In this document: in pieces, positions 1-64,000 of the stretch
Layout of the letters: every line of letters begins with the position of its first letter
Position numbering within the stretch: position 1 is the first letter of the stretch
Assembly (NCBI GenBank): GCA_041661605.1
Contig: JBAZUE010000001.1
Coordinates: forward strand, 606,928 to 670,927
Length of the DNA: 64,000 bases
Source of the DNA: Candidatus Omnitrophota bacterium
GTDB taxonomy: Bacteria; Omnitrophota; Gorgyraeia; Gygaellales; Profunditerraquicolaceae
Direction of reading: 5' to 3'
Made by a program: the position numbers and the translations under genes
The notes under the pieces: generated by a model
What the model was told of the DNA's origin: nothing
The model's database searches: none
What the model saw: the letters and a program-made list of their open reading frames with translations, nothing else

Positions 1-24
1 CGCAGAGTGAGCGCTTTCTAAAGG

Positions 25-927
25 TTAACGCATGACAAGCAGGCTCTTTATCGCCTCGGGTTTATTGACTTTACGGTAAGTTTTTTGGATTATATTGCCG
101 CCGATGGGCAGATTAGTATAAATAACAGCCATGGAAACGCCTTTTTTATAGGTTTCGGTTTCTGCAAATACACTGAATTTTTCTGTCAACGGGGAATTCC
201 CGCAAATGACCACGGATTTACCCGCCACCTTTTTAATACAATCCACAAATTGCTCCTCATCTTCGATACTAGAAGTAAATAAGACTACCTTGGGCGGCCC
301 TATGTGTTTTTTGCCCGCATTCTGCATAGCTTTTAATATTGCCACTTTCACTGCCTCGCATGACGAATGAAAAGCAGAAAGGTCCGCTGAGCCAACACCG
401 AAAAATATGTTTGTTGAAGTCACGGTCATGGCAACCACACCTTTTGCCACCCCTTTTACCGTCTTTTCATATGATAGATAGCCTTTCTTGAAATTACCCT
501 TATTATTAATTGGCTTGCCGCTTGTTTTGCAGGTTACCGGCTTTATTGGATCAGCAACACCCCCGTATATCTTCGTTTTATTGCCTAGGAATCTCCTTGC
601 TTCTTTAAGAACGGTTTGTGAATCATTTTCTAAGCTGGAAAAAATAATCGCAAAATGCGGGGTCTTACATTTCTTCCCTGCCAAGGCCATGTTTAGAGCT
701 TCATTGGTCGCCTCTTTTGAATCACTCTTGGTACTCCATCCCAAGCCAACCTCTGTTCCACATATCTTATCCATGATGCTATCTCGAATGCTTGTGACCG
801 ATTGACACTGGAGCCACCCTTGCACTTTGCTCACCTTAAAGAAAAAAAACACCCCCACAATAACGATTAAGGCAATTATTGCTGCGATAGAAATGACTAT
901 AAAGAGTTTTTTAAGCATCGGAGCCAT
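25..927 (-). CDS. Membrane-anchored FIST_N-like domain protein (putative sensory/ligand-binding protein)
   Basis: 300-aa ORF. It has an N-terminal K-rich segment followed by one TM helix (LFIVISIAAIIALIVIVGVFFFF). The remainder follows the FIST_N pattern as I recall it (STKSDSKEATNEALNMAL..PHFAIIFSS...IYGGVA; PPKVVLFTSSIEDEE...VVICGNSP). It lies directly downstream of the c-di-GMP riboswitch. The domain call is from memory, not a search. Confidence 0.4.
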   Translation of the reverse strand: MAPMLKKLFIVISIAAIIALIVIVGVFFFFKVSKVQGWLQCQSVTSIRDSIMDKICGTEVGLGWSTKSDSKEATNEALNMALAGKKCKTPHFAIIFSSLENDSQTVLKEARRFLGNKTKIYGGVADPIKPVTCKTSGKPINNKGNFKKGYLSYEKTVKGVAKGVVAMTVTSTNIFFGVGSADLSAFHSSCEAVKVAILKAMQNAGKKHIGPPKVVLFTSSIEDEEQFVDCIKKVAGKSVVICGNSPLTEKFSVFAETETYKKGVSMAVIYTNLPIGGNIIQKTYRKVNKPEAIKSLLVMR

Positions 928-1014
928 GAATTAGGCTGAAACGAGGCAAACCAAAGAGACATTCTTAGGCGAGCAAATAAAAGCCCTTCAGGAAAAATAT
1001 AGGGCTTGATATGC

Positions 1015-1043
1015 AAAAAGACCTTAGAGATGACTCCAAGGTC
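1015..1043 (-). terminator. Intrinsic terminator (expression platform of the c-di-GMP riboswitch)
   Basis: Minus strand reads GACCTTGGAG-TCAT-CTCTAAGGTC, a 10-bp stem with one G.U pair, followed by TTTTT. Confidence 0.7.
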
Positions 1044-1047
1044 TTAT

Positions 1048-1141
1048 CTCCCCTTTTGGTAACGCAGCCTCCCGTTCAACTGAACGGGACTGTCGCTTTG
1101 CGTCCCAAGATTACTCTTGGTTTGCCTTTATCAGCAGGAAG
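1048..1141 (-). promoter_or_regulatory. c-di-GMP-I (GEMM-I) riboswitch aptamer
   Basis: Minus strand reads ...AAAGGCAAACC-AAGA[GUAA]UCUU-GGGACGCAAAGC-GACAGU-CCCGUUC[AGUU]GAACGGG-AGGCUGCGUUACC-AAAAGGGGAG. The GGCAAACC, GGGACGCAAAGC and GCG..UUACC blocks and the GNRA-capped P2 match the conserved GEMM-I core (compare Vc2: GGCAAACC..GAAA..GGGACGCAAAGCC...GCGGGGUUACC). The outer boundaries are approximate. Confidence 0.8.
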
Positions 1142-1230
1142 AATCAATAAAATAAACTGCCAATTTTGTCAATTGCGCTATTAAAAATATAACATATTAC
1201 CAGTTGTCTTTCAAGAGGGCGGGATATTTC

Positions 1231-2013
1231 TTACTCATACCGCCAATGCCACGGCTCAAAGCTTATTCCAGAAGGATTATTTTTCGGATAAGAAAGCACA
1301 AAACCGTATTCAGCCGCGCGCTTCATTAGCCACTTATACTCCACAAGATTTTCAAAAGCTTCGGGGTGATCCTCATTGACCCCGTCGATATTGACAAAAT
1401 CCAAAGCCTGCCAATCGGGGGCTCCATGCTCGCTGTAACCGGCTATGGCTACAAGCTTAGCTGTTTCTCTTATGGAATAATCATGCTTTCTAAGGTAGAA
1501 GGCGAAAAGATAAAGTTGGTAAGCTGCGGAACGGTATCCTGAATCCACAAATAGAACTCTATGAATATCCCGCTTCATAGCTTTGATCATCTTACGGTAT
1601 TGGCGGTAGACATTGTCAGGCAGATATTGGCATCCAATTATTTTTGTTTTATTGCCTTCTGCTTTGGTATCTTTTATCCTCTGACCTTTTATAGAGATAA
1701 ACTTTGTCCCGGCTTTGGCAAAACCGCGATAAGGTAAAACCACGCCCAGTTTTTTAGCGTCAAGATTCAGGAATATCTTTAGAAATTCCCGCTCTTCTTT
1801 ATTTAAAGGCTGATAAAGCTCATCAAAAGTCAATAAAGGAGCCGTCCCTTTAGCCACGCGTTCTTTAACCAGCGGCTCAAGCTTGGCTAAAACCGCCTCT
1901 TCCTTTTGGATATCTTCCTGGCTTAGCCGATCCAGGTTTACTTCTGCCCGGGCTATTCCTGCACCCAGCAGTAAAAATACCGCCAAGAAAATATGTATTA
2001 GTTTTTTATGCAT
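1231..2013 (-). CDS. Secreted D-alanyl-D-alanine carboxypeptidase, peptidase M15B (VanY family)
   Basis: Signal peptide (AGIARA-EV). VanY motifs are present: VDSGYRSAAYQ, SEHGAPDWQALDF and EPWHWRYE. Confidence 0.8.
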   Translation of the reverse strand: MHKKLIHIFLAVFLLLGAGIARAEVNLDRLSQEDIQKEEAVLAKLEPLVKERVAKGTAPLLTFDELYQPLNKEEREFLKIFLNLDAKKLGVVLPYRGFAKAGTKFISIKGQRIKDTKAEGNKTKIIGCQYLPDNVYRQYRKMIKAMKRDIHRVLFVDSGYRSAAYQLYLFAFYLRKHDYSIRETAKLVAIAGYSEHGAPDWQALDFVNIDGVNEDHPEAFENLVEYKWLMKRAAEYGFVLSYPKNNPSGISFEPWHWRYE

Positions 2014-2100
2014 TGTTTAACGCCATACCACTTTTCAAGCGGAATATTCGGAGCTGCCAATGAATCATCGTAATTAACGCTGGAGATAGTCGCTATCGGC

Positions 2101-2472
2101 TCACCCCCTGACATTCTTCTTAATGCAAGCTATAAGTTCTCCCACAGTTACTGTCTTTGCTAAAAGCGAATACCCCTTGGTAAAACCTGCCCCAGCCTCA
2201 TTTTTTCTTACCAGCGAAGTCAAGAACACGATAGGGATATCTTTTATACTGCTGTCGCTCCTTATCAGAGAGACAACATCTCCGCCGTCTAAGCCCGGCA
2301 TCATTATATCAAGCAATATCAAATCCGGCTTTACCACCTTAATCAACTTAATGCCGTCATTGCCGTTTGTTGCCACATACACTTCAAACTCATTGGTCTT
2401 TTCCACATTTTTCTTCACCAGGTTACAAAAATTATCTTCGTCATCAATAATTAATATCTTCTTTTTACCCAT
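2101..2472 (-). CDS. Single-domain response regulator (CheY-like receiver)
   Basis: Canonical receiver residues are present: IIDDED, DLILLDIMMPGLDG, FLTS and a conserved K. It sits 9 nt downstream of the kinase gene. Confidence 0.85.
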   Translation of the reverse strand: MGKKKILIIDDEDNFCNLVKKNVEKTNEFEVYVATNGNDGIKLIKVVKPDLILLDIMMPGLDGGDVVSLIRSDSSIKDIPIVFLTSLVRKNEAGAGFTKGYSLLAKTVTVGELIACIKKNVRG

Positions 2473-2481
2473 CTAACCCTC

Positions 2482-3870
2482 CTATTTAGAAATTCTTAAA
2501 GTAACGGTAACCTTGGTTCCTTTCCCAACCTGGCTGCTTATCTCTATCAGCCCTTTATGTAAATTGATGATATTTTGGCTTACCGATAACCCGAGGCCGG
2601 TACCTTTTCCCGGGCCTTTTGTAGTAAAGAAAGGGTCAAAGATCCTTTTCAGGTTTTCTTCGGAAATCCCTGTGCCCGTATCCTCAATTTCCACGATAAT
2701 AACCTCTTCCATTTTCTTAAGGAAACAGCGGACGGTAAGTTCTCCGTTTCCGACAATTGCGTGAGCCGCATTCATAAACAGGTTGATAAATACCTGCATC
2801 AGCTTATTCTTATCTACCGAAACCTTCGGCAGGCCTTCTTGAATTTGCCTGATTACCTTAACATGTTTTAATTCTGTTTTTACCAGGTTCAAACAATTCT
2901 CCAGTATGGAATTGATGTTTTCTGGGTACAATTCCAGCTTCGTGGCCCTAGAGAAATCCAGAAGGGAAACAACGATCCCGTCTGCTCTTTGCGCGCTGTC
3001 CATGATCATGGACAAGGTCTCCAACTGCTCTTTTTCGGCCGAAGGTATTAGCTGCTCCAAATAAGAAACCCCCTGTATTATAATCCCCAGAGGGTTCCTC
3101 ATATCGTGGGCCACGCCGCTTGCCAGTTGGCCGATAGCCTTGAGCTTCTCCATCTGGGTCAGCTTATCCTGCATTTCCTTCAATTCATCGTAAGCTATTC
3201 TCAATTCTTCCGCTCTCTTTAAAGCCTGCTCATACAGCCGGACGTTCTGCAGGGTAATCGCGCCTACGCGGGCGATGCTCATAACTACCGAGGCCTCCCT
3301 CTGCGTGAAAGGCCCGGGAGCCTTCTTGTCGCAAACATGCAACACACCTAAGACTTCATTTTTATATATGACCGGCACGCTGATAAACGCCTTTTGCAAG
3401 TACTCCTCTTTGTTCAGTTTATTTAGATACGACTCCTCGGACAAATCAGCAACTACCAATGCTTCCCGGTTATGTATCACAAGACCAGATATGCTGTCAT
3501 TGCCTATTACTAAAGGGCTCTGGCTGCGATCGCGGCACCAGCCCATCGCGCAAGCCAGGGTGAACTGCTCTGAATTCTTGTCCCAGGTAAGAAAGACGGT
3601 ACGCTCAATGGAGAGGAAATTATGCGCGGCCTCAGTAATACAGCGCACCGCATCCTGCAGGCCGAAGGCTGAAATCAACTTTTCATTGAATTTAAACAGG
3701 AAATCCAGTTCTGTTTCATACCAGATCTTATCTTCTAAATACGACGGATTCTGCGGCGAGAGCGAGCCTTGCTGCGGCGGCTCTTGAGAGAAAAAAGGCT
3801 TCTTCTGCCGGAAAGAGATAGCTATCATATAACCAAACAACACAGCGATCAAAAGAAATAGAATAACCAT
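2482..3870 (-). CDS. Sensor histidine kinase with N-terminal TM and a GAF-like domain
   Basis: H-box SGVAHDMRNPL. HATPase_c N/G boxes (NLFMNAAHA, DTGTGI, GKGTGLGLS). A central GAF-like segment and one N-terminal TM helix. Confidence 0.85.
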   Translation of the reverse strand: MVILFLLIAVLFGYMIAISFRQKKPFFSQEPPQQGSLSPQNPSYLEDKIWYETELDFLFKFNEKLISAFGLQDAVRCITEAAHNFLSIERTVFLTWDKNSEQFTLACAMGWCRDRSQSPLVIGNDSISGLVIHNREALVVADLSEESYLNKLNKEEYLQKAFISVPVIYKNEVLGVLHVCDKKAPGPFTQREASVVMSIARVGAITLQNVRLYEQALKRAEELRIAYDELKEMQDKLTQMEKLKAIGQLASGVAHDMRNPLGIIIQGVSYLEQLIPSAEKEQLETLSMIMDSAQRADGIVVSLLDFSRATKLELYPENINSILENCLNLVKTELKHVKVIRQIQEGLPKVSVDKNKLMQVFINLFMNAAHAIVGNGELTVRCFLKKMEEVIIVEIEDTGTGISEENLKRIFDPFFTTKGPGKGTGLGLSVSQNIINLHKGLIEISSQVGKGTKVTVTLRISK

Positions 3871-3887
3871 AATATGGAACTGCTTCC

Positions 3888-4763
3888 TTACTTTTTAATC
3901 TGATTAATAATATCTTCTAACTGCCGATTGAATTCATCCTGGGCTTCCAGCATCAGGAAATGCCCTACTCCCGGCATTATCCTCAAATGATACGACTTAA
4001 GATATTTGCTGTTAATTTCCGGATGTTGATACTGCTGCCACAGGTCGGCGCTCAAGCACCACAATGGCACATGCACATCAGCCAAAAGAGGAATAATCGG
4101 GGTATCAAAATAATATTCCATAGTATTAATCGCGATTTCCGGGTTAGACTGGGCAACATTCCTGACTACCAACTCAACCAGTTTAGGGTCTGCGTTCTTA
4201 TTGAACATATCCCTCATAAAAGGCCCGGAATTCTTTACAAAATCCTTTTTTAAAGGTTCAATGTATTTTATTTTATCTTCCGGAGTGGCCATATACTCAA
4301 AGTTCTCCAGGGTATCAACGGCAACAAGCCCGATTATCTTATCTTTAATAAGCCGGTTTGCTTCCAAGATCACTGTGCCTGACATGGAGTGACCAATGAG
4401 GATAACTTTATTGGCTCCTACCGCATTCACTACCGCGGCTACGTCCTCGCCAAAAGCTTCCTGGGTATAGACCTTTCTTTGACGGCCGGATGCGCCGTGG
4501 CCGGCCAAATCCAGAGTAACCACTCTGTATTTTCTGGCAAAATACGGCACCTGCTTGTACCAGACAGCACGGCTGCCGCACCATCCGTGCACAAAGACCA
4601 ATGTCGGCTCACCTTTGCCGTATACGGAATAAACAATCTTTGTCCCGTCTTTGGAAATAGCGGTCTTGTTATTTACCTGCGTATAGATAAACCAAACAGC
4701 CGCTACACAAGCAACCAAGATCCCTATAATGCAAAATGTTTTCTTCATATGAAAACAAGCCAT
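3888..4763 (-). CDS. Alpha/beta-fold hydrolase, membrane-anchored or secreted
   Basis: HGW oxyanion region, nucleophile elbow GHSMSG, C-terminal GVGHF, and an N-terminal hydrophobic helix. The start could be M1 or M6. Confidence 0.75.
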   Translation of the reverse strand: MACFHMKKTFCIIGILVACVAAVWFIYTQVNNKTAISKDGTKIVYSVYGKGEPTLVFVHGWCGSRAVWYKQVPYFARKYRVVTLDLAGHGASGRQRKVYTQEAFGEDVAAVVNAVGANKVILIGHSMSGTVILEANRLIKDKIIGLVAVDTLENFEYMATPEDKIKYIEPLKKDFVKNSGPFMRDMFNKNADPKLVELVVRNVAQSNPEIAINTMEYYFDTPIIPLLADVHVPLWCLSADLWQQYQHPEINSKYLKSYHLRIMPGVGHFLMLEAQDEFNRQLEDIINQIKK

Positions 4764-4837
4764 CCTTTCTATTCTATATTATATAACTATAAAACAAGAA
4801 CAAGCACAATATTTTTTATTTAGCGCAGTCTTTTTTG

Positions 4838-4879
4838 TGAAACAAAAAGGACCCCAAGCTTGAATAAACTTGAGATCCT
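4838..4879 (-). terminator. Intrinsic terminator after the GYD gene
   Basis: Minus strand reads AGGATCTCAAG-(10-nt loop)-CTTGGGGTCCT, an 11-bp stem with 2 G.U pairs, followed by TTTTTGTTT. Confidence 0.55.
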
Positions 4880-4905
4880 TTAAATTACAACCACCTTTTT
4901 ATTCC

Positions 4906-5184
4906 TTATGCTATAATTTTGTCAAATTCTTCAATGGAGATTGCCGGGAAGCTAGTGAAGGAGATATTAGTCAGTTTATTTAATGCAACCGAGGCCTTCA
5001 TTACTTCTGAAACTCCGGGGAAATCCGCAATAAGCACGATGTCGTATTTACCTAAAAGCGCGTACATAGAGTTAACTTTACCGCCGGCTTTGGCGATGAC
5101 TTCAAGCGCCTTGCTGGTTCGGTCTTTAGAAATATCCCCCAATGCCTCCTTGGTGTACTTACCGTACATAAAAAATTTCGCCAT
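4906..5184 (-). CDS. GYD domain protein
   Basis: MAKFFMYGKYTKEAL...GKYDIVLIADFP is typical of the GYD family. I moved the start to the ATG at 5184, which is preceded by GAGGAGGTG. The track ORF's additional 13 codons lack an RBS. Confidence 0.7.
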   Translation of the reverse strand: MAKFFMYGKYTKEALGDISKDRTSKALEVIAKAGGKVNSMYALLGKYDIVLIADFPGVSEVMKASVALNKLTNISFTSFPAISIEEFDKIIA

Positions 5185-5279
5185 TTTGCCACCTCCTCGT
5201 CTACGTAGACGACACCCACGCAATTCCTCTAGGAGTTGGATACCAATTAGCGCGGGAAGTCTTCCTTATTTTATTAATC

Positions 5280-5468
5280 TTATTTACAGCAGCTATTCGA
5301 GCCTTTTCCAATCTTTTTGATTACCACGCTGATAATAAAACAGGCAAGCGCAAGAAATATAACCAGGTTGTCAGATAGCGGCAGGACGTCAAAAGCCGCT
5401 GCCAAAAGCAGCAAAATCCCAACACCATTTAGAATCGCGTTACACATGCAGGTGTTCTTGTTTTCCAT
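5280..5468 (-). CDS. Small two-TM membrane protein, hypothetical
   Basis: 62 aa with two hydrophobic helices, Cys-rich termini (CMC...SCCK), and an AAGGGGG RBS upstream of the ATG. Confidence 0.45.
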   Translation of the reverse strand: MENKNTCMCNAILNGVGILLLLAAAFDVLPLSDNLVIFLALACFIISVVIKKIGKGSNSCCK

Positions 5469-5494
5469 ATGAGCCCCCTTTTTGATTAATTACG

Positions 5495-5914
5495 CTAATA
5501 CTTTACTACCCGGCCCTTTACCGGAAGCGAAACATGGCTTCCGGCCAATTTCCATTCTTTGCCTTTTTTAACCAAAAAACCGGTTGTGCGCACATCATTA
5601 ATCTTTTTGATCAGCTTGCCATTTTTATAGATCTTGGTATCAAATTTCAGGGCAAAATGCGCCGCCCGATTGCCTCCAACAAGACTTATCTGTTTATTCT
5701 TAACCTTCGTAGCCATACCAGCCCCGGTCTTTCTAATAGATTCAATCCTGGTTAACAAAGCCTTCTTACCGATCATGTATTCATCGACATCCGTGCCTAT
5801 ATGCACGCCCTTCTTATCGTCGGCAATCATTCCCTTGAGACCATTTGTATCATAATTCAACCATAAATTTAAATACTCCTTAATAAATTTCTCTACTTTC
5901 GCCTTTTCTCCCAT
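5495..5914 (-). CDS. NTF2/SnoaL-like fold protein, hypothetical
   Basis: 139 aa with an AGGAGG RBS. The sequence pattern (N-terminal helix ...YLNLW..YD, C-terminal beta strands WKLAGSHVS) resembles SnoaL/DUF4440-like proteins. Confidence 0.4.
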   Translation of the reverse strand: MGEKAKVEKFIKEYLNLWLNYDTNGLKGMIADDKKGVHIGTDVDEYMIGKKALLTRIESIRKTGAGMATKVKNKQISLVGGNRAAHFALKFDTKIYKNGKLIKKINDVRTTGFLVKKGKEWKLAGSHVSLPVKGRVVKY

Positions 5915-5945
5915 ATCTGCCTCCTTTCTAAGTTTATTATACCGC

Positions 5946-6169
5946 TTATTTATGCCTAAAAAATATATTTATAATGATTGTAAATATAAGGCTGATAATT
6001 AAAGAAGTTGCTAACGGGAAATAAATATCCAATCCCTTTTTATGGATCTCAATGTCTCCCGGGAGCTTGCCTAAATGGGGGAATTTCCCGGCTAACATAA
6101 ACAATAGCCGAACAAAATCATAAAGATACCAATAAACACAAGCATTTTACTTATACCAATACCAAACAT
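5946..6169 (-). pseudogene. DUF2905-like small membrane protein, apparently frameshifted
   Basis: The ATG at 6169 has an AAGGTG RBS and encodes MFGIGISKMLVFIGIFMILFGYCLC, then a stop at 6092-6094. The -1 frame continues as (M)LAGKFPHLGKLPGDIEIHKKGLDIYFPLATSLIISLIFTIIINIFFRHK and stops at 5946. Joined, the two parts give the TM-LGxLPGDI-TM layout typical of DUF2905. Confidence 0.45.
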
Positions 6170-6179
6170 AAAACACCTT

Positions 6180-6467
6180 TTACTTATCCGGTATCCCAGA
6201 GGGATGCTCAGGCAATAATATTTGATCGGCAACTTCTTTGATCTTCAATGATATGATTTTCCAATTGTCAACGCTGTAAAAAGCATTGAGCATGTCAACC
6301 CAATAGGCATAATCTTTACCATTTGTTTTTGCTAATTCTTTACAAACAGCCGCCTTCTCTTCATTAGACGCAGCTTTCCATTTATAGCCATTATCATCAA
6401 AAGTCAAAGCAAAACAAAGACCTGTGAAAATTAATAAAAAAGTAAACAAAAGAAACATTTTCTTCAT
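6180..6467 (-). CDS. Small secreted protein, hypothetical
   Basis: 95 aa with a clear signal peptide (FLLFTFLLIFTGLCFA), a GGAG RBS, and a TTGACA-16-TAAAAT promoter at 6505-6532. Confidence 0.5.
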   Translation of the reverse strand: MKKMFLLFTFLLIFTGLCFALTFDDNGYKWKAASNEEKAAVCKELAKTNGKDYAYWVDMLNAFYSVDNWKIISLKIKEVADQILLPEHPSGIPDK

Positions 6468-6672
6468 TCTTACTCCGCCTATTTCCCTTTATATTATTAA
6501 CCTTATTTTATGCCTCTGAATAAGCTTGTCAATCAAAAATTACAAACAGAAAAGGCGCTGATTCCTCAACGCCTTTTCTTGTAGCACAAATGTTTTTCTT
6601 TACTTAAACCAATTCAATTTACACGTTACCTCAAACCTATATAAAAGATTTTTTGTATCGGTAAGTATAATT

Positions 6673-6713
6673 AAAAAAAGAGTCAGCTGTTTAATTAGCT
6701 GGCTCTTTTTTTA
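6673..6713 (-). terminator. Bidirectional intrinsic terminator at the end of the rRNA operon
   Basis: AGAGCCAGC-(loop)-GCTGACTCT flanked by A7 and T7 runs, immediately 3' of the 5S gene. A second hairpin (AAAGGCG..CGCCTTT) lies at 6551-6576. Confidence 0.7.
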
Positions 6714-6719
6714 ATTAAA

Positions 6720-6833
6720 GGAGCACCGACCTACTCTCGCATAGCCTTACGACTAAACTACCATCGGCCCTGAGGGGCTTAACGGCCGTATTCGGAATGG
6801 GAACGGGTGTTTCCCCCTCGGCAAAAGCACTCC
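6720..6833 (-). rRNA. rrf: 5S ribosomal RNA
   Basis: Minus strand reads GGAGTGCTTTTGCCGAGGGGGAAACACCCGTTCCCATTCCGAATACGGCCGTTAAG...GAGAGTAGGTCGGTGCTCC. The conserved 5S loop motifs and terminal helix I pairing are present. Confidence 0.9.
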
Positions 6834-6923
6834 AAGTCTATAACAAAAATGTCAACAACTACATACAGATTTATATATATGAGCAAAAACTACTTATCCA
6901 AATAACCCAAGTGGAAAAAAATT

Positions 6924-9888
<2,965 letters not shown>

Positions 9889-10099
9889 AAAATTTGATTC
9901 TCACTCGGTTTATTTGAATTTGTAGTTTTTACCACACACAAAGTCTAAAAAAGACCTTGTATCTGTATGTCTGTTCCTGTAGGTCTCATCAACCCCAGAA
10001 ACAGTCATACTTTAAATAAATTTAAAGTATGAAGTTGTCAAAGAACATAGAATCGGATACTAAATCCGAAACAAATTTATGTTCGCTTTAAAGAACTTA

Positions 10100-10175
10100 T
10101 GGTGGAGCTGAGGAGGATCGAACTCCTGACCCCCTGCTTGCAAAGCAGGTGCTCTCCCAACTGAGCTACAGCCCC
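10100..10175 (-). tRNA. tRNA-Ala (anticodon UGC), CCA encoded
   Basis: GGGGCTGTAGCTCAGTTGGGAGAGCACCTGCTTTGCAAGCAGGGGGTCAGGAGTTCGATCCTCCTCAGCTCCACCA. The cloverleaf is intact and the G3:U70 identity pair is present. Confidence 0.95.
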
Positions 10176-10184
10176 CCTCGAAAA

Positions 10185-10261
10185 TGGTGGGCCCAAGTGG
10201 ATTCGAACCACTGACCCCAGTCTTATCAGGGCTGTGCTCTAACCAACTGAGCTATGGGCCC
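10185..10261 (-). tRNA. tRNA-Ile (anticodon GAU), CCA encoded
   Basis: GGGCCCATAGCTCAGTTGGTTAGAGCACAGCCCTGATAAGACTGGGGTCAGTGGTTCGAATCCACTTGGGCCCACCA. The cloverleaf is intact except for a C30.A40 mismatch in the anticodon stem. Confidence 0.93.
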
Positions 10262-10498
10262 GAGTTAAAGTGTAAAATTAGCTTTACTGTGTAATGCCCT
10301 GATTCATTACACCTGCCTGCTTGCCGCAGACAAGCCTGCCCGTAGGCAGGCGTTACACAATAAACCGGAAGCCTTCTTGCTCACGAATGGTTATTCGTTT
10401 TGGAAGATGACTCCCATAAATTTAAATTGAACTGCCAAGCCTTAGGATTATTAAATTAACCCCAAGTTTTTCTAATAATCCGTCGTTAAACAAAATTA

Positions 10499-12088
<1,590 letters not shown>

Positions 12089-12202
12089 AAACTTATGGAA
12101 AATTATGAATGAAGGCTCTAGTGATTTATTTAATTTCAAACCTCATGAAATTGACCGTAATAATCCCTTCCGGAATTATCTTGGCCTCGCTTGGCAATTC
12201 AA

Positions 12203-12248
12203 TTATCAAAAGAGCAACAAAAAACGCCCCAACAAATGCTGGGACGTT
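12203..12248 (-). promoter_or_regulatory. rRNA leader antitermination region: boxB-like hairpin plus boxA-like element
   Basis: Minus strand reads AACGTCCC-agcatttgtt-GGGGCGTT TTTTGT TGCTCTTTTGATAA. The last 14 nt (12203-12216) resemble the boxA consensus TGCTCTTTAACAA. Confidence 0.45.
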
Positions 12249-12275
12249 AAATTTATAATTACGCCCTATTTGTCG

Positions 12276-12303
12276 ATAATGATTAATTACTAGAAATTGT
12301 CAA
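12276..12303 (-). promoter_or_regulatory. Candidate rRNA promoter P2
   Basis: Minus strand reads TTGACA-16 nt-CATTAT. Confidence 0.35.
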
Positions 12304-12355
12304 CAGCTTTATAATTATTTTCACAATAATTTGACCCTTTTGGAAGGGAATGCTT

Positions 12356-12383
12356 ATTCTATTACAAAACAGCATTTTGTCAA
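12356..12383 (-). promoter_or_regulatory. Candidate rRNA promoter P1
   Basis: Minus strand reads TTGACA-16 nt-TAGAAT, with an A/T-rich UP-like region upstream. Confidence 0.5.
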
Positions 12384-12438
12384 GAACTTTTTTCTAAAAT
12401 ATTTATATTATATCTAAAGTATAAAGCCTGGTTAAAAC

Positions 12439-13509
12439 TTATAAATTATCAACCACTTGCAAAAAAGCATCGACTATCTTTGGATCAAACTGTGTGCCGC
12501 TATTACACTTTATCTCCAGAATAGCCTCCTCCTTCAACAAGGGAACCTTCCTGTATGAACGCGCTGAACGCATAGCCTCATAAGAATCAGCTACGTGGAT
12601 TATGCGTGCGCCCAAAAGTATGTCCTCTCCTTTCCTGCCTTCCGGATAACCCGAGCCGTCATAATGTTCATGATGCTGCCTGACCAACTCTACTACGCCT
12701 CCTAAGAATGTAAGAGGCTCCAGAATCTGCGCGCCAATAGTAGGATGCTTTTTAATCTCTTCCCACTCCGAAGGAGTAAGCGCGGAAGACTTAAGCAAAA
12801 TGCTGTCCCCAATGCCTATTTTACCCAAATCATGGAGCTCACAAGCCTGACGGATCATTTCCACTTCTTTAGCCGGAAGTTTAAGGTGATTGGCAATAAC
12901 CACTGCGTACCTTGCTACAGTTTCCGAATGGCTATGCGTATAGTGGTCCCTTGCTTCGATTGCCTGCGCCAAAACCTTGATAGTGCGCATATATGTCGAA
13001 CGCAAATCCTCATAGAGCCTGCTTAAATTATTCGTAGAATCTTCTATCCTTTTTGCCAAAAGGGTGTTCTGTTTTTCTAAAGCCTTATTATTCTCCTTAA
13101 GCCCCTGCGCTATCTTGCGGCTTGCAGCTAATAACGTATGCAGTTTAATTCCTTTTTCCACGGCAAATTTCAATTTCTCTGCTTTGACCGGCCAACCTAA
13201 AGTCTCAAAAACCCCTATTTCAGCAAACTGATTGGCCTGCTCTTCTACCTCCACTTCAATTAAAACAATTATTACGCAATCAGGATCGATTTTTTTAAGA
13301 TCACTTATCGTAGAAAGAATATCCAGATCCGGGATGGCATATCTTATGATAACTAAATCACAAATATTATGTTCTAAGCTCACTACGCCAGCCTGAGAAG
13401 TAGTTTCCGTAATTAAGGCATAGTCTCCTATATTGGACAACTGTTCCTTGATCTCAATGGAATAAGACTTATCGTCGCAAATAAACAGTATCTTGCCTTG
13501 CACAACCAT
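12439..13509 (-). CDS. HD-GYP domain c-di-GMP phosphodiesterase with a degenerate (pseudo-)receiver domain
   Basis: The C-terminal half has HD (ELHDLGK) and HHEHYDGSGYP motifs (RpfG-type HD-GYP). The N-terminal 120 aa has the receiver fold pattern (ILFICDD...DLVIIRYAIPDLD...), but R56 replaces the phosphoacceptor Asp and W106-P107 replaces the conserved K-P. Confidence 0.85.
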   Translation of the reverse strand: MVVQGKILFICDDKSYSIEIKEQLSNIGDYALITETTSQAGVVSLEHNICDLVIIRYAIPDLDILSTISDLKKIDPDCVIIVLIEVEVEEQANQFAEIGVFETLGWPVKAEKLKFAVEKGIKLHTLLAASRKIAQGLKENNKALEKQNTLLAKRIEDSTNNLSRLYEDLRSTYMRTIKVLAQAIEARDHYTHSHSETVARYAVVIANHLKLPAKEVEMIRQACELHDLGKIGIGDSILLKSSALTPSEWEEIKKHPTIGAQILEPLTFLGGVVELVRQHHEHYDGSGYPEGRKGEDILLGARIIHVADSYEAMRSARSYRKVPLLKEEAILEIKCNSGTQFDPKIVDAFLQVVDNL

Positions 13510-13634
13510 GATTACTCCTCTAAAACTACCCTTCCTGTCTTATCAAAACCAACTAATTTGTTTTAATTTTATCGATAAACCCTTTATTTATAAGTATATC
13601 TCTTGCGCCATCATCAATCAAGGCTGTTTTGGCC

Positions 13635-14084
13635 CTATTCCTTATTCTTATAATATTTTTCAATCGCTCTCTTAATATCAGAAGAGGTAGAAACAAAGGC
13701 CTGCACACTGCAGCCGCTAAGAAGTTCCACGTCATCAATAGCCTGCATATTTAAGGGATTAGACATGGCCAACGTAAGATTGCTGCCGATTTTATCAATT
13801 GGCACGAGTAGATATTGCCGGGCCAGCCTGCTGGGGATAATACTGGTTATCTCCGGGCTTACATCATAATTACTTAAAGACAAATAGGGAAAACCATATT
13901 GCGCGGTAAGTGACTGGGCAATATCATCCTCTTTAACATACTCCAACTCAAGCAGAATCTCGCCGATCAGGCCGCCCTTATCCCGTTGCACACGCAAAGC
14001 CTGCTCCAGTTGATCCCGGCTGATAATCCCCTGATCAAGCAAAAGCTCACCCAATTGTTTATTATTAATCCTGCTGGCTGTCAT
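13635..14084 (-). CDS. Stand-alone T2SSE_N / MshEN-like domain protein (candidate c-di-GMP receptor)
   Basis: 149 aa. Residues 10-62 read QLGELLLDQGIISRDQLEQALRVQ-RDKGG-LIGEILLELEYVKEDDIAQSLTAQ. That is two 24-residue [R]LGxx(LVI)(LVI)xxG(LVI)(LVI)xxxx(LVI)xxx(LVI)xxQ-type motifs separated by 5 residues, as in MshEN. The rest resembles GspE/PilB N-terminal domains. Confidence 0.65.
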   Translation of the reverse strand: MTASRINNKQLGELLLDQGIISRDQLEQALRVQRDKGGLIGEILLELEYVKEDDIAQSLTAQYGFPYLSLSNYDVSPEITSIIPSRLARQYLLVPIDKIGSNLTLAMSNPLNMQAIDDVELLSGCSVQAFVSTSSDIKRAIEKYYKNKE

Positions 14085-14110
14085 AGATTTATTATTATTT
14101 TAGTATCCTG

Positions 14111-14139
14111 ATTATACCCCCTATCCGATTACATGACAA
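14111..14139 (-). promoter_or_regulatory. Candidate promoter of the MshEN-like/HD-GYP unit
   Basis: Minus strand reads TTGTCA-17 nt-TATAAT, 27 nt upstream of the ATG at 14084. Confidence 0.5.
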
Positions 14140-14147
14140 TAGATTTG

Positions 14148-15932
14148 TTATAAGGCAGAATCCCGGGATCTATTAAATTCCGTAATTAAATCTTCCTTAT
14201 CGATCCCCATATCAATAAAATCCCAAGGCAGCATTTCCGAAGTTGATTTTTCTCTAAGATATTTCTGCGGATCGACCCCTAGCTCAGAAAACGCTTCCTG
14301 CCACTTGGCGAACGAAAAGAAACCGGACCAAGCATCAAACCTTGCTCCTTTTCTATAAGCAGATAAGATAACTGCGCTCAATAACCTGTCTCCGCGGGAA
14401 AGCACGCCTTCTAAGAACCCCATCTCAATGTTATGAAAATTAAGCTTGATCCTTTTATTTTTGCAATGATCCCTTAAATAATTTTGTTTTTCTTTAACCG
14501 AATCAATACTTTCCATTTTCATCCACTGCAAAGGCGTATGCGGCTTGGGGATTAATGGGTTTATGCTGATATTGATTTGCGCTGCGCCCCCCTTAATTTT
14601 TTTCTTAAGCTCCGAGGCGGTTCTGGCGAAACTGATTATACCGTCTAGATCATCTTCTTTTTCTCCGGGCAGACCGATAAGAAAATATAATTTCAAATGC
14701 TGATAACCCGCGCAATATGCCTCTTCTATAGCCTTGAAGAAATCATCCTCCGAGAAATCTTTAGCCAACGCCTGACGCAGCCTCTCTGTCCCTGCTTCAG
14801 GAGCAAAGGTCAAGCCGGTTTTCTTTATTTTAGCGATTAGAGTAGACACATTCCCCAATAACGCCTTGGCTTTTAAAGAAGGAAGTGACAAATTGACCGC
14901 CCCATCTTTAAAACTAGAGGTCAAATCAGAAACCAGCTTTTCTAAACCAGGATAGTCGCTTACAGATAATCCTGCCAACGACAATTCCTCATAACCGCTT
15001 GAAGAATAAGCAAGATTTGCCAATGAAACCACCTTATCTTTACTTCTTATCCTCAAGGGATAATATTGGCTTCTCGCCTGGCAAAAACGGCAGCGATTAG
15101 GACATCCACGCATAATCTCTAAAGTAATCCGGTCATGAACCGTCTGCACGTAAGGGACCATCCAGTTGCAGGGAAAATAAGCAGAATCAAAATCATCTAC
15201 CACTCTCTTCTTGATCTTTAAAGGCGCGGTTTTCTTGGGGGATTGCATTTCCGGCCCAACAGGTATTGGCAAAAAAACAAGAAGCCTTCCAGCATCATCA
15301 TACTCAGGGGCATAAAGTGAAGGAACATAGACACCTTCTATCTGAGAAAACTCAGATAAAAGAGCAGCCTTTGATAGCCTGCCATTCTTATAATCATCTT
15401 TATGTTTACGGTATAGATTCAAGAGATCTACAACCGCCTCTTCAGCCTCCCCTATAATAAAAAGGTCGAAGAAATCAGCCATGGGTTCCGGGTTAAGCAC
15501 ACAAGGACCTCCTGCGATAACCAAAGGATAGTGATAATCACGTAATGATGACTGCAAGGGCAGGCCGGATAGCTCCAGGATACCTAAGACATTGGTATAG
15601 TTTAATTCCGAACCAAGGGAAAAACCCAAAATATCAAAAGAAATCAACTCCTGACTTGATTCCCAGGAAGCAAGACGTTTGTTGCTATTTTTTAAAACTG
15701 CCTCCATATCCGATTCCGGAGCAAAAAATCTTTCACAAACCACATCAGAGATATTATTTAAAACGCCATAAAGAATACGCAACCCCAGATTACTCATCCC
15801 TATCTCATATAAATCCGGAAAACCCAATGCAAAACTTAACGCGCATGAGCCAAAATCCTTTTTAGAGACATTCCACTCATTGCCCAAGTATTGCCCCGGA
15901 CGATGCACGCTCAATAAAATATCTTCGGACAT
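14148..15932 (-). CDS. Radical SAM protein with N-terminal B12-binding-like domain (TIGR03960-type, function unknown)
   Basis: CxxxCxxC cluster motif (GCPNRCRFCQA). The N-terminus (VHRPGQYLGNEWN) and overall length match the uncharacterised TIGR03960 family as I recall it. It starts 3 nt after the rodA stop. Confidence 0.75.
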   Translation of the reverse strand: MSEDILLSVHRPGQYLGNEWNVSKKDFGSCALSFALGFPDLYEIGMSNLGLRILYGVLNNISDVVCERFFAPESDMEAVLKNSNKRLASWESSQELISFDILGFSLGSELNYTNVLGILELSGLPLQSSLRDYHYPLVIAGGPCVLNPEPMADFFDLFIIGEAEEAVVDLLNLYRKHKDDYKNGRLSKAALLSEFSQIEGVYVPSLYAPEYDDAGRLLVFLPIPVGPEMQSPKKTAPLKIKKRVVDDFDSAYFPCNWMVPYVQTVHDRITLEIMRGCPNRCRFCQARSQYYPLRIRSKDKVVSLANLAYSSSGYEELSLAGLSVSDYPGLEKLVSDLTSSFKDGAVNLSLPSLKAKALLGNVSTLIAKIKKTGLTFAPEAGTERLRQALAKDFSEDDFFKAIEEAYCAGYQHLKLYFLIGLPGEKEDDLDGIISFARTASELKKKIKGGAAQINISINPLIPKPHTPLQWMKMESIDSVKEKQNYLRDHCKNKRIKLNFHNIEMGFLEGVLSRGDRLLSAVILSAYRKGARFDAWSGFFSFAKWQEAFSELGVDPQKYLREKSTSEMLPWDFIDMGIDKEDLITEFNRSRDSAL

Positions 15933-15935
15933 AAC

Positions 15936-17039
15936 TTAAAATACGCTCCTGGTTCGGTCAATGTTTACTAAAATACCTAACGCGATAAAAGTAACCAACA
16001 CGCTTGAACCGCCATAACTCATTAATGGCAAGGGCAGGCCAACCACCGGGGCCAAACCCATGTTCATAGCGATATTAATAGACACCTGTAATGCTAATAA
16101 AAGCGATATACCATAAGCAAGCAGCCGCCCGAAAGAATCCTGCGTCCTTTGAGCTATAATAAAACCTTGACGGATAATTAAATAATACATGATCAGAAGC
16201 AAGCTGCTGCCCAAGAGGCCCCACTGCTCAGAAAAAGTGGCAAAGACAAAATCCGTATGTGACTCCGGTAAAAAGAATAACTGGCTCTGGGTGCCGGAGA
16301 GCCAACCTTTGCCTAATAACCCTCCGGAACCTATTGCTATTCGTGATTGGATTACCGTATAACCTGCCCCTAAGGGATCGATGTTTGGATTCAAGAAAAC
16401 AAGCAGCCTCTGTTTCTGATAATCACGCAAGAAATGCCAAAAGAAAGGCAAAGGCAGCATCAGAATAAACATTAATATAAGAATATATTTTAGCCGTACA
16501 TTAGTTAAATACAGCAGGAAAACAAAAACCAAAAGCAGCATCAATCCGCTGCCTAAGTCCGGCTGCTCAATAATCAGGAACATCGGTATGGCTACAAAGA
16601 TAAAAGGCAGGATTATGCCCTTGAAGATCCCGAATTTAGCGGATGAAAGCGATATATCATCCACTGATTTACGGCTGAAATACTTCGCCAAGAATATTAT
16701 CACCGCCAGCTTAGCAAACTCCGAAGGCTGAAAGTTGAACCAGGCAAATCTCAGCCAGCGCTGCGCTCCAAGCCGGATAATCCCCAAAGCAAATACCAGG
16801 AAAAGAAAGAATATAGCCACCCCATAAATAAAATAATTAAAATCCCAAAGCCTGCGATAGCTGATTTGAGACATAATAAAAAAACAGGCTAATCCGATTA
16901 TTAACCAAAGCATCTGCCGTTTATGGATATCCTGCCAGGCAGTGCCTTCTTTTTGATAGGTACTGCTATAAATAGATAAAACCCCTAAACTGGAAATAAT
17001 CAATGCCAGGATCAGAATTCTAAAAAATGAATTTCTCAT
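15936..17039 (-). CDS. rodA: SEDS peptidoglycan glycosyltransferase RodA
   Basis: Polytopic FtsW/RodA family sequence (QPSEFAKL, PESHTDF, LPLMSYGGSS). It overlaps mrdA by 4 nt inside the mre operon. Confidence 0.88.
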   Translation of the reverse strand: MRNSFFRILILALIISSLGVLSIYSSTYQKEGTAWQDIHKRQMLWLIIGLACFFIMSQISYRRLWDFNYFIYGVAIFFLFLVFALGIIRLGAQRWLRFAWFNFQPSEFAKLAVIIFLAKYFSRKSVDDISLSSAKFGIFKGIILPFIFVAIPMFLIIEQPDLGSGLMLLLVFVFLLYLTNVRLKYILILMFILMLPLPFFWHFLRDYQKQRLLVFLNPNIDPLGAGYTVIQSRIAIGSGGLLGKGWLSGTQSQLFFLPESHTDFVFATFSEQWGLLGSSLLLIMYYLIIRQGFIIAQRTQDSFGRLLAYGISLLLALQVSINIAMNMGLAPVVGLPLPLMSYGGSSVLVTFIALGILVNIDRTRSVF

Positions 17040-18751
17040 ATTAGCCCCTGCTTATCCATTGCCTCTATAACTTGCTTGGCGACAACGCTGGCAGCATGCC
17101 CCGCCCCGCCGTTTTCCAACAAAACACAAATTACATATTTTGGGTTATCGTATGGAAAAAACCCGGCAAACCAGGCATGGGTTGCTCCGTGCGATACCTG
17201 GGCAGTACCGGTTTTTCCGGCGACCTTAACACCAAGCCCTGATAAAACATTTCCCGTGCCCTTGGAGTCAGAAACCACTAAGCGCAGGCCGCGGCGGATA
17301 GTTTCAAAAGTACTCTTCTTAAAATCTAACCGGGTTAATTTTTTCTTCTTAGCCGCAAGATCCAAATTCCCCACTGCTTTAATAATATACGGGTTAGGCA
17401 AATATCCGCCATTAGCAAAAACAGCCATCATGTTAGCCGCTTGCAAAGGAGTAACCAGGCAATCGCCCTGTCCGATACTTAAATTAGCGGTATCGCCATC
17501 AAACCATTGCTGAAATTTATTGATCTTCCTCCATAAAGGCGAGGGGATAAAACCAGCAGTCTCATAAGGAAGTTCAAAGCCTAAAGCTTTACCAAATCCC
17601 AGCTTCAAAGCATAATCATGGATATTTTGAGCACCCAATAGTAAACCTGTTTTATAAAAGAATATATCACATGAGTGGGCAATTGCCGAAACAATATCCT
17701 GCTCCCCATGCACATCCCAACAAGAGAATTTCCTGGCTCCTATCATTGTCGAGCCCCGGCAGAGAAAGCTGGTAGAAAGATTTATCTTTTTTAATTCCAG
17801 CCCTGCGCTGGCTGTAACTAATTTGAAAACAGAAGCAAGCGGATAGCTTGATGAGATTGCCCGGTTGATTAGCGGAGAATCCGGATCATTAAATAGTCCG
17901 GCAATAAGCCTGGTGCGCTTATTTACAAAAACCGCAGGGTTAAAATTAGGATAACTGGCTAATGCCAAAACTTGACCGCTTTGAGGATCCATCAAGATTA
18001 TACTGCCCTTGCGGCCGGAAAGATTTTCTTCTGCGATCTTCTGGATATTAAGATCCAGAGTCAGCTGGACATCTTTACCATTACTCGGGGGTTCAAAACC
18101 CAAAACTCGCATAAATTTACCCCGATGGTTTACCTCGACAGACAACCCCCCCTCTTCCTGGCGTAAATAATAATCATATTTTTCTTCAACCCCACCAAAA
18201 CCAACAATATCTTTAGTTTTATATCCGTAATCCTCCAGCTTGGTCAAGCGCCAGCGGTCAATCTCATTTACGTAACCAATAACATGAGAAGCTAATGCAC
18301 CGTAAGGGTAATGCCGCAAAGGCCTGGGCTGGATAATAATACTGGGCTCCTCCTGCTTATATTCCCCTAATAAAATTGCCTTTTCAAGATCAATGTTGCT
18401 GGCGACAGTAACCGGGATACTTGAAGAAAAATAATTCCTTCTGAAAACAGCCTTTAATTCTTTAACCTCGGTCCCTAATATCCGGCTGACCCCGCCAAGA
18501 ATACGATCGAGCTGTCCTAATTCTTGGGGCAATATCAAAACGTCATAAGAAATCTTATTATCCACTATAATTTCGCCGTTACGGTCCAGGATATTACCCC
18601 TGGCGCCAGATTGCGCTATCAAACGGATACAATTACTATCGCTGAGCCTGCGAAACTTGGCTCCCTGCAATAAATCAAGGTTCAATAACCCGGCAAGTAG
18701 AGCGACGAACATTAAAATAACCAGAAAATTTAATATATGCTTTCTCACCAT
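17036..18751 (-). CDS. mrdA: Penicillin-binding protein 2 (elongasome transpeptidase)
   Basis: N-terminal TM, PBP dimerisation domain, and transpeptidase motifs (SVFK, KTGTAQ). It lies between mreD and rodA. Confidence 0.88.
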   Translation of the reverse strand: MVRKHILNFLVILMFVALLAGLLNLDLLQGAKFRRLSDSNCIRLIAQSGARGNILDRNGEIIVDNKISYDVLILPQELGQLDRILGGVSRILGTEVKELKAVFRRNYFSSSIPVTVASNIDLEKAILLGEYKQEEPSIIIQPRPLRHYPYGALASHVIGYVNEIDRWRLTKLEDYGYKTKDIVGFGGVEEKYDYYLRQEEGGLSVEVNHRGKFMRVLGFEPPSNGKDVQLTLDLNIQKIAEENLSGRKGSIILMDPQSGQVLALASYPNFNPAVFVNKRTRLIAGLFNDPDSPLINRAISSSYPLASVFKLVTASAGLELKKINLSTSFLCRGSTMIGARKFSCWDVHGEQDIVSAIAHSCDIFFYKTGLLLGAQNIHDYALKLGFGKALGFELPYETAGFIPSPLWRKINKFQQWFDGDTANLSIGQGDCLVTPLQAANMMAVFANGGYLPNPYIIKAVGNLDLAAKKKKLTRLDFKKSTFETIRRGLRLVVSDSKGTGNVLSGLGVKVAGKTGTAQVSHGATHAWFAGFFPYDNPKYVICVLLENGGAGHAASVVAKQVIEAMDKQGLI

Positions 18752-18759
18752 AGGGAATA

Positions 18760-19233
18760 TTATCCGGATATCTTTTTGGTAAGCTTAAAGACCAAAGGAG
18801 ATAACGCCGTTGTATAAACAGAAGGAATAATCAGATTACGTAAAAAAATACCAGCCGGGATAAAACTACCAGAACTCAAACTCTGCATGCCGATAACGGC
18901 ATTATTCAATAAGGCTATAATTAAAATTATAACTAAACGGACATAATTATTTTCAGTAGAAATCTGAGATGACAGGCGAAAGGTCAAATAACTCCATACG
19001 GCAAAAGAAGCCGTATTTATTGCCAAAGTTGAAGGCAGGAATGCGTCCTTAAGCAACCCGGCTAAAATTCCAGCTATCAACGCAATCTTAAAATTGAAAT
19101 AAAAAACCAAAGAGACGGCAAAGATCAAAAGAAGATCAGGATTAGCGTTAAAGAATCTTAAGGACGCCGGCCAGATTAATTGTAAAGTAGCCAGGGCAAT
19201 TAAAGTAAATAAAATCAACAGCCAATTTTTCAT
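18760..19233 (-). CDS. mreD: Rod shape-determining protein MreD
   Basis: 157-aa polytopic membrane protein immediately after mreC, with a 4-nt overlap. Confidence 0.7.
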   Translation of the reverse strand: MKNWLLILFTLIALATLQLIWPASLRFFNANPDLLLIFAVSLVFYFNFKIALIAGILAGLLKDAFLPSTLAINTASFAVWSYLTFRLSSQISTENNYVRLVIILIIALLNNAVIGMQSLSSGSFIPAGIFLRNLIIPSVYTTALSPLVFKLTKKISG

Positions 19234-20003
19234 GGGACAATAACGAACACCTCTTCAATGCTGGAAAGCTCAACTGCAGGCTTAACTACGGCATAACGGC
19301 TAAGCCCGGAGAACTCTTTTCCTATGTTTATCACCTTTCCCACAAGCAATCCTTTAGGGTAAACCTGGCTTAATTCAGAAGTGATAATTATATCTCCCGC
19401 CGAAATCTGCGCCTCAGGCGGAAGATAACGCATAATTAAATTTGCGCCCAGAGACCCGCTGACTAATCCTTCCTGACGGCTGCGCTGCACAATACTGGAG
19501 ATCCCCTGGCTGGGGTCATTAATCAACAATATCTTACTATTATTCTCAGAACTTTCTATCACTCTGCCAACCAACCCCAGATTATTAATCGCTACCATCC
19601 CGGGCCTTACGCCATTATATCTGCCCTTATCAATAATCACACTGGAAGACCAGCTGTCAGGAGAACGGGCAATCACCCTGGCAGGAATCAGCCGCAAAGG
19701 AGATTTCTGCTTGAAACCAAGAAGATTTTTAAGGCGGATATTTTCCTGCCCCACTTCCCGCAAGTCAAATAAGTTTCGACGCAGATTTTCTGCATCATTC
19801 TTGAGCCTGTCAAACTCAACCATATTACGATGATAGAAAATAATCCCCGTGCATTCACGTTTAAGTAAACTGATTAAACTAAGATGAGGATTAAATGTTT
19901 TTTGAGCTGAATTTTTGAAGAATGGTGAGAAAATAGAAATCAGAACAACTGCGCAGGCAATAAGGACAAAATTGATTATGGTTTTGCGGGATAGCTTAAA
20001 CAC
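19230..20003 (-). CDS. mreC: Rod shape-determining protein MreC
   Basis: N-terminal TM, a coiled-coil segment (ENLRRNL..ENIRLKNLL), and a C-terminal beta domain (GLVGRVIE..., GDIIITS, PKGLLVGKV). GTG start with no obvious SD. Confidence 0.85.
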   Translation of the reverse strand: MFKLSRKTIINFVLIACAVVLISIFSPFFKNSAQKTFNPHLSLISLLKRECTGIIFYHRNMVEFDRLKNDAENLRRNLFDLREVGQENIRLKNLLGFKQKSPLRLIPARVIARSPDSWSSSVIIDKGRYNGVRPGMVAINNLGLVGRVIESSENNSKILLINDPSQGISSIVQRSRQEGLVSGSLGANLIMRYLPPEAQISAGDIIITSELSQVYPKGLLVGKVINIGKEFSGLSRYAVVKPAVELSSIEEVFVIVP

Positions 20004-20033
20004 ATTTAATTAACAACAACGGTTGGCTCTAAT

Positions 20034-20167
20034 GCACCCGAGCTAATGGTCTCACCCAACGCTAATATGAATTGCGTTGGTGTGACCTCGCGGCCAATTA
20101 CGCCAGTGTCCGCCCGGTGGCTTACACCCGACGCTTAACGGTGTTACGTCGGTGTCCGCCCGGTGGC
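20034..20167. repeat. Cluster of GC-rich hairpin repeats (REP-like) in the mreB-mreC spacer
   Basis: Hairpin at 20053-20084: CACC-CAACGC-TAATATGAATT-GCGTTG-GTGTG. Hairpin at 20124-20155: ACACC-CGACG-...-CGTCG-GTGT. A 16-nt direct repeat GTGTCCGCCCGGTGGC occurs at 20106-20121 and 20152-20167. A related inverted copy lies at 56343-56404. Confidence 0.7.
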
Positions 20168-20171
20168 GGAA

Positions 20172-21245
20172 TTAACTGCGCGTTTCAGTCTTAACTGAAA
20201 CAGTTACTTTCTTAAGGTATTGAATTTCACTAAGCACCCGGCCAGTACCGTTTGCAACCGCGGTAACCGGATCATCAGTTATATGAACAGGCAGGCCAGT
20301 CTCTTCTGAAATCAGTTTATCTAACCCTCTCAATAACGAACCGCCACCGGCCATTACAATACCATGCTCAATAAGATCAGCGGCTAACTCCGGAGGAGTC
20401 CTCTCTAATGATATTTTTGTAACCTCCACTATGGCGCGCAAAGGCTCCTGTAAAGATTCACGGATCTCTTCGCTGGTAATGGTTACGATCTTAGGCAATC
20501 CCGCTACCAGATCCCTGCCCTTAACCTCCATACTCATCTCTTCTTCCAAAGGATAAGCAGAACCAATTTTAATTTTAATATCCTCGGCTGTACGTTCACC
20601 GACCAAAAGATTGTAAGTTTTTTTGAGATATTCTATAACCGCCTCATTCATTTCATCACCGCCAATGCGGATAGATTTTGAAAAGACTGTACCTGCAAGC
20701 GAGATTACCGCGATCTCCGTAGTCCCGCCGCCTATATCAATGATCATATTACCCACCGGCTCCTGAATAGGCAGACCCACTCCTATAGCTGCGGCGATAG
20801 GTTCTTCAATCAAGAAAACCTCTCTGGCTCCGGCGCGCTCCGCTGAATCTTTCACAGCCCTCTTCTCTACTTCAGTTATCCCGGAAGGTATGGCGATAAC
20901 AATTCTCGGCCTGACTAAAACCCTGCGGTGATGCACCTTCTTAATAAAATACCGGAGCATGGCTTCGGTAATTTCAAAGTCAGAAATAACCCCGTCCTTC
21001 ATAGGTCTTATAGCGATGATATTTCCGGGAGTACGCCCAAGCATACGTTTAGCCTCTTCGCCTACAGCTAAAACATGTGAAGTCCCCCGTTCAATAGCTA
21101 CAACTGAAGGTTCACAAAGGACCACCCCTTCACCCTTAACAAAAACCAGGGTCGTAGCTGTCCCAAGGTCAATCCCCATATCATTGGAAAAAAGCCCCAA
21201 AACAAAATTAACTGCTCTTTTTAACTGTTGGCCGATTTTTACCAT
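20172..21245 (-). CDS. mreB: Rod shape-determining actin homologue MreB
   Basis: Strong MreB sequence: [36 protein letters not shown]. Confidence 0.95.
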
Positions 21246-21276
21246 ACAATCTCCTAAGAATTAAGATAATTAAGTG

Positions 21277-21305
21277 ATTTTAACAGAGTTTAAACCCCCT
21301 GTCAA
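21277..21305 (-). promoter_or_regulatory. Candidate mreB operon promoter
   Basis: Minus strand reads TTGACA-17 nt-TAAAAT. A GGAG RBS follows before the ATG at 21245. Confidence 0.55.
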
Positions 21306-21314
21306 ATAATATGT

Positions 21315-22625
21315 TTATCTCAATAAGCTTTTTAAGGTAGTTAAAAAACCGGGGAATGATTTGCTGATACAGCTAATATCATCCAGCCTTGATTTACCTT
21401 TAGCCGCTAAAGCAGCAACAACCATACTCATAGCTGTGCGGTGGTCTCCAAAACTTTTAAGCTTAGCACCATTCAAAAACCCTTTACCCTTTATAATTAT
21501 ATTCTCCAGTTTGCCGGATTTAATCGAGCGGATATCCGCCCCCATCGATATTAAGTTAGTAACCATAGAAGCAATACGGTCGGTCTCCTTGAACCTTAGC
21601 TCTCCAGCCCCCTTGATTATGGTTCTTCCTTCGGCAAAACAAGCAGCTACCATAAAAACGGGCAGCTCATCAATCAACGAAGGTATCTCGAAAGGCTTAA
21701 CCACTGTAGCCTTAAGCTTTCCGCTGGTTACTATAAGATTCCCCATGGGCTCAAAATTTTGCGTTTTCCTGTTCTCAAAAGGTACAATTTTAATTTTAGC
21801 CCCCATCCGCTTAAGGACATTGATTATTCCGCAGCGGCTTGAATTAAGACTTACACGCTCGATAACAATTTTAGCCCCGGGGGTTATTATAGCTAAAACT
21901 ACTAAAAAAGCTGCTGAAGAAATATCACCGGGGATGTAAATAATTCCCGGAGTCCTTAAGCTTCTATCCGGGATCAAAGTTATGCTGTTCTTATTGACAG
22001 TTATATTTGCTCCGAAAGTTTTAAGCATCCTCTCGGTATGGTCACGGGTGCACATACTTTCAATTACACGGGTCTTGCCGGAAGCAGACAAACCCGCCAA
22101 AAGGATCGCGGATTTAACCTGCGCCGAAGCAACAGGCAGCCGGTAAAGGATACCCTTAAGCTTTCCTCCTCTAATAACCAAAGGAGGGTACTCCTCTTTG
22201 CCTTTCTTTTTTGCGGTAATTCTTGCCCCCATCAGACGTAAAGGCTTATCTACCCTGGACATTGGCCTGGCAGAAAGATATTTACCAGCTATAATTTTAG
22301 TTTCAAAATCCGTTCCAGCTAACACACCCAAGATTAAGCGCAAGGTTGTTCCGGAATTATTAACAAAAAGAGGCTTCCGGGGTTTTCTTAACCCCTGAGA
22401 GCCCCATACCAAAACCTGCTTATTATTATGTTTGATCTTCACCCCCAAAGCAACCAAAGCATTTAAGGTAGCCAGGGAATCATCATGAACAGGAAAATTT
22501 CTTATAATAATTTTATCGCGGCTTAAGGCGCCGATTATCAGCGCACGGTGAGCTATGGATTTATCGCCGACAAGACTGATTCTTCCACGAGGGGTAAACT
22601 TATCATTTACTGCGAAAGGCTTCAT
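21315..22625 (-). CDS. aroA: 3-phosphoshikimate 1-carboxyvinyltransferase (EPSP synthase)
   Basis: Typical AroA motifs: GDKSIAHRALI, NSGTTLRL, and DHRTAMS near the C-terminus. Confidence 0.9.
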   Translation of the reverse strand: MKPFAVNDKFTPRGRISLVGDKSIAHRALIIGALSRDKIIIRNFPVHDDSLATLNALVALGVKIKHNNKQVLVWGSQGLRKPRKPLFVNNSGTTLRLILGVLAGTDFETKIIAGKYLSARPMSRVDKPLRLMGARITAKKKGKEEYPPLVIRGGKLKGILYRLPVASAQVKSAILLAGLSASGKTRVIESMCTRDHTERMLKTFGANITVNKNSITLIPDRSLRTPGIIYIPGDISSAAFLVVLAIITPGAKIVIERVSLNSSRCGIINVLKRMGAKIKIVPFENRKTQNFEPMGNLIVTSGKLKATVVKPFEIPSLIDELPVFMVAACFAEGRTIIKGAGELRFKETDRIASMVTNLISMGADIRSIKSGKLENIIIKGKGFLNGAKLKSFGDHRTAMSMVVAALAAKGKSRLDDISCISKSFPGFLTTLKSLLR

Positions 22626-23485
22626 TTAGCCTTTTGTACTACTAAATCATTTTCTTTAATTACATCTTTCAGCTCTGCCGCAAAACCTGCAGCAGACATT
22701 GACTCATGAACCTTTTCCACTTTTATGTCTCCGATAACCCTTCCTTCACGATATATGGAAAATTGGTCTCCCTTACTTACGCCATCCTTTTCCCCTAAAT
22801 TGATTACCACAAAATTATACTCTTTATTTACTACCGTGACCTTACCCTCCAAAGGCTTATCCTGGAAAAGATCCTTTTTCCCTTTTGTCTTTGCCGGTTC
22901 AGGAACAGGCGGATTTATATTCTTCACAACCGGGGTATTTGCCTTTTTAGAAGAGTCGGCTTTAGCAGGTTCTGCGACTTCGCTATTTACCACAACTTTA
23001 CCCAGCTCCACTCCGCTGGCGCTGGTTTCCAAATCCTTGATCTTGGTCTTAAGCTCCTCTTTCTGCTGATCCATAATCTTCAGTTGTTCTTTTAACTTCC
23101 TACCGTCATCTTGAGCCTGGGCAAGTTTACCCTCTAAATCTTGACGCGAAATCTTCTGCTGCTCTATATCCGCCTTAAACTGCTCCAATTCATTTAAAGC
23201 CTCCTGCCGCGCCGACTTTTCCTTATCAAGCTCTTCAGTTATAGTAGCGATGCGATCCTTGTTCTCCTGTAATTTAATCATCAGCTCCGAGACATTTTTC
23301 TTAGAAGCTTCAAGCTTATCCTCGATAATGCGTTCACGCGCAGTTAGCTCATCAACCTGAAGCTGCAGTTTTTCACTTTTTATACGTTCATTTTGGAATA
23401 GATAGGATAATCCGCCGATAACCACTAACGAAACAATGGTTAACCCAATTAAAACAAATTTCAAGATGCCTCCCTTGCGATTCAT
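22622..23485 (-). CDS. Membrane-anchored long coiled-coil protein with a C-terminal small beta-barrel-like domain, hypothetical
   Basis: The start is set at MNRKGG, with AGGAGG 5 nt upstream. It has one TM helix, about 150 aa of heptad-rich E/K/Q/L sequence, and a Pro/Lys linker. The C-terminus reads GKVTVVNKEYNFVVINLGEKDGVSKGDQFSIY. Its stop overlaps the aroA start (ATGA). Confidence 0.55.
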   Translation of the reverse strand: MNRKGGILKFVLIGLTIVSLVVIGGLSYLFQNERIKSEKLQLQVDELTARERIIEDKLEASKKNVSELMIKLQENKDRIATITEELDKEKSARQEALNELEQFKADIEQQKISRQDLEGKLAQAQDDGRKLKEQLKIMDQQKEELKTKIKDLETSASGVELGKVVVNSEVAEPAKADSSKKANTPVVKNINPPVPEPAKTKGKKDLFQDKPLEGKVTVVNKEYNFVVINLGEKDGVSKGDQFSIYREGRVIGDIKVEKVHESMSAAGFAAELKDVIKENDLVVQKAK

Positions 23486-23578
23486 CTTACCTCCTTTATA
23501 ATTTAACAAATTTGTTAACCCTTACTATAACATTAGTTACGTGAAAATCAAGTACTTTATAGTTTTTATCTAGCGTAA

Positions 23579-23605
23579 GTCCTTGCGAGTAAAACGAGCA
23601 AGGGC
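23579..23605. repeat. Hairpin repeat CCTTGCTCGTnTTnCTCGCAAGG (copy 3, minus orientation)
   Basis: The reverse complement GCCCTTGCTCGTTTTACTCGCAAGGAC matches 56156-56180 at 22 of 24 core positions. It lies just 3' of the rluD stop. Confidence 0.6.
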
Positions 23606-23613
23606 AAATGCCT

Positions 23614-24528
23614 TCAAAAATTCTTCTTTATGAACTCCTGAAACTCTCTGGGAATTTCACTTGAAAAATGCACGAACTTGCCCGTGGATGGATGGATGAA
23701 ACCAAGCTCCTGCGCATGCAGTGCCATGCGGGAAAAAATATTATTCTTGCCGTATTTAACGTCGCCTAAAATAGGATGCCCTAAGAAAGCCAAATGCACC
23801 CTTAGTTGATGCGTCCTGCCGGTAAAAGGCCTCAACTCCAAAAAACTGAAATTATTGTTTCGTTTTAAAGTACGATAATGCGTTTTGGCATAGCGGGTAT
23901 TTTCCGAGAAACTAACCGACATATCCTGTCTTTTTAACGGATGCCTGCCGATCGGAACTTCAATCACATCTTCATCAAATTCAACTTCTCCGGAAACTAT
24001 AGCTACATATTTACGTTCAATACTGTGTTCGGCAAACTGTTTTGCCAGTTTTAAATGGCTGGCATTGTTCTTAGCGATAACCAGAAGCCCGCTGGTTTCT
24101 TTATCCAGGCGATGGACAATCCCGGGCCGGTTTTTATTGATGTCGGAGAGCTGACTGAACCTGCCGAGCAAAGCATTGACTAAAGTATGTTCCCTGTTAC
24201 CCGGTGCCGGATGCACCACCAAACCCGGCTGTTTATTAATAATTGCCAAATCATCATCCTCATAAACTACATCCAGGGATATCTGCTCAGGAAGTATCTG
24301 CGCCTTTTCTTTTTCGGGAAGGATAACCCGTACCTCTTCTGCTGATTTTACCTTATAATGGGGTTTGTTAACGGGGGTTGAATTTAAAAAAACATTGCCG
24401 GCGGCAATAAGTTTTTGAATGTTCGTACGTGATAAACCTAAATTATTATTGCTGGCATATTCAGACAGCAATAAATCCAGGCGCATCTTCGCCTGCTCAG
24501 GCAAGACAAGAAACGATAATTCTTTCAT
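23614..24528 (-). CDS. rluD: 23S rRNA pseudouridine synthase, RluA family (RluD-like)
   Basis: N-terminal S4 domain and catalytic HRLDKETSGLL motif. Confidence 0.88.
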   Translation of the reverse strand: MKELSFLVLPEQAKMRLDLLLSEYASNNNLGLSRTNIQKLIAAGNVFLNSTPVNKPHYKVKSAEEVRVILPEKEKAQILPEQISLDVVYEDDDLAIINKQPGLVVHPAPGNREHTLVNALLGRFSQLSDINKNRPGIVHRLDKETSGLLVIAKNNASHLKLAKQFAEHSIERKYVAIVSGEVEFDEDVIEVPIGRHPLKRQDMSVSFSENTRYAKTHYRTLKRNNNFSFLELRPFTGRTHQLRVHLAFLGHPILGDVKYGKNNIFSRMALHAQELGFIHPSTGKFVHFSSEIPREFQEFIKKNF

Positions 24529-25265
24529 TTTATTTCTTTTTTAACGCAAAGGAGCCTGATAAGCATGGTGACGGAGAAAAAAAACATTGCCAGGCTTAAA
24601 AGCTGGAAAAAAGTCAAGCCCTGAAATAGCCTCGGGCTGTCATCCCGGAAGAATTCAATAAAAAAACGTTTCATTGAATAAAGAAAAAGGTAGCTGTACA
24701 AGATCTGACCCGGTAGATGTTTTTTGCCCTGTATAAACCTTAAGGCAAAAAAGATTAAGAACATAAGCAGGCTTGAATATAATTGAGTAGGGATAAGGAC
24801 CTTACCGGAAACCGGAAAATATATTCCGAATGCGGATTCTTTACCATAGCAGCAGCCATTCAAAAAACAACCTATCCTTCCGATTGCCTGCCCCAAAGCG
24901 ATAAAGGGGGCCAATAAATCTAAGGTCATAAGCAGATTCATTTTGTTCCTTATAATATAAAAGCAGGCAAAAATAGAACCAAAAATTATTCCGCCAAAAA
25001 TAGCCATTCCTCCATGCTGCAACATAACAATCTCAAGCGGATGCTTAAGATAATAATAAAGGTTGCTGATTACGTAAAGGAAACGCGAACCGATGATGCC
25101 CGCAATAAATACATAAAAACAAAGATTAAAAATTTTATCGGGATCAATTTGCATTTTTACCGCCTGGCGGCAAGCAAGATGGGCTGAAACAAAAAAAGCC
25201 AAAACCAGCATAAGGCCGTAAGAATAAATGGTAAAAGGACCGATGTGGCAGATTTCAGGTAACAT
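24525..25265 (-). CDS. lgt: Prolipoprotein diacylglyceryl transferase
   Basis: Polytopic protein with Lgt motifs (GRIGCFLNGCCYG). It is adjacent to lspA. Confidence 0.88.
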   Translation of the reverse strand: MLPEICHIGPFTIYSYGLMLVLAFFVSAHLACRQAVKMQIDPDKIFNLCFYVFIAGIIGSRFLYVISNLYYYLKHPLEIVMLQHGGMAIFGGIIFGSIFACFYIIRNKMNLLMTLDLLAPFIALGQAIGRIGCFLNGCCYGKESAFGIYFPVSGKVLIPTQLYSSLLMFLIFFALRFIQGKKHLPGQILYSYLFLYSMKRFFIEFFRDDSPRLFQGLTFFQLLSLAMFFFSVTMLIRLLCVKKEIK

Positions 25266-25698
25266 TTTTGCTAAACAATATCTCCCAGCTTAATAACAGC
25301 GCTCCTATGGTTAAGGCGGAATCCGCAAGGTTGAAAACCGGCCAAAAACGCAAATCCAGAAAATCAATTACATATCCAAAACGCAGCCGGTCGATCAAAT
25401 TGCCGACTGAGCCGGCCAAAATCAGGCTTAATGATATTTTATAAAGCAAGGGGATTTTTTTATTTTTTAAATGGAGAAAAATAAACAGGATGACAAAAAA
25501 AGAAATCAACACGAAGAAGAACAATTGGTTCTTAAGCATTCCGAATGCCGCTCCGCGGTTATAAACGAGCGTCATATATAAAAAATTCTTTATCAGGCTA
25601 ACCGGAGTATTTAATTGAAGGAACCTTACAACGATGAATTTGCTAAGCTGGTCTAAAAAAATGACACTGGAAACAATGACAAGAATCATCCGATGCAC
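25255..25698 (-). CDS. lspA: Lipoprotein signal peptidase (signal peptidase II)
   Basis: LspA motifs are present: NRGAAFG and FNLADS. Confidence 0.88.
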   Translation of the reverse strand: MHRMILVIVSSVIFLDQLSKFIVVRFLQLNTPVSLIKNFLYMTLVYNRGAAFGMLKNQLFFFVLISFFVILFIFLHLKNKKIPLLYKISLSLILAGSVGNLIDRLRFGYVIDFLDLRFWPVFNLADSALTIGALLLSWEILFSKNVT

Positions 25699-25711
25699 CT
25701 AAAATTAGGCC

Positions 25712-26095
25712 CTACCTCTTCTCCCTTTTCTCCTGGCATTTAATGCACAGCCGGGCAGAAGGCACTGCTTTTAGCCTGATCTTAGCAATGGGGCCCTTAC
25801 AATCATCGCAAAAACCGAAACTCTCATCCTCTATCCTCTTTAATGCATCGTCCAATTCATAAAGAGAGCTTCTTTCATTGGAGGCCAAACCCAGTGAAAA
25901 CTCACGGTCATAATTATCAGTTGCCACATCAGCCATATGATAAGTATATCCGGAAATATCCCCCGAGGCCTCTTTTTGCGATTTCTTTAAGGTATCTTCG
26001 GTTATATGCTTGATATCATCAAGCACCTCTTCTTTTTTCTTAAGAATTATTTTCCTGAAATCTTTTAACTCTTTTTTAGAAAGTTTTTTCTTCAA
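25712..26095 (-). CDS. DksA/TraR family C4-type zinc finger protein
   Basis: A coiled-coil N-terminus and C-terminal CDDC...x17...CIKC. It occupies the common ileS-dksA-like-lspA position. Confidence 0.8.
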   Translation of the reverse strand: MKKKLSKKELKDFRKIILKKKEEVLDDIKHITEDTLKKSQKEASGDISGYTYHMADVATDNYDREFSLGLASNERSSLYELDDALKRIEDESFGFCDDCKGPIAKIRLKAVPSARLCIKCQEKREKR

Positions 26096-26096
26096 T

Positions 26097-28931
26097 TTAT
26101 CTTTCTCCTATAGCCTTAAGGCAATTATCACAGATTAAAGGGTGTGCGGGGTTACTGCCTACTTTTAATGAATAGTTCCAGCAACGCGGGCACTTAGAGC
26201 CTTCTGCCTTTTCTACTTTAACCGATAGATCCGCAGGACCTGTCTTATCAAAAGCCGCCTTAACCTGCGAAACCTTAAAAATCTCACACAGCTCAATATT
26301 AAAGCTTTGTAAGAATGTATAACGATCCTGGGTTTTTGTCAATATATTTATTTGCGCATCAAAAGAGCTGCCGATTTTGCCTTCTGAACGCAATTCTTCT
26401 AAAGCTTTTGCGGCAAGCGGAACTAACCCTATCAGATCCTTTAACTCCTGATCCACATTCTTTAACCCCCTGGTTTCAAAATCATCCTGCCTGAAAATGG
26501 GGTTAGCTTTCGGAAAATCCAGAAGATGCACGCTTAAACAATCAACGTCATTCTTTTCTTTGGGCATATTCCGCCAGATTTCTTCAGCAGTAAAAACTAA
26601 GATAGGAGCCATTAATCTTATCAAACAGTTCAATACTTCGTAAATCGTAGTTTGCGCCGCGCGTCTTTCCGCGGAATCAAAACGGGCTGTATAAAGCCGG
26701 CCCTTTACCATATCGAGGTAATACATGGAAAGCTCTTCGTTGCAAAAATCATAAATTCCTTTATATGCACGGTGAAATTCAAATAGAGGATTTACCTCTG
26801 CGCCATAAGCATTTTCAACATCGCCCCTTACATTTTCCATCTTATAAAGAATCCACTGATCAATCTTGCGCAGCTTTTCATAAGGCGCCCGGTCCGTGTC
26901 CGGGTTAAAATCATAAAGGTTGCTTAAAATAAATTTGGCGGTATTGCGGATCTTGCGATAGGCCTCTGAAAGGCGGCTGAGGATTTCTTTTGAGATACGG
27001 ATATCCTCATTGTAATCGCTGGAGGCTACCCACATCCTTAAAATATCCGCCCCATAATCCTTGATAATCTCAAAAGGCGAGATAACATTACCGCAAGACT
27101 TGGACATTTTTTTACCTTCACCATCAACCACAAAACCATGGGTAAGCACATTCTCAAACGGCGGTTTGCCGTCTATTGCAATTGCCGGGATAATCGATGA
27201 CTGAAACCATCCCCTGTGCTGATCAGAGCCTTCGAGGTATAATTGCGCCGGAATCCCTCCCAGCTCTTTTCTTTTTTTCAATACTGCCTGGCTGCTTACT
27301 CCGGAATCAAACCAAACATCCAGGATATCCGCGCCTTTAGAGAATGATTTTCCTTTTTTACATTCCGGGCAAATCAAACCTTCAGGAATAAAATCATTAA
27401 TATCGCGGCTAAACCAGCTATCGGAGCCTTCTGTCGCGGCAAACTGCGCGAATCTCTCGATTACTTCTGTATTAAAAAACTCTTCCTTGCAATCCTGGCA
27501 AACCAGAGCCGGAACCGGCACCCCCCAGTATCTCTGGCGGCTAAGGCACCAATCCGGCCGTAATTCCACCATCGCCGAAATCCTCTCCCGACCGGCCTCA
27601 GGAATCCAATACACATCTTCTTTTATCGCCTTCAATACTCTCTTGCGTAAGTCATGGTGGTCGATATTCAAAAACCACTGCTTAGTAGCCCTAAAAATGA
27701 TCGGATGCTTGCAGCGCCAGCAATGCGGATAAGAATGAGTTATCTTCTGCTCCAAAAACAAAGCTCCAATGGAAGACAGTTTTTCGATAATTGCCTTGTT
27801 GGCATCATACACATTCTGTCCGGCAAACTCAGCGGCGGTAGAATCAAACTTACCTCTTGCATCAACCGGCATCACGATATCCAAACCGTATTTTAATCCA
27901 ACCTGATAATCCTCCGCACCATGTCCGGGGGCAATATGCACTAAGCCTGTCCCTTCTTCTGTCGAGACATAATCAGCCAAAACCACCTTTCCTGAACGCA
28001 ATCCAAATGGATGATCATAAACAATGCCTTCTAAATCCCTGCCTTTAAAACTTTTTATCAATTCATATTTATCTATACCTGCCTGCTCCAATACATTCAG
28101 GCGCACATCGGCAATAATTAAATTGCCCTTGCTGGTCTTGATATAAGAATAACTGAGATCCGGATGTACGGCCACGGCAACATTGGCAATCAAGGTCCAC
28201 GGAGTAGTGGTCCAAATCACAAAATAGCTGTCAGGAAACATCCCCCTATTTTCTCTTGCCTTGAATTTTACGAAAACCGAAGGAGAAGTATGATTCTCGT
28301 ATTCCACCTCCGCTTCAGCCAAAGCAGTTTCACATTTAAAACACCAATTTACCGGCTTAAGCCCGCGGACAATAAATCCTTTGCCATCATCATATAGTTT
28401 GTTAAAAGATCTGATAATCGCCTCTTCATATTCATGGCTTAAAGTTAAATATGGATTTTCCCAGTCACCGAAGACCCCCAGGCGCTTAAACTGCTCTTTT
28501 TGGTTAGCCACATGCTTCATGGCATAGTCATGGGCTTTCTTCCTGAACTCAAGCTGCGGAATCTGATGTTTGGCTATCTTTAATTCTTTGAACAATTGAT
28601 GCTCGATAGGCAAACCATGGCAATCCCAGCCGGGGACATAAGGGCAATCATAACCCTGCATGGTTTTATATTTTATAACGATATCTTTTAAGGTTTTATT
28701 TAAAGCGTGGCCAATATGGATATCTCCATTGGCATAAGGCGGACCATCATGAAGGATATATTTGCCTTTTTTCGCCGGTTTATTGCGGATAAGCCCATAA
28801 AGATCCGATTTAGACCAATCCTCAAGCATAAGCGGCTCCCGTTTGGGCAAATCCGCCTTCATGGGAAAATCCGTTTTCGGAAGATTCAGGGTATGCTTGT
28901 ATTCGGAACCCGGCTTACTGTCAGTTTTCAT
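26097..28931 (-). CDS. ileS: Isoleucine--tRNA ligase (type 1, C-terminal Zn-binding)
   Basis: HIGH (PYANGDIHIGH), KMSKS, the CP1 editing domain, and C-terminal CPRCW..CDNC. Confidence 0.95.
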   Translation of the reverse strand: MKTDSKPGSEYKHTLNLPKTDFPMKADLPKREPLMLEDWSKSDLYGLIRNKPAKKGKYILHDGPPYANGDIHIGHALNKTLKDIVIKYKTMQGYDCPYVPGWDCHGLPIEHQLFKELKIAKHQIPQLEFRKKAHDYAMKHVANQKEQFKRLGVFGDWENPYLTLSHEYEEAIIRSFNKLYDDGKGFIVRGLKPVNWCFKCETALAEAEVEYENHTSPSVFVKFKARENRGMFPDSYFVIWTTTPWTLIANVAVAVHPDLSYSYIKTSKGNLIIADVRLNVLEQAGIDKYELIKSFKGRDLEGIVYDHPFGLRSGKVVLADYVSTEEGTGLVHIAPGHGAEDYQVGLKYGLDIVMPVDARGKFDSTAAEFAGQNVYDANKAIIEKLSSIGALFLEQKITHSYPHCWRCKHPIIFRATKQWFLNIDHHDLRKRVLKAIKEDVYWIPEAGRERISAMVELRPDWCLSRQRYWGVPVPALVCQDCKEEFFNTEVIERFAQFAATEGSDSWFSRDINDFIPEGLICPECKKGKSFSKGADILDVWFDSGVSSQAVLKKRKELGGIPAQLYLEGSDQHRGWFQSSIIPAIAIDGKPPFENVLTHGFVVDGEGKKMSKSCGNVISPFEIIKDYGADILRMWVASSDYNEDIRISKEILSRLSEAYRKIRNTAKFILSNLYDFNPDTDRAPYEKLRKIDQWILYKMENVRGDVENAYGAEVNPLFEFHRAYKGIYDFCNEELSMYYLDMVKGRLYTARFDSAERRAAQTTIYEVLNCLIRLMAPILVFTAEEIWRNMPKEKNDVDCLSVHLLDFPKANPIFRQDDFETRGLKNVDQELKDLIGLVPLAAKALEELRSEGKIGSSFDAQINILTKTQDRYTFLQSFNIELCEIFKVSQVKAAFDKTGPADLSVKVEKAEGSKCPRCWNYSLKVGSNPAHPLICDNCLKAIGER

Positions 28932-29788
28932 TTTACGTATTTTCCTATAATTATATTCAAATCCTTTTTAACCTTAGACGGAATAAGCTTTTTATCTGTA
29001 ACAATAGCAAATTCTAATGCCGTCCCGCAACTACAGCTTCGTTCAGGGTTTAACCCTTTGATCACCTTGCAAATAATCTTTTTAGCATTCTCCACATTCT
29101 TCTGCAGGTTGCTGATTACCATATCTAAAGTTACACTTTCATGTTCCGGATGCCAGCAATCATAATCGGTAATACAGGCAAGCGTAGAATAGCATATCTC
29201 TGCTTCACGGCAGAGCCTGGCTTCAGCCATATTTGTCATGCCGATTATATCCATGCCCCAGGCCCGATAAAGCTTGCTTTCAGCCAAAGTTGAAAATTGC
29301 GGGCCTTCCATATTAATATAAGTGCCGCTTTTGTGCATCGTCAAATTTAAAGCTTTCCCTGCCGAATAAATCTGCGCGCAAAGATCCGCGCAAACCGGAT
29401 GGCTGAAAACAATATGGCTGACTATCCCCTGGTCAAAGAAACTCATTTGGCGTCCATGGTTAGTGCGATCCACAAACTGATCTACGACCACAAAATCTAA
29501 AGGCTTCATCTCCTCTCTTAAACTTCCACAGGCGGTTACCGAAATGATCCGCTCCACCCCTAATTTCTTCATCGCGAAAATATTGGCGCGGTAATTAATT
29601 TCACTCGGAGATATGCGGTGCCCCACTCCATGGCGCGGCAGGAAAACCACTTCTTTGCCCTCCAGCCTGCCAATAGTAAATTTATCCGAAGGCTTGCCAA
29701 AAGGCGTCTTTAAGCTTAGCTGCTCTGTAATCTCCATCCCCTCAATTTTATACAACCCACTACCACCGATAATGCCGATCCTTGACAT
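28928..29788 (-). CDS. mtnP: S-methyl-5'-thioadenosine phosphorylase
   Basis: PNP_UDP_1 family with the MTAP-type sequence (IGIIGGSG, FLPRHG, GMT). Confidence 0.85.
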   Translation of the reverse strand: MSRIGIIGGSGLYKIEGMEITEQLSLKTPFGKPSDKFTIGRLEGKEVVFLPRHGVGHRISPSEINYRANIFAMKKLGVERIISVTACGSLREEMKPLDFVVVDQFVDRTNHGRQMSFFDQGIVSHIVFSHPVCADLCAQIYSAGKALNLTMHKSGTYINMEGPQFSTLAESKLYRAWGMDIIGMTNMAEARLCREAEICYSTLACITDYDCWHPEHESVTLDMVISNLQKNVENAKKIICKVIKGLNPERSCSCGTALEFAIVTDKKLIPSKVKKDLNIIIGKYVK

Positions 29789-29790
29789 TT

Positions 29791-30633
29791 CTACTCCCTC
29801 CTCGATAATTCCTGTGCGCGTTTCCTGGCGGCTTGCGCCGCCTCAGACCATGAACCATTTCCGGATAAAACCTTAAGCGCTGCTTCTGTTGTCCCGCCGG
29901 CAGAAGTTATCATTTTACGTAACTCCACAGGAGTAATACCTGTTTGGATCAAAAGCTGAACACTTGAAGCAGTTGTACAAATAGCCAAATCTAAAGCCAT
30001 CTTAGGATCAAAACCCACCTCCAATGCTGCTTGTTTTAACTTTTGGACATATTCATTCTTACGCTCAACCGGAATTTTTAAAGGATCTAATTTATTAATT
30101 TCCATGTCGAAGAAAATATATGCCGGACCGCTTCCGGAGATGGCGGTTATAGAATCAATCATTTCTTCATTTACCAGCCAAACTTTACCCAGAAGCCCGA
30201 ATAATTCTTTCGCCAAATCCAGATCCTCTTCTTCGGCATACCTTCCTTTAGCCAAACCTGTCTCTGCCGCTTGAATTTTTACCGCCATATTCGGCATTAC
30301 CCTTATTACCCTGGCTCCATTTAAGATCTTTTCAATATAACCCGTAGTTATCCCGGCAGCAATGCTAATCACCAGTTTACCCTGGATAAAAGGCTTGATT
30401 TCTCCAAGCACAATATCAAAATCCTGCGGTTTTACCGCCAATATTACGACATCTGAATTATTTATTAGATTGGCAATCAGTACTTCAGTTTTCAGGCCGC
30501 TGCTATTATTAGCCAGCTTTTGTTTATCTTTATCAAAAACGGTTACATCAAATAAAGAACGCGCCCCTAAAGCGATGGAGCTGCCCATGTTCCCGAAACC
30601 AACAACGCCTAATTTCTTCTTCATGCCTGACAT
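29791..30633 (-). CDS. proC: Pyrroline-5-carboxylate reductase
   Basis: N-terminal Rossmann GFGNMG and C-terminal P5CR dimerisation motif (SAGGTTEAAL). Confidence 0.9.
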   Translation of the reverse strand: MSGMKKKLGVVGFGNMGSSIALGARSLFDVTVFDKDKQKLANNSSGLKTEVLIANLINNSDVVILAVKPQDFDIVLGEIKPFIQGKLVISIAAGITTGYIEKILNGARVIRVMPNMAVKIQAAETGLAKGRYAEEEDLDLAKELFGLLGKVWLVNEEMIDSITAISGSGPAYIFFDMEINKLDPLKIPVERKNEYVQKLKQAALEVGFDPKMALDLAICTTASSVQLLIQTGITPVELRKMITSAGGTTEAALKVLSGNGSWSEAAQAARKRAQELSRRE

Positions 30634-30638
30634 ATATG

Positions 30639-31289
30639 TTAGCCGAAAACTGCCCTTCCCAACCGGATAATATCTGCCCCCTCTTCTATGGCTAACTCAA
30701 AATCATCCGTCATCCCCATAGAAAGAACCCATGAAGGATTTAATGTTTCGCGCAGCTCCCTGAGCTTAATAAAATACTGCCGCGCCTCTTCAGGTTTATT
30801 CACGGCAGGAGCAATTGTCATCAACCCTTTAACCCTTAAGTTATCCAAAATCAAAATTTCTTTAGAAACATCTGGGAGCGTTTCGGGCTTAAACCCGAAT
30901 TTTGTATCCTCCGGGGAGGTTTTCACCTCAAGCAAAATATCCTGGATTTTATTAATTTTAGCTGCATATTTGTTGATTTCCCGCGCCAGCTCAATACTGT
31001 CAACGGAATGTATAAGGCCAAACATTTTTAATGCATCTTTAACTTTGTTTAACTGCAAATGCCCAACCATTTGCCATTCTACTCCAGGTACCTGCCCATA
31101 CTTAATCTTTGCCTCCTGCACCCTGTTTTCCCCCAAATATCTAAGGCCTGAATTAACCGCTTCCAATATCTGTTCAACCGGCCTGCCTTTAGTTACGCAG
31201 ACCAGCGTAATCTTCTGCGGATCCACCTTGATCCTGGCACAAACAGAAGCGATGCGCTCTTTAACTCTAAGAATATTCTCTTTAATCAT
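30639..31289 (-). CDS. yggS: PLP homeostasis protein YggS/YlmE family
   Basis: Alanine-racemase N-terminal fold with the conserved VTK PLP lysine and GENRVQE, HxIGHLQxNK-like (HLQLNKV) and SMGMTDD motifs. Confidence 0.88.
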   Translation of the reverse strand: MIKENILRVKERIASVCARIKVDPQKITLVCVTKGRPVEQILEAVNSGLRYLGENRVQEAKIKYGQVPGVEWQMVGHLQLNKVKDALKMFGLIHSVDSIELAREINKYAAKINKIQDILLEVKTSPEDTKFGFKPETLPDVSKEILILDNLRVKGLMTIAPAVNKPEEARQYFIKLRELRETLNPSWVLSMGMTDDFELAIEEGADIIRLGRAVFG

Positions 31290-31302
31290 AAGCTAAATAA
31301 AT

Positions 31303-31331
31303 ATTATACACAATAAACTTCGGAGGGTCAA
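31303..31331 (-). promoter_or_regulatory. Candidate promoter for yggS-proC (very short leader)
   Basis: Minus strand reads TTGACC-17 nt-TATAAT. There are only 13 nt between the -10 and the yggS ATG, and no SD. Confidence 0.45.
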
Positions 31332-31349
31332 TGGAATTAGGTGGCGTTT

Positions 31350-32606
31350 CTAGAAATATTCCTGGTAAACTTCTTTAAAACGGTTTATTGCTTTGATTAC
31401 CAGGTTTTGGGCAGGTTTGACTAAAGAGGCGCTTCCTACGGTTTTATTCTCCAGATCCTCACAGATCATACCGAGACAGGTTAGATAAGTCAAATATTTC
31501 TGCCCGGATAAATCATTATGTTCCTTCAATAAAGGAGCTATTTCCGGGTTATGGATACGGCCAATCTTTACCTGTATCCCCATTACACTTTCCATCATCT
31601 CTATAAAACCGTCGCTCAACATGGTCTTGCCGGCCATAATAAAATGGTCAATTTCATGAAGCGCGACTTTTCTTTCCACGACCTCCTTAATCTGCGTACA
31701 GATTAAACGGCTGGAATTAGTTGCCATTTGAGCTACATCCCTATATTTTATAGGCTTATAAAATTCATCCTTTTTTACCAAGATTTCTTTGTCCTCGGCA
31801 ATATTATTGGGGTCCCCGATAATCCCGTAGGAACGCTTAATATCCTCAGCGAGCTCATAATTAATCTTTAACCCTTCGGAGAGCTGCAAGGTTAAACTAC
31901 TGCCGCCTAAAGGCAAAACCTGTATATCCTGCAACAGGCCTTCCTTAAATAAGAGCAGCTCCGTTATATCGCTGCCCACATCGCAAAATACGCTTAAACC
32001 CTTCTTCTCCTCTTTGCCAAATACCGCCTTGCTTGTTGCAAGGCCCGAGAAGGAAAGATTTTTTATCTCATACCCTGCCTGACTGACAGCACGGCTTAAG
32101 CTCTGCAGCGAAGAAAGCTTTGCATAGACAAGGAACAGATCGGCTTCCAGCCTATGGCTATATAGACCAACAGGATTAATTACGTTATTTTTAGAATCGA
32201 TGGAGTAGCTGGAGGGAATTACATGAATAATCTCTTCCTCCAGGCTTGAGCCCAGGATTCGCGCCTGTTCATTAGCATTGGCTATATCAGTAGAGGTAAT
32301 TACCTTATTACCCCTTTCCGTTAACGGGATAATTGCATGGCTATGCTTAGTCGATATATCCTTCCCTGAGAAATTTGTGTGAATAAATTTAATTTTTAAA
32401 CCGGATTTAATTTTTAAATTCTTGAGGATCTTGGTAAGACAGGTAATTAACTCCAGGGCGTCAACAATCACGCCTTCTTTAACCCCGCCTGAAACAATGG
32501 TATCGAAGAAAATATTTTCTATGCGGTTTTTTCTTATAAGCGCAAGGCTGGCTGCGATTTTATTTGAACCAATATCTACCGTACAGATATAACCGTTATT
32601 TAGCAT
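31350..32606 (-). CDS. ftsA: Cell division protein FtsA
   Basis: Actin-fold FtsA pattern (VDIGSNKI..., GVKEGVIVD, DVGSDITEL) and a C-terminal amphipathic helix (LVIKAINRFKEVYQEYF). It follows ftsQ. Confidence 0.85.
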   Translation of the reverse strand: MLNNGYICTVDIGSNKIAASLALIRKNRIENIFFDTIVSGGVKEGVIVDALELITCLTKILKNLKIKSGLKIKFIHTNFSGKDISTKHSHAIIPLTERGNKVITSTDIANANEQARILGSSLEEEIIHVIPSSYSIDSKNNVINPVGLYSHRLEADLFLVYAKLSSLQSLSRAVSQAGYEIKNLSFSGLATSKAVFGKEEKKGLSVFCDVGSDITELLLFKEGLLQDIQVLPLGGSSLTLQLSEGLKINYELAEDIKRSYGIIGDPNNIAEDKEILVKKDEFYKPIKYRDVAQMATNSSRLICTQIKEVVERKVALHEIDHFIMAGKTMLSDGFIEMMESVMGIQVKIGRIHNPEIAPLLKEHNDLSGQKYLTYLTCLGMICEDLENKTVGSASLVKPAQNLVIKAINRFKEVYQEYF

Positions 32607-32614
32607 TGATGCCC

Positions 32615-33397
32615 TTATTTGTTTAACTTGATCACCGGTTCATTAAACCTGAGGTCTATATACTTTATATTTGCCCACTCTTTATCCGCCTGCATAAGCA
32701 AGCCACCCAAAATCATCAGCTTCTCTTTAATGTTTCCCGCTCCGATACGCACCTCAAAACCAAACCGCTCCAGTTGGGAAACAGGTTTCCCGTAATCAGC
32801 AGGTTGTTTAGGCAGCAAAACAAATAATCCTGCGCTCTGCAGGCTGACCACATCAATTCTTTTTAAAGTAAAACCCCGCAGCGCGCCATTGCCCATAAAC
32901 TCTTTGATGACACTCAAGGCCAAATCGATCTCCGGCCGTTTGTATTTTGCTCCCGGTTTTGGCCCGAATATTTTTGTCTCCAGGCCATAAATTACGGGTA
33001 AAGCTGACTCTTCTTCAGAACCAACAGGATTAAAGAATACCCCTTGTTGGTCTATGGCGTAGTTCTTATAAAATCTGACCAGGGCAACCGGCTGTCTCTT
33101 CAGAAAATCTACAATTACGCAATTCGGCAGTATTCTTAAAAGCCTTACTTTACGGCAATCCGGGCAATGCAATAAAGCTCTTTCTGATTCATTATTCAAA
33201 TCCAGGTTGAATATATTCCTGCCTTTTAAATATTCAAAAGAATCGCTGGAATTCTTTACAATGACCTGCTTAACCGCAAAAAAATCAGAAGTAGTCAAGA
33301 CTTTCCAAATATATCCTAATAATAAAGAGAAGGCAAGTAAAATTATTGCCGGAATAATAACGGCTATCCAGGGCAGCTTAAACTTTTTCTTTTTCAT
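32615..33397 (-). CDS. ftsQ: Cell division protein FtsQ (POTRA domain)
   Basis: N-terminal TM followed by POTRA/FtsQ-type domains. Its position between ddl and ftsA supports the call. Confidence 0.75.
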   Translation of the reverse strand: MKKKKFKLPWIAVIIPAIILLAFSLLLGYIWKVLTTSDFFAVKQVIVKNSSDSFEYLKGRNIFNLDLNNESERALLHCPDCRKVRLLRILPNCVIVDFLKRQPVALVRFYKNYAIDQQGVFFNPVGSEEESALPVIYGLETKIFGPKPGAKYKRPEIDLALSVIKEFMGNGALRGFTLKRIDVVSLQSAGLFVLLPKQPADYGKPVSQLERFGFEVRIGAGNIKEKLMILGGLLMQADKEWANIKYIDLRFNEPVIKLNK

Positions 33398-34322
33398 ATG
33401 CTAGTTCCAATAATTTAAGGCAAAGCTGGTTAAAATCAATACCTAAAATTCTGGCAGCCTTAGGCAGAAGGCTGGTCGCAGTCATCCCCGGTATTGTATT
33501 GGTCTCCAGGACAAAAGGAAGGTTGTCCTTGTTTAATATAATATCTGTGCGCGAGCAACCAAAACAACCCAAAAGTTTATGCGCCTCTAAAGCCGCCTGC
33601 TGGACTTTCTCTGCGATTTCCGTATCCAGGGGAGCCGGAATGATATAATCCGTCAGGCCTGCCTGATATTTAGCCTCAAAATCAAAGAATTTATGTTTCG
33701 GTACAATCTCAATTACCGGAAGAGGTTTTTCATCCAAGACACCTACCGTAAGTTCCCTGCCTGAGATATATTCCTCGATAACTATGCGTTCATCAAACTG
33801 AAAAGCCAGATTTATAGCCGCGGGGATATCCTGCTTAAACTCCACAATTGAAAGCCCGATACTGGAACCGTGGTTGGCCGGTTTTACTACTAAAGGAAAC
33901 CCCATCTCGCTTTTAAAATCTCTGTTTTTTTCATAAACTGCTTTCTCCAGGAATTGCGACCTAGGGACATAAAGATTGCCTGCCTTAAAAATTCTCAATG
34001 CGTCTATCTTATCCATTGCCAGGCGGCTGGCCTTGACTCCAGAACCGGTATAAGGTAAATCCACCTCCTCTAAAATCTCCTGAATTTGCCCGTCCTCTCC
34101 GAAACGGCCGTGCAGAGCGATAAAGGCGCAATCTAAATTATAATTATTCAACAGGCGGATATTTTCTTCTTTATTATCGGTTAAGATATCGATATCTACC
34201 GCCTCTACCCCGGAACCTTTAAGCGCGGATAAAACCGCTTTTCCGCTCTTTAAGGATATCCCTCTCTCCGAAGAAGGCCCGCCCATTAAAACCCCCACCC
34301 TGCCAAAATCTTTTATCTCCAT
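33378..34322 (-). CDS. ddl: D-alanine--D-alanine ligase
   Basis: ATP-grasp Ddl sequence (ALHGRFGEDG, GSSIGLS, EVNTIPGMT-like ETNTIPGMT). Confidence 0.92.
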   Translation of the reverse strand: MEIKDFGRVGVLMGGPSSERGISLKSGKAVLSALKGSGVEAVDIDILTDNKEENIRLLNNYNLDCAFIALHGRFGEDGQIQEILEEVDLPYTGSGVKASRLAMDKIDALRIFKAGNLYVPRSQFLEKAVYEKNRDFKSEMGFPLVVKPANHGSSIGLSIVEFKQDIPAAINLAFQFDERIVIEEYISGRELTVGVLDEKPLPVIEIVPKHKFFDFEAKYQAGLTDYIIPAPLDTEIAEKVQQAALEAHKLLGCFGCSRTDIILNKDNLPFVLETNTIPGMTATSLLPKAARILGIDFNQLCLKLLELAYEKEKV

Positions 34323-35194
34323 ATTTTTATCTCGGGCTCTAAGTCAACTTTAAATTTTTCCTTTACTTTTTTTTGCATTAAATCCATAAGAAACAAAATA
34401 TCCCGGGTTGCAGCCTTATCTTTATTTAAAATAAAATTAGCATGGACCCTGGAGATAACTGCGCCGCCTTTAGACTTCCCTTTTAAACCACAGGCATCGA
34501 TAAGCTTGCCGGCGGTATTTTTTGCGGGGTTCTTAAAGATACACCCTGCGCTGGGCAGGTTATTGCCTTGAGTTTTATTTCGCTGCAAAATATATCCTTT
34601 CATCCTTGAACCAATGGCATCCTCATCAGCCTTGCGCAATTTAAGCTTAGCGGAGATAATAATATATTTATCCAAATTAGATTTTCGATAAGAAAACTTC
34701 AACTCCTTTGCGCCAAATAGCTTTAGCTTGCCGCTATAATCTAAAACGCGCGCTTCTTTAACCTGATCCCCTATTGACTTGCCCCAGGCGCCGGCATTAC
34801 CTGCCAGGGCTCCCCCTAACGTACCGGGAATGCCCGAAAGAAACTCCAGTCCGGATAAACCTTTATTTTTTGCATACAAAATGAGTTGATTCAACTTAAG
34901 AGCTCCCCCCGCCTCCAGGTATACTCCTCTCTGATGTTTCAGCTTTAAGAAATCTCCGCTTAACTTGATAACCAAACCATCTAAACCTGAATCACTTACT
35001 AAAATATTACTGCCTGCGCCCAATATAAAAACCGTAATTCCTGTCCGTTTAGCAAGAATTAACGCTTCCTGCAATTCTTCGATGCTCTTCGCTTGAAAAA
35101 AAAACTTTGCCGTGCCTCCAACTTTAAAGCTCGTCAGTTCGGATAACTTGACATTAGTTTTTATTTTTTTACTTAAGCTTCTCGACCAAAGCAT
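34313..35194 (-). CDS. murB: UDP-N-acetylenolpyruvoylglucosamine reductase
   Basis: FAD-binding PCMH domain (ILGAGSNIL) and the MurB C-terminal domain. Confidence 0.9.
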   Translation of the reverse strand: MLWSRSLSKKIKTNVKLSELTSFKVGGTAKFFFQAKSIEELQEALILAKRTGITVFILGAGSNILVSDSGLDGLVIKLSGDFLKLKHQRGVYLEAGGALKLNQLILYAKNKGLSGLEFLSGIPGTLGGALAGNAGAWGKSIGDQVKEARVLDYSGKLKLFGAKELKFSYRKSNLDKYIIISAKLKLRKADEDAIGSRMKGYILQRNKTQGNNLPSAGCIFKNPAKNTAGKLIDACGLKGKSKGGAVISRVHANFILNKDKAATRDILFLMDLMQKKVKEKFKVDLEPEIKIWR

Positions 35195-36527
35195 CCGCGA
35201 CCCTCACAATATCACCTGCCCCTAAAGTAATTACTAAATCCCCTGTTTGCATAAAACCCGGAAGAAACTCCGTAATTTTTTCTTTAGCCAGGTATACCGC
35301 CTGCTTATCCGGATATGATTCTTTTATTCTTTTTAGCAGAGCCCGGGCGTCTATCCCGTCTATCGGCTTTTCGCTGGCAGCATAAATATCCGTGATAATC
35401 AGATAATCTGCCTGATCAAAAGAAACGGCAAATTCATTTAAAAGCAGCTTTGTGCGGCTATAGCGGTGGGGCTGGAACACAACAATTTTACGGTTAGCCT
35501 TCAAATTAGCTACCGCTGTCAAAGTAGCTTTTATTTCCGAAGGATGATGCGCATAATCATCCAAAACAAGGTATTTATCGCTTTTGAATTTAATCTCAAG
35601 CCTGCGGCCGGCCCCCTTATATCCTTCCAATGTCCTGCGGATATGAGCTAAATCAATCCCCAGTTCTAACCCCAGACCGATAACCGCCAGGGCATTAGAA
35701 ATATTGTGCTTTCCACCCAAAGCCAGATGAAAACGGCAGATAAACTTATCTTTAAGAAAACAATCAAAATCTGAAGCAAGACCGTTAAGTTGAATATTTT
35801 TAGCATATATATCGGCAGGCTCATTCAGTCCAAAGAAAACCACTTTCCCCTTATAATCCAAGAACAACTTCTTAAGATTTGGGTCATCTGAACAGGCAAA
35901 AATACAGCCTTCCGGATGCGTCTTTTTAAAAAAACTCTTAAAGGCATTTAACTCATTTTCAAAATTCTGGTAATAATCCATATGCTCATAATCAATATTG
36001 GTAATGATAGAGTATTTAGGCTGATAATATAAGAATGAGCCGTCCGATTCATCGGCTTCAGCCACAAAAAACTCACCGCTGCCCAGGCAGGCATTGGTAT
36101 CAATGTTCTTTAGTATGCCGCCGATGGCTACAGTAGGGCAAAGCCCTGCCTCAAGCAGCATATAGGAGATCAATGAAGTGGTAGTAGTTTTGCCATGACT
36201 GCCGGCAACAGTTATCGCGGTCTTCTTCTGCATAAGCAATGCCAGAACCTGCGCCCTCTTGAGCAAAGGGATGCCTGAACTCTTGGCCTGGCGCATCTCC
36301 GGATTATCCTCTTTTATCGCCGAAGAATAAACCACCGCGCTTTGGCCGTCTATATTTTGAGCATTGTGGCCGGTATATATCTTAGCGCCCAGCCTTTTAA
36401 GCTCGTCGGTAATCCGGTTTTCTTTTAAATCCGAACCACTGACCGAAAAACCTGCCTTAAGCAATAGATGCGCTATCCCGCTCATCCCTATCCCGCCAAT
36501 CCCTATAAAATGATAATATTCTTTCAT
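35169..36527 (-). CDS. murC: UDP-N-acetylmuramate--L-alanine ligase
   Basis: Mur ligase sequence (HFIGIGGIGMSGIA, GSHGKTTTTS). I prefer the start at M8 (36527), which forms an ATGA overlap with the upstream stop. The track ORF extends to 36548. Confidence 0.92.
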   Translation of the reverse strand: MKEYYHFIGIGGIGMSGIAHLLLKAGFSVSGSDLKENRITDELKRLGAKIYTGHNAQNIDGQSAVVYSSAIKEDNPEMRQAKSSGIPLLKRAQVLALLMQKKTAITVAGSHGKTTTTSLISYMLLEAGLCPTVAIGGILKNIDTNACLGSGEFFVAEADESDGSFLYYQPKYSIITNIDYEHMDYYQNFENELNAFKSFFKKTHPEGCIFACSDDPNLKKLFLDYKGKVVFFGLNEPADIYAKNIQLNGLASDFDCFLKDKFICRFHLALGGKHNISNALAVIGLGLELGIDLAHIRRTLEGYKGAGRRLEIKFKSDKYLVLDDYAHHPSEIKATLTAVANLKANRKIVVFQPHRYSRTKLLLNEFAVSFDQADYLIITDIYAASEKPIDGIDARALLKRIKESYPDKQAVYLAKEKITEFLPGFMQTGDLVITLGAGDIVRVADALVEKLK

Positions 36528-37294
36528 CGGAGAATATATTTTTTCCATGAGCTTTCAAAATCCGCCAAGCCATTAAAAGAATACGCCAGCGCCAGCGCCC
36601 GGGATAAATCTTTATAATCCCTCAGGTTCTGGCAAAAAAGCGCAAACCTGTCTTTTCCGAAAGATTCAATTAAAAAATCCACCAGGCTGAATGATTCCGT
36701 GTAAAATAACTCTGCCTTATCTGTCTCGGTTAAGCTTGCGACATTAAGTTTGCTCAAATCATCCAGATTTAAGAAATCGCCCCGGCTGATCCTGGCAGCT
36801 AAAGCTTTCTTATCAAAAGAAAACTTCTTTTCCTGAAAAGTAGCGACCCCTTCTTCAAGCCAAAGGGGAATGGCCGGATTTCTAAACCCTACCATCTCCC
36901 TGAAAATAATATGCGCCATTTCATGGGGGAGAACATTATCCAGGAATCCTCCGGCAGTAATAAATGTCTGGATAATCTTGCTGTCTGCCTGGACATTGCC
37001 CGCGGCCCAACTGGGGTTACCGGTTAATTTTCTATATTCCTCCTGGTCATTAGACAGGTATATCTTTGCCCGGTTATCCCAAATCCAGAAGTTAAAACGG
37101 CTGAAACCTAAATCATCGGTAATGTTATTATAGCACTCTTCGGCTTTTTCGGTTAATTCATTAAGCTGGTGCTCCGTGGCATTTTTATAGAAAACCAAAA
37201 AATGCGTGCTTTTAATCTCCTGCCAAGACTGATTATCCGCTAAAACAACCAACGGAAAAAACAAGAATATAAACAATAATCTTAGGGGCTTCAT
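36524..37294 (-). CDS. Secreted HExxH zinc metallopeptidase-like protein (peptidase MA-like), embedded in the dcw operon
   Basis: Signal peptide (LFFPLVVLA-DN). HEMAH motif with a downstream WLEEG acidic ligand candidate. TGATG overlap with murG and ATGA overlap with murC. Confidence 0.6.
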   Translation of the reverse strand: MKPLRLLFIFLFFPLVVLADNQSWQEIKSTHFLVFYKNATEHQLNELTEKAEECYNNITDDLGFSRFNFWIWDNRAKIYLSNDQEEYRKLTGNPSWAAGNVQADSKIIQTFITAGGFLDNVLPHEMAHIIFREMVGFRNPAIPLWLEEGVATFQEKKFSFDKKALAARISRGDFLNLDDLSKLNVASLTETDKAELFYTESFSLVDFLIESFGKDRFALFCQNLRDYKDLSRALALAYSFNGLADFESSWKKYILR

Positions 37295-38373
37295 CAGTTC
37301 AAGCTCAAAACTTCATTAGCAAGCAGGCCGGCAGCGTCAATTGCCTGGGCCCGGGCATATGCCTGACGCATATTTTTTAATTTTTTAGGCTCATTCATGA
37401 GCTCGCTTATCTTATATCTTATTTTATCAGCACATAGCTCTTCATCCCGGATGAGCAATGCAGAGCCCTCATCCTCCAGCACCCTGGCGTTATTTAGCTG
37501 GTGGCCGTAAGCAAACGGATAGGGAATTAATAAAGCAGGCAGGCCGAATCTTTGCAGTTCGGCAATGGTCGTGGCTCCCGCCCGGCAGACCACTAAATCC
37601 GCTATACTATAAGCATATTGCATATCAGGAAAAAATCCAAAAACTTTATGCGTAATTTGCGCCTGCGCATAAGACTGTTTTAACAGCGCAGAATCCTGCT
37701 CCCCCGAGATATGGATCAGCTGCAAATCATTTCTTTCATGACAGGCGGTTAAGGCGGCACAACAAACAGTATTTAACTTATGCGACCCTTGGCTTCCTCC
37801 GGTAATCAATATGTTGAATTTACCTTCTTTAAAATCAAAGAAATCCAAAGCCTCTTTCCTCCCCAGCTTAACTAAGTCTTTGCGCAGAGGATTCCCGGTT
37901 AAGACAATTTTTTGCTGGGATATATTTAAATAGCTGCCTGTTTGAGCGAATGACACCGCCACCTTATCCACAAATTTAGCCAATAGCCGGTTTGCCCTGC
38001 CGGGGATGACATTCTGTTCATGAATTATTGTTTTTATTCTAAACAGCCAGGCCCAAAACAACAAAGCAACCGTGTTTAAGCTGCCGAAGCCGACAACAAC
38101 ATCAGGCTTGAATTCGATTATTGCCCGTAAACTTTCCCAGGCGCCGATTAAGAAAAAATAGGCCCCGCTTATATTTTTACTGCCTAATTTTAACCCAAGC
38201 CTGGAATCATGAATATATTTTATACTGCCGCATCCGGCCGCAATCTTGCCGCTGCTATTCTTATTTGGCAAAACCATGAGCAGATCGGCGCAAGAATCCT
38301 TAAGCCGGTCCATTAAAGCCAATGCGGGGAAAATATGGCCTCCGCTTGATCCGGTAACAAGCAAAACACGCAT
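37294..38373 (-). CDS. murG: Lipid II synthase MurG (UDP-GlcNAc transferase)
   Basis: GT28 family sequence (GGSGGHIFPALA, GGSQG, RAGATTIAE). Confidence 0.92.
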   Translation of the reverse strand: MRVLLVTGSSGGHIFPALALMDRLKDSCADLLMVLPNKNSSGKIAAGCGSIKYIHDSRLGLKLGSKNISGAYFFLIGAWESLRAIIEFKPDVVVGFGSLNTVALLFWAWLFRIKTIIHEQNVIPGRANRLLAKFVDKVAVSFAQTGSYLNISQQKIVLTGNPLRKDLVKLGRKEALDFFDFKEGKFNILITGGSQGSHKLNTVCCAALTACHERNDLQLIHISGEQDSALLKQSYAQAQITHKVFGFFPDMQYAYSIADLVVCRAGATTIAELQRFGLPALLIPYPFAYGHQLNNARVLEDEGSALLIRDEELCADKIRYKISELMNEPKKLKNMRQAYARAQAIDAAGLLANEVLSLN

Positions 38374-38374
38374 A

Positions 38375-39469
38375 TTAAGGATACTCTCCTGAACGGGCGA
38401 TATTAATTAATATGCCTAAACTAACCATATCGAATATCAGCGAAGACCCTCCGTAACTGATAAATGGCAGCGGCAGCCCCTTGGTCGGGAAAACTCCGCA
38501 TGAGACTCCGATATTTACAATTCCCTTCAGGGAAATCATCAAAACCAGGCCCAGGGCAAGAAAATATCCAAATTTATCCTGGGCGTTTTTTATAATTTTA
38601 AGCCCCTGGCGGATAAAAATCATAAATAACAGGATGACTCCGAGAGTGCCAAACAGGCCGAGCTCTTCTCCGATAATAGAAAAAATAAAATCGGTATGCG
38701 CCGCAGGCAGATAAAAGAGTTTTTGCTGGGAATGGCCCAGCCCCACACCAAAAAAACCGCCTGAACCTATGGCAATCTGCGACTGGATAATCTGAAAACC
38801 GCTGCCCTTAGGGTCAAGCCAAGGGTTTAAAAACGCCAGGATCCTGGCCCTGCGGTAAGGAACGCTGAAAATTAGAAAATAAACCATCGGCAGGCTGCAA
38901 AGCATCAAGCTTAAAATATACCTGCCCCGGACACCGGAGATATAAAGCATAGTCAAAACTACACCGGTCAAAGCGATAGTCGTACCTAAATCCGGCTGCA
39001 AGAGTATGAGCAAAGAAGTTGCTCCCAGGGCGCATATCGGCGGGACAAACCCTTTGAAAAGCGTCTTGATTTGTTCCCCTTTACGGCAAATAAAATCAGC
39101 TATGTAAACGATCAAGGCCAGGTTAGCAAACTCCGAAGGCTGGAAGCTAATGAATTTAAATCTGAACCAGCGCCTGGCCCCGGAAATCTCCTTACCCAAA
39201 CCGGGGATAAGCACTAATATCAACAATATAAACGATGCCCAAAATAGAAAACGCGCATTCCTGCGTAATAAGTGGTAATCCACAATCATAGCCAGGAAAG
39301 TAAATACCAAGCCTACTATCAGAAAAACTAAATGCCGCTTTAGAAAATAAAAACTATCCCCATATTTTTCCCAGGCATAAATACTCGAAGAGCTGTAGAT
39401 CATTACTATGCCAATGCAAACAAGCACAATTGATATGGTAAATAAATTAATGCGGGTCTTTCTAACCAT
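38375..39469 (-). CDS. ftsW: SEDS protein FtsW (divisome peptidoglycan glycosyltransferase)
   Basis: FtsW/RodA family sequence (QPSEFA, PAAHTDF, LPFISYGGSS). It lies between murD and murG. Confidence 0.9.
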   Translation of the reverse strand: MVRKTRINLFTISIVLVCIGIVMIYSSSSIYAWEKYGDSFYFLKRHLVFLIVGLVFTFLAMIVDYHLLRRNARFLFWASFILLILVLIPGLGKEISGARRWFRFKFISFQPSEFANLALIVYIADFICRKGEQIKTLFKGFVPPICALGATSLLILLQPDLGTTIALTGVVLTMLYISGVRGRYILSLMLCSLPMVYFLIFSVPYRRARILAFLNPWLDPKGSGFQIIQSQIAIGSGGFFGVGLGHSQQKLFYLPAAHTDFIFSIIGEELGLFGTLGVILLFMIFIRQGLKIIKNAQDKFGYFLALGLVLMISLKGIVNIGVSCGVFPTKGLPLPFISYGGSSLIFDMVSLGILINIARSGEYP

Positions 39470-40739
39470 GAGGTCTTGCCCTCCGGGCTAAGTCCAATAC
39501 TATTCTTTTAAAAACCTCTCCCCGCTGTTCATAATCCCTGAACATATCGAAGCTTGAACACATTGGAGAGAATAATATGCAATCGCCCGGCTTAGCCTGC
39601 TCATAAGCCCTGGCTATTGCCTCTTCCAATGAATTTGTTTTTTCTATCGGGAATACTCCGTTAAGGTCCCCGGCAATTATATCCCTGGCCTCACCTATCA
39701 AGAAAGCTTTTTTAACCTTTTTTCCAGCCGCATCAAGGATTACCCGGTAACTGATTCCTTTGTGCCGGCCTCCGGCAATAAGAATTATAGGCGAAGAAAT
39801 ATTGCTAATCGCCCAAATTGCCGAATCCGCTGTAGTTGCTTTGGAATCATTAATAAATTTCACGCCGCCTATTTCTGTTACCTCCTCCATACGATGCTGG
39901 ATACCTTTGAACTTCCGAAAAACATTAAGCATATCTTCCAATTTGATCCCCAGAATCTTACCTACAGCGATTACCGCATTTTGGTTGGGATTTAACAAAC
40001 CTTCTTTATTAAAAAAAACTACTTTCGATTTAGCCTCAAGAGAGGCGGCGTTTAAAAGAGGGTCATCGGCGTTTAAAACCAGATAATCGTTTATGTCCTG
40101 ATTGACAAAAATACGTTTTTTCGCATCCAGATATTCCTGGATATTATTATAACGGTCCAAATGGTTAGGCGTTAAATTAAGGATTACCGCTATCTTTGGT
40201 TTAAAATCTTTAATCGTCTCAAGCTGAAAAGAACTCACCTCAAGGACAACAAAATCACCCTTCTTCAGCTTTTTTATCTCTGCGCAAAACGGGTTACCGA
40301 TATTACCGCAGACAAAAACCTTTTTTCCGGATTCTACCAGAATTCTTCCGATTAAGGTAGTAACTGTAGTTTTTCCGTTTGAACCGGTTACGGCGATAAT
40401 CTCTGCCGGGCAAAGTATGCTGGCCAATTCAATCTCGCTTATAACAGTCCTGGCAAATTCCTTAGCCCAGACCACCGGTCGTGCGCAAGACGGCACGCCG
40501 GGTGAAATAATCACCATATCTGCCTGCCGGATAAACTCCTCGCTGTGCGAACCCAGCTCAACCAGGATATCTTTAGAAGAAAGCCTGGATACAAACTCCC
40601 TGGTTTGCGTATTGTCATTAATATCTGTAACACGCACATAAGCGCCCAGCTCATACAACAGGTTAGCGCAGGCAAGTCCGGAACGGGCTAAACCCACGAT
40701 AGTAATATTCTTTCCTTTAAAGTATTCTTTATTACGCAT
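39462..40739 (-). CDS. murD: UDP-N-acetylmuramoylalanine--D-glutamate ligase
   Basis: Mur ligase sequence (ITIVGLARSG, GSNGKTT). The start is set at MRNKEYF (40739), 8 nt after the mraY stop. The longer track ORF (to 40805) would overlap mraY by 58 nt. Confidence 0.9.
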   Translation of the reverse strand: MRNKEYFKGKNITIVGLARSGLACANLLYELGAYVRVTDINDNTQTREFVSRLSSKDILVELGSHSEEFIRQADMVIISPGVPSCARPVVWAKEFARTVISEIELASILCPAEIIAVTGSNGKTTVTTLIGRILVESGKKVFVCGNIGNPFCAEIKKLKKGDFVVLEVSSFQLETIKDFKPKIAVILNLTPNHLDRYNNIQEYLDAKKRIFVNQDINDYLVLNADDPLLNAASLEAKSKVVFFNKEGLLNPNQNAVIAVGKILGIKLEDMLNVFRKFKGIQHRMEEVTEIGGVKFINDSKATTADSAIWAISNISSPIILIAGGRHKGISYRVILDAAGKKVKKAFLIGEARDIIAGDLNGVFPIEKTNSLEEAIARAYEQAKPGDCILFSPMCSSFDMFRDYEQRGEVFKRIVLDLARRARPHG

Positions 40740-40747
40740 AGGATAGT

Positions 40748-41836
40748 TTACCTGATCTTTAAGGTGACCAGGGCAAACATGGCAAGTAAACCGGCGATAA
40801 TCCAAAACCTGACAATTACTTTATTCTCAGGCCAGTCCAAAAACTGAAAATGATGGTGTAGAGGCGCGATCTTAAAAATACGTTTCTTAGTCAACTTAAA
40901 ACAACCCACCTGCAAGATAACCGAAATTGCCTCTAAAACAAATATGCCGCCTACGATTATAAGCAACATTTCTTTTTTGATCAATAAGGCCACTGTCCCG
41001 ATAGCCCCGCCCAAAGCCAGGGAACCGACATCTCCCATAAAGATTGACGCCGGATAACAGTTGAACCATAAGAAACCCAACCCGGCACCGATGATACTGG
41101 CACAGAAAATAGTCAATTCCCCTGCACCCTTAACATACGAAACAAACAAGTAATTACTTAAATTTATATTTCCGGATATATAACAAAGCACGCTGAAAGC
41201 AACCGCTACCATAACAACAATGCCGATAGCTAAACCGTCCAACCCGTCAGTAAGATTTACGGCATTGGAGGATCCGGCGATTACCAATATGACAAACAGG
41301 ATATATAAACCGTCTAGATCCAGGTTAACCCCTTTAACAAAAGGTATTTCCAGCTTAAGATTATACTGACTATCCATGATGAGAATTATGCCCAGTATCG
41401 AACCCAGGATAATTTGGCTTGAGAGTTTTACCACGGGAGACAATCCTCCGGCCTTCTTCTTTATCTGCTTTAAATAATCGTCGAGAAAACCGGTTGAGCC
41501 CAGCCAGACAGTGCTGAACAAAACAATCCAAACACAGTGATTGGTAATATCAGCCCAAAGCAGGGTTGAAATTATAACCGCTCCCAGGATAAGAATCCCG
41601 CCCATAGTTGGCGTATTTTGTTTATGACGGTGTAAATCATCAAGCTTAATACTGTCGGCCTTGTTGATCTTCTCTCCAAGCTTAAGCTCCTTTAATTTCC
41701 TGATAAGCGGAGGGCCAAAAACAAGACTTAATATGAAGGCAGTTAAAGCGGCCATTGCCGCCCGGAAAGTAATGTAGCGGAAAAGATTAAAAACGGAGAT
41801 GAAATCTCTTAGCGGATAAAACAGATGGTAAAACAT
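40748..41836 (-). CDS. mraY: Phospho-N-acetylmuramoyl-pentapeptide transferase
   Basis: Polytopic MraY sequence: TPTMGG, NAVNLTDGLDGLA, and GDVGS, then PLHHHF. Confidence 0.95.
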   Translation of the reverse strand: MFYHLFYPLRDFISVFNLFRYITFRAAMAALTAFILSLVFGPPLIRKLKELKLGEKINKADSIKLDDLHRHKQNTPTMGGILILGAVIISTLLWADITNHCVWIVLFSTVWLGSTGFLDDYLKQIKKKAGGLSPVVKLSSQIILGSILGIILIMDSQYNLKLEIPFVKGVNLDLDGLYILFVILVIAGSSNAVNLTDGLDGLAIGIVVMVAVAFSVLCYISGNINLSNYLFVSYVKGAGELTIFCASIIGAGLGFLWFNCYPASIFMGDVGSLALGGAIGTVALLIKKEMLLIIVGGIFVLEAISVILQVGCFKLTKKRIFKIAPLHHHFQFLDWPENKVIVRFWIIAGLLAMFALVTLKIR

Positions 41837-43197
41837 TAAACTTTAAAAACCTCTTCCATTTTCATCGAACGGGAGCCTTTTACCAGGATTATGTCCTTGG
41901 CTCCCGGAAAAATCTTATTAAACAACAAATCTCTTGCTTGCCGGGCAGAAGCACAGCAGAATATATTCTTACTTTTAAAACCGCGCGCTTTAGCTGCCCG
42001 GGCAGTCAGAGCGGCTAAATTGCCCACTGAAACCAGCACATCACATATATTAGTTATACTACCAGCAACCTGCCGATGCAATAATTCTTTTTGCTTGCCC
42101 AATTCAAGCATATCACCCATGATCAGGATCTTTTTTCCTTTGCACCGGGCGGCATCCAGCGCATGAAGGGCATTGTTTAAAGAAAGCGGATTAGAATTAT
42201 AAGTATCATCAATAAATTTAAGCCCTTTAACTTCAATAAGTTTGAGCCTGCCTCCCGGAAAATCAAATTCCGATAACCTGGAAGCTATCTCATTATGCCC
42301 CAGGCCTAATATGCGGCCCGCAGCAATCGCCGCCAGGGCGTTGTAAACATTGTAAGCTCCCAATGTCGATAACGTAAAATCAAATTTTCGGTTAAGTTTG
42401 AATCTTACTTTTCCATCCTCTAATTTAATCCCCGAAGCCGTAAAATCGCTTTCCTCCTTAATCCCGTAACTGAATATATGCGCGTTTTTCTTTCCCCTGT
42501 TAATTAAACAGCGCAGATATTGATCATCGCCATTGAGCAGGGCTATTGCCGGTTCCGCCAGGTTATTTAATAGGCTGGATTTTTCTTTTAAGACCCCGCT
42601 GAGGTTATTTAAAAACTCCAGGTGAGACGGCCCGATGTTAGTAATTACACCGATATTTGGCCGGCCAATCCCAGCCAGATAATCGACCTCGCCGAAATGG
42701 TTAGTGCCAATTTCAACCACCGCGAAATCATTTTCTTCTTTAAGCTGGATTAATGCTTGAGGCAGGCCGACCTGATTATTTTTAGTGCCTTCATTTTTCA
42801 ATACCCGGCCGCATGACGACAAAACCCAGGCGATCATATCCTTAACGGTAGTCTTGCCGTTTGAGCCGGTAACAGCAATAACCGGCTTCCTGAAATTGTC
42901 CCGTTTAAAACGGGCAAGATCGCCTAATGCCAAAGAAGTATTCTTAACCTGCACAACCGCTGTTGCCTTAGGAATCTTCAAGCCGGATATTTTCTTAACA
43001 ATAACACAAACCGCCCCTGATTTTAAAGCTGCGGGAATAAAATTATGGCCGTCATAATTATCCCCCTTTAAAGCCAGGAATGCCTCTTGAGGCCCTATCA
43101 TCCTTGAATCAGTGGAAATACCTATTTGACTGTCCTGAAGATTGCCCCGGACAAGCTTGCCTCCTGTGGCTTTAATTATTTCTTTTAGCGTAAACAC
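41836..43197 (-). CDS. murF: UDP-MurNAc-tripeptide--D-alanyl-D-alanine ligase
   Basis: Mur ligase sequence (GSNGKTTVK, DTYNSNP). Confidence 0.92.
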   Translation of the reverse strand: MFTLKEIIKATGGKLVRGNLQDSQIGISTDSRMIGPQEAFLALKGDNYDGHNFIPAALKSGAVCVIVKKISGLKIPKATAVVQVKNTSLALGDLARFKRDNFRKPVIAVTGSNGKTTVKDMIAWVLSSCGRVLKNEGTKNNQVGLPQALIQLKEENDFAVVEIGTNHFGEVDYLAGIGRPNIGVITNIGPSHLEFLNNLSGVLKEKSSLLNNLAEPAIALLNGDDQYLRCLINRGKKNAHIFSYGIKEESDFTASGIKLEDGKVRFKLNRKFDFTLSTLGAYNVYNALAAIAAGRILGLGHNEIASRLSEFDFPGGRLKLIEVKGLKFIDDTYNSNPLSLNNALHALDAARCKGKKILIMGDMLELGKQKELLHRQVAGSITNICDVLVSVGNLAALTARAAKARGFKSKNIFCCASARQARDLLFNKIFPGAKDIILVKGSRSMKMEEVFKV

Positions 43198-44591
43198 TTC
43201 TGCACTGCCTCCCGGTCACTAAAATGTAAAACCCTGTTTTTGAATACCTGATACTCCTCATGCCCCTTGCCGGCAATAACCAGGCAGTCATCGCGTCCAA
43301 TTAATTTCAAACCTGCCTGGATAGCTTTAAACCTGTCAGAAATTACGCAATAGTTGCTCTTGCATATCCCCATGCGGATATCCCTGATTATACGCAGCGG
43401 ATCCTCAGAACGCGGATTATCGCTGGTAATAATAGCATAATCTGCCAGGCTGGTAACAATCTTACCCATCTTTGGCCGTTTAAGCTTATCCCGCTCTCCT
43501 CCGCAGCCAAAGATTACAATAATCTTAGCCGGCACTAAAGGCCTCAAGGCGCTGATAACATTAAGCAGGGCATCCGGCGTATGCGCATAATCCACAAAGA
43601 TATTAAGCCCTTTTTTAGAGCTAAGTTTTTCCAATCTCCCAGGCACATTCTTGAATTTTTCGATAGCCGACTTGATATCTTTAAGACGCAGGCCTTCGCT
43701 TATCCCCCAGGAGATAGCTGCCAAAATATTATAAATGTTGTACCGGCCGATCAGACTCGTCTTAATCCTGGTCTTTATCCCCGGGGCAATCAACGTAAAC
43801 TCGGTACCCCGCATTCCGGAATCAATATGAGCAGCCATAACCGTTGATTTATTTTTTATTCCATAACTTATCAACCGGCCGCGAATTGATTTTTTAATCC
43901 TCTGGCTATATTTATCATCATTATTGACTACCGCTACTCCGTATCTCTTAAGTAAGTTAAAAAGTTTAGCTTTCGCCAAAAAATAATTCTCCATGTTCTT
44001 ATGGTAATCTAAGTGGTCCTGGGTAAGGTTGGTAAAAACCGCATGAGCAAATTTTATTCCCAAAACCCTTTCTTGATCCAGGGCGTGGGAAGAAACCTCC
44101 ATCGCGCAATATTTAATCCGCTGAGCATGCATTTTAGCAAGCAATCCCTGCAGCTCCACCGGGCCGGGAGTGGTATTCTTGGCAGGAATTTCCTTGCCTT
44201 TAAAACGGTAGTTAATCGTGCCGATTACACCGCAATCAGACCCTGATTCCCTAACCATAGCCTCAATCAAATACGAAATAGTCGTCTTGCCATTAGTGCC
44301 GGTAATACCTATAACCCTAAGATTATCCGAAGGACGCCCATAAAATTCGGAAGAAATTTCCGCCAGGAAATTTCGAGTGTTTTTTACCACAAGCAGTTTT
44401 GTTTTTTCAGAAATTTTTGTTTTCGGCATTTTGCGATCTACGACCACAATAACGGCGCCATTGGCGACTGCTTCTTTAATAAAACAACTGCCATCCTGGA
44501 GGTTCCCCTTTATGGCCACAAAAACAAAACCCTTTCTTACGGTCCTTGAATTACAAGCTATTCCCTTAACTTCTACACCCGAGATCTTCAT
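43185..44591 (-). CDS. murE: UDP-MurNAc-L-Ala-D-Glu--2,6-diaminopimelate ligase
   Basis: Mur ligase sequence (GTNGKTT, DYAHTPDAL, and a DNPR motif consistent with meso-DAP specificity). Confidence 0.9.
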   Translation of the reverse strand: MKISGVEVKGIACNSRTVRKGFVFVAIKGNLQDGSCFIKEAVANGAVIVVVDRKMPKTKISEKTKLLVVKNTRNFLAEISSEFYGRPSDNLRVIGITGTNGKTTISYLIEAMVRESGSDCGVIGTINYRFKGKEIPAKNTTPGPVELQGLLAKMHAQRIKYCAMEVSSHALDQERVLGIKFAHAVFTNLTQDHLDYHKNMENYFLAKAKLFNLLKRYGVAVVNNDDKYSQRIKKSIRGRLISYGIKNKSTVMAAHIDSGMRGTEFTLIAPGIKTRIKTSLIGRYNIYNILAAISWGISEGLRLKDIKSAIEKFKNVPGRLEKLSSKKGLNIFVDYAHTPDALLNVISALRPLVPAKIIVIFGCGGERDKLKRPKMGKIVTSLADYAIITSDNPRSEDPLRIIRDIRMGICKSNYCVISDRFKAIQAGLKLIGRDDCLVIAGKGHEEYQVFKNRVLHFSDREAVQKCLR

Positions 44592-46291
44592 TGCGCCATT
44601 GCCCCAATCGGTATTTCATTGCCTTTAATATAACGGATAGCATCCCCTGCTACTTTCTGGAAAACAGGAGCTGCTACTACCCCACCGAAATAATATGGAT
44701 GAGGCTCATCAACTGTTACGACAATTGCCAGTAAGGGATCTTCAGCGGGCGCAAAACCGATAAAAGAAGCGACAAATTTGGTATGCGAATACGCGCCATT
44801 CGGCTCAAGTTTCTGGGCAGTACCGGTTTTACCGGCAGCGCTAAATCCGGAGACCTTGGCCATTTTGCCGGTCCCCTCCTCCACAACCCCGGTAAGAATC
44901 TTCTTTATGCGCATCGCAGTATCCACGGAAATTACTTTACGGATCAATACCGGCTTATTCTGCTTAATTATCCGGCCCTGCTTATCGCGTACCGAATCAA
45001 TAATATATGGTTTCATCAATTGGCCGCCGTTGGCAATTACGGAAATTGCGCTGGCTAATTGCAAAGCAGTAACCCCAACCTCCTGCCCAATAGGAATAGC
45101 TGAAATGGATGTCTTTGACCAGGCCCTCGGAGGCTTGATCATTCCGGAGATCTCCCCGGAAAGGTCAATACCCAGCTTTGAACCAAAACCAAAAGCTTTC
45201 AAATACCGGTAAACTGTATCCGCGCCCAAGATCTGGGCAACCTTAACTGTACCGATATTGCTTGACTCCTCGATTACCTGCCGGAAAGTGAGCACCCCGT
45301 GTGAAGTATGATCATGTAAAATATGGCCTCCAACTTTATAACTTCCATTTTCGCAGAAAAATTTATCTTCCTCCGTAACCTTCTTCTCTTCTAAAGCAGC
45401 AGATGCGGTAACTATTTTAAACACAGAACCGGGTTCAAATAAATCGCAGATAGAACGGTTGCGCATGGAATCCTTATTAACAGAAGAATGGTCATTTAAA
45501 TCGTAGTTAGGCCGGCTGGCCATAGCCAGGATCCTGCCCGTATGCGGGTCCATAACAATGATACTGGCGCCCTTTGCATTATAATGTTTAAAAGCTTTAT
45601 CCAGTTCCCTTTCGGCTATATACTGGATAACCTCATCAATAGTCAAAACTAAATCCTGGCCGTCAACAGGCAAAACCATCTTTTCCCAGATATCCAGTTT
45701 TTTCTGCCTGGCATCGCGTAAAAAAATCGCCCAACCTGAATTTCCTTTCAGGTAACTATTAAAATCCCTTTCTATCCCCTCAAGGCCCGTGTTGTCCATG
45801 CCGCTAAAACCGATAATGTGGCTGGCCAAATAACTATTTGGATAAATACGCTTAGTTTCCTTTATGAATCCTAAGCCCTTAATCTTAAGGGCCTTTACAG
45901 CCTCAGCCTTATCCGGAGACAGCTTGCGCACCAGCCAGATGAAAGACTTTTTACGATAAAGCCTATCCTTCAGGTAAGCGCGGTCAATTCCCAATATAGG
46001 CAGGAGCTTTTCTATTATCCTGTCCTTGTCCCTATCTTTAATGGCATTGGGTTCGGCATAAAGCGAATCCATGGATAAATTAAATGCCTGGGCCTTAAGA
46101 TTACAATCGTAGATCGAGCCGCGGTGCGGCTCAAGTTCCACGAATTGGTTATGTTGTTTTTTTGCTATTGAAGTTAGATAACTCGAACGGAAGAACTGGA
46201 TGAAGAAAAGCCGGCCTACGCAAAACAGAAGAAAAATAAAAAAAACCAAAAATACCGCCTCGCTTCTCCGGCGATAATTGCTTATATACAC
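44588..46291 (-). CDS. ftsI: Penicillin-binding protein 3 / FtsI (divisome transpeptidase)
   Basis: N-terminal TM, PBP dimer domain, and transpeptidase motifs (SVFK, SSN, KTGTAQ). It follows ftsL. Confidence 0.9.
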   Translation of the reverse strand: MYISNYRRRSEAVFLVFFIFLLFCVGRLFFIQFFRSSYLTSIAKKQHNQFVELEPHRGSIYDCNLKAQAFNLSMDSLYAEPNAIKDRDKDRIIEKLLPILGIDRAYLKDRLYRKKSFIWLVRKLSPDKAEAVKALKIKGLGFIKETKRIYPNSYLASHIIGFSGMDNTGLEGIERDFNSYLKGNSGWAIFLRDARQKKLDIWEKMVLPVDGQDLVLTIDEVIQYIAERELDKAFKHYNAKGASIIVMDPHTGRILAMASRPNYDLNDHSSVNKDSMRNRSICDLFEPGSVFKIVTASAALEEKKVTEEDKFFCENGSYKVGGHILHDHTSHGVLTFRQVIEESSNIGTVKVAQILGADTVYRYLKAFGFGSKLGIDLSGEISGMIKPPRAWSKTSISAIPIGQEVGVTALQLASAISVIANGGQLMKPYIIDSVRDKQGRIIKQNKPVLIRKVISVDTAMRIKKILTGVVEEGTGKMAKVSGFSAAGKTGTAQKLEPNGAYSHTKFVASFIGFAPAEDPLLAIVVTVDEPHPYYFGGVVAAPVFQKVAGDAIRYIKGNEIPIGAMAQ

Positions 46292-46314
46292 TATTTTTTA
46301 AGGAGTAATAAATA

Positions 46315-46686
46315 TTAGGGGTTAATTGTCTTTGCCTGAGCTTCCCGTTTCAGGCTAAAAATAGCCGCCAGCAAACCTTCTTTAGCCTGATTTTGATTCG
46401 CGGGCTTGATTCCACCATCCCTGGAAGTTACAACCTTGACAAAACGGTATTTGTCCGGCATCTGGAAATCACTAGTGCCGCTGATCCGGCTGCCGATATT
46501 TACCAAAGAAGAACTTTTTTTGATATTATAACTTAACGCGGTATTCTTATCAAACAATTCATTGTAAGTAACTTGTCTTCTAGAACCCAGGTAGGCCAGG
46601 CGGAAGATTTCACTCTGCTGATAAACATAAAGCAGGCAAAAAGAAGTAACAAACACTGTTACTGAGAAAAACTTGGTCATTTTCAT
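46315..46686 (-). CDS. ftsL: FtsL-like cell division protein
   Basis: 123-aa bitopic protein with one N-terminal TM, in the conserved rsmH-ftsL-ftsI slot. The sequence itself is poorly conserved. Confidence 0.55.
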   Translation of the reverse strand: MKMTKFFSVTVFVTSFCLLYVYQQSEIFRLAYLGSRRQVTYNELFDKNTALSYNIKKSSSLVNIGSRISGTSDFQMPDKYRFVKVVTSRDGGIKPANQNQAKEGLLAAIFSLKREAQAKTINP

Positions 46687-46691
46687 ATGCC

Positions 46692-47594
46692 TTATATCCT
46701 TTCAGCTGCCCTGAACTTGCTGCTGCGGCTGGAAGGGTTAGCCGCTACTTCGCTGTCTGCAGGAGTCAAGGGTTTAGCCGTAATAATATCTATTAATCCT
46801 TCGGCCTTAAGGGCCCGGAATGTATGTTTAATTACGCGATCCTCCAAAGAATGAAAAGAAATTACACATATCTTAGCTTTCTTTTTTAAAATTGCAACTG
46901 CTTTCTTAATAGCGCTTTCCAGAATCTCCAATTCCCGGTTTACGGCAATACGCACTGCCTGAAAAGTACGCGTAGCCGGATGTATGCGGTAATAACCTCT
47001 GCGGTATCTATGAGGGATAGCCCGCATTACCAAATCAGCCAATTGGCTGGTGGTCGAGATAGGCTGGTTCCTGCGTTCTTCGACTAATAAATGCGCGATG
47101 CGGTTATGCCATCGCTCCTGTCCAAAACTCCAGAGCATATGAGATATTTCATTCTCATTAAGATTATTCACCAAATCATAAGCCGATATATAACTGCTTT
47201 TATCCAGGCGCATATCCAGCGGCCCCTCCTGTTGGAAACTAAAACCCCTCTCTGCATCTTTTAGCTGGTATGTAGAAATCCCCAGGTCAAAAACTATTCC
47301 GTCTATCTTATCTATGCCGAGATTTTCCAAAACCTGGTCTACATCTACAAAATTGGCGTGTACAAATTCATAGCTGCCGCTGAATTCGCTGAGCCTCTGA
47401 CGGCAGACAGCTAAAGAATCTTCATCCCGGTCTATCCCGATCAGTCTGCCTCCGGGAGTAATCCTTTTCAATATTTCAAGGCTGTGTCCGCCGGTCCCAA
47501 GAGTCGCATCCACAATAATTTGGCCGGGCTTAGGATCCAAATAATCTATAACTTCAGACAACATTACTGGTATATGCAGCTTTTCTTCTATCAC
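46692..47594 (-). CDS. rsmH: 16S rRNA (cytosine1402-N4)-methyltransferase
   Basis: HIPVML, DATLGTGGHS, and DLGISTYQL. Confidence 0.93.
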   Translation of the reverse strand: MIEEKLHIPVMLSEVIDYLDPKPGQIIVDATLGTGGHSLEILKRITPGGRLIGIDRDEDSLAVCRQRLSEFSGSYEFVHANFVDVDQVLENLGIDKIDGIVFDLGISTYQLKDAERGFSFQQEGPLDMRLDKSSYISAYDLVNNLNENEISHMLWSFGQERWHNRIAHLLVEERRNQPISTTSQLADLVMRAIPHRYRRGYYRIHPATRTFQAVRIAVNRELEILESAIKKAVAILKKKAKICVISFHSLEDRVIKHTFRALKAEGLIDIITAKPLTPADSEVAANPSSRSSKFRAAERI

Positions 47595-48032
47595 TTAAAC
47601 ATCCATTAATTTTTCCGCAATCTCTTCGAAAGATTGCCGGCTGTTTGAATAAAATTCATGCCACTTATCTCTTGCCCAAATCTCTATGCGGTTAGAAACA
47701 CCTACGATAATCACATCCCTTTTGATTTCGGCAAAATCTTTCAGGTATTGCGGAAGCAAAACCCTTCCCTGTTTATCCGGAGCAACCTCAACCGCTCCGC
47801 TAAAAAGCAGCCGGTTAAAAGTACGCGATTGCTGTTTTGTAAATGACATGGTCTTAAATTTATTTTCCTGTGAACGCCACTCCTCCTCGGAAAACATAAA
47901 AAGGCATTTATCTAAACCGCGGGTAACAAAGAATTTTTCCACGAATTGGTTCTTAGCGGTCTCACGAAATTTGGCAGGCAAAATCAGGCGGCCTTTACGG
48001 TCTATTGAATGTTCGAACTCACCGTAAAACAT
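47595..48032 (-). CDS. mraZ: Transcriptional regulator MraZ
   Basis: MFYGEFEHSIDRKGRLILPAKFR plus a second DxxGR repeat (PDKQGRVLLP). It is the first gene of the dcw cluster. Confidence 0.93.
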   Translation of the reverse strand: MFYGEFEHSIDRKGRLILPAKFRETAKNQFVEKFFVTRGLDKCLFMFSEEEWRSQENKFKTMSFTKQQSRTFNRLLFSGAVEVAPDKQGRVLLPQYLKDFAEIKRDVIIVGVSNRIEIWARDKWHEFYSNSRQSFEEIAEKLMDV

Positions 48033-48044
48033 TTTTTCCTCTCT

Positions 48045-48069
48045 TCCACTTTACTCCACATTTATCCAC
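48045..48069 (-). promoter_or_regulatory. Putative MraZ operator: three GTGGA direct repeats at 10-bp spacing
   Basis: Minus strand reads aaGTGGAtaaatGTGGAgtaaaGTGGAaga. On the plus strand this is TCCAC at 48045, 48055 and 48065. It lies between the promoter and the mraZ ATG. Confidence 0.6.
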
Positions 48070-48080
48070 TTAATATGCAA

Positions 48081-48109
48081 AGTATAGACAAAATACTCCC
48101 TTTTGTCAA
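48081..48109 (-). promoter_or_regulatory. Candidate Pmra promoter of the dcw cluster
   Basis: Minus strand reads TTGACA-17 nt-TATACT. Confidence 0.6.
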
Positions 48110-48186
48110 GAAAAAAATTTCCTAACATATATAAAATACAATAAGTTGTATACTGGAGCTGTCAAGGGGCCAAGCTATTGTGGTAC

Positions 48187-49098
48187 CTAACGATAACCCT
48201 GCAGGATCCTACGGGAGGAAGTTATATCTTTTTTGATTTGAACGGATAAATCTTCTATAGAAGCAAATTTTTTATCGGCCCGGATTAATTTTACGAATTG
48301 GATCTCCAGGAACCTTCCGTATATCTTTTTATTAAAATCAAATATATGCACTTCAACCTGAATATGTTTTTCTCCTATACTGACTGTCGGCCTGCTTCCG
48401 ATATAACAGATCCCGTCATATTTATTGCCGGAGAATATAACCTGTACCGCATAAATTCCCTCCGGAGGAATAACTTCATGATGAGGATTAATATTGGCTG
48501 TAGGGAATCCTAAAACCCTGCCAATCCTGCTGCCCCTGACTACCGAGCCTAAAACGCTCACCCTGCGGCCAAGCAGCTTTTCTGCTTCTTTAATTTTAGA
48601 ACTTCTGATCAATTTTCTTATCGCTGTGCTGCTGATCGGCCGTCCATTAGATTTGATAACTTTAAATTTTTTAAGAATAAAATCATTTTCTTTAGCCTCA
48701 CTGGATAACAATTTATAATCGCCCAGTGCGCCTTTTCCAAAATGGAAGTTTCCTCCGATATAAACAAACCGGGGGCGGATTTTTCTAACCAGTATCCTGG
48801 AGATAAAATTAGCTGCGCTCATTTTTGCAAAACTCGGGCTGAAATTAATTACAATGCAGACGTCTACGCCTAACTCGGAAATTAATCTCAAACGGTGCTT
48901 TAAAGAATACAGGCTTCTTTCTTTCTGCGGATGGGGGAAGAAAGTCAACGCCATACTTGTACCTTTGATCTTTTCCGCTTTTTTGACTGCGGACTTTAGT
49001 ATATTGCGGTGTCCGCGATGTAAACCATCAAAAACCCCCAAAGCTACTACGGGGTTTCTAAACCTGCGGATTTTATTTATCCTGGTAATAACGATCAT
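48187..49098 (-). CDS. ribF: Bifunctional riboflavin kinase / FMN adenylyltransferase
   Basis: N-terminal FAD synthetase (GVFDGLHRGH) and C-terminal riboflavin kinase (GFPTANI, E..IFDF). Confidence 0.92.
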   Translation of the reverse strand: MIVITRINKIRRFRNPVVALGVFDGLHRGHRNILKSAVKKAEKIKGTSMALTFFPHPQKERSLYSLKHRLRLISELGVDVCIVINFSPSFAKMSAANFISRILVRKIRPRFVYIGGNFHFGKGALGDYKLLSSEAKENDFILKKFKVIKSNGRPISSTAIRKLIRSSKIKEAEKLLGRRVSVLGSVVRGSRIGRVLGFPTANINPHHEVIPPEGIYAVQVIFSGNKYDGICYIGSRPTVSIGEKHIQVEVHIFDFNKKIYGRFLEIQFVKLIRADKKFASIEDLSVQIKKDITSSRRILQGYR

Positions 49099-49103
49099 CG
49101 TGA

Positions 49104-50126
49104 TTATCTTAAAACCTTCCGGATGCTGGCCAAGACTTTTTTAATAATTTGGTTAATATCTCCAAGCGGGGTGCAGCCTGCGGCGTTTTTGTGCCCGCCT
49201 CCCCCAAAAAGCGCGGCTATCTTATTTACATCAACTTTGCCATGGCTCCTTAAATTAATACGCACCCGGCTGTCATCTTTTAAGCTTTCTCTGAACAGGA
49301 CCACAACTTCCACCCCTTTAATCGCCCGGGCAAAGCTCAAAAGCTGGTCTCCTAAATCCATGGAGATAACACTGTTTTTTAACAAACCCCTCTTAAGTTT
49401 AAAATACGCTATTTTACCCTGCGCAGAAAAATTTATCCTTGGCAGCAATTTAATTAATAACTTCGTTTCAGCCAAAGCAAAGTTTTCATAAACATACCGG
49501 TAAATAAGCGGGACATTGATATCAAATTTCAAAAGTTCAGCAACCGCCAGATGGGTAAAACTGGAGGTATTGGAATACCTGAACGAACCTGTATCTGTCA
49601 TCATGCCGGTATACATACAGATAGCTTCAGGCTTATTAATAGGCAGAAGCATTTGTTTGTAAATACGATAAATCATCTCTGAACAAGATGAAGCATGCGG
49701 GTCAACCCAATGCAGATCCCCAAAACCCTGGTTACTGATATGATGGTCAATATTTAGAACGGGCTTGCTGTCTTTATTCAACCGCCAAACATCTCCGGTA
49801 CGTTTCAAGTCAGCGCAATCCAAAACCACCATACAATCAAACTTTATGCAAAGCGATCTATCGTCTAACTTGCGTATTTTATTTACTCCCGGCATAAATT
49901 CGTGGCCGTAAGGAATACCGTCTTCATTCACAATTATACCCTGCTTGCCTAATTTTCTAATCAAGGCGTAAAAAGCAAGTTCTGCGCCTAAAGCGTCCCC
50001 CTCTAAACTGGTGTGCGCTGTGATTAAGAAATTATTATATTTTTTTATGCCTGCGCAGATTTCTTTTAGCCCCACTGCTCTGCCCGTCCTTTCCCGTGTT
50101 TGGCCCAGCCGTGTCTTTAGGAACAT
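49104..50126 (-). CDS. nrnA: DHH/DHHA1 family phosphoesterase (NrnA-like oligoribonuclease/pAp phosphatase)
   Basis: DHH motifs (HTSLEGDALG, DCAD, DHH) and the DHHA1 GGGH motif. The true start is possibly the GTG at 50075 (VGLKEICAGIKKYNNFLI), because the ATG at 50126 overlaps rbfA by 92 nt. Confidence 0.8.
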   Translation of the reverse strand: MFLKTRLGQTRERTGRAVGLKEICAGIKKYNNFLITAHTSLEGDALGAELAFYALIRKLGKQGIIVNEDGIPYGHEFMPGVNKIRKLDDRSLCIKFDCMVVLDCADLKRTGDVWRLNKDSKPVLNIDHHISNQGFGDLHWVDPHASSCSEMIYRIYKQMLLPINKPEAICMYTGMMTDTGSFRYSNTSSFTHLAVAELLKFDINVPLIYRYVYENFALAETKLLIKLLPRINFSAQGKIAYFKLKRGLLKNSVISMDLGDQLLSFARAIKGVEVVVLFRESLKDDSRVRINLRSHGKVDVNKIAALFGGGGHKNAAGCTPLGDINQIIKKVLASIRKVLR

Positions 50127-50475
50127 CCAGAGGCTGGTCCAATTCCTTTATTTTGTTTAATACCTCTTCAATCCTTACGCTGTACTCAGTTGAATGATCC
50201 TCATGGAAGATCAGCTCAGTGGCAAAACGCAGATTAATCCTCTGGGCAACCAGGCTGCGGATATAGCCTAAAGCAGAATCTAAGGCCAGCTTGGTCTTTT
50301 TACAATCCTCATCTTTACCCAGGACGCTGTAAAAAATCTTGGCGTTCCTTAAATCCTTAGTCAATTCCACCCGGGTTATGGTAACAAAACCTATGCGCGG
50401 GTCTTTAAGTTCATCATGGATAATCAGGCTTACTTCTTTCTTTATTGCTTCTTCGACACGTTCTTTTCTAGACAT
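50035..50475 (-). CDS. rbfA: Ribosome-binding factor A (with a C-terminal basic extension)
   Basis: The RbfA KH-like core is present (RVEEAIKKEVSLII...VTITRVELTKDLRNAKIFYS). About 30 additional C-terminal residues follow. Confidence 0.88.
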   Translation of the reverse strand: MSRKERVEEAIKKEVSLIIHDELKDPRIGFVTITRVELTKDLRNAKIFYSVLGKDEDCKKTKLALDSALGYIRSLVAQRINLRFATELIFHEDHSTEYSVRIEEVLNKIKELDQPLDVPKDTAGPNTGKDGQSSGAKRNLRRHKKI

Positions 50476-50492
50476 TTTATTCCACTCCGTTA

Positions 50493-51767
50493 TTATGCTA
50501 TATTTTTTACTAATTTCCCGGCCAAGGCAAGCTCTTCCTGACGGCTGCTTACTTTTCCATTGAGCTTTGCTGCCAGCACCCTGTTTAATATCTTCTGATA
50601 CTCCGGCCCAGGCAAAACGCCCATCCGGAGTAAATCATCCCCTGATATACAAAGGCGCAAATCATTGTAAACCTTGAGGAAATCTGCGGTATATTTCTTA
50701 ATCACGCTGTCATGAGAAACAGAACGCAGCAGGATAATTGCCTCAAAGTCTAAAGGTTTAAGTAAAGCAAAAATCTGCCCCGGGCTAATCCGTTTATTTC
50801 TTAAGCGCCTGATAAAATTCTGATTAATTTTACGGCAGTTGACGATCTTCTTTTCTTCCTTTTTAGACAGCCCCAGTTTCCGGGCGATCTTTCTTACTTG
50901 AGCCAAAGTAAGCGGACTCAATAAGGCGGCGAAATAAATAAGCCAAGCCTCAAACTGTTTATGAAAGGGGAAATCTTGCATAAACCAGGCAATCTCTTTA
51001 TTAATCGACTTGAATAAATCATATGCAGGTTTAGCCGGCTTTAGTTTATCGCTGATAAAGGAGATCCCCCCTAAGGCACAAAGCTGCTTAATCTGCGCTG
51101 ATGGATTATTTTCTTTAAACATCAATATCAGCTCATCGCGCATCCGGTGAGGATTCACTTTCTCCAATAAGCCTGAATTTACAGCGTCTTTTAGAAGAGA
51201 AAGTGTTTTAGGCTCAATTTTAAAATTATAGCGCTGCTGGAAACGGATGGCTCTTAAGATACGCGTAGGGTCATCCTTAAAACTCAAATCATGCAGAACA
51301 CGGATTTCACCTGCCGCCAGGTCATCTTTACCGCCAAAGATATCAATTAATTTCTGGCTGCCTTCAGAAAGACTAAACGCCATGGCATTAATAGTAAAAT
51401 CGCGCCTGGATAGATCCTCCTTAAGCGATCCCGGGCTTACCACCGGCAACGAAGCGCTAAACGGATAAATTTCTTTACGCGTAGTGGCAATATCCACTTT
51501 CAGCCGATGATCCAGGATTAAAGTGGCCGTACCGAACCTTTCATGCCTTATCAATCCGGAATGCAATCTCTTAGACAGAACCTCGGCAAACTTGATACCA
51601 TTGCCTTCAACGGTTATATCTAAATCCCAATCCTTAACACCTAAGATAAGGTCGCGGGGAAAACCACCTACCAGATATGCCGGCATATTAGTTTCTTTAG
51701 AAACCTTTCTTGCCAACGCGATTAGGTATTTTACTTCTTTGGGTAATTTCTTTAAGTATTCTCTCAT
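50493..51767 (-). CDS. cca: tRNA nucleotidyltransferase / poly(A) polymerase family protein (CCA-adding type)
   Basis: PolyA_pol head motifs (VGGFPRDLILG, DWDLDI, and RRDFTINAM). I cannot distinguish CC-, A- or CCA-adding activity from sequence alone. Confidence 0.75.
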   Translation of the reverse strand: MREYLKKLPKEVKYLIALARKVSKETNMPAYLVGGFPRDLILGVKDWDLDITVEGNGIKFAEVLSKRLHSGLIRHERFGTATLILDHRLKVDIATTRKEIYPFSASLPVVSPGSLKEDLSRRDFTINAMAFSLSEGSQKLIDIFGGKDDLAAGEIRVLHDLSFKDDPTRILRAIRFQQRYNFKIEPKTLSLLKDAVNSGLLEKVNPHRMRDELILMFKENNPSAQIKQLCALGGISFISDKLKPAKPAYDLFKSINKEIAWFMQDFPFHKQFEAWLIYFAALLSPLTLAQVRKIARKLGLSKKEEKKIVNCRKINQNFIRRLRNKRISPGQIFALLKPLDFEAIILLRSVSHDSVIKKYTADFLKVYNDLRLCISGDDLLRMGVLPGPEYQKILNRVLAAKLNGKVSSRQEELALAGKLVKNIA

Positions 51768-51773
51768 TTGTAT

Positions 51774-52661
51774 TTACGGCCTGGGATGAAACATCTTATG
51801 GATTGTCTTAAGCCTCTCTTTATCTATGTGCGTATAAATCTGCGTAGTAGAAATATTAGAATGCCCGAGCATCTCCTGGACTGAACGCAGGTCCGCCCCT
51901 CTTTCCAGTAAATGCGTAGCGAATGAATGCCTTAATGTATGCACTTTTATCGGCTTCTTGATCTTAGCTTCTTTGGCATATTGTTTGATTAATTTCCAAA
52001 CAGATTGCCGGGATAATTTATTTCCGGAGCGGTTGAGAAAAAGAAATTCCGATGTTTTATTCTTCAGGAAATCCGGCCGGCTGAATTCCAGGTACCTTTT
52101 GATATTACTGATCGCTTTTTTCCCCAGGGGGATAACCCTTTCTTTATTGCCTTTTCCGATACAGCGTAAGAAACCGATATCCAGATTCACGCTATTGACT
52201 TTAAGGTCAGTGGATTCAGACACGCGCATGCCTGTGGCATAAAGAGTCTCCAGGATTGCCTTGTCCCTGGCGCCCTGGCGAAGCCGCACATCAGGCTGGC
52301 TGATCAACGCCTCTACTTCATTCAAAGAAAGGGTATCCGGAATCTTCTTCCATAATTTTGGAGAGTCGATCAAAGTCGTAGGGTCAACCTTTAAAACTCT
52401 TTCTCTGGCCAGAAAACGGTGGAACATACGTATAGCTGCAAGCCTCCGGGAGATACTCGTAGGAGAAATACCCTTTTCTTTCTCAAAAAGCATGAACTCA
52501 ATGATATCGTTTTTTAAAACTTTTGAAAGAGCGTTTATGCCGCGCTTAATCATAAAGTCCAAATAAATATTTAAATCTTCCCGGTAGGCAATAATGGTAT
52601 TCTTGGCCAGCCCGCGCTCAACCGAAAGATAATCCAGAAATGAATCGATAAGTTCTTTCAA
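51774..52661 (-). CDS. xerD: Tyrosine recombinase XerD/XerC (chromosome dimer resolution)
   Basis: SAM-like N-domain (FLDYLSVERGLAKNTIIAYREDL) and the catalytic residues R..K..H..R..H..Y (ATGMRVSE, HTLRHSFATHLL, LGHSNISTTQIYTH). Confidence 0.8.
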   Translation of the reverse strand: MKELIDSFLDYLSVERGLAKNTIIAYREDLNIYLDFMIKRGINALSKVLKNDIIEFMLFEKEKGISPTSISRRLAAIRMFHRFLARERVLKVDPTTLIDSPKLWKKIPDTLSLNEVEALISQPDVRLRQGARDKAILETLYATGMRVSESTDLKVNSVNLDIGFLRCIGKGNKERVIPLGKKAISNIKRYLEFSRPDFLKNKTSEFLFLNRSGNKLSRQSVWKLIKQYAKEAKIKKPIKVHTLRHSFATHLLERGADLRSVQEMLGHSNISTTQIYTHIDKERLKTIHKMFHPRP

Positions 52662-52662
52662 T

Positions 52663-53283
52663 TTAACCTATAAATGGGTTATTAATCTTTTCTCTGCCTA
52701 TAGTAGTTGCCGGTCCATGCCCCGGATAAACCTTTGTTTGGCCGGGCAGCACGAATAATTTTTCTTCTATTGATTTGTTAAGCAGATATTGGCTGCCTTC
52801 CGGCAGGTCGCAGCGGCCTACCCCGCGGCAAAATAATGTGTCTCCGGTAAAGACAATATCCGCCTGCGGCTTTTTCATCAAAAGCCCGATACCTCCCGGA
52901 GTATGCCCCGGCAAATGTAAAACCTCTAATTCAAGACAATCTAATTTAATGATTTCCTTGTCTTCCAAAACCTTGATTTCAGATCTTACTTTATAGGGCA
53001 AGGCGAAACTGGCGGAAAGATTTTTACCTGCGTTTTCAAGCATCGCTAAATCCTGCTTATGCGCATAAACACAAACCCCAAATTCATCATCGCCTCCGAT
53101 ATGGTCATAATGACCGTGGGTGTTGATCACTATTGCCGGTCTTAATTTATGCCTGTCCAATACAGTTTTTATTTTAGGCGCCTGGTCTCCGGGGTCAATA
53201 ATAATAGCCTCCCCGGCTTCTGCGCAGGCAAGTATGTAACAATTGACTTGCATTGGACCAACAATAACGGTTTCCAGGATCAT
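52663..53283 (-). CDS. Metallo-beta-lactamase fold hydrolase (glyoxalase II-like)
   Basis: THGHYDH metal-binding motif. Size and pattern resemble hydroxyacylglutathione hydrolase-like MBLs. Confidence 0.8.
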   Translation of the reverse strand: MILETVIVGPMQVNCYILACAEAGEAIIIDPGDQAPKIKTVLDRHKLRPAIVINTHGHYDHIGGDDEFGVCVYAHKQDLAMLENAGKNLSASFALPYKVRSEIKVLEDKEIIKLDCLELEVLHLPGHTPGGIGLLMKKPQADIVFTGDTLFCRGVGRCDLPEGSQYLLNKSIEEKLFVLPGQTKVYPGHGPATTIGREKINNPFIG

Positions 53284-53774
53284 TTTAGGTAATTCTTGAT
53301 TTTTGGATAAATAAACCTTTGATGGATATCGGACTTGATACCTTCGGCGATATGAAGGTTGCCGTTGTCATTTGTTCCGTAAACATCACTCTTTATGGAA
53401 GCCAGCAGGTCAGCCGATTTACCGATATACAAATCAAGATTCTTCTGCATTTCCTCTACCAGCATATTCTTCATATTGGCCAGATTCTTTAACGCCTCCT
53501 GAGCGCAATCTATCTTCTTTTTCAGGCTCAACTTCTGAGTAAGCGCATTCTCCAGCTCATCCTGCCAGGATTTCCAAAAAAGAAAATGCTGCCGATATAG
53601 CTCTTCCTTGGTCATATTTGGTCCTTTATATTCTTCAGGGACAAGAACCATTTCAACGGCCTGATCAGATTTCTTGGATTTACGGGTAAATTTACGAGTA
53701 AAGGATTCGCACCCTGTCAAATCTAACAATAAAGAACAAAACAACAGAATTAGGAATATCTTCTTCGATCTCAT
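53280..53774 (-). CDS. Lipoprotein, hypothetical
   Basis: Lipobox LDLTG-C after the signal peptide. The body is helical with no recognisable family. It overlaps ligA and the MBL gene by 4 nt each. Confidence 0.55.
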   Translation of the reverse strand: MRSKKIFLILLFCSLLLDLTGCESFTRKFTRKSKKSDQAVEMVLVPEEYKGPNMTKEELYRQHFLFWKSWQDELENALTQKLSLKKKIDCAQEALKNLANMKNMLVEEMQKNLDLYIGKSADLLASIKSDVYGTNDNGNLHIAEGIKSDIHQRFIYPKIKNYLK

Positions 53775-55756
53775 CTAATCATCTCCTTGAATTCTTCTTC
53801 ACCAATAATCTTTACCCCCAGTTCCCTGGCTTTATTAAATTTTGTCCCTGCGTTTACCCCTGCTACCAGAATGTCAGTCTTGCTGCTTATGCTGGAACCC
53901 GGCACGCCTTTAGAACGACGCACCAGCTCTTCTGCTTCTGCGCGTGAAAATCCGGTCAACTCTCCGGTAAAAACCACTGTCTTGCCTGTCAATTTGTTAA
54001 TCTTGAAATTTCCGGGGAACTGGCGCATATTAACTCCGGCATCTTTTAAATCCTGGATCAACTTCCTGGTCTGCTTAAGATTAAAATAGTTCAGAATGGA
54101 TCCTGCCATAACCTGGCCTATCTCCGGGATACTGTCTAAATCTTCCAATCTTGCCTGCATAAGCTTTTGCATATCGGAAAATTCTTCAGCCAGTGTATAC
54201 GCAGCTTTCTGCCCCACATGACGTATACCCAAAGCAAAAATCAGCCGCGCCAAAGACTGCTGCTTGCTCTTTTCAATGGAACTTAATAAATTATTAGCTT
54301 TCTTTTCTTTAAACAACTCCAGCTTCAATAAATTCTCCAGCCTGAGTTTATAAACATCCGCTAAACTTTTGAGCAGCTTCAAGCTTACCAGCTGGTTGAT
54401 TACCGCCTCACCCATCCCTTCGATATCCAGGGCATCACGGCTGGCGAAGTGTAAAAGCGCCCGTTCCAGCTGCGCGGGGCAATCAGAGTTAATGCAGCGA
54501 TAAGCCACATCCTCCTCTTTTTCTTTAACAATCCTCTCCCCGCAAGCAGGGCATTTTACAGGAATATTATAAGGCTTCCTGCCTTTTTGCTCCACCACTT
54601 TTACCACTTTCGGGATTACATCTCCGGCCCGCTCAATGAGCACCCGATCGCCTTCCCGCAGCCCCAACCTCTCTATCTCATCAAAATTATGCAAAGTAGC
54701 GTTGCTGATAATCACTCCGGAACACTCCACCGGTTTAAGTTCAGCAGTCGGGGTTATTACTCCTGTGCGGCCGACATTAACTTTAATTGAAATTAATTCA
54801 GTAGTTGCCTGCCGGGCGGCAAACTTATAGGCCACTGCCCAACGCGGGCTTTTAGCAGTAAAACCCAAGTCCTTCTGTTGAGTAAGGTCATTTAGCTTAA
54901 CCACCACCCCGTCAATTTCATAGCTTAATTCATCCCGCTTCTGTTGCCACTTATTGCAATATACGATTACTTCATCTATATTACGGCAAAGCGCAGAATG
55001 CATGTTCGTGCGCACCCCCCAACCCTTAAGCCTGGTTAAAAAATCCCATTGAGTACGTATGGGATGGTTATGATACGCGCCCAAAGAATGCGCGAAGAAA
55101 TTAAGGTGCCTTTTAGCGACAATGTTACTATCCAGTAATTTTAAAGAACCGCTGGTGGCATTGCGGGGGTTGGCAAATAAAACTTCACCATTATCCATAC
55201 GATCCTTGTTAACCTGCGAGAAATCTTTCTTCTCCATGTACACTTCACCGCGGATTTCAATAAAGTCCGGGATATTTTTACCCAATAGAGCCAAAGGAAT
55301 AGCGCGGATTGTTTTTATGTTGGCGGTTACCTCTTCGCCCATCTGCCCATCCCCGCGCGTTGCCCCCACCATAAGCTTGCCTTTTGAATAAGTCAAGTTA
55401 GCGCTTACCCCGTCAATTTTAAGTTCAACCACATACTCATAAGTGCCTAAACCTTTGCGCACACGTTCATCCCAGATGGCTAATTCATCAATAGAATAAG
55501 TATTATCCAGTGAGAACATTCCGACTTTATGTTTTACCGTCTTAAAACCCGGACTTATACCCGAACTCAGACGCTGGCTGGGAGAGTCATCAGTGCGAAA
55601 CTGCGGGTTTTGATCTTCAAGCAACTTTAGCCTGCGCATTAAATCATCATACTCTTTATCAGAAATAAGCGGCTGGCTTAAAACATAATAGGAATAATCA
55701 TGTTTTCTTATTTTTTCTTTTATCAACTCAATTTCTTTTTTGATTTGGATAGGCAT
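53771..55756 (-). CDS. ligA: NAD-dependent DNA ligase
   Basis: Adenylation motif ELKIDGVS, OB fold, Zn finger (CPACG..C..C), HhH repeats and a C-terminal BRCT. Confidence 0.95.
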   Translation of the reverse strand: MPIQIKKEIELIKEKIRKHDYSYYVLSQPLISDKEYDDLMRRLKLLEDQNPQFRTDDSPSQRLSSGISPGFKTVKHKVGMFSLDNTYSIDELAIWDERVRKGLGTYEYVVELKIDGVSANLTYSKGKLMVGATRGDGQMGEEVTANIKTIRAIPLALLGKNIPDFIEIRGEVYMEKKDFSQVNKDRMDNGEVLFANPRNATSGSLKLLDSNIVAKRHLNFFAHSLGAYHNHPIRTQWDFLTRLKGWGVRTNMHSALCRNIDEVIVYCNKWQQKRDELSYEIDGVVVKLNDLTQQKDLGFTAKSPRWAVAYKFAARQATTELISIKVNVGRTGVITPTAELKPVECSGVIISNATLHNFDEIERLGLREGDRVLIERAGDVIPKVVKVVEQKGRKPYNIPVKCPACGERIVKEKEEDVAYRCINSDCPAQLERALLHFASRDALDIEGMGEAVINQLVSLKLLKSLADVYKLRLENLLKLELFKEKKANNLLSSIEKSKQQSLARLIFALGIRHVGQKAAYTLAEEFSDMQKLMQARLEDLDSIPEIGQVMAGSILNYFNLKQTRKLIQDLKDAGVNMRQFPGNFKINKLTGKTVVFTGELTGFSRAEAEELVRRSKGVPGSSISSKTDILVAGVNAGTKFNKARELGVKIIGEEEFKEMIR

Positions 55757-55775
55757 TTTAGCAATTCAATAAAGA

Positions 55776-56069
55776 TTAGAATATAATTTGAAAACTGCGG
55801 GATTTTCCGCTTTGTCTTTCGGCAGGCAGGCAGCCAGGCTGCCATTCAGTGTTTGCTTCTTCGATATAACGGGAAAAATGCTGGTTGATTTGTTCGAGAA
55901 AATTGTTCAAGATATCTTCTTCAGCTTCTGCCGATACTTCTACGCGGCCGTCGTTTAAATTTTTAACCCAGCCGCAGACCTTCAAGGAATTGCCAATATC
56001 CTGCACGGTATAACGAAAACCTATACCCTGTACCTTGCCTGAGTAATAAATATGCAGTTGCTTTTTCAT
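55776..56069 (-). CDS. acyP: Acylphosphatase
   Basis: GKVQGIGFRY and GWVKNLNDGRVE motifs. Confidence 0.85.
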   Translation of the reverse strand: MKKQLHIYYSGKVQGIGFRYTVQDIGNSLKVCGWVKNLNDGRVEVSAEAEEDILNNFLEQINQHFSRYIEEANTEWQPGCLPAERQSGKSRSFQIIF

Positions 56070-56074
56070 AGCAG

Positions 56075-56240
56075 AAATCCTTACTCGTGCTTACTGGCAA
56101 GGATTTACTTGTTTGCTTCGCAAGCAAGTATTTCGCTGACAACTTATAAATTTATTCCTTGCTCGTATTCCTCGCAAGGATTAAATTCGCGGACGGCTTC
56201 GCCTACACTTTATGTCGCCTACGCTCCATAAAGTGTCCGC
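56075..56240. repeat. Array of four stem-loops between tRNA-Pro and acyP (includes two CCTTnCTCGT..GCAAGG-type repeats)
   Basis: 56075-56106: AAATCCTT..AAGGATTT. 56107-56130: ACTTG..TGCTTcgcAAGCA..AGT. 56156-56180: TCCTTGC-tcgtattcctc-GCAAGGA. 56189-56240: GCGGAC...ACACTTTATG-12 nt-CATAAAGTGT (perfect 10 bp)..CCGC. Confidence 0.65.
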
Positions 56241-56249
56241 TCATTTAAG

Positions 56250-56323
56250 TCGGGGCGACAGGACTTGAACCTGTGACCTCAGCGTCCCGAACGCTGCGCT
56301 CTACCAAACTGAGCCACGCCCCG
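56250..56323 (-). tRNA. tRNA-Pro (anticodon CGG), no encoded CCA
   Basis: CGGGGCGTGGCTCAGTTTGGTAGAGCGCAGCGTTCGGGACGCTGAGGTCACAGGTTCAAGTCCTGTCGCCCCGA. The cloverleaf is complete, with C1:G72, G37 and discriminator A. Confidence 0.92.
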
Positions 56324-56342
56324 TATTACATTTTGCAATTTT

Positions 56343-56404
56343 CACACTAGTGAACACTGGCGCAATTCAAATAAGCGCCAGGTGCCGATTAGCGTTGGGT
56401 GCCG
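56343..56404. repeat. REP-like hairpin repeat, inverted relative to the mreB-mreC copy
   Basis: The reverse complement reads GCACCCAACGCTAATCGG-CACC-TGGCGC-TTATTTGAATT-GCGCCA-GTGTTCAC. The 14-mer CACCCAACGCTAAT is identical to 20053-20066. The hairpin has the same flanks and loop as 20053-20084 but a different, still complementary, stem. Confidence 0.7.
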
Positions 56405-56463
56405 TAAAATATTTAATAAAATAGTATACCAGAAATTACTAGTTTACGCAATAACAGAAAGAA

Positions 56464-57039
56464 TTAAACAGAAGCTTTCTTGGCAAGAATATCAAATTCC
56501 ACGTTCAATTTATCAGACGGGCCCTTAAAACTTAAAGTTGTATTCTTGAGGGTATGAGGAATGACATAAACACTAATGAGATTCGCCCGCCTCTGCGCTA
56601 AAGTGAGACTTATCCCATCCAGGGATATCGACCCCTTAGGCAGACAGTAGCGCATAAAACTTGTTGGAATCGCGATTTCAAATGCCAAATTACCATTGCG
56701 CAGGCCTTTTCTGCGTATCAGACCTAAACAATCAATATGCCCGGTGACAAAATGTCCGGACACCTTATCTCCAAGCCTAAGACTACGTTCAAGGTTTACT
56801 TCTTCGCCTATTCTAAGTAAACCCAGATTTGTTTTCCCTGAAGTTTCGGCCATAACTTCGAAATTAAATAAATCTTTATCAAAAGAAGCCACCGTCAGGC
56901 ATACTCCATTAACTGCGATACTGTCTCCAACCCCGGCATCTTGCAGCGTTTTATGCGCTAAAATCTCAAGCACCATAACCCTGCCTTGCCGCATAACTCT
57001 TTTAACTTTACCTAATTCCTCGACTATTCCGGTAAACAT
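56464..57039 (-). CDS. ribE: Riboflavin synthase (alpha chain)
   Basis: MFTGIVEE start and a duplicated lumazine-binding domain (GDSIAVNGVCLTV / GSISLDGISLT). Confidence 0.93.
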   Translation of the reverse strand: MFTGIVEELGKVKRVMRQGRVMVLEILAHKTLQDAGVGDSIAVNGVCLTVASFDKDLFNFEVMAETSGKTNLGLLRIGEEVNLERSLRLGDKVSGHFVTGHIDCLGLIRRKGLRNGNLAFEIAIPTSFMRYCLPKGSISLDGISLTLAQRRANLISVYVIPHTLKNTTLSFKGPSDKLNVEFDILAKKASV

Positions 57040-58134
57040 TTATCTTATATTTGCCTCAATGAGCAAGTCCTCACCTAAACGCCGGATCTTGACCTGGCCA
57101 AGTTTTATTGCCTGGTCTGCGCGTTTTACCCCCTTACCCATTACCGATGAAACAGCACCCTTACCGCCGATAATTTTAGGGCTGGTAAAGAATAATATCC
57201 TGTCTACCAGTCTTTCATCAAAGAGCGAGCCGACAAGGGTGCCTCCGCCTTCAACAATAATATTGCTGATTTGTAACCGGGCTAATTTCTTAAGGGCATC
57301 ACGCAAATTAACCTGGCCTTCCTTTTCTTTAACCTCCAGGATTACAGCTTTTGCCGCAAGGCTATTGCGGTTTTCTGTCTCCTGGCCCGGCTTGCTCGGT
57401 AAAGTTACTATAATTACCTTACCTGCCCCTGAGAAAATATTGGAATTCTCAGGCGTGCTTAAATTACTATCTATTATTATTTTAATTAACTGCTTCTGCG
57501 GTGAAACGGCATTAAGACGGGGATTATCACGCAACACGGTGTTTACCCCTACCATAATCGCATCGTAATCCTTGCGTATCTTATGCGCAAAAACCCGCGA
57601 CTTATCAGAAGTGATCCATTTGGAATCACCGGTAAAGGTAGCGATACGTCCGTCAAGCGACTGCGCAACTTTAACCGTGACAAAAGGGATACCGGCGGTA
57701 ATATATTTTATAAAAATAGCATTGATCTTCTCTAACTGCTCGCTTAATACTCCGAACCTTACTTTGATATTATTCTGCTTAAGCGACAAAACACCTTTTC
57801 CGTTATTCAAAGGGTTGGGGTCTATCATGCCTACAACCACCTCTTTTATGCCGCTCTGGATTATACGGTTAACACAAGGAGGGGTGCGCCCCGTATGCGC
57901 GCAAGGCTCAAGCGTAACATACAAGCTGGCCCCTTTTGCATTTTTCCCCGCTTCATCCATAGCGATGATCTCAGCATGCGCCAGTCCGGCTCTAGCGTGA
58001 AAACCCTTACCGATAATCTTTCCGTTTTTTACCACCAGCGCGCCTACCAAAGGGTTGGGAAAAGTCTTGCCCCTGGCTTTAAGGGCTAACTTTAAAGCCA
58101 TCTCCATATAATATTCATCGGTTTTCTTGATCAT
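57040..58134 (-). CDS. ribD: Bifunctional diaminohydroxyphosphoribosylaminopyrimidine deaminase / 5-amino-6-(5-phosphoribosylamino)uracil reductase
   Basis: CMP/dCMP deaminase zinc motif (HAEI...PCxxC: LEPCAHTGRTPPC) followed by the RibD C-terminal reductase domain. Confidence 0.93.
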   Translation of the reverse strand: MIKKTDEYYMEMALKLALKARGKTFPNPLVGALVVKNGKIIGKGFHARAGLAHAEIIAMDEAGKNAKGASLYVTLEPCAHTGRTPPCVNRIIQSGIKEVVVGMIDPNPLNNGKGVLSLKQNNIKVRFGVLSEQLEKINAIFIKYITAGIPFVTVKVAQSLDGRIATFTGDSKWITSDKSRVFAHKIRKDYDAIMVGVNTVLRDNPRLNAVSPQKQLIKIIIDSNLSTPENSNIFSGAGKVIIVTLPSKPGQETENRNSLAAKAVILEVKEKEGQVNLRDALKKLARLQISNIIVEGGGTLVGSLFDERLVDRILFFTSPKIIGGKGAVSSVMGKGVKRADQAIKLGQVKIRRLGEDLLIEANIR

Positions 58135-58946
58135 CTTCTACTCTGGCGTAATTTCTCCACCAGCTCAATAGGTATTTTAATCGCCCCTAATTTTATTTCA
58201 GGTTTTACGCTGCCGTGAAAATCCGAGCCCCCGGTAACCAAAAGATTAAGTCTTTTAGCCAAATCCAGGTAAAAATTAACCATAGACTGGGAATGCTCGG
58301 GATAATAAACCTCTATACCTTGTAATCCATAACTGGAAAATTCTTCAATCAACTCGTCATTATGCATTATATAAGGATGCGCCAAAACAGCTACCCCTCC
58401 GGCCCCCTTAATCAGGTTTATCGCCTCAAGAGGAGAAAGATTAAACCCTAAAACATATGCAGGAGATTTATCCCCTATGTATTTACGGAAAGCTTCAGCC
58501 GTAGTAGCAACCCAACCTTCTTTAACTAAGGCCCGGGCAATATGCATCCTGCCTGCGGTACCTTTCCCGGAAATATCAAAAACAGACTGGGGGTTAAGGT
58601 TTACCCCCTGTTCTCTTAAATTATTTACAATTTTATAAATGCGTTCAATGCGGTTATGCTGTACTAATTTTAACTTATCAAGCAATGCCTTATCCTTACA
58701 ATCAATAAAATACCCCAGCATATGGATCTCCTGGTTCTCATATTGCGCAGTTAACTCAATACCCGGGATAATCTCTAAATCCGAGCCCTGCGCCGCTGCC
58801 TGGGCCTGGGGAATAGCCTCTACAGTGTCGTGGTCAACTATGGCAACCGCTGAAAATCCACGGGCCAGGCCTTCCTTAACCAACTGCTCGGGCGTAAATG
58901 TTCCGTCGCTCTTAGAGGTATGCACATGTAAATCAGCGTATCTCAC
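58131..58946 (-). CDS. PHP-domain phosphoesterase (TrpH/YciV family)
   Basis: ADLHVHTSKSDG, AIVDHD and GGSDFHG metal-binding motifs. GTG start with an AAGGAAGGTG RBS. Its stop overlaps the ribD ATG (ATGA). Confidence 0.8.
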   Translation of the reverse strand: MRYADLHVHTSKSDGTFTPEQLVKEGLARGFSAVAIVDHDTVEAIPQAQAAAQGSDLEIIPGIELTAQYENQEIHMLGYFIDCKDKALLDKLKLVQHNRIERIYKIVNNLREQGVNLNPQSVFDISGKGTAGRMHIARALVKEGWVATTAEAFRKYIGDKSPAYVLGFNLSPLEAINLIKGAGGVAVLAHPYIMHNDELIEEFSSYGLQGIEVYYPEHSQSMVNFYLDLAKRLNLLVTGGSDFHGSVKPEIKLGAIKIPIELVEKLRQSRR

Positions 58947-59017
58947 CCCGCACCTTCCTTATTGTTTATACATTGGATCCTTACGCCTTTTAACGCCTTA
59001 ATACAAAAAGGATAAGG

Positions 59018-59434
59018 TCATTTTTCTTTTTCGATTTTTATTTGATCCAATATGGCATTGACAAACTTGCCAGATTCAGACCCGGAATATTTCTTGGCCA
59101 GCTCTACTGCTTCATTTATCGTTACTTTCGGAGGGATATCCTCGCGGAAAATAAGCTCAAAACAACCCAACCGCATAATATTACGGTCAACAAAAGCCAT
59201 ACGTTCGAGCTTCCAGTTTGCCGCATATTTACTGATCTTTTCATCAATCTCCTGCATATGCTCGACTACCCCCTTGAGCAGCTCTGCGGAAAAATCCTTA
59301 AGTTCAGCAGAAATATTTTCCTGGTCATTAGACAACCAGAAACTGTTCAGTATATCCTGCCAATTGCCCCGGGTGATATCCGCCTGATAGAGCATTTGCA
59401 ATACATATTCACGAGCCTTAGTACGTTTTCTCAT
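59018..59434 (-). CDS. nusB: Transcription antitermination factor NusB
   Basis: RTKAREYVLQMLYQ start and overall NusB helical pattern. It follows ribH, as in many bacteria. Confidence 0.9.
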   Translation of the reverse strand: MRKRTKAREYVLQMLYQADITRGNWQDILNSFWLSNDQENISAELKDFSAELLKGVVEHMQEIDEKISKYAANWKLERMAFVDRNIMRLGCFELIFREDIPPKVTINEAVELAKKYSGSESGKFVNAILDQIKIEKEK

Positions 59435-59451
59435 TAATCGGATTTAGGTTA

Positions 59452-59919
59452 TTACTTCAACTGCCCTGTTAAATTCACCATCTCAATAGCCGAAAGCGCA
59501 GCATCGCGGCCTTTATTGCCATCTTTAGAACCTGCGCGTTCTACTGCCTGCTCGATACTATCTGCCGTAATAATACCAAAGATAACCGGAACGCCGCTAT
59601 CCAAAGAAACCTTGGCTACGCCTTTTGCCACTTCAGAAGCGATATAATCAAAGTGCGGAGTCGCCCCGCGGATAAGCGTCCCCAAACAGATTAAGGCGTC
59701 AAATGATTTAGCTTTAGCCATTTTCTGCGCGACCATAGGAACCTCAAAAGCCCCGGGAACCCAAGCCACGGTAATATTTTTGTCATCTGCGCCGTGCCTT
59801 ATCAATGTATCGATACATCCGCTTACCAGCTCCTTGGTCATAAAATCATTAAACCGAGAAGCCACCAACCCAAAAGATTTTCCTTTTGCCAGTAAATTCC
59901 CCTCAATCACTTTTACCAT
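59452..59919 (-). CDS. ribH: 6,7-dimethyl-8-ribityllumazine synthase
   Basis: RFNDFMT, VPGAFE and THFDY-type motifs (ATPHFDYI). Confidence 0.93.
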
Positions 59920-59938
59920 CTTGCTCCCCCTTCTCTTT

Positions 59939-61147
59939 TTAGATGTCTAAATGATGCCCCAACTTCTCTTTTTTTGTTTTAAGGTATTTATAATTCTCTG
60001 CGTTAGGTTCTATCTCTAAAGGCACCCGCTCAGAAACCTTCAGGCCATAACCTTCCAGGCCGACAATCTTACGCGGGTTATTAGTCAGCAACTTTATCTG
60101 CTTAATCCCTAAATCTACAAGGATCTGGGCGCCGATACCATAATCGCGCAGGTCAGCCTTATGCCCTAGCGCTTCATTTGCCTCAACAGTATCCATCCCT
60201 TTATCCTGAAGGTTATAAGCACGCATTTTCTCCACCAGGCCGATTCCCCTGCCCTCCTGGTTCATGTAAAGAATTACCCCTTTTTTCTCAAGGGAGATAA
60301 TCTGCATAGCCCTCTCTAATTGCCTGCCGCAATCGCAGCGCAATGAACCAAAAACATCCCCGGTCAAACACTCCGAATGCACACGCACCAATATCGCTTC
60401 GTCTGACCAACTGCCGATACAAAGCGCTATATGCGTTTGGCCGTTAGTCTTATCCCGATAGATAATTAACCTGAACTCGCCAAATTTTGTAGGCAGCTTA
60501 GTCTCTACTATAGTTTCAACCAACTTTTCTTTTCTGCGGCGGTATTCGATAAGGCTGGCAATAGTGCAAATCTTTAAATTATGTTTCTTGGCAAACTCCA
60601 TGAGCTGCGGCAGGCGGGCCATAGAACCGTCATCATTCATAATCTCGCAAATCACTCCTGCCGGATAAAGCCCGGACAGGCGCATCAAATCCAGGCTTGC
60701 TTCGGTATGACCTGCCCTGACTAAAACACCGCCGCGGCGGCTTCGTAAAGGAAAAATATGCCCTGGCCGCGCCAGGTCTTCCGGCCTGCTTTGGCCGTTA
60801 ATTAAAACTTCAATTGTCCTGGCCCGGTCATAAGCAGAAATGCCTGTAGTTACCCCTTTGGCGGCATCAACAGAAATCATCCAGGCAGTCTTAAAAGGAT
60901 CCTCTGCGTTGGCCTGCAGGGTATTTTTTAGCATGGGGTCAAGCTCGAGCAAACGCAGCCTCTCCTCCTCCATGGGCACGCAGATAAGCCCGCGGCCAAA
61001 CTTGGCCATAAAATTTATATCTCCGGGCTTAACAAACGAAGATGCCATTATCAGGTCACCTTCATTCTCGCGGTCTTCATCATCAACCACGATAACCATC
61101 CTGCCTGCTTTCAAATCTTCAATAATTTCAGATATACTGTTGAACAT
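59939..61147 (-). CDS. ribBA: Bifunctional 3,4-dihydroxy-2-butanone-4-phosphate synthase / GTP cyclohydrolase II
   Basis: DHBP synthase ([16 protein letters not shown]) followed by GCH-II ([14 protein letters not shown], QEGRGIGL). Confidence 0.93.
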
Positions 61148-61159
61148 CTATTGGCTCCA

Positions 61160-61190
61160 ATAAAGAAACAACCCAAAGATAATCTTTGGG
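61160..61190 (-). terminator. Intrinsic terminator of the FMN riboswitch expression platform
   Basis: Minus strand reads CCCAAAG-attat-CTTTGGG followed by TTGTTTCTTT, just upstream of the GGAG RBS of ribBA. Confidence 0.6.
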
Positions 61191-61202
61191 CGCATTGATT
61201 TT

Positions 61203-61387
61203 AATCTTCTCCCTTCTGGACTTTCGCCTACGCATACAGCACCCCGCGCTAATTTGATTTGCGCGGGTGGCCATCCGTATGGCACCATCGGCCCTGGAAT
61301 TTCACCAGATCTGCTGGCGTTAAAATTTTAAACGCCTGCTCGCGGGCTTTACCGCCGGTAAGGATTTTCACCTTGCCCTAAAGATTA
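61203..61387 (-). promoter_or_regulatory. FMN riboswitch (RFN element)
   Basis: Minus strand reads AATCTTTAGGGCAAGGTGAAAATCCTTACCGGCGGTAAAGCCCGCGAGC...CAGCAGATCTGGTGAAATTCCAGGGCCGATGGT...AAAGTCCAGAAGGGAGAAGATT. All conserved RFN blocks are present. An additional hairpin of about 55 nt is inserted before the last block. Confidence 0.88.
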
Positions 61388-61397
61388 ATTACGTGTT

Positions 61398-61425
61398 ATT
61401 TTAGCAGAAAAACCGGGCTTGTCAA
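61398..61425 (-). promoter_or_regulatory. Candidate promoter of the rib operon
   Basis: Minus strand reads TTGACA-16 nt-TAAAAT, ending about 10 nt before riboswitch P1. Confidence 0.6.
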
Positions 61426-61447
61426 TACAATTAAAAACAGCTATAAT
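61419..61447 (+). promoter_or_regulatory. Candidate divergent promoter of pncC-thpR
   Basis: Plus strand reads TTGTCA-17 nt-TATAAT. Only 7 nt separate the -10 from the ATG at 61455. Confidence 0.5.
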
Positions 61448-61454
61448 AGGAACA

Positions 61455-61931
61455 ATGCCGGAAAGAATATTATCTAAAATTCATAAGCAGTTGCTTAGCC
61501 AGGGGAAAACTATCGCCATTGCCGAATCCTGCACCGGAGGCCTGCTTTGCGCTGAATTGACTAAGAACCCGGGAGCCTCAACCTATTTTCTCCTGGGAGT
61601 TATTACTTACAGTAATGATTCTAAGAAAAAAATACTGCAGATTCCCGCAAAATTTATCTCTAGATATGGCGCTGTTTCCCCTCAGGTGGCGATATCAATG
61701 GCAGAGAACATCCGCAAAAAAACAAAAGCGGATTTAGGTATCAGTATAACCGGAATTGCCGGGCCGGGCGGCTCAACCGTAAATAAACCGGTAGGCACTG
61801 TTTTTATCTGCCTATCCGCAAAGAAAAAAAATACCTGCCGGTTATTTTATTTACAGGGAAACCGCCGGAGTATACGAAATAAAGCCACTCAAGAGGCATT
61901 GCGTTTATTATGCGCGCATTTATCGCTATAG
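61455..61931 (+). CDS. pncC: Nicotinamide-nucleotide amidohydrolase PncC / CinA C-terminal domain protein
   Basis: CinA_C pattern (IAIAESCTGGLL, GVITYSN, GISITGIAGPGG, GTVFI). The start is moved to ATG 61455. The track ORF starts at an upstream TTG inside the promoter. Confidence 0.85.
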   Translation: MPERILSKIHKQLLSQGKTIAIAESCTGGLLCAELTKNPGASTYFLLGVITYSNDSKKKILQIPAKFISRYGAVSPQVAISMAENIRKKTKADLGISITGIAGPGGSTVNKPVGTVFICLSAKKKNTCRLFYLQGNRRSIRNKATQEALRLLCAHLSL

Positions 61932-62479
61932 AACTTTCGGCAGGAGTTAAAGACTCCATTTCCAGGATACAAGAAAAATTAAAAACTGAGCCGCTTAAGA
62001 TCAACTGGGTCAAACCGCAAAACCTTCATCTCACCCTAAAATTCCTGGGGGATATCTCCCCTGAACAACTAAGTAGAATCAAACAAATAATTTCCGGGAT
62101 AACAAAAACTCCCGGCTTTAGAATCAAACTAAATACCTTGGGCGTCTTCCCTGATATGGCCGCAGCACGGATAATCTGGATAGGAGATAATCAGCCGACT
62201 TTAGAGTTAAAACAACTGGCAGAACAATTGGAAATAAAACTAGAAATTTCCGGTATAGCCCGGCAGCCGAAGCCTTTCAGCGCGCATATTACCATCGGCC
62301 GCATAAAATCCCGCCTTCTTCTTTCTGATTTACAAAAAGTTATCGATAAAATAAAAAGAGATATGGAAGGAACAAATTGGGAATTTGATTGCAGTAAGGT
62401 TACTTTATTTGAAAGCACGCTTGGCCCGGGCGGGCCGGCTTATACGATGTTAGATCAGTTTAACCTTAAGATTAACTGA
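61910..62479 (+). CDS. thpR: RNA 2',3'-cyclic phosphodiesterase (2H phosphoesterase, LigT/ThpR)
   Basis: MRAFIAIEL start and two HxT/S motifs (HLTLKFLG, HITIGR). Confidence 0.85.
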   Translation: MRAFIAIELSAGVKDSISRIQEKLKTEPLKINWVKPQNLHLTLKFLGDISPEQLSRIKQIISGITKTPGFRIKLNTLGVFPDMAAARIIWIGDNQPTLELKQLAEQLEIKLEISGIARQPKPFSAHITIGRIKSRLLLSDLQKVIDKIKRDMEGTNWEFDCSKVTLFESTLGPGGPAYTMLDQFNLKIN

Positions 62480-62919
62480 AGCACGATATTGGCATAGATA
62501 CCAGCGACCAAATCATCCCCCATTACTCCGATTGCTCCGTGCATATTCTGCAGCCTTCCTGCGGGATATGGCTTAAGCGTATCGAGGATACGAAAGATAA
62601 GAAAAGCTAAAACAATTATCTTCGGCTCAAGCGGCATAAAGCTAAGAGCAATAAGCATGCCCATCACTTCATCGATAACAATACAACCAGGGTCCTTCCT
62701 CTTTGATAGCTGTTCCGCCTGCCCGCTGGTTAATAATCCTAAGATCATTACACAAAAGACAAATATAAAATAAAGAAACCAGTTAGTGCCGCCAAACAGA
62801 TAGAATATACCTACCCCGGCGATACTGCCGAATGTTCCCGGGATCAAAGGCAGGTAACCGACAAAAAAGAAGGTACTGATTATTCTGACCAGAAAATTAT
62901 TCAATGCGGTAAATCTCAT
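62455..62919 (-). CDS. pgpA: Phosphatidylglycerophosphatase A
   Basis: PgpA pattern (FFFVGYLPLIPGTFGS, DEVMG, KPYPA). The start is set at M29 (62919), which makes an ATGA overlap with the pgsA stop. Confidence 0.85.
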   Translation of the reverse strand: MRFTALNNFLVRIISTFFFVGYLPLIPGTFGSIAGVGIFYLFGGTNWFLYFIFVFCVMILGLLTSGQAEQLSKRKDPGCIVIDEVMGMLIALSFMPLEPKIIVLAFLIFRILDTLKPYPAGRLQNMHGAIGVMGDDLVAGIYANIVLQLILRLN

Positions 62920-63494
62920 AAGCGGGTAATTATTTTGCGGTTTTCCCAAAGGTATGACAACCCTGAATAAAGCGTCAGGCCCACGGTAAGCAACATAAGA
63001 CAAAATATACCCTGGCGGAAGATTTTCTCCCAGGCGGGATTCCAGGTAGAATACCTAAGCACTATTTCCTTAAGCAGAATAAAACCAAGAATAGTAAATA
63101 TCACCGCCATCTGCAAGACTGTTTTATGTTTTCCGGCGCGTGCGGCGGAAAGTACCTTGCCTTTATTTAAAGCAAAAAGACGCAAGGATGTAATCATAAT
63201 CTCCCGCGCGATAATAATCACAAACATCCAGGCATCAATAAGCTGTAATTGCACAAACGCCGCAAAAGCTGCCAGCACCAAGATCTTGTCAGCGATAGGA
63301 TCCATAAGCCTGCCAAAATCCGTAACCATATTCCTGCGCTGGGCGATCATGCCGTCAAATAAATCAGATAACGCCGCAAGGATAAAAACGATTAAACTGG
63401 CTACCTTAGGCCAAAGCCCCTGGCAAAATAAAAAAAACATAAATACAAAAGTTAATAAAATACGCGACATGGTTAAACGGTTGGCAAGATTCAT
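62916..63494 (-). CDS. pgsA: CDP-diacylglycerol--glycerol-3-phosphate 3-phosphatidyltransferase
   Basis: CDP-alcohol phosphatidyltransferase motif DGMIAQRRNMVTDFGRLMDPIADK. Confidence 0.9.
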   Translation of the reverse strand: MNLANRLTMSRILLTFVFMFFLFCQGLWPKVASLIVFILAALSDLFDGMIAQRRNMVTDFGRLMDPIADKILVLAAFAAFVQLQLIDAWMFVIIIAREIMITSLRLFALNKGKVLSAARAGKHKTVLQMAVIFTILGFILLKEIVLRYSTWNPAWEKIFRQGIFCLMLLTVGLTLYSGLSYLWENRKIITRL

Positions 63495-64000
63495 TATGCT
63501 ACCTCCCCTACTAAGTCATATTCCAAAGTATCTGTTATTTTAACTTCCACAAACTCACCTCTTTTTAGCAAACGTTTGGAATTAACATAAACCAGCCCGT
63601 CTACCTCCGGTGCATCCAGCTGGCTGCGCCCGATATAAGCGCCATCCTGCTCTTCTTCAATAAGCACACGCATGCTCCTGCCCAAAAACCTGGAATTTAG
63701 CTCAGCGGATACTGCCTGCTGGGCTGCCATAATAGCATCAAACCTCTTTTGTTTTAGCTTTTGGGTAATTTGTCCCCTAAAGCCATAGGCGGCAGTATCT
63801 TCTTCCCGGGAATAGATAAATGCCCCTAACCTCTCAAATTTTATTTCTTTCACAAAATTTAACAACTCTTCAAACTCTTTATCCGTTTCAGACGGAAAAC
63901 CTACGATAAGCGAGGTGCGTAAACAAACCCCGGGGATAACCTTTCTGATTTTATCAATTAAAGAAACTATCTCTTGTTTAGTAATCAAACGATTCATAAG
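63494..64000 (-). CDS. rimO: Ribosomal protein S12 methylthiotransferase RimO, C-terminal part (5' end outside the window)
   Basis: The end of the radical-SAM domain (TSLIVGFPSETDKEFEEL) followed by a TRAM domain (GRSMRVLIEE...VEVKITD). The ORF is open to the window edge. Confidence 0.8.
   Translation of the reverse strand, partial: LMNRLITKQEIVSLIDKIRKVIPGVCLRTSLIVGFPSETDKEFEELLNFVKEIKFERLGAFIYSREEDTAAYGFRGQITQKLKQKRFDAIMAAQQAVSAELNSRFLGRSMRVLIEEEQDGAYIGRSQLDAPEVDGLVYVNSKRLLKRGEFVEVKITDTLEYDLVGEVA

Follow-up and report, generated by a model that had tools for sequence, protein, structure and literature searches.

What does the RNA leader in front of a FIST_N-like gene in an uncultured Omnitrophota bacterium sense, and how might it act on that gene? 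We analysed the locus on the minus strand of a 64-kb stretch (64,000 nucleotides, hereafter the window) of a metagenome-assembled genome. The features of the leader and gene are collected in Table 1.

Table 1. Features of the leader and the downstream gene (window positions)
Feature	Position	Strand	Details
Putative sigma-70-like promoter, extended -10	1186..1214	(-)	TTGAAA 1214..1209, 17-nt spacer, TG-TATATT 1194..1186
Extended P1, 5' strand UCUUCCU	1136..1142	(-)	pairs with GGGGAGA 1053..1047; in MFE folds
c-di-GMP-I (GEMM-I) aptamer	1054..1135	(-)	Rfam clan CL00126 match, covariation
P1 core	within aptamer	(-)	pairs U1133-A1057, G1132-C1058
Junction element GGCAAACC	1126..1119	(-)	
P2	1120..1105	(-)	6 bp CCAAGA/UCUUGG, GUAA loop (1114..1111)
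Junction element GGGACGCAAAGC	1106..1095	(-)	
P3	1097..1061	(-)	tip CCCGUUC-AGUU-GAACGGG at 1088..1071
Aptamer 3' element AGGCUGCGUUACC	ending 1058	(-)	
Extended P1, 3' strand GGGGAGA	1047..1053	(-)	alternative partner: T2 loop
Hairpin T1	1014..1045	(-)	AAGACCUUGGAG-UCAU-CUCUAAGGUCUU plus U5 (1019..1015); 12-bp stem, 1045..1034 with 1029..1018
Hairpin T2	975..1007	(-)	AAGCCCU 1007..1001, 13-nt loop AUAUUUUUCCUGA 1000..988, AGGGCUU 987..981, UUAUUU tail
Anti-aptamer segment GCCUAAGAAUGUCUCUUUGGUUUGCCUCGUUUCAGC, 36 nt	935..970	(-)	complementary to aptamer 5' half (1135..1095)
Putatively regulated gene	25..918	(-)	297-aa FIST_N-only protein, N-terminal hydrophobic anchor or signal; ORF to 927

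The aptamer and its ligand contacts

When all 64 kb of the window were searched with Rfam cmscan, a single match to clan CL00126 was returned, a GEMM-I (c-di-GMP-I) aptamer with 61.8 bits and an E-value of 3.5e-12; on the 331-nt region alone the same match had an E-value of 1.8e-14. Every element of the GEMM-I core listed in the preliminary description was found where it had been placed, an agreement well outside what chance would give. That description had also named RF01051 as the model for a check. The clan-level match agreed with this, but the top-scoring model was RF03167 (c-di-GMP-I-GGC, gathering score 59) and not RF01051. The window's own RF01051 score is masked by clan competition, and we infer that it would pass from the near-identical aptamer of locus L003, which differs by G20A and two bases at the P3 tip and which scored 65.3 bits on RF01051 (E 1e-10) against a gathering score of 35. 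Trimming of P1 did not reveal the window score, the UAU model taking over with a local match that skipped positions 20 and 92.

The predicted helices were examined in an alignment of seven aptamer copies from five lineages. Over its 30 pairs, 99.5% of cells were paired, versus 41-53% in slid controls. Compensatory changes were present at four pairs, and the covariation score of 0.159 (vs 0.088) was reached by none of 500 shuffles, in a test that covers only five independent lineages and in which P2 is invariant. The extended P1 was paired in 97.6% of cells across lineages and contained one compensatory pair (C-G to U-A). P2 carries a GUAA tetraloop. P3 forms one continuous helix, interrupted only by a GG bulge, and has no counterpart of the CUAAG/UAUG segments in the RF01051 consensus, which we take to be the tetraloop receptor. 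A helical receptor for the GUAA loop in P3 is possible.

Alignment to the Rfam consensus lines and the seven-copy alignment gave canonical equivalents of the ligand contacts, in Vc2 numbering: G20 at 1126, A47 at 1099 and C92 at 1059. Compared with the consensus lines of RF01051, RF03167 and RF03168, the window reads AAAG(20)GCAAACC, ACGCA(47)AAG and GUUAC(92)C, and A47 is invariant in all seven aligned copies. The roles of these three nucleotides have been described (PMC5888326).

Could the aptamer nevertheless be a specificity variant of the kind suggested by the 'GGC' label, or a cGAMP-sensing GEMM-Ib type, and sense a ligand other than c-di-GMP? RF03167 is the best Rfam model for it, and its scaffold, with the GUAA loop and a P3 without CUAAG/UAUG, resembles the variant models. 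A20, the signature of GEMM-Ib (c-AMP-GMP), occurs in the population variant L003, and a divergent leader, L059, combines a G47-like sequence with a large insertion. Against this, the window has the c-di-GMP set of nucleotides at all three positions. It has G1126 in place of the GEMM-Ib A20, and an A at position 20 was seen only in L003, a single metagenomic contig. The G at position 47 that we deduce to define 'GGC' (as we deduce the meaning of 'UAU') from the consensus lines of the three Rfam clan models is missing as well: the GGC consensus is ACGCGAAG and the window reads ACGCAAAG, with the cmscan match line blank at that point. What the aptamer does share with RF03167 is a compact scaffold and a modelled P1. 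Riboswitch variant classes were reportedly defined by Weinberg et al. in PNAS in 2017. The GGC label results from E-value competition inside clan CL00126 (61.8 bits with E 2e-12, versus 65.3 bits with E 1e-10 for RF01051 on L003), the GGC model winning on E-value only, and it is known that all three clan models pick up the same sequences (PMC9943018). We conclude from its sequence that the window aptamer is not a member of the c-di-GMP-I-GGC variant, despite an RF03167 score above the gathering score, and we regard a ligand other than c-di-GMP as very improbable. A protein with REC and HD_5 (HD-GYP-type) domains, encoded at 12439..13509(-) of the window, makes c-di-GMP plausible in this host; no GGDEF motif turned up among the window's ORFs of 120 aa or more in a crude search by regular expression.

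The clan-level match above the gathering score, the L003 score on RF01051, the canonical contacts and the covarying helices together support assignment to class I, and this uncultured Omnitrophota bacterium appears to have a genuine c-di-GMP aptamer that is typical of its well-known family. Omnitrophota are known almost entirely through metagenomes, and a canonical c-di-GMP riboswitch in this phylum is a modest but clean data point. The case also illustrates that clan competition in Rfam can give a canonical aptamer the label of a specificity variant; automated 'GGC' and 'UAU' calls therefore need checking at positions 20, 47 and 92. Like Vc2 of Vibrio cholerae, the type example of RF01051, the window RNA has three helices, the GGCAAACC and GGGACGCAAAGC junctions, a GNRA tetraloop on P2 and G20/A47/C92, and it occupies a 5' leader with a terminator-like hairpin after it. 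It differs from Vc2 in its GUAA loop, its continuous P3 and a P1 longer by 7 bp, and in its host, an Omnitrophota MAG, and its target, an exported FIST_N-only protein. The RNA is ordinary for its family; the target gene and the layout of the control region are unusual.

The FIST_N gene and its relatives

The ORF proposed earlier as the regulated gene (25..927) is present, but the conserved start is the second ATG, at 918, rather than 927; the MLKK start and the hydrophobic segment that follows are conserved, in agreement with the membrane anchoring that had been suggested. The gene has a dN/dS of about 0.12 (0.11-0.15). In L003 the FIST gene is followed, after 167 nt, by one for a cyclophilin-like protein.

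The assignment of the product to the FIST family rests on homologues and fold, since the window protein itself gave no Pfam match even at E<=10 (FIST_N cut-off 23.2 bits). The FIST_N domain read from the sequence in the preliminary description was therefore recovered indirectly, and not in a direct match. FIST_N was scored at 28.9 bits in a 93% identical protein (P0001), at 29.2 in P0004, and at 63.7 and 62.3 in P0006 and P0007. Furthermore, a family profile search retrieved about 100 proteins whose precomputed annotation includes FIST_N (PF08495), in some cases together with FIST_C (PF10442). An AlphaFold2 model (pLDDT 75.8, core above 90) had as its top Foldseek matches in the PDB two chains of FBXO22 (8ua6_C and 8ua3_C), with a probability of 1.00 and E-values of 3e-6 to 1e-5, but at a TM-score of only 0.36-0.44 and an rmsd of 8.4 A. 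FBXO22 is a FIST-N/FIST-C protein (PMC7419058). A sequence profile found no relatives in the PDB. The window protein stops at the column where FIST_C begins in P0006 and P0007. These data support a product that is an N-terminally anchored or exported FIST_N-only protein.

Comparison of loci separated two forms of the family. About 100 full-length relatives combine FIST_N and FIST_C, and a HAMP-PAS histidine kinase is encoded after them in 31/31 loci; the short form lacks both FIST_C and the HAMP-PAS kinase and has the riboswitch. Wherever upstream DNA of a short-form homologue was available, it contained the aptamer (L001-L007, L022, L024, L008 and L010), even for proteins only 66% (L024), 43% (L010) and 38% (L008) identical. 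None was present at about 40 long-form loci for which 300 nt or more of upstream sequence could be inspected. L020 gave a weak match to a custom model (22 bits) that Rfam did not confirm, and was dropped. Across the short-form loci, linkage of the aptamer to this gene family is shown to be conserved. That the c-di-GMP-I aptamer regulates the FIST_N gene is, in our judgement, highly probable; the c-di-GMP regulon would thereby gain an exported FIST_N-only protein.

The leader and its proposed switch

A promoter scan identified a sigma-70-type promoter with 10/12 matches plus the TG, which presumably drives the leader; TTGAAA-17-TG-TATACT also precedes the aptamer in the distant L008 leader. The same scan found no second promoter between T2 and the gene, so the FIST gene appears to depend on read-through.

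Both hairpins announced in the preliminary description were present: the strong one with U5 after the aptamer is T1, with a 10-bp core (1043..1015) inside a full stem of 12 bp, and the second U-tailed one (981-1007) is T2. Their stems are 10 nt apart. A generic terminator scanner with a loop limit of 8 nt missed both, T1 because its stem was extended into A/U pairs that consumed the U-tract and T2 because its 13-nt loop exceeds the limit. T1 (-20 kcal/mol) formed in every fold, whether the aptamer was formed or not, and it occurs only in the window clade and L024, being absent from L008, L010 and L059. It is a lineage-specific, terminator-like hairpin that looks independent of the aptamer. The T2 stem sequence, on the other hand, lies directly 3' of the aptamer in L008 and L010, in L010 as a 10-bp stem with U6. 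In the window its U-tract is interrupted (UUUUAUUU), and its loop resembles the P1 5' strand. The earlier reading of an intrinsic terminator thus holds in that the hairpins are terminator-like, but the hairpin under ligand control is most likely the conserved T2 and not T1.

Candidate classical antiterminators for T1 (GGAGAU/AUCUCU, UGAUUCU/GGAGUCA, and a P2 strand with the T1 5' arm) were rejected on inspection, all being far weaker than the 12-bp T1 stem. The UGAUUCU/GGAGUCA pairing did appear in the MFE of a truncated transcript but lacks conservation in L024. Ligand-bound P1 extending into T1, as an ON-type design would require, was also discarded, as inspection of the sequence revealed no complementarity.

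We propose that the promoter would give a leader of ~265 nt, with the aptamer as its first structured element, that acts in cis on the FIST_N-only gene (918..25) by transcription attenuation, most likely with ligand-OFF polarity. Without c-di-GMP, the purine-rich P1 3' strand (1054..1046) would pair with the pyrimidine-rich T2 loop (998..990) to form an antiterminator. By topological reasoning, not computed, the linker from this helix to the T2 3' arm would be only ~2 nt, so the T2 stem would be excluded and RNA polymerase would read through. With c-di-GMP, P1 would be locked and the loop freed, and T2 with its U-rich tail would form and stop transcription. In the window clade T1, which lies between the aptamer and T2 and looks unconditional, would probably lower basal expression, and the post-terminator segment 970..935 could unfold the aptamer in read-through transcripts.

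In nearest-neighbour predictions that take no account of ligand, tertiary contacts or kinetics, the antiterminator duplex had an energy of -7.9 kcal/mol (p=0.009 vs shuffled loops), and E(B)-E(A) was +3.1 kcal/mol in the window, +1.3 in L004, +2.7 in L024 and +6.1 in L001. In L008 the unconstrained MFE was the antiterminator state itself (-46.9, vs -42.9 for P1 plus terminator). Complementarity of the P1 3' strand and the T2 loop was significant over four lineages (Fisher p=0.0013), with L024 (p=0.135) and L010 (p=0.49) not individually significant. The helix has four G-U pairs in nine and is not the window's MFE. The variant leader L059 contains an explicit 11-nt antiterminator, formed by the P3 5' strand with the terminator 5' arm (-89.7 free vs -73.0 with the aptamer enforced), which points to the same OFF polarity. 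A near-isoenergetic antiterminator predicts that c-di-GMP would cause termination. We consider the explanation as a whole, a canonical aptamer controlling the FIST_N gene in cis by attenuation, to be probable; OFF polarity through T2 is plausible, if a little short of probable.

The segment 3' of both hairpins offers another route to control. It stops 16 nt short of the conserved AUG of a gene without an obvious Shine-Dalgarno sequence, and its predicted duplex with the aptamer 5' half (-40.6 kcal/mol, vs -19.8 +/- 3.4 for shuffled sequences) was reached by none of 2000 shuffles. The duplex is kept in L001 (-39.4) and L003 (-35.4), and the segment is present in L003/L004 and L024. In the full-length leader this helix and the aptamer are mutually exclusive, and the helix is favoured by 8.6-26 kcal/mol. 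Control could on this account be post-transcriptional: 970..935 would pair with the aptamer 5' half unless c-di-GMP closes the aptamer, and initiation of translation, sensitivity to RNase III or RNase E, or stability would depend on which of the two folds the mRNA adopts, with ON or OFF polarity. T1 and T2 would then be constitutive attenuators. A combination of transcriptional and translational effects has been reported for the Bc1 riboswitch (PMC11218506). However, predicted accessibility of the AUG (-20..+13) was equal in both states (0.54 vs 0.53), and sequestration of the RBS or start codon as the primary mechanism was rejected on this ground. L008 and L010 also lack the helix (duplex p about 0.2-0.3), which therefore cannot be the ancestral mechanism, and the aptamer 5' half is nearly invariant and leaves no room for covariation. 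We regard this account as unlikely, though less so than one in which promoter, aptamer and T1 make up a stand-alone sRNA of ~170 nt that binds c-di-GMP or acts as a sponge, or else a leader that is always attenuated, with the FIST gene under no meaningful ligand control. T1 does lie directly after P1 and forms regardless of the aptamer, with its 12-bp stem and U5, and Bc1 with its dual terminators showed no c-di-GMP response in vivo (PMC11218506). Yet the aptamer is tightly linked to the FIST gene in lineages that lack T1, the leader is conserved up to the start codon, T2 and anti-aptamer included, and the gene apparently needs read-through. An sRNA or dead leader of this kind is hence quite improbable.

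Attenuation through T2 could also be one part of a more elaborate expression platform. A gated terminator, with an antiterminator made of the P1 3' strand and the P1-mimicking terminator loop, may be combined with a further, unconditional terminator that keeps maximal expression low, and the anti-aptamer may unfold the sensor in escaped transcripts and so commit them or mark them for processing. The c-di-GMP-repressed product may be a periplasmic, kinase-less FIST_N module, for example a ligand sink or decoy for FIST-kinase pathways. This three-layer reading as a whole is doubtful. In the parts of the literature that our searches covered, such a platform was not found described for cyclic-dinucleotide riboswitches, and an antiterminator built on a terminator loop, together with a conserved anti-aptamer segment, is of interest for riboswitch mechanism.

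Comparison with Bc1 and NosP

The closest known layout is that of Bc1 from the Bacillus cereus group, a class-I aptamer followed by two rho-independent terminator-like hairpins 28 nt apart, an arrangement that its authors call rarely seen (PMC11218506). There, the first hairpin is predicted to be the stronger, the second one matters for function, and the dual-terminator riboswitch appeared locked OFF in vivo. Like Bc1, the window has an aptamer and then two terminator-like hairpins in one platform, and efficient termination at T1 would leave little for the T2 switch to do, as the Bc1 case suggests. The platform sequences are unrelated, and in the window it is the downstream hairpin that is conserved across lineages, with a loop able to pair with the P1 3' strand. 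A counterpart of the 36-nt anti-aptamer was not found in the passages on Bc1 consulted, and the Bc1 target is a chemotaxis protein.

NosP proteins are cytoplasmic. They are haem-binding FIST nitric-oxide sensors with the full FIST architecture that control kinases feeding c-di-GMP-metabolising regulators, and so act upstream of c-di-GMP (NosP/NosK/NosR; PMC12570481). The window protein differs in having an export signal or anchor, no FIST_C and no adjacent kinase, and would act downstream of c-di-GMP. It did not match the NosP model (NCBIfam NF041558), on which the best family member, P0007, reached 10.8 bits (E 0.18) against a cut-off of 450, and NosP orthology was rejected for want of an equivalog-level match. 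The preliminary description had presented FIST as an orphan sensory domain that a c-di-GMP-gated protein would link to a second messenger. NosP removes the orphan status (PMC12570481); the novelty at this locus is that control would run the other way, from c-di-GMP to a FIST gene. A full-text search of the literature, assessed through titles and abstracts, found no association of a FIST gene with a c-di-GMP riboswitch. The likeness to NosP lies in the histidine kinases that adjoin the long-form relatives and in the tie between FIST and c-di-GMP signalling, and the pairing of a kinase-linked long form with a riboswitch-bearing short form provides a testable handle on the role of the extracytoplasmic FIST domain.

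The aptamer and its family assignment

The minus-strand intergenic gap between a VanY-family gene (2013..1231) and ORF 927..25 contains all the GEMM-I motifs that the preliminary description had reported there. Scanning the whole window with Rfam cmscan returned a single cyclic-dinucleotide match (61.8 bits, E 3.5e-12; E 1.8e-14 when the search was limited to 930..1260). This match fell in clan CL00126; the model named was RF03167 and not the anticipated RF01051.

For clan CL00126, cmscan output gives one best match, apparently the one with the lowest E-value and not the top bit score. RF03167 matches of 61.8 bits correspond to E 2e-12, and the 65.3-bit RF01051 match of a metagenomic copy, L003 (gathering score 35), corresponds to E 1e-10. 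L003 differs from the window aptamer solely by G20A and two P3-tip bases. Comparison of the consensus lines (RF01051, ...ACGCAAAg...UgCC; RF03167, ...ACGCGAAg...UGCc; RF03168, ...aCGcAAAg...UGUCaA) shows that, on these alignments, the variant names GGC and UAU denote the nucleotides at Vc2 positions 20, 47 and 92. With window positions transferred to Vc2 numbering, the window has G, A and C at 1126, 1099 and 1059, the canonical combination, and cmscan marks no match precisely at G47, the base that defines the variant. G20 and C92 form pairs with the ligand's two guanines, and a further contact comes from the backbone of A47 (PMC5888326). The UAU model came out best in a trimmed search, through a local alignment omitting positions 20 and 92. 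The scaffold is compact, similar to the seed sequences of the variant models, with a GUAA tetraloop and a continuous P3 free of the CUAAG/UAUG segments of the RF01051 consensus (which we take to be the tetraloop receptor). We conclude from these sequence comparisons that the window carries a canonical c-di-GMP-I aptamer with this compact architecture and that its 'GGC' label is a classification artefact.

The variant at L003:3789-3870 (metagenome Ga0172371_10004687), AAAAGCAAACC, has A at the Vc2 G20 equivalent, the signature of cGAMP-sensing GEMM-Ib RNAs. Seven sibling contigs covering the site (L001, L004, L005, L006, L014, L022 and L024) have G, and the L003 A20 may reflect either a genuine polymorphism in specificity or a sequencing error. 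On the plus strand, a terminator scanner flagged the antisense of the P2 hairpin (1105-1120) as terminator-like, a call we consider artefactual, arising from the palindrome of P2 and the TTTGCCTTT that comes after it.

The window protein has few close relatives (7 matches), whose contigs we compared together with further loci from genomes and metagenomes. The aptamer was found upstream of every short-form (FIST_N-only) homologue having upstream DNA on its contig: L001-L007, L014 and L022 (92-93% identical), L024 (66%), L008 (38%) and L010 (43%; truncated where its contig ends). Across five lineages, seven copies aligned without difficulty, and 99.5% of cells were paired in the GEMM-I structure versus 41-53% with slid partners. 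Four pairs had changed on both sides, and the observed covariation score was reached by 0/500 shuffles. These compensatory changes sit in P3 and the extended P1; P2 is invariant among the seven copies and therefore uninformative.

The FIST protein and its gene neighbourhood

No Pfam or NCBIfam family matched the window protein itself, so the proposed FIST_N assignment was borne out through homologues and fold: P0001 (93% identical) matched FIST N at 28.9 bits (cut-off 23.2), and P0006 and P0007 at 62-64 bits, with weak FIST_C matches. A family profile search recovered some 100 proteins, about 470 aa long, whose precomputed domains include FIST_N either alone or together with FIST_C. An AlphaFold2 model (54 sequences) had a mean pLDDT of 75.8, with a core above 90. 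FBXO22 chains headed its PDB matches (E 3e-6, probability 1.00), although with a TM-score of only 0.36-0.44 and an rmsd of 8.4 A; next came Toblerone-fold hydrolases and partial matches to FtsZ. Profile searching by sequence revealed no PDB relative.

ORF 927..25 is present as described, but all aligned family members begin with MLKK, which corresponds to the window's second ATG, at 918. All share an N-terminal hydrophobic segment. Because the alignment supports the start at 918, the start that NCBI assigns to P0003, an identical protein in a Candidatus Omnitrophota MAG (Met52, giving 249 aa and omitting this segment), is probably too late. Three long-form (FIST_N+FIST_C) members (L042, L052, L056) have a conserved Cys after 'SG' and look like they carry lipoprotein signal sequences; other long-form N-termini are signal-peptide-like. 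From these N-termini we infer that the family here is extracytoplasmic. The short-form proteins end in the alignment where FIST_C starts, and are under purifying selection (dN/dS 0.11-0.15), so the short form is not a decaying fragment.

The gene following the long form was a HAMP-PAS histidine kinase homologue (as in L012 and L013) in 31/31 loci with at least 600 nt downstream; no kinase homologue was present in short-form loci L001, L003 and L022. No aptamer was present in some 40 long-form loci that had 300 nt or more upstream, L059 excepted. Compared with the full-length form, the short form is, by gene content, without FIST_C, without a kinase partner and with a riboswitch. In L010 the FIST gene is followed by a convergent gene, so the riboswitch there serves the FIST gene alone. 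The exported FIST_N+FIST_C proteins and HAMP-PAS kinases of L011-L058 suggest a conserved periplasmic co-sensor/kinase pair, which to our knowledge is uncharacterised. On the 2-Mb contig of L013 (5001-6422), two ORFs of 308 aa and 152 aa, ahead of the kinase, take the place of a single FIST gene. Either a frameshift or a true split could account for this arrangement, which differs from the short form that goes with the riboswitch. L020:110-184, which lies about 1 kb 5' of a long-form FIST gene in a Thermodesulfobacteriota MAG, matches group II intron domain V/VI (RF00029, 43.1 bits).

Expression platform and proposed switch

Features of the riboswitch leader (window coordinates)
Feature	Position	Strand	Details
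Predicted promoter, extended -10	1214..1186	minus	TTGAAA-17-TG-TATATT; promoter scanner
Aptamer	1054..1135	minus	Rfam cmscan, RF03167 (c-di-GMP-I-GGC), gathering score 59
T1	1045..1014	minus	12 bp, -20 kcal/mol, U5
T2	1007..975	minus	stem AAGCCCU/AGGGCUU, 13-nt loop
Segment complementary to aptamer 5' half (1135..1095)	970..935	minus	about 36 nt, almost perfect

The distant L008 leader has the same promoter arrangement. The two terminator-like hairpins described 3' of the aptamer, T1 and T2, are both present, but T1 is limited to the window clade and L024, and folding and sequence inspection yielded no credible antiterminator for it. The T2 stem sequence is common to L008 and L010, there directly 3' of the aptamer (in L010 as a 10-bp stem with U6). 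The minimum free energy (MFE) structure accommodates the aptamer, the extended P1, T1 and T2 together.

The T2 loop is unusually long and includes a pyrimidine run like the P1 5' strand (UUCCUG in both). A 9-bp helix between this loop and the P1 3' strand is possible (1054..1046 with 998..990; -7.9 kcal/mol, p=0.009). Its L008 counterpart scored -8.2 (p=0.005), and four lineages combined gave p=0.0013, L024 and L010 not being individually significant. Since only about 2 nt separate this antiterminator helix from the T2 3' arm, the helix and the T2 stem would be topologically exclusive. The unconstrained MFE of L008 is the antiterminator state (-46.9, compared with -42.9 when P1 and the terminator form). 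Elsewhere the terminator state has an advantage of just 3.1 (window), 1.3 (L004), 2.7 (L024) and 6.1 (L001) kcal/mol. Ligand-stabilised P1 would free the T2 loop, T2 would form and transcription would stop, so that nearest-neighbour energies, on which this mechanism rests, predict a c-di-GMP OFF switch. T1 may render the switch largely irrelevant. The nearest described platform is Bc1, which likewise has a dual terminator and is reported to be locked OFF in vivo (PMC11218506).

The segment complementary to the aptamer lies 3' of both hairpins, 16 nt ahead of the conserved AUG. Its duplex with the aptamer reaches -40.6 kcal/mol (shuffles, -19.8 +/- 3.4; equalled by 0/2000), and in full-length leaders is favoured over the aptamer fold by 8.6-26 kcal/mol. 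It is kept in L001, L003/L004 and L024, that is, only in the T1-containing clade, and is absent from L008 and L010. The segment may disable the sensor in read-through transcripts or create a long duplex for processing; predicted start-site accessibility was unchanged by the duplex, and the segment may affect translation in a way missed by the models used. The T1 arms resemble both strands of this duplex, a likeness that hints at an origin by duplication.

The exceptional long-form-like locus, L059, carries a divergent GEMM-I-like element (780-911) that scores 37.2 bits against the GGC model (E 1.8e-5). In this element the G21-C46 pair is flipped, the sequence is G47-like and a domain of 50-71 nt is inserted. 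Next come a terminator (near 925-965), a Shine-Dalgarno sequence and, from 1018, an ORF encoding a FIST homologue that has a signal peptide and an N-terminus like that of the long form; the gene is cut off by the end of the contig. Over 11 nt the P3 5' strand (AGCCACGGGUC) is complementary to the terminator 5' arm, and the leader has a free MFE of -89.7 vs -73.0 with the aptamer enforced. From this folding we infer that the explicit antiterminator would give the same OFF polarity by a textbook route.

Known systems and genomic context

The RNA falls in the c-di-GMP-I class and the protein in the FIST family; the riboswitch has a new target gene class and an unusual expression platform. A FIST/c-di-GMP link as such already exists in NosP, the best-understood bacterial FIST members, but it runs the other way (PMC12570481). 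A full-text literature search on FIST, c-di-GMP and riboswitch combined gave two papers, neither of which addresses an association of this sort in its title or abstract.

A crude regular-expression scan of window ORFs of at least 120 aa detected no GGDEF motif. The window encodes a response-regulator receiver (REC) plus HD_5 (HD-GYP-type) protein (12439-13509, minus strand; 119 bits) that is predicted to be a c-di-GMP phosphodiesterase. Its gene lies about 11 kb from the riboswitch, and its presence fits with c-di-GMP signalling in the organism. The window's minus strand also carries an FMN riboswitch (61270-61389; RF00050, 70.1 bits, gathering score 66.2) with a shortened P3 region, and a complete rRNA operon (6718-12088) comprising 16S, two tRNAs (10103-10261), 23S and 5S. 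Relative to the models, 36 nt are inserted into the 16S helix near position 80, and there are several insertions in the 23S.

Follow-up and report, generated by a model that had tools for sequence, protein, structure and literature searches.

A free-standing MshEN protein and an HD-GYP protein as the putative remnant of a six-gene pilus-motor control cluster in Omnitrophota

In the window, by which we mean the whole 64-kb stretch of Omnitrophota DNA that was analysed, two adjacent genes on the minus strand encode a small, free-standing MshEN protein and a protein of the HD-GYP family; the pair is preceded by a promoter-like site and followed by an rRNA operon (Table 1). The Omnitrophota are uncultivated, often very small bacteria, the cell biology of which is largely unknown. 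In the literature, no description was found of the gene cluster discussed below or of c-di-GMP signalling in this phylum.

Table 1. Features of the locus, with predicted parts of the gene products (nucleotide positions in the window; protein parts in residues)
Feature	Position	Strand	Description
Riboswitch	1054..1135	minus	Candidate c-di-GMP-I-GGC (RF03167), 61.8 bits, gathering score 59
16S rRNA	10503..12088	minus	
rRNA-operon leader	12089..12438	minus	After the HD-GYP gene; promoter-like sites and a hairpin with T-run (12248..12223)
HD-GYP gene	12439..13509	minus	356 aa (ORF, profile matches); predicted pseudo-receiver (about 5–120), helical linker, HD-GYP phosphodiesterase domain (about 178–345)
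Spacer	13510..13634	minus	125 nt; decayed pilB2 3' end and Shine-Dalgarno sequence GAGGAG of the HD-GYP gene
Weak promoter-like site	13621..13593	minus	In the spacer; 9/12 positions
MshEN-only gene	13635..14084	minus	149-aa free-standing MshEN protein (ORF); predicted four-helix bundle with both c-di-GMP motifs (9–63), T2SSE_N1-type subdomain (64–149)
Promoter-like site	14139..14111	minus	TTGTCA-17 nt-TATAAT, upstream of the MshEN-only gene; 11/12 consensus positions

The two genes and their products

The profile search that the original prediction had proposed assigns residues 63–147 of the small protein to the Pfam MshEN family (PF05157; 75.4 bits, cut-off 23.1), and no T2SSE ATPase domain (PF00437) was detected in the chain, which ends at residue 149. 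The protein is, hence, an MshEN (T2SSE_N) domain by itself, as had been read from the sequence, and not a secretion ATPase of the PilB/GspE/MshE type, of which it lacks the domain with Walker A, Walker B, Asp box and His box. Its AlphaFold model (pLDDT 86.9) predicts helices at residues 9–17, 23–36, 40–46 and 52–63, followed by three strands with helices, i.e., the four-helix bundle and alpha/beta N1 subdomain of the MshEN fold. In Foldseek comparisons, the model superimposes on the GSPII-A domain of PilF (9G1W) with a TM score of 0.88 and on the V. cholerae MshEN domain with c-di-GMP (5HTL) with 0.66–0.70. The 60 orthologues found in Omnitrophota are 145–152 aa long and share 58–93% identity, with the N1 subdomain being more conserved than the ligand-binding half (mean top-residue frequency 0.85 versus 0.79). 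That MshEN domains are normally fused to secretion or pilus ATPases, as originally stated, overstates the rarity of such proteins: of the 150 best representative matches, about one in four is a single-domain protein of at most 180 aa, and free-standing MshEN proteins are common and already known.

The product of the second gene is matched by the profiles HD_5 (119.2 bits, cut-off 27.2) and HD (74 bits). Its catalytic motifs, LHDLGK and HHEHYDGSGYP, are intact, and the HD pair, the HHExxDGxGYP motif and the downstream Asp align with those of PmGH (4MCW), in agreement with the HD-GYP enzyme that had been proposed to follow a 125-nt gap. While the catalytic domain had, thus, been described correctly, a receiver-like domain at the N-terminus had been missed. 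The Response_reg profile (PF00072) reaches 27.6 bits there, which is below its cut-off of 30.2; the equivalent of CheY D57 is R (K or R in 34 of the 42 orthologues) and that of CheY D12 is replaced by C. Judged by alignment, this domain is a pseudo-receiver devoid of the phospho-acceptor aspartate. The order of domains and the conserved HD, HHExxDGxGYP and Asp residues are those of RpfG-type REC-HD-GYP phosphodiesterases and of PmGH; in contrast to the RpfG type, both the phospho-acceptor and one acidic pocket residue are missing from the receiver, which makes control by a histidine kinase unlikely. The protein belongs to the family of c-di-GMP phosphodiesterases, and hydrolysis of c-di-GMP itself is predicted. 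The sequence does not fix the substrate, because, among PDB entries, the HD-GYP domain is matched best by the cGAMP-specific V-cGAP3 (5Z7C) and next by PmGH.

The promoter that had been assigned to the MshEN-only gene was recovered as a promoter-like site, the -10 element of which, TATAAT, occurs at the same place in five related loci (L001, L009, L005, L006 and L014), all of them lacking the upstream GGDEF gene; the -35 element is kept in L001, L009 and L005. In loci with a GGDEF gene, the MshEN gene begins 10–20 nt past the GGDEF stop and has no such site. The MshEN gene, accordingly annotated with a promoter-like site in Table 1, appears to have acquired or retained its own promoter in the window lineage. 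Co-transcription with the HD-GYP gene is plausible because a terminator scan found no minus-strand terminator-like site within the spacer and because a strong Shine-Dalgarno sequence stands ahead of the HD-GYP gene.

Putative c-di-GMP motifs and comparison with known systems

The NCBIfam model NF053729 ('c-di-GMP_motif') aligns over its full length (positions 1–53 of 53) with residues 10–62 of the small protein (60.2 bits, cut-off 38) and covers the two tandem 24-residue motifs (residues 10–33 and 39–62) with the five-residue spacer RDKGG (34–38), as had been noted originally. A recount of motif I confirmed the earlier figure of 10 matches at 11 defined positions, the exception being Q10, where R is expected. 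The earlier figure of 7 of 11 for motif II stands under the extended consensus, which admits R, K or L at the leading position (PMC11731258), and drops to 6 of 11 under the strict one; the relaxed search pattern of Wang is matched at 9 of 11 positions.

In MshEN domains, the leading R of each motif (R/K/L in the extended consensus, PMC11731258) stacks on guanine, and the terminal glutamines, Q32 and Q61 of MshE, hydrogen-bond the ribose-phosphate (Wang et al. 2016). Both glutamines are present in the small protein as Q33 and Q62, being kept in 58/60 and 60/60 orthologues, respectively. Of the leading residues, L39 of motif II lies within the extended consensus and Q10 of motif I outside of it; in deep-branching orthologues, position 10 is K, R, L or Y. 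Concerning the turn glycines (G18 and G47 of MshE), G19 is present and position 48 is occupied by E. Among the 60 orthologues, this position is G in 49 and K in eight, and E48 is common only to the window and L001; more generally, substitutions at near-invariant glycines are observed in the reduced lineage to which the window belongs. Within the cluster described below, the free-standing MshEN proteins score 60–67 bits with NF053729, PilB1 43–51 bits and PilB2 32–50 bits; in PilB1 and PilB2, motif glycines are lost (RLT and KLS replace RLG).

On this basis, the small protein may plausibly bind c-di-GMP. [quoted passage not shown] However, the small protein retains features that GSPII-A lacks, namely G41, both terminal glutamines and, as the first residue of motif II, a hydrophobic Leu. 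Furthermore, R5 and N8 stand in place of the GSPII-A N-cap pair T5/D8, helix 1 is predicted to begin at residue 9 and not at residue 6, and the NF053729 score is well above the cut-off; we, therefore, regard a nucleotide-independent role as improbable. A leading Leu in motif II is also found in PilF GSPII-B, a 6-nM binder, and the K167L variant there binds at 2 nM (PMC11731258).

With the N-terminal domain of V. cholerae MshE (5HTL) and the MshEN domains of other PilB/GspE proteins, the small protein shares the Pfam family, the two 24-residue motifs with their five-residue spacer, the predicted fold and, in its ancestral arrangement, a place in a cluster with type IV pilus ATPases. Unlike MshE, it is a separate 149-aa product not fused to an ATPase, has Q and L instead of R and R as leading residues, and E at the second turn glycine. 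Thermus thermophilus PilF, an (MshEN)3-T2SSE protein with the domains GSPII-A, -B and -C, provides several MshEN domains for one pilus motor, as does the ancestral cluster; in PilF, however, the additional domains are covalently fused, while the small protein is a separate gene product that persists in the window lineage without neighbouring ATPases. It resembles GSPII-A most in sequence and fold, with motif II starting with Leu as in the high-affinity GSPII-B.

Pseudomonas aeruginosa PA3740 (MshEN-xT2SSE_N1), which is among the experimentally checked proteins of Wang 2016 (supplement, PMC5013675), is likewise a stand-alone MshEN-type protein without an ATPase domain. Its N1 subdomain is highly diverged, in contrast to the canonical and very conserved one of the Omnitrophota protein, and lineage and gene neighbourhood differ. 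The architectures catalogued in the same supplement (PMC5013675) include (MshEN)2-4-T2SSE, MshEN-REC and MshEN-HD-GYP-REC-DUF4388. Myxococcus xanthus MXAN_2809 (MshEN-HD-GYP-REC-DUF4388) and G. lovleyi Glov_2262 (MshEN-REC) link the same domains as the window pair and, thus, support a functional connection of MshEN, HD-GYP and receiver. They are, however, single fused polypeptides with another domain order, whereas the window encodes two proteins and a receiver without phospho-acceptor.

The ancestral cluster and its reduction

Comparison of gene order across the phylum suggests the ancestral arrangement MreBCD-PBP2-RodA-radical SAM, HAMP-GAF-GGDEF cyclase, MshEN, PilB1, PilB2, pseudo-receiver-HD-GYP, PilC, rRNA operon. 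With the window counted, the gene 3' of MshEN could be read in 58 loci; 55 of them have pilB1 there and three the HD-GYP gene. Of the 60 loci with a readable 5' neighbour, 49 have the complete GGDEF gene, three a gene for a truncated HAMP-GAF protein and seven the radical SAM gene. Full loci number 37; in 32 of them, pilB2 and pilC flank the HD-GYP gene, which is about 3.5 kb beyond the MshEN gene, and the remaining five lack it while retaining the small protein. In one of these five, L053, a second free MshEN occupies the position of the enzyme gene. MshEN and pilB1 are closely coupled, with stop and start overlapping in seven loci and a distance of at most 30 nt in 22/55. Judged by these neighbourhoods, the constant partner on the chromosome is pilB1 and not the HD-GYP gene.

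The two-gene module that had been envisaged is, consequently, not the conserved unit: direct adjacency of the two genes occurs only in the window, L001 and L009 (3/58). What remains of the expected co-occurrence in relatives is that both genes are conserved and under purifying selection. The MshEN-to-HD-GYP gap of 125 nt in the window compares with gaps of 9 nt (L001) and 30 nt (L009). Local alignment of the spacer with the last 200 nt of pilB2 from L002, L003 and L005 gives z = 9.1–11.6 (300 shuffles) with a block of 27/33 identical nucleotides, compared with z = 1.5 for the pilB1 3' end, and by blastx the spacer matches residues of about 511–534 of the 570 residues of PilB2. Because the spacer carries this pilB2 relic, the adjacency is a deletion product, and the HD-GYP gene appears to have kept a ribosome-binding site that once lay in the tail of pilB2.

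In full loci, pilC precedes the sequence of the rRNA leader; in the window subclade, the HD-GYP gene does so, and pilC of a full cluster would occupy the junction 12089..12438. No relic of pilC was detectable between the HD-GYP gene and the 16S rRNA gene (blastx matches only with E > 3). Across the 64-kb window, tblastn with PilB, PilC and GGDEF homologues matched only the MshEN gene itself, with no T2SSE homologue found, and a six-frame motif scan for GGDEF was also empty, in keeping with the earlier statement that the window has no GGDEF gene. In a neighbour-joining tree (without support values), the reduced loci branch from within a clade of full ones, corresponding to one or two loss events. 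Taken as a whole, gene order and the pilB2 relic indicate that the window pair is the remnant of a six-gene pilus-motor control cluster spread across the phylum, from which the cyclase, both PilB ATPases and PilC, four genes in total, were apparently removed by three separate deletions. The reverse scenario, a two-gene ancestor that gained the other genes by insertion, was rejected, as it agrees neither with the remnant of pilB2 in the spacer nor with the branching of the reduced loci from within the full ones.

As to the PilB proteins of the sister clade, a loss of Walker A suggested by a strict regular expression was dismissed, since alignment shows that most keep GPAGSGKT, a valid P-loop; these paralogues do have changes at catalytic residues, affecting the His-box and the Glu and Arg of GEIRD.

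Possible roles of the surviving pair

Among the three reduced genomes (dS 0.6–1.7), dN/dS is 0.06–0.07 for the MshEN gene and 0.03–0.05 for the HD-GYP gene, compared with 0.04–0.05 for RodA; both genes are under strong purifying selection. Since this selection continued after the loss of the motor genes, the pair must still work, either on each other or on targets encoded elsewhere, and with four cluster genes deleted and both survivors intact, a use beyond the local motor is probable. Decaying leftovers without remaining function, as might be suspected from the lost neighbours, the catalytic-residue changes in PilB paralogues of sister loci and the substituted glycines of the reduced lineage, are hardly compatible with intact reading frames and RodA-like dN/dS at such dS values, and we consider this reading highly improbable.

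We rather favour, with some reserve, the interpretation that a type IV pilus-like motor is linked to c-di-GMP by a gene cluster conserved in Omnitrophota, and that the pair is the signalling half of this cluster, left over in the window lineage. We infer ligand, partner and enzyme substrate as follows. The small protein would bind c-di-GMP in its four-helix bundle and dock with its more conserved N1-type subdomain onto a partner, for which the motor PilB1/PilB2 or the membrane platform of this motor is the likeliest candidate in the ancestral cluster; it would, hence, be a trans-acting extra MshEN domain, comparable to those that ATPases of the PilF type carry in fused form at the N-terminus. 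The HD-GYP enzyme would hydrolyse c-di-GMP locally, with its receiver, because it is not phosphorylatable, probably serving as a protein-interaction or regulatory module.

Two other readings concern the relation between the survivors. They may have persisted independently, the adjacency being accidental and the partners lying elsewhere, e.g., another PilB/GspE-type machine in the case of the MshEN protein and the global c-di-GMP pool in that of the HD-GYP protein. This would fit the origin of the adjacency by deletion, the weak promoter-like site in the spacer and the dispensability of the HD-GYP gene in some full loci, but does not account for why precisely these two genes were spared by three separate deletions; we deem it possible, though on the unlikely side. 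Exactly this sparing of two out of six genes under strong purifying selection would be expected if the two formed, as originally suggested, a sensor/adaptor circuit of their own, with the MshEN protein, be it loaded with c-di-GMP or not, binding and regulating the HD-GYP enzyme, e.g., via the pseudo-receiver, and thereby feeding back on c-di-GMP levels. The natural MshEN-HD-GYP-REC-DUF4388 and MshEN-REC fusions, the need of an unphosphorylatable receiver for another input and the lack of a terminator between the genes point in the same direction. On the other hand, the ancestral small protein was coupled to pilB1 and not to the HD-GYP gene, and five of the 37 full loci keep it without the enzyme, L053 even having a second free MshEN instead; we, thus, find such a circuit rather doubtful. 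A more far-reaching idea, which we offer as speculation of low probability, is that the free-standing MshEN protein is a phylum-wide trans-acting c-di-GMP sensor once shared by the two-ATPase motor, and that together with the pseudo-receiver HD-GYP protein it forms an autonomous receptor-phosphodiesterase complex that outlived the motor and was re-used for a different output in reduced genomes.

The newly defined conserved cluster, in which two PilB motors and PilC are combined with a cyclase, a phosphodiesterase and a free receptor domain, is a candidate for a compact system by which c-di-GMP controls pilus assembly. The window lineage represents a natural deletion experiment, in which motor, platform and cyclase are gone and receptor and phosphodiesterase remain under selection of RodA strength. 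The practical value of this is, for the present, limited. If the MshEN and HD-GYP proteins interact, they would constitute a simple receptor-enzyme pair in trans, which would account for the MshEN, REC and HD-GYP fusions in other phyla.

A GEMM-I riboswitch at about 1.1 kb had been taken, together with the gene pair, as showing that the organism uses c-di-GMP. A riboswitch is indeed found there, but its best clan member is the GGC variant and not the canonical c-di-GMP-I (GEMM-I) model; as no ligand report for this variant was found in the literature searched, it is weaker evidence for c-di-GMP use than first claimed. The remainder of the window is of housekeeping nature, comprising the mre and mur/dcw clusters, IleRS, a ligase and the rRNA operon.

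Organization of the MshEN and HD-GYP genes

MshEN and HD-GYP domains belong to well-known families. The 149-aa protein matches Pfam MshEN (PF05157) with 75.4 bits (cut-off 23.1), a profile search found no ATPase domain in it, and its residues 10-62 align with positions 1-53 of NCBIfam NF053729, describing a 53-residue c-di-GMP-binding motif (60.2 bits; cut-off 38). The two predicted 24-residue motifs flank the 5-residue spacer RDKGG; motif I (QLGELLLDQGIISRDQLEQALRVQ) agrees with the consensus at 10 of its 11 defined positions, as stated originally, while for motif II (LIGEILLELEYVKEDDIAQSLTAQ) the stated 7/11 applies under the extended consensus, with 6/11 under the strict and 9/11 under the relaxed one. 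The HD-GYP gene follows after 125 nt, a gap in which the terminator scan detected no minus-strand terminator-like site. Its product contains the motif HHEHYDGSGYP and is recognized by the HD_5 (119 bits) and HD (74 bits) profiles; an N-terminal receiver-like domain scores 27.6 bits, just below the Pfam cut-off of 30.2. Thus, open reading frames, profiles, motif and promoter scan agree with the original prediction of an MshEN-only gene, preceded by a promoter and followed by an HD-GYP gene.

Upstream of the pair, MreB, MreC, MreD, PBP2, RodA and a TIGR03960 radical SAM protein are encoded, downstream an rRNA operon, and the remaining window genes are housekeeping genes. Neither tblastn nor a six-frame motif scan found GGDEF, PilB or PilC genes across the 64-kb window, which bears out the predicted absence of GGDEF. 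The nearest relatives of the small protein are 148-149 aa long, from Candidatus Omnitrophota MAGs, with 79-99% identity. Free MshEN proteins are not rare, contrary to what had been implied by calling the domain normally fused: among the 150 best representatives at 50% clustering, about 36 consist of a single domain and are no longer than 180 aa. A free MshEN protein that has been studied is PA3740 (PMC5013675).

Features of the window, with positions in the stretch
Feature	Position	Strand	Remarks
Promoter-like site TTGTCA-17-TATAAT	14139..14111	minus	promoter scan; precedes MshEN gene
MshEN-only gene	13635..14084	minus	ORF, 149 aa
HD-GYP gene	12439..13509	minus	ORF, 356 aa
rRNA-operon leader	12089-12438	minus	directly after HD-GYP stop
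Strong promoter-like site TTGACA-16-TAGAAT	12383-12356	minus	in rRNA leader
Strong promoter-like site TTGACA-16-CATTAT	12303-12276	minus	in rRNA leader
Hairpin with T-run	12248-12223	minus	upstream of 16S rRNA
Riboswitch, c-di-GMP-I-GGC variant (RF03167)	1054..1135	minus	61.8 bits; gathering score 59
ORF following riboswitch	25-927	minus	300 aa; N-terminal membrane anchor; no Pfam match
GAF-HisKA-HATPase_c histidine kinase	2482-3870	minus	
DHH/DHHA1 (NrnA-like) protein	49104-50126	minus	
FMN riboswitch (RF00050)	61270-61389	minus	70.1 bits; gathering score 66.2
ORF downstream of FMN riboswitch	59939-61147	minus	

The six-gene cluster and its reduction by deletion

Scanning one genome per species yielded 60 Omnitrophota loci with an orthologue of the small protein, whose neighbours were mapped by tblastn, blastp and Pfam. 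The usual order is RodA, radical SAM, HAMP-GAF-GGDEF cyclase (about 475 aa), MshEN-only protein, PilB1 (MshEN-T2SSE, about 570 aa), PilB2 (about 570 aa), receiver-HD-GYP (356 aa) and PilC (T2SSF, about 402 aa). Immediately upstream of the small protein, 49 loci have a full cyclase, three a truncated HAMP-GAF protein and seven radical SAM. Immediately downstream, 55 of the 58 informative loci encode PilB1; the MshEN stop and pilB1 start codons overlap in seven loci and are no more than 30 nt apart in 22, which suggests coupled expression. Hence, what is conserved is a cluster of six genes and not the proposed two-gene module. Co-occurrence in relatives holds for the genes as such, since 32 of the 37 loci with visible PilC have HD-GYP between PilB2 and PilC (the other five lack it), but direct adjacency is confined to the window and two further loci, L001 and L009. 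A literature search found no description of this cluster, or of a trans-encoded MshEN protein beside PilB genes; the value of the finding lies in this conserved cluster and its natural deletion series rather than in the two domains. Two loci deviate otherwise: a single 1170-aa ORF spans PilB1 and PilB2 in L011 (6586-10098), either a natural ATPase fusion or an assembly frameshift, and L053 encodes, at the usual HD-GYP position (10166-10627), a second free-standing MshEN protein of 153 aa (38% identity to the window protein; NF053729, 58 bits).

The adjacency of the MshEN and HD-GYP genes arose by deletion. When the RodA, radical SAM and MshEN proteins are concatenated, a neighbour-joining tree, read as topology without support values, places the window in a subclade with L001-L006, L009 and L014 that is nested among full-cluster loci. 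The losses are stepwise: PilC is absent throughout this subclade, the cyclase is truncated to HAMP-GAF in L002-L004 and absent in L005, L006 and L014, and both ATPase genes are also absent in the window, L001 and L009. The 125-nt spacer retains a trace of the lost DNA: it aligns with the 3'-terminal 200 nt of the L002, L003 and L005 pilB2 genes (z = 9.1-11.6 against shuffles; a 27/33-nt block) and, by blastx, with PilB2 residues about 511-534, and shows no alignment to the pilB1 3' end (z = 1.5). The spacer ends in GAGGAGTAATCATG, the pilB2 tail that is the source of the HD-GYP Shine-Dalgarno sequence in full loci, so this ribosome-binding site has been kept, and the rRNA leader following HD-GYP in the window is the one following PilC there. 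The shorter gaps in L001 (9 nt) and L009 (30 nt) are consistent with continued erosion or with a second deletion, between which the unsupported topology does not decide.

In the sister loci L002-L006 and L014, the PilB paralogues are mostly full-length (e.g., L002 6543-8252 and 8381-10090; L004 PilB2 is cut down to 385 aa) and changed at normally invariant catalytic residues. PilB1 has Q, N, D or E in place of the His-box His and, in some, P or G in place of the GEIRD Arg; PilB2 has Q for the GEIRD Glu in all six. By these residues, the proteins look like hydrolysis-deficient or decaying ATPases, and decay of the motor seems to have preceded its deletion.

With the motor gone, the pair could be regarded as a dead remnant; the ATPase-less genomes carry substitutions at near-invariant glycines of the small protein (G48E in the window and L001, G19K in L001, G37D and G38M in L009). 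Against this stand Nei-Gojobori dN/dS values among the three loci (dS 0.6-1.7) of 0.06-0.07 for the MshEN and 0.03-0.05 for the HD-GYP gene, next to 0.04-0.05 for RodA, together with intact reading frames and the conserved -10 element upstream of the MshEN gene in loci without cyclase, which make a dead remnant very unlikely. Both survivors are still under selection.

Putative ligand, partners and the riboswitch

Judged by sequence and model, c-di-GMP binding by the small protein is plausible. The AlphaFold model (pLDDT 86.9) combines a four-helix bundle with an alpha/beta subdomain, and its best fold matches are GSPII-A of Thermus thermophilus PilF (TM 0.88), V. cholerae MshEN with c-di-GMP (TM 0.66-0.70) and also PilF GSPII-B with c-di-GMP. 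Across the 60 orthologues, both motifs keep their LG dipeptide and terminal Gln almost without exception, and motif II is headed by Leu in all 60. GSPII-B, whose motif II is likewise Leu-headed, binds c-di-GMP at 6 nM, its K167L variant with Leu heading motif I binds more tightly (2 nM), and the consensus has been extended to (R/K/L)LG (PMC11731258). Of the MshEN proteins in the cluster, the free one scores highest with NF053729 (60-67 bits vs 43-51 for PilB1 and 32-50 for PilB2), and motif glycines are replaced in both ATPases. Two features count against binding: motif I is headed by Q in most orthologues (K, R, L or Y in deep-branching ones), and the second turn glycine is replaced by E48 in the window and L001 proteins. 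The best fold match, GSPII-A, is itself a non-binder, in which the N-cap L4-T5-I6-G7-D8-K9 locks an extended helix 1, along with inter-subdomain contacts (PMC12002112); at the corresponding positions the window protein carries R5 and N8, and its modelled helix 1 begins at residue 9, a difference that is suggestive only.

The catalytic residues of the HD-GYP protein align with those of PmGH; the top PDB match of the domain is a cGAMP-specific enzyme, so its substrate is not fixed by sequence. An alignment of 42 orthologues to CheY shows K or R at the D57 position of the receiver domain in 34 (R in the window) and C in place of D12 in 32; by this alignment, the receiver is a conserved, non-phosphorylatable pseudo-receiver, probably a docking or allosteric module and not a kinase target.

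The small protein would sense c-di-GMP in its four-helix bundle and dock onto a partner via its N1 subdomain, which is more conserved than the ligand-binding half (top-residue frequency 0.85 vs 0.79). The N1 subdomain of GspE binds GspL, that of X. citri PilB binds PilZ, and both structures are among the fold matches of the small protein. The ancestral target of the small protein was most likely the PilB1/PilB2 motor, on which it would have acted in trans; the extra fused MshEN domains of catalogued (MshEN)2-4-T2SSE ATPases offer a parallel. HD-GYP would then have kept local c-di-GMP low. As the motor is gone from the window-lineage locus, the two proteins would now target one another or products of genes elsewhere; catalogued MshEN-HD-GYP-REC-DUF4388 and MshEN-REC fusions favour a direct link, which the five loci without HD-GYP weaken.

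The riboswitch at about 1.1 kb, originally taken together with the gene pair as showing c-di-GMP use, is present, but it fits the GGC variant better than canonical GEMM-I; since a literature search found no ligand report for this variant, it is weaker evidence for c-di-GMP use in this organism than assumed, and the local cyclase gene has been lost in the window lineage. A terminator-like hairpin separates the riboswitch from the following ORF. The window also encodes a histidine kinase, an FMN riboswitch and a DHH/DHHA1 protein that might degrade linear dinucleotides from cyclic-dinucleotide hydrolysis.
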